From Kineococcus radiotolerans SRS30216 = ATCC BAA-149 (lineage in GTDB: Bacteria > Actinomycetota > Actinomycetes > Actinomycetales > Kineococcaceae), in contig NC_009664.2 in assembly GCF_000017305.1 (NCBI RefSeq), positions 1,740,001 through 1,772,000 on the forward strand: DNA of 32,000 nt. Reading direction: 5' to 3'. Shown here in pieces: positions 1 to 32,000 of this stretch. Under the pieces are notes generated by a model. That model saw only the letters and a list, made by a program, of their open reading frames with translations, was not told where the DNA came from and made no database searches. The number at the start of each line of letters is the position of its first letter. The first letter of the stretch is position 1. The position numbers were made by a program, and so were the translations under genes.

Positions 1-829
1 CACCGTGCCGAAGCTGCTGGGCTGGGACCCCGCGCTCACCCGCCGCCGGGGCGACGAGCTGCTGGAACTGGTCGGGCTGGACCCGTGGGCCCACGGCGAC
101 CGCTACCCGGCGCAGCTCTCGGGCGGGCAGCAGCAGCGCGTGGGCGTCGCCCGCGCCCTGGCCGCCGACCCGCCCGTCCTGCTCATGGACGAACCCTTCG
201 GCGCGGTGGACCCCGTGGTCCGCGACCGGCTGCAGGGGGAGTTCCGCCGCATCCAGCGGGAACTGCGCAAGACGGTCCTGTTCGTCACCCACGACCTCGA
301 CGAGGCGGTGCGGATCGCGGACCGCGTCGCGGTGTTCTCCACCGGCGGTGTCCTGGAGCAGATCGCCGACCCCGCGACGCTGCTGTCGGCCCCCGCCTCG
401 GAGTTCGTCGTCGACTTCGTCGGCTCCGACCGGGGCCTGCGCCGCCTGGCGGTCACGCCGATCCGCGCCGAGGACCTCGAACGCCCGCTGGTCCTCGCCC
501 CCGGCGACGGCGCCGCCTACGCCGCGACCGCGCTGGAGCTCGACGGCCGTCCCTGGGCCGTCGTCCTCGACGGGTCGGGACGGCTGCTGGGCTGGGTCCC
601 GCGCGGGGCGCTGCTCGCCGCGCGCGGGAACCGCGCCGCCCGCGTCGGCGACCACGTCCGGGAGTTCGGCACCCGCATCGGCGCCCACGAGGACCTGCGC
701 TCGGCGTTCTCCGCCCTGCTCGCCCAGGAACTGCGCTTCCTGCCCGTCCTGGCCGGGGAGGAGTTCCTCGGCGTCCTCACCCCCGACGTCGTCCACACCG
801 CGCTGCGCCGCGGGCTGCCCCCCGCCTGA
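1..829 (+). CDS. ABC transporter ATP-binding subunit, 5'-truncated by the window edge, with a C-terminal CBS-pair-like extension (osmoprotectant OpuCA/ProV-type architecture)
   Basis: The frame of ORF 5..829 stays open to the window start. It has the ABC signature LSGGQQQRVGVARAL, Walker B VLLMDEPFGAVD and H-loop FVTHD. The ~150-aa C-terminal extension is typical of betaine/choline-type ATPases. The substrate is inference only. Confidence 0.85.
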   Translation, partial: TVPKLLGWDPALTRRRGDELLELVGLDPWAHGDRYPAQLSGGQQQRVGVARALAADPPVLLMDEPFGAVDPVVRDRLQGEFRRIQRELRKTVLFVTHDLDEAVRIADRVAVFSTGGVLEQIADPATLLSAPASEFVVDFVGSDRGLRRLAVTPIRAEDLERPLVLAPGDGAAYAATALELDGRPWAVVLDGSGRLLGWVPRGALLAARGNRAARVGDHVREFGTRIGAHEDLRSAFSALLAQELRFLPVLAGEEFLGVLTPDVVHTALRRGLPPA

Positions 830-934
830 GCGCGGCCCCCTACCGGGGAGGTACCCGGGACGGCACCGGGGTCGGGTCGGGAACGGTCCCCCGGGGCGAT
901 GACCGGGAGGGGCCGGCGGCGGTTGGGTTCCCCC

Positions 935-2176
935 ATGAGGATCCTCATCGCAGCCGACACCTACGCCCCCGACGTCAACGGCGCCTCGACGTTCGCGCAG
1001 CGCCTCGCCGCCGGGCTCACCGCGCGCCACGAGGTCCACGTCGTGGCCCCCGCCCGCGGACCGCGCAGCACCCGCGCGACGGTCGCCGGGATCGTCGAGC
1101 ACCGCCTGCGCGCCGTGCCCGTCGTCGTCGGCGGGACGGGGCTGCGGTTCTGCCCGCCCGTCGGCCTGGCGCGCGCCGCCACCCGGGTCCTGCGCGAGGT
1201 GCGGCCCGACGTCGTGCACGTGCAGAGCCACTTCCTCGTCGGCCGCGCCCTGGTGGGCGCGGCGAACCGCCTCGGGATCCCCGTCGTCGCGACGAACCAC
1301 TTCATGCCCGAGAACCTCACCCACCACGTGCCCGTGGGGGTGCGCGCCCGCGCGGCGCTGCACGGGTGGGCGTGGGCGGACGCGGCCGCGGTGTTCACCC
1401 GCGCCGACGTCGTCACCGCCCCCACCCCCTACGCCGCGGCCCTGGCCGAGCGGGCCGGGATCCCCGGCCCGGTGCTGCCCATCTCCTGCGGGATGGACCT
1501 GCACCGGTTCGCCCCCGACCCCTCCGGGGCGCTGCGCGCGGGGTTCCGGGCCCGGCACGGGATCCCGGACCGGCCCACGATCGGCTACGTCGGCCGCCTC
1601 GCCCCGGAGAAGAACGTCTCCGAGCTCGTCGAGGCCCTCGCCCTGGTGCGCCGGCTGCGCCCGGAGCTCGACGCGCAGCTGCTGCTCGTCGGCGACGGCG
1701 CCCAGCGGGCGGGGCTGCTGCGCCGGGCCGCGGAGCTGGGGGTCGCCGACCGCGTCGTCTCGACGGGTTTCGTGCCCGAGGCCGACCTGCCCGCCGCCTA
1801 CCTGGCCTGCGACGCGTTCGCCAACGCCGGCACCGCCGAGCTGCAGAGCCTCGTCGTCCTGGAGGCGATGGCCTCGGGGCTGCCCGTGCTGGGGGTGGAC
1901 GCCTGCGCGCTGCCGCACCTCGTGCGCGACGGCGAGAACGGGTTCCTCTTCCCCCACGCCCGGCCCGACGCCCTGGCCGCGCGCCTGGCCCTGGTCCTGG
2001 GCGAGCCCGCCCTGGCGGCGCGGATGGGCGCGCGCAGCCTCGAGCTCGCCGCCGAGCACGACGAGAGCCGCACCCTGGCCCGCTTCGAGGAGCTCTACGC
2101 GCTGCGCCGCACCGCCCGCACCACCGCGCGCTCGCTCCAGGTGACTGTTCCCGCCCCCTCTGGTGACCGGGTGTAG
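935..2176 (+). CDS. Glycosyltransferase, GT4 (GT-B fold, RfaB/PimB-like) family
   Basis: The N-terminus MRILIAADTYAPDVNGAS is typical of GT4. The C-terminal sugar-donor region reads ELQSLVVLEAMASGLPVLGVD...ENGFLF. An alternative ATG at 899 would add 12 aa. Confidence 0.85.
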   Translation: MRILIAADTYAPDVNGASTFAQRLAAGLTARHEVHVVAPARGPRSTRATVAGIVEHRLRAVPVVVGGTGLRFCPPVGLARAATRVLREVRPDVVHVQSHFLVGRALVGAANRLGIPVVATNHFMPENLTHHVPVGVRARAALHGWAWADAAAVFTRADVVTAPTPYAAALAERAGIPGPVLPISCGMDLHRFAPDPSGALRAGFRARHGIPDRPTIGYVGRLAPEKNVSELVEALALVRRLRPELDAQLLLVGDGAQRAGLLRRAAELGVADRVVSTGFVPEADLPAAYLACDAFANAGTAELQSLVVLEAMASGLPVLGVDACALPHLVRDGENGFLFPHARPDALAARLALVLGEPALAARMGARSLELAAEHDESRTLARFEELYALRRTARTTARSLQVTVPAPSGDRV

Positions 2177-2188
2177 CAGGATGGGGGT

Positions 2189-3223
2189 GTGCCACCGACG
2201 CCGACGCGGCGCCGCCCGTGGTGGCGCCGCTGGCCCCGACGCCTCGCGCTCGCCTACGGCGTCCTCGCGACCCTCGCCCTCGCCGCCGTCCTCGTCCTCT
2301 CCGACGGCCACGCCGTCAGCTACGCGCTGGGGCTCTTCGCGGCCTGGTGGCTGGCGCCCGCCCTCGTGCTCGTGCCCTGCGCGGCCGCGCTGCGCTCCTG
2401 GCGGACCCTGGCCGCCGTCCTCGCCCCCGCCGTCGCGGCCGGGGCGCTGTTCGGGCCCCTGGTCCTGCACCGGCTGGACCCCCCCGACGAGACCCCGGAC
2501 CTGCGGGTCGCGACGTTCAACACCACGAACTGGCGCGGCGCGGAGGGGCTGGAGGACCTGCTGCGCCGGGGGCGGCCCGACGTCGTGGCCCTCCAGGAGG
2601 TCGTCCCCTCCCAGCAGCGCGACTACGCCGGGGTCTTCCCCGAGTACCCCTACCGCAGCTACACCTCCACGAGCACCGGCGGCTCCCGCGAGGGCGACGG
2701 CGACGCGGTCTGGTCGAAGTACCCGATCGTGTCGGTGGAACCGGTGACCGGGCTGCCCGAGGGCGCCCGCCCCGCCGACGTCGTCACCCTCGACGTCGAG
2801 GGCCGCCGCCTCGCGGTCCTCTCGGTGCACCTGGCGTCCCCGTGCCTGCTGTGCAGCCCGGACAAGGTCGCCCGCAACCCCGCCGGGAACACCGGCGACG
2901 CGGCGCGGGTCCGGGTCGCGGAAGCCCGGCGGTACGCCGACCTCGCCCGGTCCCTGCAGGCCTCCGGCGCCGCCGTCGTCCTGGGCGGGGACCTGAACTC
3001 CGCGGAGTTCAACGAACCCCTGCGCGAACTGCGCTCCCACGGCCTCGTCGACGTCCACCGCGCCGTCGGCACCCGGCCCGGCCTGACCCGCGGGGCGTCC
3101 CCCGGTTTCGCGCGGGTGGACGTGGTCCTGGTCGCCGGGCTGGAACCCGTCGCCGTCGCCGAACGCGCCCCGGGGGGCAGCACGCACTCCCCCGTGGTGG
3201 CCGACCTCGCCTGGCCGGGCTGA
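2189..3223 (+). CDS. Membrane-anchored endonuclease/exonuclease/phosphatase (EEP) family protein
   Basis: GTG start. About 95 N-terminal hydrophobic residues form 3-4 predicted TM segments. EEP catalytic motifs follow: VATFNTTNW, VVALQEV, GGDLNS, STHSPVVADL. Confidence 0.8.
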   Translation: MPPTPTRRRPWWRRWPRRLALAYGVLATLALAAVLVLSDGHAVSYALGLFAAWWLAPALVLVPCAAALRSWRTLAAVLAPAVAAGALFGPLVLHRLDPPDETPDLRVATFNTTNWRGAEGLEDLLRRGRPDVVALQEVVPSQQRDYAGVFPEYPYRSYTSTSTGGSREGDGDAVWSKYPIVSVEPVTGLPEGARPADVVTLDVEGRRLAVLSVHLASPCLLCSPDKVARNPAGNTGDAARVRVAEARRYADLARSLQASGAAVVLGGDLNSAEFNEPLRELRSHGLVDVHRAVGTRPGLTRGASPGFARVDVVLVAGLEPVAVAERAPGGSTHSPVVADLAWPG

Positions 3224-3263
3224 GGAGCGCCCACCCCCGCCGGCCCGGGGGGGGTCGGGCGGG

Positions 3264-3374
3264 TCAGCCGCGGGGCGGGAGGTCCTCCTCGTCGCGGTCC
3301 CTCCGGCGCGGCCAGAGCACGATCCACACCACGGAGGCGATGGCGGCACCCATGATCATCGACGGGACGTCCAC
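3264..3374 (-). CDS. Hypothetical 36-aa small membrane protein (not in the ORF track)
   Basis: The minus strand reads GGGAGG-N7-GTG. Translation is VDVPSMIMGAAIASVVWIVLWPRRRDRDEEDLPPRG*, one hydrophobic helix plus a charged tail. 35 of 36 codons end in G/C, as in the real genes here. It lies 103 nt downstream of the DUF3180 gene on the same strand. I recognise no homology. Confidence 0.3.
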   Translation of the reverse strand: MDVPSMIMGAAIASVVWIVLWPRRRDRDEEDLPPRG

Positions 3375-3477
3375 GCTCCAGCCTCCCAGCCGCGCCCGGG
3401 GTCGGCGAACCCGGTCACCGTCGTGACCACCGGCCGCCGCGCGGCCGGGACCCTGCGGGCGGGTCCGGGGGCGAGCC

Positions 3478-3948
3478 CTAGGCGGCGGCCCGTCCCCCGG
3501 GTTCCTCGTCGTCCGGCGGCACCCGGCACCAGCGCTCCACGACGAGCCCGACCGCCAGCAGCAGCACCGACACCACGACGTCCACCGCGGCGGCGACGAG
3601 TTCCGAACGCCGCGCGGCGATGCCCGCCGTGGGGAGGTAGTGGACGAACCAGCCGGTGAACAGACCCGCCAGCAGCGCCCCCGCGACCGAGGCGGCCTTC
3701 GCCAGCGCCGCCGTGCGCGCGGCCCGCAGGGCGTCGATGCGCCGGGCCTTGTCGCCGTTCACCCACTGCCGCACCGGCCAGCCGACGCCGAGCACGACGG
3801 CCACGCAGAGCGCGATGGTCAGCGTCGTGCGCCACAGCAGGTCCGGTTCGCCGTGCCCGGTGGAGACCCACACCTGCAGGCCCGACCAGGCCAGGACCCC
3901 GGCGATCACCGCAAGCCCCGCGAGCAGCCCGGGGCGCGAGGGCCTCAC
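3478..3948 (-). CDS. DUF3180 family integral membrane protein (conserved last gene of actinobacterial fol operons)
   Basis: This is the C-terminal 156 codons of ORF 3478..4578. It has 4 hydrophobic segments (GLLAGLAVIAGVLAW..., TLTIALCVAVVLGVGW..., AGALLAGLFTGWFV..., VVVSVLLLAVGLVV). The GTG start at 3948 overlaps the folK stop (GTGA). The position after folK matches the Rv3605c-type arrangement. Confidence 0.75.
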   Translation of the reverse strand: MRPSRPGLLAGLAVIAGVLAWSGLQVWVSTGHGEPDLLWRTTLTIALCVAVVLGVGWPVRQWVNGDKARRIDALRAARTAALAKAASVAGALLAGLFTGWFVHYLPTAGIAARRSELVAAAVDVVVSVLLLAVGLVVERWCRVPPDDEEPGGRAAA

Positions 3949-4415
3949 GGGGCCACCCGGGCGAGGAGGTCCGCGACCCGCCCGCCGCGCGGGCCGGGCA
4001 GCTCCGCGTCGGGGTCCAGCTCCAGCCAGGGGCCCAGGACGAAGGCGCGCTCGCGGGCGCGCGGGTGCGGCAGGACGAGGCCGTCCTCGTCGAGCACCAC
4101 GTCGCCGAGGGTGACGACGTCGACGTCGATGGGGCGGGGGCCGTCGGGGACCTTGCTCGCCCGGTCCAGGCCGACCGCAGCCTCCACGGCGTGGCAGGCG
4201 CGCAGCAGCGCGTGCGGGTCCAGCGTCGTGCGCACCAGGGCGACGGCGTTGAGGAAGTCCGGCTGGTCGGGCACCGCCCCCACCGGGGCGGTCTCGACGA
4301 ACGAGGACACGGCCTCGACGTCGAGGCCGTCGAGGGCGTCCAGCGCCGCCAGGGCCGCGTGGAGGTTGGCCGCGCGGTCGCCGGTGTTGGCGCCCAGCGC
4401 GAGGACCCCCCTCAC
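3945..4415 (-). CDS. folK: 2-amino-4-hydroxy-6-hydroxymethyldihydropteridine diphosphokinase (HPPK)
   Basis: ORF 3945..4415, 156 aa. It shows LALGANTGDR...FLNAVALVRT...RPIDVDVV...LVLPHPRARERAFVLGPW, typical HPPK motifs. It lies in the fol operon. Confidence 0.9.
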   Translation of the reverse strand: MRGVLALGANTGDRAANLHAALAALDALDGLDVEAVSSFVETAPVGAVPDQPDFLNAVALVRTTLDPHALLRACHAVEAAVGLDRASKVPDGPRPIDVDVVTLGDVVLDEDGLVLPHPRARERAFVLGPWLELDPDAELPGPRGGRVADLLARVAP

Positions 4416-4825
4416 GGCCGGGTCCGGCGGATGACGAGCTCGACGTCGTCGAAGAGCACCGGGATCGGCGCCTGCGGCTTGTGGACCACGACGTCGACGG
4501 CGGCGATCCGCGGCGAGCGGGCCAGCGCGGTCTCGGCCAGGCGCCCGGCGAGGGTCTCCAGCAGCGCCACGGGTTCACCGGTGAGGACGGCCACGAGGTC
4601 CTGGGCGAGCTCGCCGTAGTGGACGGTGGCGGTGAGGTCGTCGCCGGCGGCGGCCTCCCGGGTGTCCAGGTGCAGGGCGACGTCGAGGGCGAAGGGCTGG
4701 CCCTGGGCCCGCTCGGCGTCCAGGACGCCGTGGTGGCCGACGGCCCGCACCCCGCGCAGCACGATCCGGTCCAGGACGCGGCCCTGCGCGTCCAGGACGG
4801 GGCCGGCCGCGTCCAGGGCGCTCAC
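4412..4825 (-). CDS. folB: Dihydroneopterin aldolase
   Basis: The core reads DRIVLRGVRAVGHHGVLDAERAQGQPFALDVAL...TVHYGEL...VVVHKPQAPI. The chosen GTG at 4825 overlaps the folP stop (GTGA) and gives 137 aa, the usual family length. The longer ORF-track start at 4963 would add an Arg/Gly-rich tail overlapping folP. Confidence 0.85.
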   Translation of the reverse strand: MSALDAAGPVLDAQGRVLDRIVLRGVRAVGHHGVLDAERAQGQPFALDVALHLDTREAAAGDDLTATVHYGELAQDLVAVLTGEPVALLETLAGRLAETALARSPRIAAVDVVVHKPQAPIPVLFDDVELVIRRTRP

Positions 4826-5727
4826 GAGGACGCCGCCGCGAGACCGGCCGGCGCCGCGGCGGGCACGGCAGGGGCCACGGCGGGGGGCGTCGCGCGCCGC
4901 CACGCGTCGGCGACCCGCACCGCCGCCACCGACGAGGGCACGTCGTGCACCCGGACGCCCCACGTCCCGCGGGCGGCCGCGAGCGCGGTGACGGCCGCGG
5001 TGGCGGCGTCGCGCTCGGCCGGGGGCGGGACCGTCCCGTCGGGGCCGGCGAGCAGGGACCCGAGGAAGCGCTTGCGGGAGGCCCCGACCAGCAGGGGCGG
5101 GCCGAGCCGCTCCAGCTCGGCGAGCCCGCCGAGCAGGGACCAGTCGTGCTCGGCGGTCTTGGCGAACCCCAGCCCGGGGTCGAGCACGATCCGCTCCCGA
5201 GCCACCCCGGCGGCGACGACCGCGCTCAGGCGCCCGCTCAGCTCCGCCCCCACCTCGCGCACCACGTGCTCGTAGGTGGCGAGGGAGTTCATGACGTCGG
5301 AGGGCCCGCGCCAGTGCGAGAGCACGTAGAGGCAGTCCAGCCCGGCGACCGTGGCCGCCATCGCCGGGTCGGCCAGGCCGCCGGAGACGTCGTTGACCAC
5401 GACCGCACCCGCCCGCACGACCGCGCGGGCCGTCGCGGCGCGCATGGTGTCGACGCTGACGGGCACCCCGGCCGCGACGAGCCCCTCCACGACGGGCAGC
5501 ACCCGGCGCAGCTCCTCGCCCGCGTCGACGCGGCCCGCCCCCGGGCGGGTGGACTCGCCCCCGACGTCGACGAGGTCGGCTCCCGCGGCGTGCAGGGCCA
5601 CCCCGCGCGCCACGGGGTCCGCGACGTGGTGACCGCCGTCGGAGAAGGAGTCGGGGGTGACGTTGAGGATCCCGACGACGCGGGTCGGGCCGGGCGCGAG
5701 CAGCCGGTCCACCGGGGCCGCGCTCAC
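4822..5727 (-). CDS. folP: Dihydropteroate synthase
   Basis: 301 aa. Motifs are [34 protein letters not shown] and GASRKRFLG. The GTG start overlaps the folE stop. Confidence 0.93.
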
Positions 5728-6337
5728 CGGTGCCCGGCCACGATCAGGCTCATGGCCTCGGCGCGGGTGGCCGGGTTGCGCAGGGCGCCGCGGACGGCGG
5801 AGGTGATGGTCTTGGCGCCGGGCTTGCGGACCCCGCGGTAGGTCATGCAGGAGTGCTCGGCCTCGACGACGACGATGACCCCGCGCGGGTGCAGCCCGTC
5901 GACGAGGGCGTCGGCGACCTGGGTCGTCAGCCGCTCCTGCAGCTGCGGCCGGCGGGCGTAGACGTCGACGAGGCGGGCCAGCTTGGAGAGCCCGGTGACC
6001 CGGCCGTGCTCCCCGGGGATGTAGCCGACGTGGGCGACGCCGTGGAAGGGCAGCAGGTGGTGCTCGCAGGTGGACTGCACCTCGATGTCCTTCACCAGGA
6101 CCAGCTCGTCGTGCTCGAGGCCGAAGTCGGTCGCGAGGACGTCGGCGGGGTCCTGGCGCAGACCGGCGAACAGCTCCTGCGCCGCGCGCGCGACGCGGGC
6201 CGGGGTCTCGCGCAGGCCCTCGCGGTCGGGGTCCTCCCCGATGGCGAGGAGGAACTCCCGGACCGCGGCCTCGGCCCGGGGGCCGTCGTGGACCCCCGGG
6301 ACCGTGCGGGCGTCCGGGACGGGCGCTCCGCTGGTGC

Positions 6338-6341
<4 letters not shown>
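5724..6341 (-). CDS. folE: GTP cyclohydrolase I (FolE)
   Basis: This is the last 205 codons of track ORF 5724..8462. Motifs are [32 protein letters not shown] and HSCMTYRGV. The GTG at 6341 overlaps the ftsH stop (GTGA). The upstream part of that track ORF is an out-of-frame shadow of ftsH. Confidence 0.92.
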
Positions 6342-8317
<1,976 letters not shown>

Positions 8318-8402
8318 CAGTGGAGGGGTCGCCCCCTGTCCCTCCTGCTCGTTCTAGCCTGACGATCGACGGTACACCGGTCCGGCGACACGCCGTCCGG
8401 AG

Positions 8403-8444
8403 CCCGTCTCGCAGGTCCTTCGCTGTTCGAACGGGCGAGACGGG
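8403..8444 (-). terminator. Stem-loop downstream of the GntR gene / within the ftsH upstream region
   Basis: Perfect 10-bp arms, CCCGTCTCGC (8403-8412) and GCGAGACGGG (8435-8444), flank a 22-nt loop. It lies 52 nt past the GntR stop on the minus strand. There is no U-tract, so it could equally be ftsH leader structure. Confidence 0.3.
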
Positions 8445-8495
8445 GCCCCTGTTCCGCACCACGGCGGCGGGTTCGCCGTGGGCGGACGCGGGGGC

Positions 8496-9161
8496 TCAGC
8501 CCAGTCCCAGCCGCGCGTACGCCCCGAGCACCGTCCGCTCGGACTCGGTGAGGTAGTCCTCCAGCTCGCGGGCGGCCGCCGGGCCGCCGTCCGCGACGAA
8601 CGTCTCCAGCACGGAGCGGTTGCGCTCCACGAAGGCGCCGTGCAGCGCCTGCGGGTCGCCGATGACGAGGAAGGCCAGCCGCAGCTCGGCGCTGAGCTGC
8701 CGGTAGGTCCGCCCCAGGCGCGGGCTGTCCGACAGCGAGACGAGGGCGGCGTGGAAGGCCATGTTGGCCGTCCCGACCCCGGCCCAGTCCCCCGCGGCCG
8801 CGGCGGCCTCGGCGGCCTCGACCGCTCCGCGCATCCGGGCGGTCGCGGGGTGCCGCGGGGCGGCCTTGACCAGCACGCCCGTCTCGAGGTGGCGCCGGAC
8901 GCGGTAGATGTCCAGGACGTCGGCGACCCGCGGGGCGGTGACCGAGACCCCGCGGTGCGGGACGTGCTCGAGCAGGCCCTGCTCGGCCAGCACCCGGAAG
9001 GCCTCGCGCAGGGTGTTGCGGGAGACGGAGAACCGCTCGGCCAGCTCGGCCTCGGACAGGCGCCGCCCCGGGCGGAACTCGCCGGCGGCGATCCGGGCGC
9101 TGAGCAGCTCGGCCAGCGTGCCGTCCTCGCGCCCGGTGTCGGGGATCGGCTCGGCGCTCAC
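8496..9161 (-). CDS. GntR family transcriptional regulator (FadR/FCD-type C-terminal domain)
   Basis: The winged-HTH region reads LSEAELAERFSVSRNTLREAFRVLAEQGLLEHVPHRGVSV, followed by an all-helical C-terminal domain. The start is uncertain: I chose GTG at 9161, while the ORF-track TTG at 9233 would add 24 aa. It is divergent from the permease-pxp operon. Confidence 0.8.
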   Translation of the reverse strand: MSAEPIPDTGREDGTLAELLSARIAAGEFRPGRRLSEAELAERFSVSRNTLREAFRVLAEQGLLEHVPHRGVSVTAPRVADVLDIYRVRRHLETGVLVKAAPRHPATARMRGAVEAAEAAAAAGDWAGVGTANMAFHAALVSLSDSPRLGRTYRQLSAELRLAFLVIGDPQALHGAFVERNRSVLETFVADGGPAAARELEDYLTESERTVLGAYARLGLG

Positions 9162-9244
9162 CGGGTCATCGTAGGTGGGGAGGGAGCCGCCGGACCGCCG
9201 GCGCCGCGGCAAGACGTAACACGAACGCAACAATGAGCAACCCG

Positions 9245-9255
9245 TTGTTCAACAA
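9245..9255. promoter_or_regulatory. Candidate GntR-type operator palindrome TTGTT-C-AACAA in the divergent promoter region
   Basis: This is the only AT-richer stretch of the window (about 9211-9290). It holds the perfect dyad TTGTTCAACAA, a further AACAA at 9229-9233, and a second small dyad ACCA-C-TGGT at 9277-9285. Both fit the generic GntR operator pattern (GT-N-AC core). Function is inference. Confidence 0.3.
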
Positions 9256-9338
9256 TCCACGCCATTGTGTTCTGCAACCACTGGTGCCAGAGTGCTGCCG
9301 TCCAGGCAGCGTCGCGACGGATCCCCGGGAGCAGCCCC

Positions 9339-10604
9339 ATGACCGGCAGCAACAGCACGCAGGAGAGCGGGACCCCCGCCCTCGCCACGGGTCGCCGGTC
9401 CCGCCGCGGCCCGATCATCGGCGCGATCTTCCTGATGGCGACCTCGGCCATCGGGCCGGGGTTCATCACCCAGACCGCGACCTTCACCGCCACCCTCGGC
9501 GCGGCCTTCGCCTTCGCGATCCTCCTCTCGATCCTCATCGACTTCGCCGTGCAGATGAACGTCTGGCGGCTCATCACGGTCACCGGCAAGCGCGCCGGTG
9601 ACCTCGCCAACAGCGCCGTCCCGTTCAGCGGCCACGTCCTGACCGTGCTCATCGTCGTCGGCGGCCTGGCCTTCAACATCGGCAACATCGCCGGCGGCGG
9701 CCTGGGCCTGAACGCCCTGCTCGGCCTGGACCCCAAGGTCGGCGGCCTGCTCACCGCCGTCCTGGCGATCGCGATCTTCCTGTTCAAGCGCGCCGGGACC
9801 GTCGTCGACCGCGTCGTGGTGGTGCTGGGCGTCGGCATGATCGTCATGACCGTGGTCGTCGCCGTCATCTCCGCCCCGCCCGTCGGGGACGCCTTCCGGC
9901 AGACCTTCGTGCCCGACACGGTCAACTTCGCGACCATCACCACGATCGTCGGCGGCACCGTCGGCGGGTACATCACCTACGCCGGGGCCCACCGCTACCT
10001 GGACTCCGGGCAGACCGGGGTCGAGCACGTCCGCGACGTCCACCGCGCCTCGGTCACCGGCATCCTCGTCACCGGGATCATGCGCTACGTCCTGTTCCTG
10101 GCCGTCCTGGGCGTCGTCGCCTCCGGCGTCGTGCTCGACCTGTCCGGCCAGGCGGCCAACCCCGCCGGGCAGGCCTTCGGCGCCGTCCTCGGTGACGCCG
10201 GCATCCGCATCTTCGGGGCGATCTTCTGGGCCGCGTCGATCACCTCCGTCATCGGCGCCGCGTACACCTCCTCGACGTTCCTCTCGACGTTCTCCCGCCG
10301 CCTGGCCGGCGGGTGGCCGCTGCAGCTGACCACCGTCGCCTTCATCGTCGTCTCGCTGGTCGTCTACCTGGCCATCGGCACCGCGCCGGCCGCGCTGCTC
10401 GTGTTCGTCGGCGGGTTCAACGGGCTGATCCTCCCGATCGGGATGACGGTGTTCCTCTACATCGGCTGGTTCCGCCAGCGCGACGTCCTGGGCGGGTACG
10501 CCTACCCGAAGTGGCTGCTCGTCGTCGGCACGATCGCGCTGGCCATCAGCTACTACATGGCCTCGCGGTCCATCGGCCCCGTCTTCGACTTCCTGTCCGC
10601 CTGA
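9339..10604 (+). CDS. NRAMP-superfamily permease, YcsG-like, lacking the canonical metal-binding residues
   Basis: ATG at 9339 is preceded by GGGAG with a 7-nt spacer. The protein is 421 aa with about 11 hydrophobic segments. It aligns by eye to MntH-type TM1 and TM6: GPGF...[15 protein letters not shown] and [16 protein letters not shown]. The DPGN (TM1) and MPH (TM6) motifs are absent. The same family (ycsG) sits in the B. subtilis ycsF-ycsG-ycsI-kipI-kipA operon. Confidence 0.8.
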
Positions 10605-10618
10605 CCCGGAGGGCTCCC

Positions 10619-11389
10619 GTGGCGACCATCGACCTCAACTCCGACCTCGGCGAGAACACCCCCGACCGCCCGGTCTCCGACGACGCGGCGATGCTGCGGA
10701 TCGTCACCAGCGCCAACGTCTCCTGCGGTTTCCACGCCGGCAGCCCCGAGGGCATCCGCGACACGGTGCTCGCCGCGTCGCGGGCGGGGGTGGCCATCGG
10801 CGCGCACCCCGGCTACCGCGACTACGAGAACTTCGGTCGCGAGCGCCTGGACCTGCCGGCCGCGACCCTGCAGGCCCACGTCGAGTACCAGCTCGGGGCG
10901 GTGTGGGCGCTGGCGCGCTCGGTCGGCGACGCCGTGGTCTACGTCAAGCCCCACGGCGCGCTGTACAACACGATGGCCGTCGACGAGGCGACGGCCTCGG
11001 TGGTGGTCGCGGCGGTCAAGGCCGTGGACCCCTCCCTGGTGCTGCTGGGGCTGGCCGGCGGGGTCGCCCTCGACGTCGCCGACCGGGCCGGGCTGCCCAC
11101 GGCGGCCGAGGCGTTCGCCGACCGGGCCTACACCCCGCAGGGGCAGCTGGTCTCCCGCAAGGAGCCCGGCGCGGTGCTGCACGACGTCGACCTGGTGGCC
11201 CGGCGCATGGTGCGGCTCGTCGAGGACGGCGTGGTCGAGGCGATCGACGGCACGGACGTGGCGGTGCGGGCCGAGTCGCTGTGCGTGCACGGCGACTCCC
11301 CCGGAGCGGTCGGGATGGCCGCGGCGACCCGGACCGCGCTGACCGGGGCCGGGGTCGAGATCGCGCCCTTCGTCGCGGGGGCCCGCTGA
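10619..11389 (+). CDS. pxpA: 5-oxoprolinase subunit A / LamB-YcsF family lactam-utilisation protein
   Basis: GTG at 10619 follows GGAGGG. Motifs are [38 protein letters not shown] and [11 protein letters not shown], all diagnostic of LamB/YcsF. Confidence 0.9.
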
Positions 11390-12192
11390 TGGTGCGCCTG
11401 GCCCCGGAGGAGCGGCGCCGCGAGGCCCGGGCCGCCCGGGCCGCCTACCGGGCCGGGCGCCGCGGACCCACCAGCGGCGTCGCGCCGGGCATGACCCAGG
11501 CCAACCTCGTGGCCGTCCCGGCGGACTGGGCGTTCGACGTGCTGCTCTACGCCCAGCGCAACCCGCGGGCCTGTCCCGTCCTGGACGTCCTGGAGGCGGG
11601 GCGGGTCGAGTCGGCGCTGGCCCCGGGCTCGGACGTCCGCACCGACCTGCCCGCCTACCTGGTCTTCCGCGACGGGGTGGTGGTCGAGGAGGTCCCCGAC
11701 GCGACCGGGTACTGGGACGACCTGGTGACGCTGCTCATCGGCTGCAGCTTCACCTTCGAGACCCCGCTGCTGGCGGCCGGCATCCCGGTGCGCCACCAGG
11801 AACTGGGCCGCAACGTCCCGATGTACCGCACGGACCGGCCCTGCGCCCCGGCCGGGCGGCTGCGCGGTGACCTCGTCGTCTCGATGCGCCCGGTCCCGGC
11901 CGACCGGGTCGCCGACGCGGTCGCGATCACCGGCCGGTTCCCCGCCGTGCACGGCGCCCCGGTGCACGTCGGGGACCCCGCGGCGCTCGGCATCGCCTCG
12001 CTGGACTCCCCCGACTTCGGCGACCCGCCCGTCGTGCGCGACGGGGAGGTCCCGGTGTTCTGGGCGTGCGGGGTGACCCCGCAGGCGGCGCTGTTCGCGT
12101 CCCGCCCGCCGTTCGCGGTGACCCACGCGCCCGGGCACATGTTCGTCACCGACGTGCTGGACTCCGAGTACGACGTCACGGGCGTCTCGTGA
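11389..12192 (+). CDS. DUF1445 / YcsI family putative hydro-lyase (family of D-glutamate cyclase)
   Basis: The ATG overlaps the pxpA stop (TGATG). The region [34 protein letters not shown] is typical of DUF1445. Its stop overlaps the next start (GTGA). Confidence 0.85.
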
Positions 12193-13745
12193 GGTTCCTG
12201 CCCGTCAGCGACACCGCGGTGATGGTCGAGCTGCGCGACCTGGACGAGACCACCCGGTTGTTCACGGCGCTCACCGCCGCCGACCTCCCCGGCGTCCGGG
12301 AGGTCGTGCCGGCCGCGCGCACGATCCTCGTGGTCTTCGACCCCCGCCGGGTGACCCCGGCGGAGCTCGTCGAACGGTTGCGCGCGGTCGAGCCCGCGGC
12401 GCGGGCGGCCGGCGCGGGCCGCTCCGTCACCCTCGACGTGCGCTACGACGGGCAGGACCTGGCCGAGGTCGCCGGCCTCCTGGGGGTCTCGGCGGAGGAA
12501 CTCGTCCGCCGGCACCAGGCGGCGACCTGGACGGTGGCGTTCACCGGGTACGCCCCGGGCTTCGGCTACCTCGTCGGCGACGACGAGCTGTTCGACGTGC
12601 CGCGCCGGTCCTCGCCGCGGACCCGGATCCCGGCGGGTTCGGTCGGGCTGGCCGGGAGGTTCTCCGGCGTCTACCCCCGCGAGAGCCCCGGCGGCTGGCA
12701 GCTCATCGGCCGCACCGACGCCGCGATGTGGGACATCGACCGGGACCCGCCGGCCCTGCTCGCCCCGGGCACCACGGTGCGCTTCACCCGGGTCGAGCGG
12801 GAGCTCGTCCCCGTCCGGGGCCCCCGTCCCGCGCCGGTGGCGTCGCAGTCCTCCGTCGAGGTCGTGAGCCCGGGGATCCAGCTCGTCCTGCAGGACCTGG
12901 GCCGGCCCGGGCACCTCGGAGAGGGCGTGGCCGCCTCCGGGGCGGCCGACCGCGCGGCCCTGCGCGCGGCCAACCGCGCCGTGGGGAACGCCCCGGGCAC
13001 GGCGGTGCTGGAGCTCGCGGGCGGCGGGGCCGCCCTGCGGTTCACCGGCGCCGGGGTGCTCGCGCTGGCCGGGGCGTCCGTCGCGGCGGAACTGCGCACG
13101 GCCGGCGGCGGCCGGCTCCCGGTCCTCCCCGGCCCGTTCGCCGTCGAGGACGGTGACGAACTCCGGTTCGGCGCCCAGAGCGACGGGCTGCGCACGGTGG
13201 TGGCGGTCCGCGGCGGTTTCGACGTCCCGGCCGCGCTGGCCTCGCTGGCCACCGACACCCTGTCCGGGGTCGGGCCCTCGCCGCTGCGCGCCGGGGACCG
13301 GCTGGCGCTGCACGGGCCCGCCGCCGCCCCGCACGCCGTCGACCCCTCCCCGGTCGCCGCGGCGGACCTGCCCCGCGCCGGGCGGACCGTCGACCTCGAC
13401 GTCGTCCTCGGCCCCCGCACCGACTGGTTCACCCCCGCGGCGCTGGAGGCGCTCACCACCCGGGAGTGGGAGGTCACGCCGCGCTCGGACCGGGTGGGGA
13501 TCCGGCTGGCCGGGACCCCGCTGGAACGGTCCCGCGACGGCGAGCTCCCCAGCGAGGGAGCGGTGACCGGCGCGATCCAGGTCCCCCCGGACGGGCAGCC
13601 CGTGCTGTTCGGGCCCGACCACCCGCTGACCGGCGGGTACCCCGTGATCGGGGCCGTCGTCGACGCCCACCTCGACCTCGTCGGGCAACTGCCCCCCGGC
13701 GCCCGCGTCCGGTTCCACCCCCGCGCCCCGTTCACCGACCTGTGA
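12189..13745 (+). CDS. pxpB-pxpC: Fused PxpB-PxpC (KipI/KipA; allophanate hydrolase subunit 1+2-like) protein: 5-oxoprolinase B/C components, also the carboxyltransferase-type domains of urea carboxylase
   Basis: 518 aa. The N-terminal half (about 12189-12800) has [13 protein letters not shown]...[31 protein letters not shown] (PxpB/KipI). The C-terminal half (about 12855-13745) has [26 protein letters not shown]...ANRAVGN...[10 protein letters not shown]...[12 protein letters not shown] (PxpC/KipA). A single reading frame joins them through a Pro/Ser linker. Confidence 0.9.
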
Positions 13746-13753
13746 GGAACCCC

Positions 13754-15481
13754 GTGAAGACCGTCTTGATCGCCAACCGGGGCGAGATCGCCGTGCGCGT
13801 GGTCCGCGCCGCCGCCGAGGCCGGGTTGCGTTCGGTCGCCGTCTACGCCGACCAGGACGCCGACGCCCTGCACGTCCGCCTGGCCGACACCGCCGTGGCG
13901 CTGCCCGGCGACACCGCCGCGCAGACGTACCTGGACGTGGACGCGCTGCTGGCGGCCGCGGAGGCCTCCGGCGCCGACGCGGTGCACCCCGGGTACGGGT
14001 TCCTGTCCGAGAACGCCGGGTTCGCCCGCGCCGTCGAGGCCGCCGGGCTGACCTGGATCGGGCCGACCCCCGAGACGATCGAGGCGCTGGGCGACAAGGT
14101 GACCGCGCGGGCCATCGCCCGCGACGCCGGCGCCCCCCTGGCGCCCGGCAGCACCGCCCCGCTGACCGGCGCGCGGCAGGCCGAGGAGTTCGCCGACGAG
14201 TTCGGGCTGCCGATCGTCGTCAAGGCCGCCCACGGCGGCGGCGGCCGCGGGATGCGGGTGGCGCGGACGCGCGAGGAGGTCGCCGACGCGTTCGAGTCCG
14301 CGACCCGGGAGGCCGTCGCGGCGTTCGGGCGCGGGGAGTGCTTCGTGGAGAAGTTCCTCGAACGCCCCCGGCACCTGGAGGTGCAGGTCCTCGGGGACGG
14401 CGCCGGGGGCGTCACGGTGGTGGGCGACCGCGACTGCTCGCTGCAGCGCCGCAACCAGAAGCTCGTCGAGGAGGCGCCCGCCCCGGGGCTCACGGACGAG
14501 CAGCGGCGGACCATCCACACCGCCGCGCGCGACATCTGCGCCGCGGTGGACTACCGCGGCGCCGGCACCGTGGAGTTCCTGCTCGGCGCCGACGGCACCC
14601 TGTCCTTCTGCGAGGTGAACACCCGGCTGCAGGTGGAGCACCCCGTCACCGAGCTGGTGACGGGGGTCGACCTGGTGCGCGAGCAGTTCCGCATCGCGGC
14701 CGGCGACGGGCCCTCGTTCACGCGGACGCCCGAGGTCCGCGGTCACGCGTTCGAGTTCCGCGTCAACGCCGAGGACCCGGGGCGGGGTTTCCTGCCCAGC
14801 CCCGGGCGGATCGAGCGCCTCCGCGTCCCCTCCGGCCCCGGCGTGCGCTGGGACGGCGGCGTCGAGGCCGGTGACTCCGTCGCGGCCGCGTTCGACTCCC
14901 TCGCCGGCAAGCTCCTCGTCCACGCCGGGGACCGCGACACCGCCCTGGCCCGCGCCCGCCGCGCCCTGGCCGAGTTCGAGATCACCGGGATCGCCACGGT
15001 GCTGCCGTTCTCGCGGGCCGTGGTCGACGAACCCGACTTCTCCACCGCGGGATTCGCCGTAGGGACGCAGTGGATCGAGTCCGAGCTCATGCCGCGACTC
15101 GTTCCCCAGCTGCGCCCGGCGCCGGCCACGACGCCCGTCCTGCAGCGGCTCCCGATCGAGATCGATGGCCGGATGGCGACCATCGGCCTGCCCGCGGCGT
15201 TCCTGGCCGCGCTGGGCTCGGTGCCGGGGACCCCCGAGACCTCCGGGACCCCGGAGGTCCGGGACGACGACGAGCACGAACTCACCGCCCGCACCCCCGG
15301 CACCCTCACCGCGTGGCTCGTCGAGGACGGCGCGGAGGTGACGGCGGGGCAGGACGTGGCCGTCGTGGAGGCGATGAAGATGGAGTCCCGGGTCCCCGCC
15401 CACCGGGCGGGGACGCTCAGCCGGGTCGCCGGCGAGGGGGCCTCCCTCGCGGCCGGGGAGGTCCTGGCGCGGATCGAGTGA
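13754..15481 (+). CDS. Biotin carboxylase + biotin carboxyl carrier fusion (acyl-CoA carboxylase alpha-subunit-like)
   Basis: GTG lies 8 nt after the pxpBC stop, with GAGGAA in the gap. The N-terminus is KTVLIANRGEIAVRVVRA. The ATP-grasp region has KAAHGGGGRGMRV and EVNTRLQVEHPVTE. The C-terminal biotinyl domain reads VAVVEAMKMESRV, with the Lys codon at 15377-15379. There is no carboxyltransferase beta subunit nearby. Confidence 0.9.
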   Translation: MKTVLIANRGEIAVRVVRAAAEAGLRSVAVYADQDADALHVRLADTAVALPGDTAAQTYLDVDALLAAAEASGADAVHPGYGFLSENAGFARAVEAAGLTWIGPTPETIEALGDKVTARAIARDAGAPLAPGSTAPLTGARQAEEFADEFGLPIVVKAAHGGGGRGMRVARTREEVADAFESATREAVAAFGRGECFVEKFLERPRHLEVQVLGDGAGGVTVVGDRDCSLQRRNQKLVEEAPAPGLTDEQRRTIHTAARDICAAVDYRGAGTVEFLLGADGTLSFCEVNTRLQVEHPVTELVTGVDLVREQFRIAAGDGPSFTRTPEVRGHAFEFRVNAEDPGRGFLPSPGRIERLRVPSGPGVRWDGGVEAGDSVAAAFDSLAGKLLVHAGDRDTALARARRALAEFEITGIATVLPFSRAVVDEPDFSTAGFAVGTQWIESELMPRLVPQLRPAPATTPVLQRLPIEIDGRMATIGLPAAFLAALGSVPGTPETSGTPEVRDDDEHELTARTPGTLTAWLVEDGAEVTAGQDVAVVEAMKMESRVPAHRAGTLSRVAGEGASLAAGEVLARIE

Positions 15482-15528
15482 TCCCTCCCGACGTGGATCA
15501 GCGCTGCGTACCTCGCCCCGACAGCGCC

Positions 15529-16065
15529 TCAGCGCCAGCCCAGCGCCGCCGCGACCTCGTCCGTGCTCACACCGAGCACCCCACTGCGCTCCACTGCACG
15601 GTCGGGACCCGTGAGCACCTGCACCGTCCGGGTCTGCGGGGTGATGACCCACACCTCGTCGACCCCCCGCTCGAAGTAGAAGGGGACCTTGGCCCAGGTC
15701 TCGTCCCCGGGCGACTCGAACTCCACGACGACCTCGACCGACGGGACGTAGAGGGTGGCCTCCTCCAGGGGAGTCGACGTCCACCCCATGTCGGGTACCC
15801 GGTAGTCCCGGTCGCCGGTCCCGAGGTTGAACTCCCCCATCGGGAACAGCTCGTGGTCGGCGGCCCGCCCGGCCAGCGCTATGCCGAGCCGGTACGCCAG
15901 CCGTCCGTGGCTGCTGTGCGCGTGCGGAACCACGTGGTAGACCCCGTCCCAGACCTCGTCCCGGCCGTCCTGACCCAACCGGCGCCGTTCAGCGAGCCAA
16001 CCGTCCAGCGCGTCACCGTGGGCGACGACGGTCCGGGACGCCGACCGTTCGACGATGGTGCTCAC
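15529..16065 (-). CDS. Uma2 (DUF820) family PD-(D/E)XK-like putative endonuclease
   Basis: GTG start with a strong [11 protein letters not shown] 5 nt upstream. Family hallmarks are GVYHVVP...RVPDMGW...PSVEVVVEFESPGDE...KVPFYFERGVDEVWVI. Confidence 0.75.
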   Translation of the reverse strand: MSTIVERSASRTVVAHGDALDGWLAERRRLGQDGRDEVWDGVYHVVPHAHSSHGRLAYRLGIALAGRAADHELFPMGEFNLGTGDRDYRVPDMGWTSTPLEEATLYVPSVEVVVEFESPGDETWAKVPFYFERGVDEVWVITPQTRTVQVLTGPDRAVERSGVLGVSTDEVAAALGWR

Positions 16066-16127
16066 CGCTGCCTCCTCCGACGTCGTGGAGCCCTGCCGTC
16101 AGGATGCCATGGACGCCGGGGATGACC

Positions 16128-16679
16128 TCAGCTGTAGACGTGCGGGGCCAGCGTCGCGACGCAGTCCAGGTTGCGGTACTTGTCGGCGAAGTCGAGGCCG
16201 AAGCCGACGACGAACTCGTTGGGGATGTCGTGGCCCACGTAGGCGACGTCGACCTCGACCTTGGCGGCGTCGGGCTTGCGCAGCAGCGCGCACACCTTCA
16301 CCGACGCGGGACCGCGGGAGCTGAGGTTGGCCAGCAGCCAGCTCAGGGTCAGGCCGGAGTCGATGATGTCCTCCACCACGAGGACGTGGCGGCCGGAGAT
16401 GTCGGTGTCGAGGTCCTTGAGGATGCGGACCACGCCGGAGCTCTTGGTGCCCGAGCCGTAGGAGCTGACGGCCATGAAGTCCATCGACAGCGGGATGCTC
16501 ATGGCGCGGGAGAGGTCGGCCATCACCATGACCGCGCCCTTGAGGACGCCCACGAGCAGCACGTCCTTGTCGGCGTAGTCGCGGTCGAGCTCGGCGGCGA
16601 GCTCGGCGATCCGAGCCGCCACCTGCTCACGGCTGAGCAGGACGTGCTCGAGGTCGGTCCCGGCGGTCGCTGCGTCCAC
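16128..16679 (-). CDS. hpt: Hypoxanthine(-guanine) phosphoribosyltransferase
   Basis: GTG at 16679 follows GGGAGAA. The protein is 183 aa with the PRPP loop [14 protein letters not shown] and the C-terminal [16 protein letters not shown]. The longer track ORF (to 16874) would overlap tilS. Confidence 0.93.
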
Positions 16680-16696
16680 GCGGTTCTCCCGTGTTC

Positions 16697-17683
16697 TCAA
16701 GAGGTCTGGGGGGTGCGCCCGCGGGGCGGTGCCCCGGGCGACAGGACGAGCCTGCCACACGTCCGGACCCCGCTCGCACCCCCCGGCAGGTGCACCGGCC
16801 CCTGCCCGCGCCAGTCGAGCAGCAGCGCCTCGAGGGCGTCGACGTGGGCGGCGGTGAGGGCGCCCGCCGGGCACCCGGCCCCCAGCGCGGCCGCGCGCAG
16901 CCAGCGCCGGCGCAGGGCGGGACGGGCGGGCAGGAGGTCCGCCACGGCGGCGGCGCCGCCGGTGAAGGGGTCGCTCGCGGCGGCGATCTCGTCGAGGGCG
17001 TCGGCGTCGTCGCGCGCGGCGCGCGCGGTGCGGGCCAGGGCGCGGGCCACCCCGGGACCGAGCCGGTCCTCCAGCAGCGGCAGCACGTCGTGGCGCACCC
17101 GCGCGCGGGCGAGGGCCCGGTCGGCGTTGGCCGGGTCCGCCCAGGGCTCCAGGCCCTCCGCGGCGCAGGCCGCGCGCACGACGGCGCGCTCCACCCCCAG
17201 CAGCGGCCGCCGGAAGGGCCCGCGCACCGCGGGCATCCCGGCCAGGCTGCGGGTGCCGGACCCGCGGGCCAGGCCGAGCAGGACGGTCTCGGCCTGGTCG
17301 TCGAGGGTGTGCCCCAGCAGCACCGCCAGCGCCCCCAGCTCCTCCGCGGCGGCGCGCAGGGCGGCGTAGCGGGCGGTGCGGGCCGCGGCCTCGGGTCCAC
17401 CCGTCCGGCCGACGTCCACCCGGGTGGCGCGCACGGGGTCCAGCCCCAGCCCGCGGCCCTGCTCGAGGACGGTGGCCGCGACGGTCGCGGAGGCGGGGTG
17501 CAGCCCGTGGTCGACGGTCACCAGGCCCGCCCGCAGGCCCGCCGCGGGGGCCTCGACGGCGGTGGCGGCGGCGAGGGCGAGGGAGTCCGCGCCGCCGGAG
17601 CAGGCGACCAGGACGAGCCCGCCCCGGTGCGCGCCGGGCAGCTCACGCAGGTCGCGCAGGTCGCGGCGCACCGCGACCCGCAC
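16697..17683 (-). CDS. tilS: tRNA(Ile)-lysidine synthase
   Basis: 328 aa with the PP-loop [14 protein letters not shown]. It sits in the conserved tilS-hpt order. Confidence 0.9.
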
Positions 17684-17709
17684 GGCCGCGACCGCGGCGG
17701 GGGGCCCGC

Positions 17710-18867
17710 TCAGCCGTGCACCCGCGCGACCCAGGCGGCGGGGTCGGCGATCTCCGCGGGCAGCGGGAGGTGGTCGGGGGCGGTCCAGACGACGTTCAGC
17801 CCCTCCCAGCCGACGCGCCCGACGACGTCGCGGACGAACCGGGCCCCGTCGGCGTACTGCCGGGTCTTGGCGTCCAGCCCGAGCAGGCGCCGCACGACCT
17901 GGTCCAGGGAGCCGCGCCCCTTGCGGCGCTGGGTGAAGCGGGCCCGGATCCGGGCGACGGAGGGGACGACCCGCGGCCCGACGTCGTCCATGACGACGTC
18001 GGCGTGCCCCTCCAGCAGCGACATGACCGCCACCAGCCGGGAGACCCGCTCGCGCTGGCCGGGGGTCTGCAGGAGGTCCGCGACGCCGACCCCGCTGCCC
18101 CCGCCCGTGCCGCGCAGGACGTCGGGCAGCGAGCGCACCACCCCGCCGAGGCGCTCGCCGAGGTCGCGGGGCTGGGCGAGCAGGTCGACCGAGAGCTCGC
18201 GGGCCTCGGCGGTGATCCAGCGCCGCAGCCAGGGGTGGGCGCCGAACTGCAGCCGGTGCGCCTCCTCGTGCAGGCAGACCCAGCGCCGGAAGTCGTGCGG
18301 GTCGACCTGCAGGTCGCGCTCGACCTGGACGACGTTGGGCGCGACGAGCAGCAGCCGCCCGGGCCGGTCCTCGTCGACGCCGGAGAACACGTCGAACTGG
18401 CCCAGGACCCGGCTGGAGAGGAACGACAGCAGGCTGCCGAGCTCGGCGCCGGTGGCCTGGCGCCCGACGGCGGTGGCGGCGCGGTCCACCGCGCCCGCTC
18501 CCCCGCCGGGACGCTGGGGGACGACGACGGGGCCCAGCAGGGAGCGGAAGGCCTCGACGTTGGCGCGGGCCCAGGAGGCGCGGTCCACGACGAGGGCCGG
18601 GGGCACCGGCTCGGGGGCGCTCAGGTGGGCGGTGTCGGCGACGGGCCCGGCGGCCTCAGCGGCGGCCAGGCGCAGCTCGGCGACGACGTCGTCGATCTCG
18701 TCGCGGCCCAGCTTCGGGCCCGGGCGCGCGAGACGGCCGGCGACCTGGGCGGCGAGGTCGAAGTCGACGAGGTCGACGACGGCGCGCCCGGCCGTCCCCG
18801 CCGGCTGCTCCTCGCGGGTCGTGACGCCGCCCGCGCCGCCGGTTCCGGGGTCCCCCTCTGAACGCAT
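17710..18867 (-). CDS. Zinc-dependent metalloprotease (DUF2342-type conserved actinobacterial hydrolase)
   Basis: 385 aa with an HExxH site within [17 protein letters not shown]. Its position between dacB and tilS matches the Rv3626c-type arrangement. Confidence 0.8.
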
Positions 18868-18927
18868 GCCCGCACCGTACGCGGCGGGTCACCGGACCGT
18901 GACCGGACCTCCGCCGGACGGGTCGCG

Positions 18928-20364
18928 TCAGCGGCAGCCGCAGCCGGCGAGGGCCGCCGCGAACCGGTCCTGGGCCCGGCGCGCGGCCAGCGAGGCACCG
19001 GGCGCCACGCCGTCGGACATCACGGCGAAGGCGAGGAGGCGGCCGTCGGCGTCGCGCACGTAGCCGGCGAGGCTGCTGACCCCGGTGAGGGTGCCCGTCT
19101 TCGCCCGCACGACCCCCGCCGCGGACGCCGAGCCGGGTTCGGCGTAGCGCTCGAGCAGGGTGCCGCTGACCCCGGCGACGGGCAGGCCCGCGGCGGCGGC
19201 GCCCAGCTCGGGGTGCTCCCCGCCGGCCACCAGGGTGAGGACGTCGGTGACGACCCGGGCGGGGACACGGGTGGCGCGGCCCAGGCCGCTGCCGCCCTGC
19301 AGCGACGTCCCGGTGACGTCGACGCCGAGGGCGGCGACCTGGTCCACGACGGCGCGGGAGGCGTCGTCGAAGGTGGCGGGGCGGTCGGCGGCCAGCGCCA
19401 CCCGGCGGGTCAGGACCTCGGCGAGGGTGTTGTCGCTGGCGGTGAGCATGAGCTCGACCTGCTCGGCGGTCGTGGCGGACTCGACGCTGGCGAGGGTCGC
19501 GGCGCCGGGGACGGCGGCGGCGCGCACGACCGGCCCGGCGCCCTGGTCGAGGACCTGGACGCCGTGGGCGGCGAGGGCGGCGGCGAAGGTGCGGGCCGCG
19601 GCGAGCGCGGGGTCGCCCGTGCGGGGCGCGGTCTCGCCCTCGGCGAGGCGGCCCTCGTCCACGGCGAGCGGGGCGACGGGCATGACGAACCCGGCGGCGA
19701 CGTCCCCGCTGCCCCAGCCGGGGGAGGTCGCGGGCCCGGTGAAGGAGGCGTCGTCGAGGCGGACGGCGACGGCGGTGCGCCCGGCGGCGAGCAGCTCGGC
19801 GGCGGTCGCGGCGGCGAGGTCGTCGAGGCCGGCGTGGCCGTCGACGGCGTCGGGGTCCCCCGCCCCGGCGGCCAGCAGCACGTCCCCGCCGGCGACGAGG
19901 ACGACCTCGTCGGGGGTCGCGCCGTCGACGACGCTGGTGGTGGCCCGGGAGGTGGGTCCGAGGGTGTGCAGCGCGGCGACGGCGGTGAGGAGCTTGGCGA
20001 CCGAGGCGGGGGTGCGGGGGACGTCGGCGGCGGTGGCGAGGAGGGTCTCGCCGGTCAGCGCGTCCACGACGCTGGTGGAGACGGAGGCGCCCAGGGCGGG
20101 GTCGGCGAGCAGCGGCGCCACGACGCCGCCGAGGGCGGCGGGGTCGGGCCGGGGGGCGTCGGGGTCGAGCGCGGGCAGCACCGGCGGGGTGTCGGCCTGC
20201 GTCGGACGGGTGGCTCCGGGGGCCGTGGGCAGCGGGGCCGCGGTGGGCGGGGCGGTGGTGGTCAGCGGGCCGGGCACGGCCCCGGTCGCGTCCAGCCCGG
20301 CGTAGCCGCCCGCGAGCACGAGGACCGCGGTGGCTGCGGCGACGGCGGTGGCGGCCTTGCGCAC
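18928..20364 (-). CDS. dacB: D-alanyl-D-alanine carboxypeptidase/endopeptidase, PBP4 (peptidase S13) family
   Basis: GTG start with a GGAGGA RBS and an N-terminal signal/anchor [11 protein letters not shown]. Motifs are SxxK (SVAKLLT), SxN (SDNTLAE) and KTG (AKTGTLTG). Confidence 0.88.
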
Positions 20365-20552
20365 TCGTCCTCCGCTCCGTCGCCCGGGTGGTCGTGGGGG
20401 CGGGGCCTCGCGGCCGCCGCGGGGGCGACCCGGGTTCGTCCGTTCCCGCCCGTCTGCGCGACACTAGCGCGCACCCCCGGCGGAGCAGACCCGCCCGCCG
20501 GGCGAGAGCAGACGGGGACGCACGACGCGCGCACCCCGACGAGAGGAGCCAC

Positions 20553-21074
20553 GTGAGCACCCCAGTCGTCTTCGACGCGACCATCGAGATCCCGAAGGGT
20601 CAGCGCAACAAGTACGAGGTCGACCACGAGACCGGGCGCATCCGCCTGGACCGCATGCTGTTCACCTCGACGCGCTACCCGCACGACTACGGGTTCATCG
20701 AGGGCACGCTGGGCGAGGACGGGGACCCGCTGGACGTCCTCGTCATCCTCGAGGAGCCGACGTTCCCCGGCTGCCTGATCAGCTGCCGCGCGATCGGCAT
20801 GTTCCACATGCGCGACGAGGCCGGTGGCGACGACAAGGTCCTCGCCGTGCCCGCGGGCGACCCGCGCTGGGAGAAGATCCAGGACCTCGGCGACATCAGC
20901 GAGTTCGACCGCCTGGAGATCCAGCACTTCTTCGAGACCTACAAGGACCTCGAGCCCGGCAAGAGCGTCGAGGGCGCGAACTGGTCCGGTCGCGCGGAGG
21001 CCGAGAAGGAGATCGCGGCGTCCTACGAGCGCGCCGCGGGCACGTCCTACGAGGCCGGCGCCGGCCACCACTGA
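20553..21074 (+). CDS. ppa: Inorganic pyrophosphatase (family I)
   Basis: GTG follows GAGAGGAG. The protein is 173 aa with [33 protein letters not shown] and DDKVLAVP. Confidence 0.95.
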
Positions 21075-21086
21075 GGTGCGCGCGGT

Positions 21087-21121
21087 CGGCGCGCCGGGGT
21101 CCAGCGGGCCCCGGCGCGCCG
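21087..21121 (+). terminator. Strong GC stem-loop immediately after ppa (intrinsic-terminator-like, no U-tract)
   Basis: Perfect 12-bp arms, GGCGCGCCGGGG (21088-21099) and CCCCGGCGCGCC (21109-21120), are extended by a C:G pair at 21087/21121, with a 9-nt loop. It lies 13 nt after the ppa stop. Confidence 0.5.
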
Positions 21122-21249
21122 GCGCGGTCGCGTCCCCGGTCGGACGCCGACGGGGAGGTGGACCGGCCGGGAACGCCTCTGCCGGGGTGGACCGGCCGTT
21201 ACGATCGACCGTCGTCCCGGCGACACCGACCCGCCTACCGAGGAGAACC

Positions 21250-21693
21250 GTGTCCCGACTCATGCAGATCGGCGAGGTCGTCGAACGGGTCGGCTACAGC
21301 TTCCGCACCATCCGGTACTACGACGAGATGGGCCTCATCACCCCCAGCCAGCGCAGCCCCGGCGGGTTCCGGCTCTACACCGAGATGGACGTCTACCGCC
21401 TGCTCGTCCTCAAGCGGATGAAGCCGCTGGACTTCTCCCTCGAGGAGATGCGCGAGCTGCTGCAGGTCCTCGACGCCCTCGACGGCCGCATCCCCTCCGA
21501 GACCCCGCGCGAGGAGCTGTTCGAGAAGCTCGACACCTTCCGCGCCGCCGCCGACGCCCGCGTCGAGAAGCTGCGCGAGCGGCTCATGATGGCCGAGGAG
21601 TTCGCCCAGCGGCTGCGCGACGAGGCCGACGGCCGCACCGACGGCGGCTCCCCCGCCCCCGAGCCCCCCGTCCGCGAGACGCCCGCCCCCTGA
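21250..21693 (+). CDS. MerR family transcriptional regulator
   Basis: The HTH reads MQIGEVVERVGYSFRTIRYYDEMGLITPSQRSPGGFRLYTEMDVYRL, followed by a coiled-coil dimerisation helix. The start is GTG at 21250 (after AGGAGAA) or ATG at 21262. There is no Cys metal-binding triad. Confidence 0.85.
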   Translation: MSRLMQIGEVVERVGYSFRTIRYYDEMGLITPSQRSPGGFRLYTEMDVYRLLVLKRMKPLDFSLEEMRELLQVLDALDGRIPSETPREELFEKLDTFRAAADARVEKLRERLMMAEEFAQRLRDEADGRTDGGSPAPEPPVRETPAP

Positions 21694-21724
21694 CCGGGCG
21701 GGGCGTCCCCGCGGACCGCGGGCC

Positions 21725-22597
21725 TCAGCCCGCGTAGGGCAGCGCCGGCATCCCCTTCACCCCGGGCACGAAGCGGAAGATGCTCCCCGCCGCCGGGTCG
21801 TCGTCGTCGTCGAGCCCTTCGCGGGAGGTCGTGATGAACAGCTCGGAGTAGTCCTCCCCGCCGAAGGTGCACGCGGTGACCTGGCGCGCACCGACCTCGA
21901 CGACGGCGTCCAGCGTCCCGTCCGGGGCGTAGCGGCGCACCGCCGAGCCGCCGAAGAGCGCCGTCCAGACCCCGCCCTCGGCGTCCACGGTCAGGCCGTC
22001 GGGGTTGTTGCGCCCGGACTCGTCGTTGACCTGCGCGAAGGGCCGGCGGTTCGTCAGCCCGCCCTCGCGGCTGTAGTCGAAGACGTCGGTGCGCCCGGTG
22101 GGGGTGTCGTTGTAGTAGGCCAGCGTCCCGTCCGGGCTCCAGCCCAGGCCGTTGGAGATCGTGGCCTCCTCGACGACGACCGACGTCGTGCCGTCGGCGT
22201 CGAGGCGGAAGACCGCCGCGCGCCCGACGCCCTTGCCGTCGGCCTGGTCGTAGGCCATGTTCCCGGCGTAGAAGCGGCCGTCGGGGTCGCAGCCGCCCTC
22301 GTTCATCCGCATCCGGACCCGCGGGCCCCACAGCTCCGGCAGCGGGTTCAGCGTGCCGTCGGCGTCCTCGAGCACGATCCCGCGCTCCACCGCCACGACC
22401 GCTCCCCCGCCGATCCGCGGCCGGGTGATCGCCACCACGTCCCCGTAGTGGCGCCGGCTGGTCGCCCCGGACGCGTCGAGGGTGACGATGTCACCCTCGT
22501 TGAGGTCGACGAACCGCAGCCCTCCCCACGTCGGCGACCAGCACGGCCCCTCGCCGTGCCCCACGAGCCTGTCGGTGATCCGCTCCGCTGCTGCCAC
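21725..22597 (-). CDS. SMP-30/gluconolactonase/LRE-like beta-propeller protein
   Basis: 290 aa with GEGPCWSP...LRFVDL...YAGNM...SNGLGWSPDG...NPDGLTVDAEGGVW, a typical SGL-domain pattern. Confidence 0.85.
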   Translation of the reverse strand: MAAAERITDRLVGHGEGPCWSPTWGGLRFVDLNEGDIVTLDASGATSRRHYGDVVAITRPRIGGGAVVAVERGIVLEDADGTLNPLPELWGPRVRMRMNEGGCDPDGRFYAGNMAYDQADGKGVGRAAVFRLDADGTTSVVVEEATISNGLGWSPDGTLAYYNDTPTGRTDVFDYSREGGLTNRRPFAQVNDESGRNNPDGLTVDAEGGVWTALFGGSAVRRYAPDGTLDAVVEVGARQVTACTFGGEDYSELFITTSREGLDDDDDPAAGSIFRFVPGVKGMPALPYAG

Positions 22598-22632
22598 GAC
22601 GACGACCCTAGTCCGGCGGTTCGCCCACCCGG

Positions 22633-24462
22633 GTGGACACCCCTCCAGTCGGTCCCGGCCGGCGCCGACGACACACCGTGACCGCGACCACCGCCCCGCT
22701 CCTGGCCACCCCCCGGGTGATGGCCGGGACCGCCGGCGCGTTCTACGTCGCGGGCGGGCTGGTGGCGGCGGCGGTCGTCCTGGGCACCGGCCCCGGGTCC
22801 GGACCGGCCCGGGCCGGGCTCGCCGCCCTGGCCGCCGCGGCCCTGCTCACCGGGGTCGCGCTGCTGCGGTGGGGCCGGCACCTGCCCCGCCGCGCCTTCC
22901 ACGGGGTGGTCCTGCTCGGGACGCTGCTCGTCACCGCCGCCGTGCCGCTGTGCCCGACGCCGGCGAGCGCGCTCGCGGTCACCACGGTGTACGCCTTCGT
23001 GGGCATCGACGTCGTGTTCTTCTTCGGCTGGGCCCAGGGGGCGGGGCACCTGGTCGTGCTCCTCGCCGCGGCCGCCTGGGCCCTGCGCGACCGCGAGGGG
23101 GTCACCCCCGGCGTGCTGCTCGCGCTCGCCCTGGTGTGCCTGGTCATCGCCGCGGTCGTGGGGCTGCTCGCGCGGGCCGCCTCGGGCGCCGACCACGACG
23201 GCCTCACCGGGCTGCTGAACCGCCGCGGGTTCGACCAGGCCCTCGACCGGGCCGTCGCCGCCGCGGGCCCGGACGGGTCGCTGGCCGCCGCCCTGGTGGA
23301 CGTGGACCACTTCAAGGCCGTCAACGACGGCGACGGGCAGGGGGCCGGGGACCGGCTGCTGCGGGAGCTGGCCGCGCAGCTGACCACCGCCCTGCCCCGC
23401 GACGCCGTCCTCGCCCGCTACGGCGGCGACGAGTTCGCCGTCCTGCTGCCCGGCCGCTGCGGGCGCGAGGCGCTGGACCTCGTGGAGGGGCTGCGCGCCG
23501 GCACCCGCACGGTCGCGTTCTCGGCCGGGGTGGCGCACCTGTTCCCCGGCGAGTCCGGGGCGGACCTGGTGCGCCGGGCCGACGCGGCGCTGCACGCGGC
23601 GAAGGTCAGCGGGCGCGGGCGGTCCCGCCTCGACGACGTCGGCAGCGCGGAACTGGCCCGCGACCTGTCCGAGGCCCTCGCCGCCGGGGACGTGCGGGCC
23701 TGGTTCCAGCCCATCGTCGTCCCCTCCACCGGTGAGCTCGTCGGGGTGGAGGCGCTGGCCCGCTGGACGCACCCGCTCCGCGGGCCGGTCCCCCCCGCGG
23801 AGTTCGTGCCCGTGGCCGAGACGACGGGGCTGATCGTCGAGATGGGGGCCGCGATCCTCGCCGACGCCTGCCGCGGCGCCCGCACGCTGCGCGAGGCGTG
23901 GGGGCGCGACCTCCTGCTCACCGTCAACGTCTCCGGGCGCGAGCTCGTCCGCGACGGGTTCGCCGAGCACGTCCACGACGTCCTGCGCGCGACGGGCTGG
24001 CCGGCGGACCTGCTGGTCGTGGAGGTCACCGAGAGCCTCCTCGACGGGTCCACCGGCACCGCGCTGCGGGCCCTGGAGGACCTGCGCGCCTTCGGCGTCT
24101 CGGTGGCCATCGACGACTTCGGCACGGGGTACTCCGCCTTCAGCCGCCTCGACACGCTGCCCGCGGACTACCTCAAGCTCGACTCCGGCTTCATCGCCGA
24201 GATCACGACCTCCCCGCGCCGGGCGGGGGTCCTGCAGGCGCTGCTGTCCCTCTCCCACGCCCTGGGCCTGGAGGTCGTCGCCGAGGGCGTGGAGACCCCC
24301 GAGCAGGCCGACCTGCTCACCGGGCTGGGGTGCCCGCTGGCCCAGGGGTGGCTGTTCGGGCGCGCCGTCCCGCCCGGGGAGCTCGCCGCGGCCGGTCCCG
24401 CCGGTGCGGGACCGGCCGGGGACCGCCTCGCCGCGCCCCGGCCCTCCCTCGCCGAGCGCTGA
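22633..24462 (+). CDS. Membrane-associated GGDEF-EAL protein (diguanylate cyclase/phosphodiesterase)
   Basis: The N-terminal ~170 aa carry 5-6 hydrophobic segments. The GGDEF domain has DHDGLTGLLNRRGF and RYGGDEFAVLL. The EAL domain has GVEALARW, NVSGREL, DDFGTGYS, AEGVE and QGW. The start is GTG at 22633 or GTG at 22678. Confidence 0.9.
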   Translation: MDTPPVGPGRRRRHTVTATTAPLLATPRVMAGTAGAFYVAGGLVAAAVVLGTGPGSGPARAGLAALAAAALLTGVALLRWGRHLPRRAFHGVVLLGTLLVTAAVPLCPTPASALAVTTVYAFVGIDVVFFFGWAQGAGHLVVLLAAAAWALRDREGVTPGVLLALALVCLVIAAVVGLLARAASGADHDGLTGLLNRRGFDQALDRAVAAAGPDGSLAAALVDVDHFKAVNDGDGQGAGDRLLRELAAQLTTALPRDAVLARYGGDEFAVLLPGRCGREALDLVEGLRAGTRTVAFSAGVAHLFPGESGADLVRRADAALHAAKVSGRGRSRLDDVGSAELARDLSEALAAGDVRAWFQPIVVPSTGELVGVEALARWTHPLRGPVPPAEFVPVAETTGLIVEMGAAILADACRGARTLREAWGRDLLLTVNVSGRELVRDGFAEHVHDVLRATGWPADLLVVEVTESLLDGSTGTALRALEDLRAFGVSVAIDDFGTGYSAFSRLDTLPADYLKLDSGFIAEITTSPRRAGVLQALLSLSHALGLEVVAEGVETPEQADLLTGLGCPLAQGWLFGRAVPPGELAAAGPAGAGPAGDRLAAPRPSLAER

Positions 24463-24487
24463 CCGGGACCACCGGCCGCCACGGCGG

Positions 24488-25267
24488 TCAGGACAGGCGC
24501 TCGCGCGCCTCCTGGAGCCGTTCGAGGAGGTTGCCCAGGGAGTGCTCGAACTCCTCGCCGAGGTCGGCGACGGCCAGCCGGTCCGCGAGCCGGGTCAGGG
24601 TCGGGAAGTCGCCGAGGTCCGGGGAGGGGGCCGGTGCGGAGGGGGCGCGGGCCCCGGGGTCGACGGCGGCGGTCAGCGGGTCGACGCCGTCGGCGGAGAC
24701 CTCGAGCAGGAGGTGGCCGACGAGGAAGCTGCCGAAGGCGCGGTAGGCGTAGACGGCGGCCTCTTCGCTGAAGCCCCGGTCCAGCAGCGCGGAGAGGAAG
24801 CCCTCGATCCAGCGCAGGCTGCGCAGCGGCGGGCGGATCCAGGACGCGGCGCGGTGGCGGGTGGCGACGAGCGGGAAGATCTGCGGGTGCTCCAGGGCGA
24901 GGCGGCGGACGCCGGCCGCCACCCGGCGCAGGAACTGCTGCCAGTCGTCCTCGGGGCGCAGCAGGACGTCGGGGTCGGCGTAGAGCCGGTCCATCAGCCG
25001 GTCCACCATCGCGTCCAGCAGCTCGTCGCGGCTGTGCACGTAGCGGTAGAGGGCCATCCCCTCCACCTCCAGGGACGCGCCCAGCTTGCGCATGGAGAGC
25101 CCGGCGAGGCCGAAGCGGTCCACGTGGTCGATGGCGGCCTCGAGGACGACGCCCTTGCTCAGGGTCGGCCGGCGACGGGCCGGCTCGCGCCCGCGGGGCG
25201 GGGGCCCGTCCGCGGGCCGCTCCCCGGACTGCTCGCCGTGGTCCAGCGGTCTCGACGATGCCGGCAC
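24488..25267 (-). CDS. TetR/AcrR family transcriptional regulator
   Basis: The HTH reads VLEAAIDHVDRFGLAGLSMRKLGASLEVEGMALYRYVHSRDELL. I chose GTG at 25267, preceded by GGGAGG with a 7-nt spacer. The frame stays open upstream (ATG at 25471, track start at 25660), but those extensions are Arg/Gly/Pro-rich low-complexity sequence, so the start is uncertain. Confidence 0.8.
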   Translation of the reverse strand: MPASSRPLDHGEQSGERPADGPPPRGREPARRRPTLSKGVVLEAAIDHVDRFGLAGLSMRKLGASLEVEGMALYRYVHSRDELLDAMVDRLMDRLYADPDVLLRPEDDWQQFLRRVAAGVRRLALEHPQIFPLVATRHRAASWIRPPLRSLRWIEGFLSALLDRGFSEEAAVYAYRAFGSFLVGHLLLEVSADGVDPLTAAVDPGARAPSAPAPSPDLGDFPTLTRLADRLAVADLGEEFEHSLGNLLERLQEARERLS

Positions 25268-25497
25268 GCCGCCCCCTCCCGCTCCCTGCCCCTCGACCGG
25301 TCCCGACGGTCCCGCGGCCCGGTCCGGCCCCGGCCGCGGACCTCCCGGGCATCCTCGCAGGGGGGCAGCCCGCCCCACCACGCCGCACCGGGCGGGACGC
25401 CCGTGGCGCCGTCGCCGCCCACGCCGGCGCGGCGGTTTCAGGTTGCGGGCACCCGGGGGCGCTGGCTTCATGGACCCCGGCGTTGACACCGTAAACG

Positions 25498-25518
25498 CGC
25501 GGGCGGTGACCGCCCGCG
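25498..25518. promoter_or_regulatory. Perfect 21-bp palindrome in the TetR / PRC-barrel divergent region (candidate operator)
   Basis: The sequence is CGCGGGCGG-TGA-CCGCCCGCG, with 9-bp perfect arms. It lies 10 nt downstream of a TTGACA hexamer (25483-25488) and 69 nt upstream of the GTG at 25587. Its role is inference. Confidence 0.3.
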
Positions 25519-25586
25519 ACGCGTCCCCCGCCGGCGCCGCACCACCCCCGCGCCCGCCGCGGGAACCCCCCACGAGAGGAACCACC

Positions 25587-26438
25587 GTGACCCACCACCT
25601 CACCCCCGAGACCCTGTTCGGCACCGTCGTCGTCGGCCCCGACGGCGACCGGATCGGCAAGGTCGACGAGGTCTACCTGGACAACGCCACCGGCCGCCCC
25701 GAGTGGGTGTCGGTGAAGACGGGCCTCTTCGGCAGCCACGTCTCCCTCGTCCCGCTGGCCGAGGCCAGCGTGTCCGGCGACACCGTCACCGTGCCCTTCG
25801 ACAAGTCCCTGGTGAAGGAAGCCCCCCACCACGACCCGGGCGTGGAGCTCAGCGCGACCGACGAAGCGGACCTGTACCGCTACTACGGCACCGCCGGGAC
25901 CACGACCACCACCGCGGGCACCACCACGACCACCACCGCGGGCACCACCGGCACCACCGGGACGGGCACCGGCACGGACCTCCGCGCCGGGACCACCGGG
26001 GGCGACGTGCGCGCGGCGGGCCACGACACCTCCGGCCCCGACACCGACGACGCGATGACGCGCTCGCGCGAGGAGCTGCGCGTGGGCACCGAGGTCCGCG
26101 AGGCGGGCCGCGCCCGGCTGCGCAAGTACGTCACCAGCGAGGCCGTCAGCCGCACCGTCACGGTCTCCCGCGACGAGCTCGTGGTCACCCGCGAACCGAT
26201 CACCGACGCCAACCGCGCCGCCGCCCTCTCCGGTGGGGACCTCACCGAGGAGGAGCACGAGATCGTGCTGACCGAGGAGCGCGCCGTCGCCGCCAAGGAG
26301 ACCGTGCCCGTGGAGCGCGTGCGCCTGGGCACCCGGACCGTCGCGGGGACCGAGACCGTCTCCGCGGAGCTCCGCGAGGAGCACATCGAGTTCGACGCCG
26401 ACGCCGGGGTCCGGGTCGAGGACCGCGACCGCGCCTGA
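25587..26438 (+). CDS. PRC-barrel + DUF2382 (YsnF/AvaK-like) two-domain stress-associated protein
   Basis: GTG follows GAGAGGAA. The N-terminal PRC-barrel reads VVGPDGDRIGKVDEVYLDNATGRPEWVSVKTGLFGSHVSLVPL. A Thr/Gly-rich linker follows. The C-terminal DUF2382 pattern reads MTRSREELRVGTEVREAGRARLRKYV...EEHEIVLTEERAVAAKETVPVERVRLG. Confidence 0.85.
   Translation: MTHHLTPETLFGTVVVGPDGDRIGKVDEVYLDNATGRPEWVSVKTGLFGSHVSLVPLAEASVSGDTVTVPFDKSLVKEAPHHDPGVELSATDEADLYRYYGTAGTTTTTAGTTTTTTAGTTGTTGTGTGTDLRAGTTGGDVRAAGHDTSGPDTDDAMTRSREELRVGTEVREAGRARLRKYVTSEAVSRTVTVSRDELVVTREPITDANRAAALSGGDLTEEEHEIVLTEERAVAAKETVPVERVRLGTRTVAGTETVSAELREEHIEFDADAGVRVEDRDRA
25901..25948. repeat. Perfect 24-bp x2 tandem duplication inside the Thr/Gly linker coding region
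   Basis: CACGACCACCACCGCGGGCACCAC occurs at 25901-25924 and again at 25925-25948. It is in frame and encodes TTTTAGTT twice. Confidence 0.9.
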
Positions 26439-26492
26439 CCCGCCGCCCCACCCCGCCCGACCCCCCGACCCCCCGACCCCAGGAGCAGCCCC

Positions 26493-27239
26493 GTGAGCAC
26501 CCCCACCGGCGACGGCGCGCACGCCGCCCGCCGCGACACCCCGGCCGGCCCGCAGCCCGGCACCACCACCGGCGACGACACCCCCAGCCTCGTCCACCAC
26601 TCCGGACCGGACCGCCGCCGCGCCCGCGAGGCCGCCCGCGAGGAGCGCCCCCAGCCCGCGCTGGACCGCAGGTCCGTGGTGGAGCGGGAGAAGAACGCCC
26701 ACGGCGGCGTCAAGGTCGGCTCGGCGTTCTTCGGCTGGCTCACCGCCACCGGCACCGCCGTCCTGCTGACCGCGCTGCTCGCCGCCACCGGCACCGCCGT
26801 CGGGCTGGCCAGCAGCGACAGCCTCGACCGGGCGATCTCGGGCGCGCGGGACAGCGCCGAGCGCAACGCCGGCGCGATCGGGGTCGCGGGCACCGTCGCC
26901 CTGCTCGTCGTCCTGCTCGTCTCCTACTTCTGCGGCGGCTACGTCGCCGGGCGGATGGCCCGGTTCAACGGGGTCAAGCAGGGTGTCGCGGTGTGGGTGT
27001 GGGCCGTCGTCATCGCCGTCGTCGTCGCCGTCCTCGCCGCGGTCGCGGGGAACCAGTTCGACGTCCTGGGCCGGCTGAACGCCTTCCCCCGCATCCCGGT
27101 GGACTCCGGTTCGCTGACCTCCGGGTCGATCCTCGCCGTCGTGGCCTCCGCGGTCGTCGCCCTGGTCGGCGCGATCCTCGGCGGCCTGGCCGGGATGCGC
27201 TTCCACCGCAAGGTCGACCGCGCCGGCCTCGGCCGCTGA
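26493..27239 (+). CDS. Hypothetical integral membrane protein (disordered N-terminus, ~4 TM)
   Basis: GTG follows AGGAG with a 7-nt spacer, 54 nt after the PRC/DUF2382 gene, so it is probably co-transcribed. The first ~75 aa are polar and disordered. Hydrophobic segments follow: VGSAFFGWLTATGTAVLLTALLAA, IGVAGTVALLVVLLVSYFCGGYV, GVAVWVWAVVIAVVVAVLAAVA, ILAVVASAVVALVGAILGGLAG. I recognise no family. Confidence 0.65.
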   Translation: MSTPTGDGAHAARRDTPAGPQPGTTTGDDTPSLVHHSGPDRRRAREAAREERPQPALDRRSVVEREKNAHGGVKVGSAFFGWLTATGTAVLLTALLAATGTAVGLASSDSLDRAISGARDSAERNAGAIGVAGTVALLVVLLVSYFCGGYVAGRMARFNGVKQGVAVWVWAVVIAVVVAVLAAVAGNQFDVLGRLNAFPRIPVDSGSLTSGSILAVVASAVVALVGAILGGLAGMRFHRKVDRAGLGR

Positions 27240-27246
27240 CCCCGCC

Positions 27247-27287
27247 GCACGGCCCGGGGCCCGGTCCGCCGGACCCCCGGGCCGTGC
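27247..27287 (+). terminator. Very stable stem-loop 8 nt after the membrane-protein gene
   Basis: Perfect 13-bp arms, GCACGGCCCGGGG (27247-27259) and CCCCGGGCCGTGC (27275-27287). An inner CCGG/CCGG pairing closes a TCCG tetraloop. There is no U-tract. Confidence 0.55.
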
Positions 27288-27454
27288 CCGTAACCCACCA
27301 CCGGAACCCGTCTCGGAACCGCCGAGGCGGGTTCCGCGCGTCGGGGGCGGGACCGTCCCCACCGCCCGCGCCCGGAGGTCCGGGCGACCTCGTCCGCGGC
27401 GCCCGACGAGTCGCCGGGCGGGAACCGGGGGACCACACTGGAGAGGTGAACCCG

Positions 27455-27655
27455 GTGGTGGTGTCCGTCGTCGTGGCCGGGGCCGCCGTGCTCGGGGGCG
27501 TGGCGACGGTGGTGCACGCCCTCTCCCCCACACGCCGGCTCGCGGAGTTCCACGACGCCCGGCACCACCGGGTGCCCCGGCCCCCCGCCGGGGGCGGGAC
27601 GCCGCGGGAGATCGACCTGCGCGGGGCCCGCGAGACCTCCCGCGGGGGCGACTGA
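27455..27655 (+). CDS. Hypothetical 66-aa single-TM protein
   Basis: GGAGAGG (27440-27446) lies 8 nt before the GTG at 27455. Translation is VVVSVVVAGAAVLGGVATVVHALSPTRRLAEFHDARHHRVPRPPAGGGTPREIDLRGARETSRGGD*. Third codon positions are almost all G/C. This is the terminal part of an otherwise spurious 650-aa track ORF. I recognise no homology. Confidence 0.3.
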   Translation: MVVSVVVAGAAVLGGVATVVHALSPTRRLAEFHDARHHRVPRPPAGGGTPREIDLRGARETSRGGD

Positions 27656-27657
27656 CC

Positions 27658-27697
27658 CCGGCGCGGGAACCGGCGCGCGGGAACCGGGGCGCGAGAA
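27658..27697. repeat. Three imperfect tandem copies of a 12-14 nt unit in a convergent intergenic gap
   Basis: The units are CCGGCGCGGGAA, CCGGCGCGCGGGAA and CCGGGGCGCGAGAA, read directly. They are followed by the small dyad GAACC-CGCC-GGTTC (27695-27708). Confidence 0.6.
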
Positions 27698-27706
27698 CCC
27701 GCCGGT

Positions 27707-29689
27707 TCAGCCGCCGACGTGGATGCCCGGGCGGCGTCCCGGGTCCGGTTCGAGGCCGCGCAGGATCTCGCGGACGACGGGGGCGGTGTCGCCGCGGCCG
27801 AGGATCAGGTAGCGCATGAGGTGGCCCAGGGGGTTCCCCTCGGACCACTCGAAGTGGGCGTGCGGGCGCACCCCGGTCGCGTCGCGCAGCGCCAGCAGGA
27901 TCGCGGCGATGGCGTTGGGCGCGGCGGGGGCCTGGACCCGCAGGACGCGGTACGGCCCGACGCGGGTGCCGCGCACCACGAGGACCTCCGAGAACGTCGA
28001 CGGGTCGACGACCTCGACCTCCAGGAACTCCACGTCGGCCGCGCCGGGCACCGGGTCCATGGCCCGCACCCGGGCCTCCTTCGCCGCGTACTCGGCCTCG
28101 TCCCCCACCCCCGGGCGGTTGGCGATGAGGTGCAGGGCGCCGTCGAAGGCCAGCGACTCGGTGAGGATGCTGCGCGCGGTCTCGTCGAACTCGATGCGGT
28201 CGGCCCGCAGCTCGGTGGTCCGCGAGACGCGGGAGACGAGGGACACGACGACGATCCCGGCGATGAAGAGGCCCGAGATGGCGATGCCGTCCGGCTTCTC
28301 CAGGACGTTCTCCACCAGCGCGTAGAGCAGGACCGCGGTGAGGACGGCGAAACCCGCGGTGGCCCGGCGCCGGTGCTTGCGGGTCGCGGAGACGGTCACC
28401 GCGACGGCGCCGGAGACCATCATCACGAGGATCCCGGTGGCGTAGGCGCCGGCCTGCGCGTCGACGTCGGCGCGGAAGGCGACGGTGATGAGGACGCTGA
28501 TGGCGGTGTAGACGAGGACGACCGGGCGCACCGCGCGGCCCCACTCCGGCGCCATCCCGTACGTCGGCAGGTAGCGGGGCACGATGTTGATCAGACCGGC
28601 CATGGCGGAGGCGCCGGCGAACCACAGGATGAGGACGCTGGAGACGTCGTAGACGGTGCCGAAGCCGTTGCCGAGGTGCTCGTGGGCCAGGTAGGCCATC
28701 GCCCGGCCGCTGGCCGCCCCGCCCTCGCGGAACTCCTCGGCGGGGATGAGCACGGTGGTGACGAAGCTGGTCGCGAGCAGGTACACGCTCATGATCAGCG
28801 CCGCGGCGGTCAGCAGCCTGCGGGTGTTGCGGACGCGCGCGGCCAGGACCTCCTGCGGCGTGGAACCCTCCGCGGCGATGAGCGGCATCATCGACACGCC
28901 GGTCTCGAAACCGGACAGGCCCAGCACGAGCAGGGGGAAGGCCAGCACCGCCGGGCCCAGGACCCCGCCGATCCCCCCGCCGCCGGCGGTGAGCCGGTCG
29001 GTCCACCCGTGCAGCGCGGCCGGGTCGCGGACGACGTCGAGGAGCCCGACGACGACGACCGCGGCGTTCAGCAGCAGGAAGACCGCCACCAGGGGGATGG
29101 CGACGCCGACGGCCTCGCTGAACCCCTTGAGGAAGACCCCGCCCAGGACGAGCAGCAGGACCACGGTGATGAGCACCGCGTGCCCGTGCAGCGCGTCGGG
29201 CAGGTAGGGGTTCTCCAGCAGGTGCACCGAGGCGTCGGCGCTGGAGAGGGTGATCGTGATGATCCAGGAGGTGGCGACGAACCCGAGGAGGACGAGCACG
29301 GACACCTTGCCCCGCCAGAACGGCAGGAGGTCCTCCAGCATCGCCACCGACCCCTGACCGTGCGGGCTCTCCGCCGCCACCCTGCGGTACATCGGCAGCA
29401 TCCCCAGCAGGGTCAGCGCGACGATGAGCAGGGTGGCCAGCGGTGAGAGCGCCCCCGCGGCCAGGGCGGCGATCCCGGGCAGGTAGGAGAGGGTGGAGAA
29501 GTAGTCCACCCCCGTGAGGCACATGACCTTCCACCAGGCCTGCGGGTGGGCCTGCTCGGTGGCGGCGACCGGTCCCGGCGGCTGCACGCGGTCGGCCAGG
29601 AGCCAGCGCTTCAGGCCGGTGGGCGGCACCTGCCCCGGGGTGGGGCAGTCCACCTGCGCGGGGACGGCGTAGTCGGGGGTGGCGCTCAC
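27707..29689 (-). CDS. APC-superfamily-like permease with a ~170-aa C-terminal cytoplasmic domain
   Basis: This is the last 660 codons of track ORF 27707..30955. It has about 12 hydrophobic segments and an APC-like TM1-2 region, [22 protein letters not shown]. The soluble C-terminus runs [12 protein letters not shown]...[23 protein letters not shown]. The GTG at 29689 overlaps the AI-2E gene stop (GTGA). The start is inferred and internal starts are possible. Confidence 0.7.
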
Positions 29690-30879
29690 GCCTGGTGCGC
29701 GCCGTCGCCGGGCAGCCGGATCTCGCGCGGTGCGGAACCGACCGGTTCGCGGTCCTCCCCGACCGTCACCTCGCCCTTGGGCCGTCCCCTGCGGTGGTCC
29801 CACACGTCGCGGACGACGACCTGGGCGATGCTCGCCACCGGGATCGCCAGCAGCGCACCGAGGATCCCGGCCAGCTCGACGGACAGCAGGATGGCCACGA
29901 TGACCGTCAGCGGGTTCAGCTTCACGGTGCGGGAGAAGATCAGCGGCTGCAGCAGGTGGTTCTCCAGCTGCTGGTAGACGAGGAAGAACACCAGCACCGC
30001 GATGCCGGCCGGCACCGAGTGCACGAGCCCGGCGACCACGGCCACGACGGCGCCGATGGTGGCGCCGACCAGCGGGATCAGGTCGGCGATGGCGACGAAC
30101 AGGGCGATGAGGCCGGCGAAGGGGACACCGGCGATCTTCAGCACGGCGTAGGTGAGGACGCCGCAGATGGCGCTGATGAGGAGGTTCCCCGAGAGGTACC
30201 CGGTGACCGACTTCGCGCAGTCCGCCCCCACGCTCCGCAGCCGGTGGGCCGTGGGCGCGTGGAAGAGGTTGACGAAGCCGTCGACGACCTTGGGGCCCTC
30301 CAGCACCATGAGGAACGCGAGGACGAAGATCGACGCGGCGCCGGCCGCACTCGTGGCGACGCCGCTGAGCACCCCGGCGGCGGGGGTGGTCAGGCCGGTG
30401 GCGAAGCTCCGGATGCGGTCCTGGTTGTCCTGCACGTAGGTCAGCGCGCCGGTCCGCTCCAGCAGGTTGCCGACGGGACCGCGACCCGCCCGGGCGTCGT
30501 CGATGAGCTGGGGCAGCTGCCCGGCGAACTTCGTGCCCTCCTGGGCCAGCGGGACGACGAAGAGGGTCCCGATCCCGGCGAGCACCAGGACGATGACCAC
30601 GAACACCAGGAGCGTGGCGAGGGAACGGCGCTTCCCGCCCAGCAGGCGGCGCTCCACCCACCCCACCACGGGGTAGAGGGCGATGGCGAAGAACGCCGCC
30701 ACGACGATCCAGGTGAGCACCTGCAGGGTCTGCAGCACGATGTACAGCACCAGCGCCGTCGCCAGCAGGAGACCGATGGCGGTCAGGATGGTGCGGACGG
30801 TTCCCGGGGAGGGGGCCCGCTCGTCGGAGACGCCGCCGAGGGCCGTCACCTCGCGGGGGGTTCCTGCGTCGTTGGTCAC
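29686..30879 (-). CDS. AI-2E family transporter (PerM/YhhT/UPF0118)
   Basis: 397 aa with about 8 TM. The characteristic C-terminal region reads [21 protein letters not shown]...[34 protein letters not shown]. The GTG start has no obvious RBS. Confidence 0.85.
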
Positions 30880-30951
30880 GAGGCACGATGGTGAGCCCGG
30901 GAAACCACCGGCGCGCGCTGAAACCCCGGCCGGGTCCGGCGGGGCCGAGGT

Positions 30952-31647
30952 TCACAGCGCCGGCGTGGGGAGGTAGGCCAGTTCCGGGCGCCCGGACCCG
31001 CCGTAGCGGGGTTCGCGCCGGACCCGGCCCGCCGCCGAGAGGTGCTCCAGGTAGCGCCGGGCGCTGACCCGCGACAACCCCGTCGCCGCGGCCACCTCCG
31101 CCGCGGACAGCCCCTGCGACGACGGGGCGGTCCGCAGCGCCGCGACGACGGCCTGGAGGGTCGGGGCGGCCACCCCGCGACCGGGGGCGGCGGTGCGCAG
31201 CTGGGACAGCGCCTCGTCGATGGCCTGCTGGTCGATCCCGTGCTCGCCCGAGGCGGCGGCGACGTCGGCGCGGAACCGGGCGTAGGCGCGCAGCCGCTCC
31301 TCCAGCGCGGCGGCGGAGAAGGGTTTCAGCAGGTACTGCACGACGCCCATCGACAGCGCCTGCCGCACGGTGGCGGGTTCGCGGGCGGCGGTCACGGCGA
31401 TGACGTCGGCGGGCACGGCCGCCGCCCGCAGCGCGCGCAGCACCTGCAGCCCGTCGACGTCGGGCAGCGTCATGTCCAGCAGCACCAGGTCGATCGGGGT
31501 GTCGGCCCCGGCGGCCCCGACGGCGGCGAGCGCCTCGCGCCCGGAGTGGACGGCGGCGACGACCTCGAAGCCCGGGACGGCGGCGACCTTCTCGGCGTGC
31601 CCGGCGGCCAGCAGCGGGTCGTCCTCGACGACGAGGACGCGGATCAC
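30952..31647 (-). CDS. Two-component response regulator, CitB/DcuR-type (REC + C-terminal HTH)
   Basis: The REC domain has [11 protein letters not shown]...[14 protein letters not shown]...VIAVTAA...YLLKPF. The C-terminal HTH reads [30 protein letters not shown]. The GTG overlaps the kinase stop (GTGA). Confidence 0.88.
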
Positions 31648-32000
31648 CGGGCGCCCCCGGGCGGCGCGGCGAGGGGCAGGCGGACCACGATCGTCCCGCC
31701 GCCGTCGTCGAGGGTCACGGGTTCCTCCACGGCGATCGTCCCGCCGTGGCGGCGCACGACCTGCCCGACGAGGGCCAGCCCGAGGCCGTGGGAGCCCTCG
31801 GGGGCCAGGCGGTGCTCCTTGCGCGACCAGCCGCGCTGCATCGCCCGCTCCAGCCAGCCCGCGGGCAGCCCCTCCCCGGAGTCGGTGACCCGCACCTCGA
31901 CCTCGTCGCCGGCGGTGATCCGGACCCGGACCCAGCGGGGGTTCTCCCCGTCGAGGGCGGCCTCGACGGCGTTGTCGACGAGGTTGCCGACGACGGTGAC
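31644..32000 (-). CDS. Sensor histidine kinase, C-terminal HATPase_c part only (5' end beyond the window)
   Basis: The frame is open from base 32000. It has the N-box [14 protein letters not shown]1 VTDSGEGLP and G2 [10 protein letters not shown]. Pairing with a CitB-type regulator suggests a CitA/DcuS-like kinase, but the sensor domain is not visible. Confidence 0.85.

Follow-up and report, generated by a model that had tools for sequence, protein, structure and literature searches.

Does the biotin carboxylase encoded beside a set of 5-oxoprolinase-type genes in Kineococcus radiotolerans belong with them, and if so, on what does the system act? The window, the 32,000-nucleotide stretch of DNA that was analysed, carries five co-directional plus-strand genes at 9339-15481. 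They encode an Nramp-like permease, PxpA, a DUF1445 protein, a fused PxpB-PxpC (PxpBC) and a protein combining biotin carboxylase and BCCP (BC-BCCP). This tightly packed five-gene unit is a real operon. All five frames are backed by the GC3 frame plot, and no promoter-like or terminator-like sites were detected throughout 8400-16200, including the PxpBC/BC-BCCP junction on whose continuity the original prediction depended. Its recurrence in dozens of genomes puts the arrangement far beyond chance. The predicted layout was confirmed in its open reading frames, translations, junction lengths, AMKM motif and opposite-strand GntR/FCD gene upstream, and the Pfam search recovered the proposed domains.

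Table 1. Features of the operon and its control region
Feature	Coordinates	Strand	Detail
GntR/FCD regulator, probable PxpR orthologue	8496..9233	-	Pfam GntR 9.5e-17 and FCD 7.8e-16
Inverted-repeat operator ccgTTGTTCAACAAtcc, predicted	9242..9258	none	core at 9245-9255
Nramp-like permease (PxpT / MumT / YcsG type)	9339..10604	+	Pfam Nramp 2.6e-23
Junction Nramp to PxpA			14 nt
PxpA (LamB/YcsF lactamase subunit; MumL equivalent)	10619..11389	+	Pfam LamB_YcsF 2.5e-90, full length
Junction PxpA to DUF1445			-1 nt (TGATG)
DUF1445 / D-glutamate-cyclase-family 'putative hydro-lyase' (PxpI / YcsI / MumU equivalent)	11389..12192	+	Pfam D-Glu_cyclase (formerly DUF1445) 3.7e-65
Junction DUF1445 to PxpBC			-4 nt (GTGA)
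Fused PxpB-PxpC (MumH equivalent), urea-carboxylase-CT-like module	12189..13745	+	one 518-aa protein; Pfam CT_C_D 7.5e-65 and CT_A_B 1.1e-80
Junction PxpBC to BC-BCCP			8 nt; GAGGA ribosome-binding site overlaps PxpBC stop codon
AccA3-type biotin carboxylase and BCCP (MumC equivalent)	13754..15481	+	one 575-aa protein; Pfam Biotin_carb_N, CPSase_L_D2, Biotin_carb_C and Biotin_lipoyl

The BC-BCCP protein has an intact AMKM motif at residues 540-543, with Lys542 as the biotinyl lysine, and gave no Pfam match to a BT domain. Its top PDB matches, both full length, are AccA3 of M. tuberculosis (5mlk, 4.7e-192) and M. smegmatis (7.4e-188). Identity to AccA3 is 56-57% over the full length, and databases annotate the protein accordingly. 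The BC catalytic residues and the MKM motif with its biotinyl lysine are invariant in 49/49 cassette proteins, in an alignment with 175 of 552 columns invariant overall; the cassette lineages are mutually 56-87% identical. The two halves of PxpBC are closest in the PDB to MSMEG_0435 (3.5e-62) and MSMEG_0436 (7.5e-52); next come TTHA0988, E. coli YbgK/YbgJ and then K. lactis urea carboxylase 477-784 (1.3e-31). PxpBC lies just over the TIGR00724 cut-off (233 versus 230.2 bits) and slightly under that for PxpB (139.8 versus 145.55 bits). The NCBIfam urea_carbox model is matched at positions 2-433 by BC-BCCP and at 445-748 by PxpBC. As judged from sequence, the pairing of BC-BCCP with KipI/KipA-type domains parallels urea carboxylase, a natural fusion of the same modules. 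The likeness to urea carboxylase proposed originally is thus upheld by a model that spans both proteins, as well as by the grip of MSMEG_0435/0436 on the AccA3 BCCP biotin (PMC13012033).

The conservation survey covered 70 assessable loci that encode a fused PxpBC. BC-BCCP lies immediately downstream in 45 of these (BC+), with a median gap of 39 nt, and is missing from the other 25 (BC-). The PxpBC proteins of BC+ loci group in a single clade that spans Actinomycetota and Proteobacteria, with members in Kineococcus, Agrococcus, Nocardioides, Microbacterium, Kocuria, Promicromonospora, Leucobacter, Comamonas, Hydrogenophaga and a record titled Sphingomonas. PxpBC and BC-BCCP give congruent trees. 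In a reciprocal check, 5/5 sampled BC-BCCP homologues (68-85% identical) sit in the cassette, in chromosomally unrelated contexts (ftsH|hpt, guaA, serA|leuB, uvrB|uvrA and GH1-LacI). PxpA is present in 45/45 BC+ loci and the Nramp gene in 37/45. The DUF1445 gene occurs in 29/45, being placed downstream of BC-BCCP in L047 and L050, and its product is an accessory cassette member. The GntR, Nramp and DUF1445 genes were each found in 0/25 BC- loci. Within the BC+ clade, three nested Microbacterium loci have lost BC-BCCP, and therefore the carboxylase is dispensable or replaceable. L021, for instance, consists of TetR-PxpA-PxpBC at the same GH1-LacI site that holds the complete cassette in M. lacticum. 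PxpA, PxpBC and BC-BCCP are strictly co-inherited, and BC-BCCP is an integral, co-inherited part of the operon. Its recurrent position beside pxp genes in both phyla, the reciprocal check and the congruent trees bear out the proposal that it is a true operon partner. A widespread mobile cassette, regulator | Nramp - PxpA - (DUF1445) - fused PxpBC - BC/BCCP, occurs here in its actinobacterial (Kineococcus-type) form.

The control region bears on the substrate. The intergenic region between regulator and operon contains TTGTTCAACAA, which is the experimentally validated PxpR operator of C. glutamicum. Over 9242-9258, 13 of 17 bases are common to the validated site agATTGTTCAACAATct, including a contiguous 13-base core, and 0 such matches are expected by chance in the window. 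The motif TTGTT[CG]AACAA lies in the regulator|operon gap of 35/42 BC+ loci with a regulator, proteobacterial ones included, and in 0/25 BC- loci. A regulator homologue is divergent to the operon in 42/45 BC+ loci. C. glutamicum PxpR has the same domain layout as the window regulator and is a 5-oxoproline sensor with a KD of 0.7 uM for this ligand (PMC13274462). The divergent gene is probably a PxpR orthologue, judging by these shared features; the operator match implies orthology of the DNA-binding domain, not ligand specificity. The regulator homologues are 212-229 aa long, so the gene probably starts not at 9233 but downstream of it, near 9161.

The remaining proteins were compared with their families. 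PxpA clears the NCBIfam NF003814 PxpA cut-off (322.7 versus 226 bits) and has 1v6t, 2dfa and 1xw8 (YbgL) as PDB relatives. The DUF1445 protein clears the NF003969 cut-off (389 versus 324 bits), and its PDB relatives are structural-genomics entries only (2pif and 3db9). The Nramp start at 9339 is supported because homologues align from residue 1, and the protein is far under the MntH cut-off (35.6 versus 430 bits). Its proposed role as importer of the substrate is uncertain. C. glutamicum PxpT is required for growth on 5-oxoproline (PMC13274462), whereas two other homologues, MumT and B. subtilis YcsG, are Mn2+ importers (PMC5050338, PMC10448178).

The PxpR operator, the D-glutamate-cyclase homologue and the PxpA score together point to 5-oxoproline, so the original description of the substrate as unknown was too pessimistic. 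We read the locus, with a probability of about one in two, as a 5-oxoproline-controlled, biotin-assisted lactam-opening system in a catabolic or repair operon; we infer its mechanism, inducer, substrate and carboxybiotin-dependent chemistry. The PxpR-type GntR protein would bind the TTGTTCAACAA operator and hold the operon repressed until 5-oxoproline is present. The AccA3-like BC domain, with ATP and bicarbonate, would then carboxylate the biotin of its own BCCP domain, and the BCCP arm would dock into the urea-carboxylase-CT-like PxpBC. There, carboxybiotin may activate the lactam N or O of 5-oxoproline, or of a very close lactam, much as urea is converted to allophanate. PxpA, a metal-dependent lactamase, would open the ring, CO2 would leave and glutamate would be the product. 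The net reaction would be that of an ATP-dependent 5-oxoprolinase in which bicarbonate has a catalytic role. The DUF1445 protein would link D-glutamate/5-oxo-D-proline to the pathway, and the Nramp protein would bring in Mn2+ and/or the lactam. The packed, translationally coupled genes with no predicted internal promoter or terminator in the scanned region are consistent with this scheme, as is the action of P. putida PxpABC paralogues on lactams (5-oxoproline, butyrolactam).

Related loci define what is particular to this operon. The pxpR-pxpTABC locus of C. glutamicum likewise has a divergent GntR repressor with operator ATTGTTCAACAAT, an Nramp-like transporter and PxpA, then PxpB/PxpC (AEM 2026, PMC13274462), and the B. 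subtilis pxpA(ycsF)-ycsG-ycsI-kipI-kipA-kipR locus shares the DUF1445 gene. Both serve 5-oxoproline catabolism or detoxification. They lack BC-BCCP and keep PxpB and PxpC separate, whereas the window encodes the two as one protein, with the gene of a dedicated AccA3-like carboxylase next to it. Reportedly (Niehaus 2017), 5-oxoprolinase can be reconstituted from B. subtilis PxpA, PxpB and PxpC with no biotin protein present. Hence the family has no inherent need of biotin, which counts against biotin-assisted lactam opening, as does the loss of BC-BCCP from the three Microbacterium loci.

It is accordingly conceivable, if unlikely, that PxpABC is an ordinary biotin-independent 5-oxoprolinase and that BC-BCCP is protective or regulatory. 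BC-BCCP could act as a sink that shields housekeeping AccA3 on induction, because acyl-CoA carboxylase is inhibited by PxpBC-type proteins, which clamp BCCP-biotin; or else PxpBC could modulate a carboxylase that contains this alpha subunit. MSMEG_0435-0436 cuts propionyl-CoA carboxylase activity by ~50% via biotin sequestration, B. subtilis PxpABC needs no biotin protein, and some Microbacterium derivatives retain PxpA-PxpBC without BC-BCCP. However, a BCCP domain alone would suffice for a pure decoy, yet the BC catalytic residues are invariant, and a large clade descends from the BC+ state, which moves between phyla as a unit. MSMEG_0435/0436 and AccA3 are the closest solved relatives of PxpBC and BC-BCCP and show a PxpC-type protein binding the biotin of an AccA3-type BCCP. 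Cryo-EM captured MSMEG_0435/0436 with AccA3 of the long-chain acyl-CoA carboxylase (PDB 9YX5, 3MML; PNAS 2026), the biotin being placed so as to take part in carboxylation (PMC13012033), which speaks for biotin-assisted lactam opening. The M. smegmatis partner is housekeeping AccA3 in trans, while in the window a dedicated paralogue, encoded in one operon with PxpBC and PxpA, takes its place. The published effect of MSMEG_0435/0436 is inhibition of propionyl-CoA carboxylation by acyl-CoA carboxylase, not catalysis (PMC13012033), an observation that counts against lactam opening.

The same machinery could serve a small lactam or cyclic amide other than 5-oxoproline, for example 2-pyrrolidone (butyrolactam) or a hydantoin-like compound, which we consider rather improbable. 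P. putida PxpABC paralogues are specific for butyrolactam or 5-oxoproline, and PxpBC misses the PxpC equivalog model (164.9 versus 500 bits). Against this, the PxpR operator is conserved, the D-glutamate cyclase homologue ties the cassette to glutamate/5-oxoproline chemistry, and the architecture parallels C. glutamicum pxpR-pxpTABC.

The architecture is already known from A. baumannii mumTLUHC (A1S_1266-A1S_1270), described and mutated by Juttukonda, Chazin & Skaar (mBio 2016, PMC5050338; gene table PMC2848557), which matches the window operon by family and order. The novelty implied originally does not hold, since this identical five-gene operon was published in 2016 with MumC read as a biotin-dependent urea carboxylase (PMC5050338). 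The mum operon is a single transcript by RT-PCR and reported to be broadly conserved (PMC5050338); RNA-seq shows joint repression of its genes (PMC2848557). Its regulator is the Acinetobacter-restricted, LysR-type MumR, whereas that of the window is GntR/FCD PxpR-type with a PxpR operator. New here are the PxpR operator in the promoter region, MSMEG_0435/0436-AccA3 as the closest solved relatives and the result that domain and motif comparison found no urea-type features in the locus.

The published account gives mumTLUHC the roles of urea carboxylase and allophanate hydrolase, linked to Mn import (PMC5050338). A split urea carboxylase of BC-BCCP (MumC) and the KipI/KipA-type protein was also the original proposal for the window; that it degrades urea or a closely related amidine, for instance guanidine, we find improbable. 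The A. baumannii mumC deletion mutant is urea-sensitive and does not grow with urea as sole nitrogen source (PMC5050338), and urea carboxylase is a fusion of the same modules. However, the mumH deletion mutant, without the CT-like protein, still grows on urea, a phenotype that the urea reading, based on pre-2017 annotation, fits poorly. MumH-type proteins are not allophanate hydrolases (PMC13012033), and no amidase-signature allophanate hydrolase was found in the cassette or window by domain scan. The motif of the PxpC half is Pxp-type, PSEG...IQVPPDGQP...TGGYP; its counterpart in urea carboxylase, PSNAHDYVYS...SLGGF, contains an insertion. No urea carboxylase activity was seen for MSMEG_0435-0436, and MSMEG_0435 falls in the sister group of the BC+ PxpBC clade. 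PxpA also passes its cut-off, and the operator belongs to a 5-oxoproline sensor. Urea carboxylase / urea amidolyase (K. lactis, PDB 3VA7, 5I8I; TIGR02712) likewise has BC, KipA/KipI-type CT sub-domains and BCCP acting together, and its logic, ATP/bicarbonate-driven N-carboxylation followed by hydrolysis, is shared with the proposed lactam opening. It is a single polypeptide, BC-CT(AB,CD)-BCCP, with an amidase-signature allophanate hydrolase, whereas the window encodes the modules on separate proteins, with the CT sub-domains in the order CD-AB, Pxp-type CT motifs and LamB/YcsF as the hydrolase. Deletion of mumL or mumU gave no phenotype under the conditions used, 5-oxoproline not being among these (PMC5050338). 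These silent deletions and the urea phenotype of the mumC deletion count against 5-oxoproline.

That BC-BCCP is an ordinary acyl-CoA carboxylase alpha subunit and a chance neighbour of the pxp genes, as its full-length AccA3 similarity and database annotation would allow, is strongly disfavoured by adjacency in 45/45 and 5/5 cases in differing contexts and phyla, the 8-nt junction with its ribosome-binding site, the congruent trees, the occurrence of an AccA3-type protein in Comamonadaceae only within the cassette, the missing BT domain and the absence of a Carboxyl_trans (AccD/PccB) domain from the 26 high-GC3 ORFs scanned over the 32 kb window.

A further arrangement occurs in P. aeruginosa PA0492-PA0496, where we take PA0492, PA0495 and PA0496 to be LamB/YcsF, KipI and KipA. 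AccB-like PA0493 and AccC-like PA0494 (55% identical to AccC) lie there with conserved hypothetical genes in an operon whose function is stated to be unknown (PMC6249292, PMC5521831). BC and BCCP are separate proteins in P. aeruginosa, whereas they are fused in the window operon.

The operon under study is built of five consecutive plus-strand genes supported by the codon-position GC plot of the window (~76% G+C). Translations and junction sequences reproduce exactly the ORFs and tight junctions of the original prediction, and Pfam and NCBIfam profile searches confirmed every one of its domain calls. The AMKM site lies at residues 540–543 of the terminal protein, an AccA3-type biotin carboxylase and biotin carrier protein (BC-BCCP). 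No AccD/PccB-type carboxyltransferase was detected among the plausible ORFs of the 32 kb window, and no Carboxyl_trans gene was found in the window or in the cassette loci examined. A promoter/terminator scan of 8400–16200 returned nothing, which at 76% G+C is informative only as the lack of an obvious internal terminator. Housekeeping genes flank the operon, with folK, folP and ftsH on one side and hpt, a zincin-like peptidase, a D-Ala-D-Ala carboxypeptidase and ppa on the other, so the cassette appears to have been inserted between ftsH and hpt.

Features of the operon, its regulatory region and other parts of the window
Feature	Position	Strand	Remarks
GntR/FCD gene	8496–9233		divergent from operon
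Operator ccgTTGTTCAACAAtcc	9242–9258		between the divergent genes
Operator core TTGTTCAACAA	9245–9255
Repeat-like stretch cattgtgttctgcaaccactgg	9260–9290		imperfect; just downstream of operator
Nramp-like	9339–10604	+	14 nt to next gene
PxpA	10619–11389	+	−1 nt, TGATG overlap with next gene
DUF1445	11389–12192	+	−4 nt, GTGA overlap with next gene
PxpB–PxpC fusion (PxpBC)	12189–13745	+	8 nt to next gene; GAGGA overlaps stop codon
BC-BCCP	13754–15481	+	last gene of operon
Uma2-family putative restriction endonuclease	15529–16098	−	between operon and hpt
Long ORF	26439–27239	+	coding-like GC3
Long ORF	27707–29701	−	coding-like GC3

The Uma2 gene occupies a spot that, in Kineococcus sp. DHX-1, holds an Smr-domain gene and an NTP_transf_2 (nucleotidyltransferase, toxin–antitoxin-like) pair, which marks the operon–hpt junction as variable. 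Elsewhere in the window, the two long ORFs have no Pfam match at E ≤ 1e-5 and lie near a PRC-barrel/DUF2382 protein and a GGDEF-EAL protein.

Fused PxpBC was searched against 185,579 species genomes, yielding 80 loci that were probed by tblastn with the six window proteins (regulator and operon); the downstream gene was assessable in 70 of them. As the original prediction had proposed checking, a BC-BCCP gene lies directly downstream of PxpBC in 45 of these 70 loci (BC+ loci; median gap 39 nt), which fall in one clade, and in none of the other 25 (BC− loci). PxpA is present in all 45 BC+ loci and in 23/25 BC− loci. The GntR regulator (42/45), Nramp (37/45) and DUF1445 (29/45) accompany BC+ loci and are found in 0/25 BC− loci. 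The conserved core is PxpA, PxpBC and BC-BCCP, with Nramp and DUF1445 as frequent accessories. The single clade of BC+ PxpBC proteins spans several actinobacterial orders together with Comamonas, Hydrogenophaga and a record titled Sphingomonas. The tree of BC-BCCP proteins mirrors this shape, indicating that the two genes have been inherited, and moved between phyla, as one unit.

Searches from the carboxylase side gave the same picture. BC-BCCP is 83–87% identical to most Kineococcus proteins, 75% to that of K. gynurae and ~70% to Agrococcus, Nocardioides and Microbacterium proteins, and the best 120 protein matches listed are all cassette-type. Kineococcus sp. DHX-1 (CP170445.1) carries an identical locus, also between ftsH and hpt, and these six genes recur in Nocardioides luteus within an unrelated genomic context. 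Five of five sampled homologues (68–85% identity) sit in a cassette, each with different flanks: ftsH/hpt (Kineococcus), guaA (Nocardioides), serA/leuB (Agromyces), uvrB/uvrA (Pseudoclavibacter) and GH1-LacI (Microbacterium lacticum). All BC catalytic residues (the equivalents, in established numbering, of E. coli K116, K159, H209, K238, E276, E288, N290, R292, E296 and R338, plus the glycine loop) are invariant along with the biotinyl lysine in 49/49 cassette proteins, only 175 of 552 columns being invariant overall. In the window protein, K238 and E296 correspond to K236 and E295, and the biotinyl lysine is K542. Co-inheritance, matching trees, reciprocal cassette placement and these invariant residues together speak strongly against BC-BCCP being an acyl-CoA carboxylase alpha subunit that merely sits here, and this reading was rejected.

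BC-BCCP does have the features of an AccA3-type alpha subunit, namely BC and BCCP domains, a full set of catalytic residues and the MKM motif for biotinylation, and among solved structures it is closest, over its full length, to mycobacterial AccA3 (~56% identity); Pfam detects no BT domain. The cassette proteins group to the exclusion of mycobacterial AccA3, in a tree with poorly resolved basal branching, two AccA3 sequences only and identities of 56–62%. This placement suggests, short of proof, that the cassette proteins are a paralogue clade apart from AccA3. Databases label their genes acetyl-, propionyl- or methylcrotonyl-CoA carboxylase alpha subunits.

PxpA scores above its curated cut-off (NF003814, 322.7 bits versus 226). 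Fused PxpBC reaches neither the PxpC equivalog (NF045499, 164.9 versus 500) nor the PxpB equivalog (TIGR00370, 139.8 versus 145.55) and passes only the family-level model TIGR00724 (233 versus 230.2). Among solved structures it is closest to MSMEG_0435 and MSMEG_0436, a PxpC/PxpB-type pair of Mycolicibacterium smegmatis, followed by the fused TTHA0988 of Thermus thermophilus; further relatives are E. coli YbgK/YbgJ (PxpC/PxpB) and the CT domain of Kluyveromyces lactis urea carboxylase. Sequence matches to 3MML, 9YX5, 3OEP, 5DUD and 3VA7 are decisive for its predicted fold. In the PxpC-region tree, the BC+ clade has an actinobacterial sister group that includes MSMEG_0435, with E. coli PxpC and urea carboxylase as distant outliers. 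Database labels for PxpBC genes range over allophanate hydrolase, KipI-family kinase inhibitor and 5-oxoprolinase. The first of these was rejected, since PxpBC contains only CT_C_D and CT_A_B and no amidase-signature domain.

The regulator and its operator bear on the substrate. The adjacent divergent protein is a GntR/FCD regulator by Pfam rather than a LysR-type one, and the motif TTGTT[CG]AACAA recurs in the regulator/operon gap of 35 of 42 BC+ cassettes, proteobacterial ones included, and in 0 BC− loci. The imperfect repeat-like stretch beside the window operator may serve as a further half-site or as a promoter element. The DUF1445 protein falls in the family of D-glutamate cyclase, an enzyme that converts D-Glu to 5-oxo-D-proline. 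In Corynebacterium glutamicum, the pxpR-pxpTABC locus encodes a GntR repressor, the Nramp-like PxpT and PxpABC, and is needed for growth on 5-oxoproline (PMC13274462, 2026). PxpR binds 5-oxoproline with a KD of 0.7 µM and does not bind Glu, Gln, Pro or Asp, and its operator agATTGTTCAACAATct was validated by mutation (PMC13274462). The window shares this arrangement, with a divergent GntR/FCD regulator and, ahead of the transporter gene, an inverted-repeat operator of the ATTGTTCAACAAT type, and its operator matches the validated site at 13/17 bases, with 0 matches expected by chance. On the strength of this shared, conserved operator, the window GntR protein is probably the PxpR orthologue. 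Taken with PxpA above its NCBIfam cut-off and the family of DUF1445, the operator makes 5-oxoproline the most likely inducer and substrate, the ligand specificity being presumed from these features. The substrate, unknown in the original prediction, is thus more likely 5-oxoproline than an unknown compound or urea.

The gene order has a published counterpart. Like the window operon, the mumTLUHC operon of Acinetobacter baumannii (A1S_1266–1270) runs NRAMP, LamB/YcsF, DUF1445, fused AHS1/AHS2 and BC-type carboxylase, a likeness of gene order and domain labels; unlike it, mum has the LysR-type MumR, a regulator restricted to Acinetobacter (PMC5050338). All five A. baumannii genes are co-repressed by ethanol (PMC2848557), and Juttukonda et al. 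(mBio 2016), who named them, showed a single transcript by RT-PCR, counted 88 SEED genomes with 'mum' clusters and noted 'portions' of them in Actinobacteria (PMC5050338). AccB-like and AccC-like genes of unknown function also occur in PA0493–PA0496 of Pseudomonas aeruginosa (PMC6249292, PMC5521831). The architecture is therefore known already, and the window holds a differently regulated new member. The original interpretation stands insofar as BC-BCCP is a genuine partner and a urea-carboxylase-like logic is reasonable, but the operon is not new. We found no description of a biotin-dependent Pxp system in the literature.

A second published system bears on how the partners might meet. A 2026 cryo-EM study found MSMEG_0435–0436 bound to the BCCP domains of AccA3, with MSMEG_0435 holding biotin 'positioned to participate in a carboxylation reaction'; urea carboxylase activity was not detected and propionyl-CoA carboxylase activity fell by ~50% (PMC13012033). 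As these proteins are the solved relatives nearest to PxpBC and BC-BCCP, the operon encodes side by side two kinds of protein known to dock via biotin.

The best-supported model, with a probability of about 0.5, is a 5-oxoproline-responsive operon with biotin-assisted lactam opening. BC-BCCP would make carboxybiotin, its BCCP arm would dock into PxpBC, and the lactam would be activated there by analogy with the conversion of urea to allophanate; PxpA would then open the ring to give glutamate and CO2. What is shown is domain identity, co-inheritance and the operator match; every mechanistic step past these is one that we infer. The full enzymatic claim, that the cassette is a biotin-dependent 5-oxoprolinase (a lactam 'amidolyase') in which carboxybiotin activates the lactam in PxpBC and PxpA hydrolyses it, is put forward tentatively, as a possibility that may well fail. 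B. subtilis PxpABC reportedly (Niehaus, 2017) works without biotin, and this counts against the model, as does the loss of BC-BCCP from three Microbacterium loci within the BC+ clade (L021, L022 and L024). Conversely, the conserved BC-BCCP partner casts doubt on whether a biotin-independent three-subunit 5-oxoprolinase activity applies here.

Also counting against the model, a PxpBC/BCCP complex has been reported only to inhibit. BC-BCCP might instead be a protective or regulatory BCCP sink, a reading that we consider unlikely and that loses weight given the invariance of the BC catalytic residues. That another lactam is the substrate appears distinctly improbable, although Pseudomonas putida has a butyrolactam-specific PxpABC paralogue. 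The transporter has precedents of two kinds: Nramp homologues import Mn2+ in A. baumannii (MumT; PMC5050338) and B. subtilis (PMC10448178), and PxpT is needed for 5-oxoproline growth in C. glutamicum (PMC13274462).

A true split urea carboxylase has only a slim chance. The sole phenotype reported for a cassette carboxylase does concern urea and counts against the preferred 5-oxoproline model: deletion of mumC leaves A. baumannii unable to use urea as nitrogen source (PMC5050338). A mumH deletion mutant still uses it (PMC5050338). The only functional paper on the operon calls it urea catabolism, with MumC taken for a urea carboxylase and MumH for an allophanate hydrolase (PMC5050338), as repeated in a 2023 review. 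This reading predates the discovery of PxpABC and conflicts with both the mumH deletion phenotype and the MumH-type fold. Urea carboxylase (TIGR02712) is a single BC-CT-BCCP polypeptide, whereas the window modules are split over two genes, whose products reach 541 and 184.7 bits where the cut-off is 1303.85. Aligned to 3VA7, the PxpC half shows motifs of the Pxp type and lacks the insertion of urea carboxylase, and no Amidase-domain allophanate hydrolase was found in the cassette or window.

If the cassette does encode a biotin-dependent 5-oxoprolinase, biotin enzymes would gain a new class of reaction, one in which they drive lactam hydrolysis. The Mum 'urea carboxylase/allophanate hydrolase' of A. 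baumannii, a priority pathogen, would have to be re-read as acting on 5-oxoproline. The MSMEG_0435–0436/AccA3 complex would be seen as a catalytic partnership and not as inhibition alone, with a bearing on what these proteins and Rv0263c–Rv0264c do on AccA3 in mycobacteria. It would also suggest that actinobacterial PxpBC proteins lacking a neighbouring carboxylase borrow housekeeping AccA3. Two published puzzles would thus merge into one directly testable hypothesis, and a catalytically intact cassette carboxylase, a 5-oxoproline-type operator and a PxpC relative gripping BCCP-biotin open it to a specific, cheap test.

As a whole, the cassette resembles a movable module (window 8354–16127; L001, L002, L084, L085 and L086). 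Five loci (L036, L038, L041, L059 and L071) from Comamonas, Hydrogenophaga, an unclassified proteobacterial metagenome-assembled genome and the record titled Sphingomonas carry an actinobacterial-style, AccA3-type fused BC-BCCP; there it belongs to the cassette, which has the same GntR operator but no Nramp. Their BC-BCCPs are ~58–61% identical to the window protein and ~60–62% to M. smegmatis AccA3, which suggests inter-phylum transfer of the unit. Among the matches listed, a protein search seeded with Comamonas PxpBC returned Burkholderiales only.

Variant loci were also seen. In Microbacterium oxydans DR951 (L021:6535–9596), TetR-PxpA-PxpBC stands without Nramp, DUF1445, GntR or BC-BCCP at the same GH1-LacI site that holds the full cassette in M. 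lacticum, and its PxpBC is nested in the BC-linked clade. It looks like a reduced derivative in which the carboxylase need was lost or a carboxylase is used in trans. In Microbacterium sp. NPDC077644 (L057:8612–8970), the PxpBC match is in two pieces (query 1–206 and 222–509) ~360 nt apart, which could reflect an insertion or disruption between the PxpB and PxpC halves. In Mycolicibacterium (L046:8001–9566), with neither PxpA nor a BC gene within 8 kb, a protein matching across PxpB-like and PxpC-like parts shares 82% identity with MSMEG_0435 in the PxpC region, which fits a PxpBC that would work with housekeeping AccA3 in trans.
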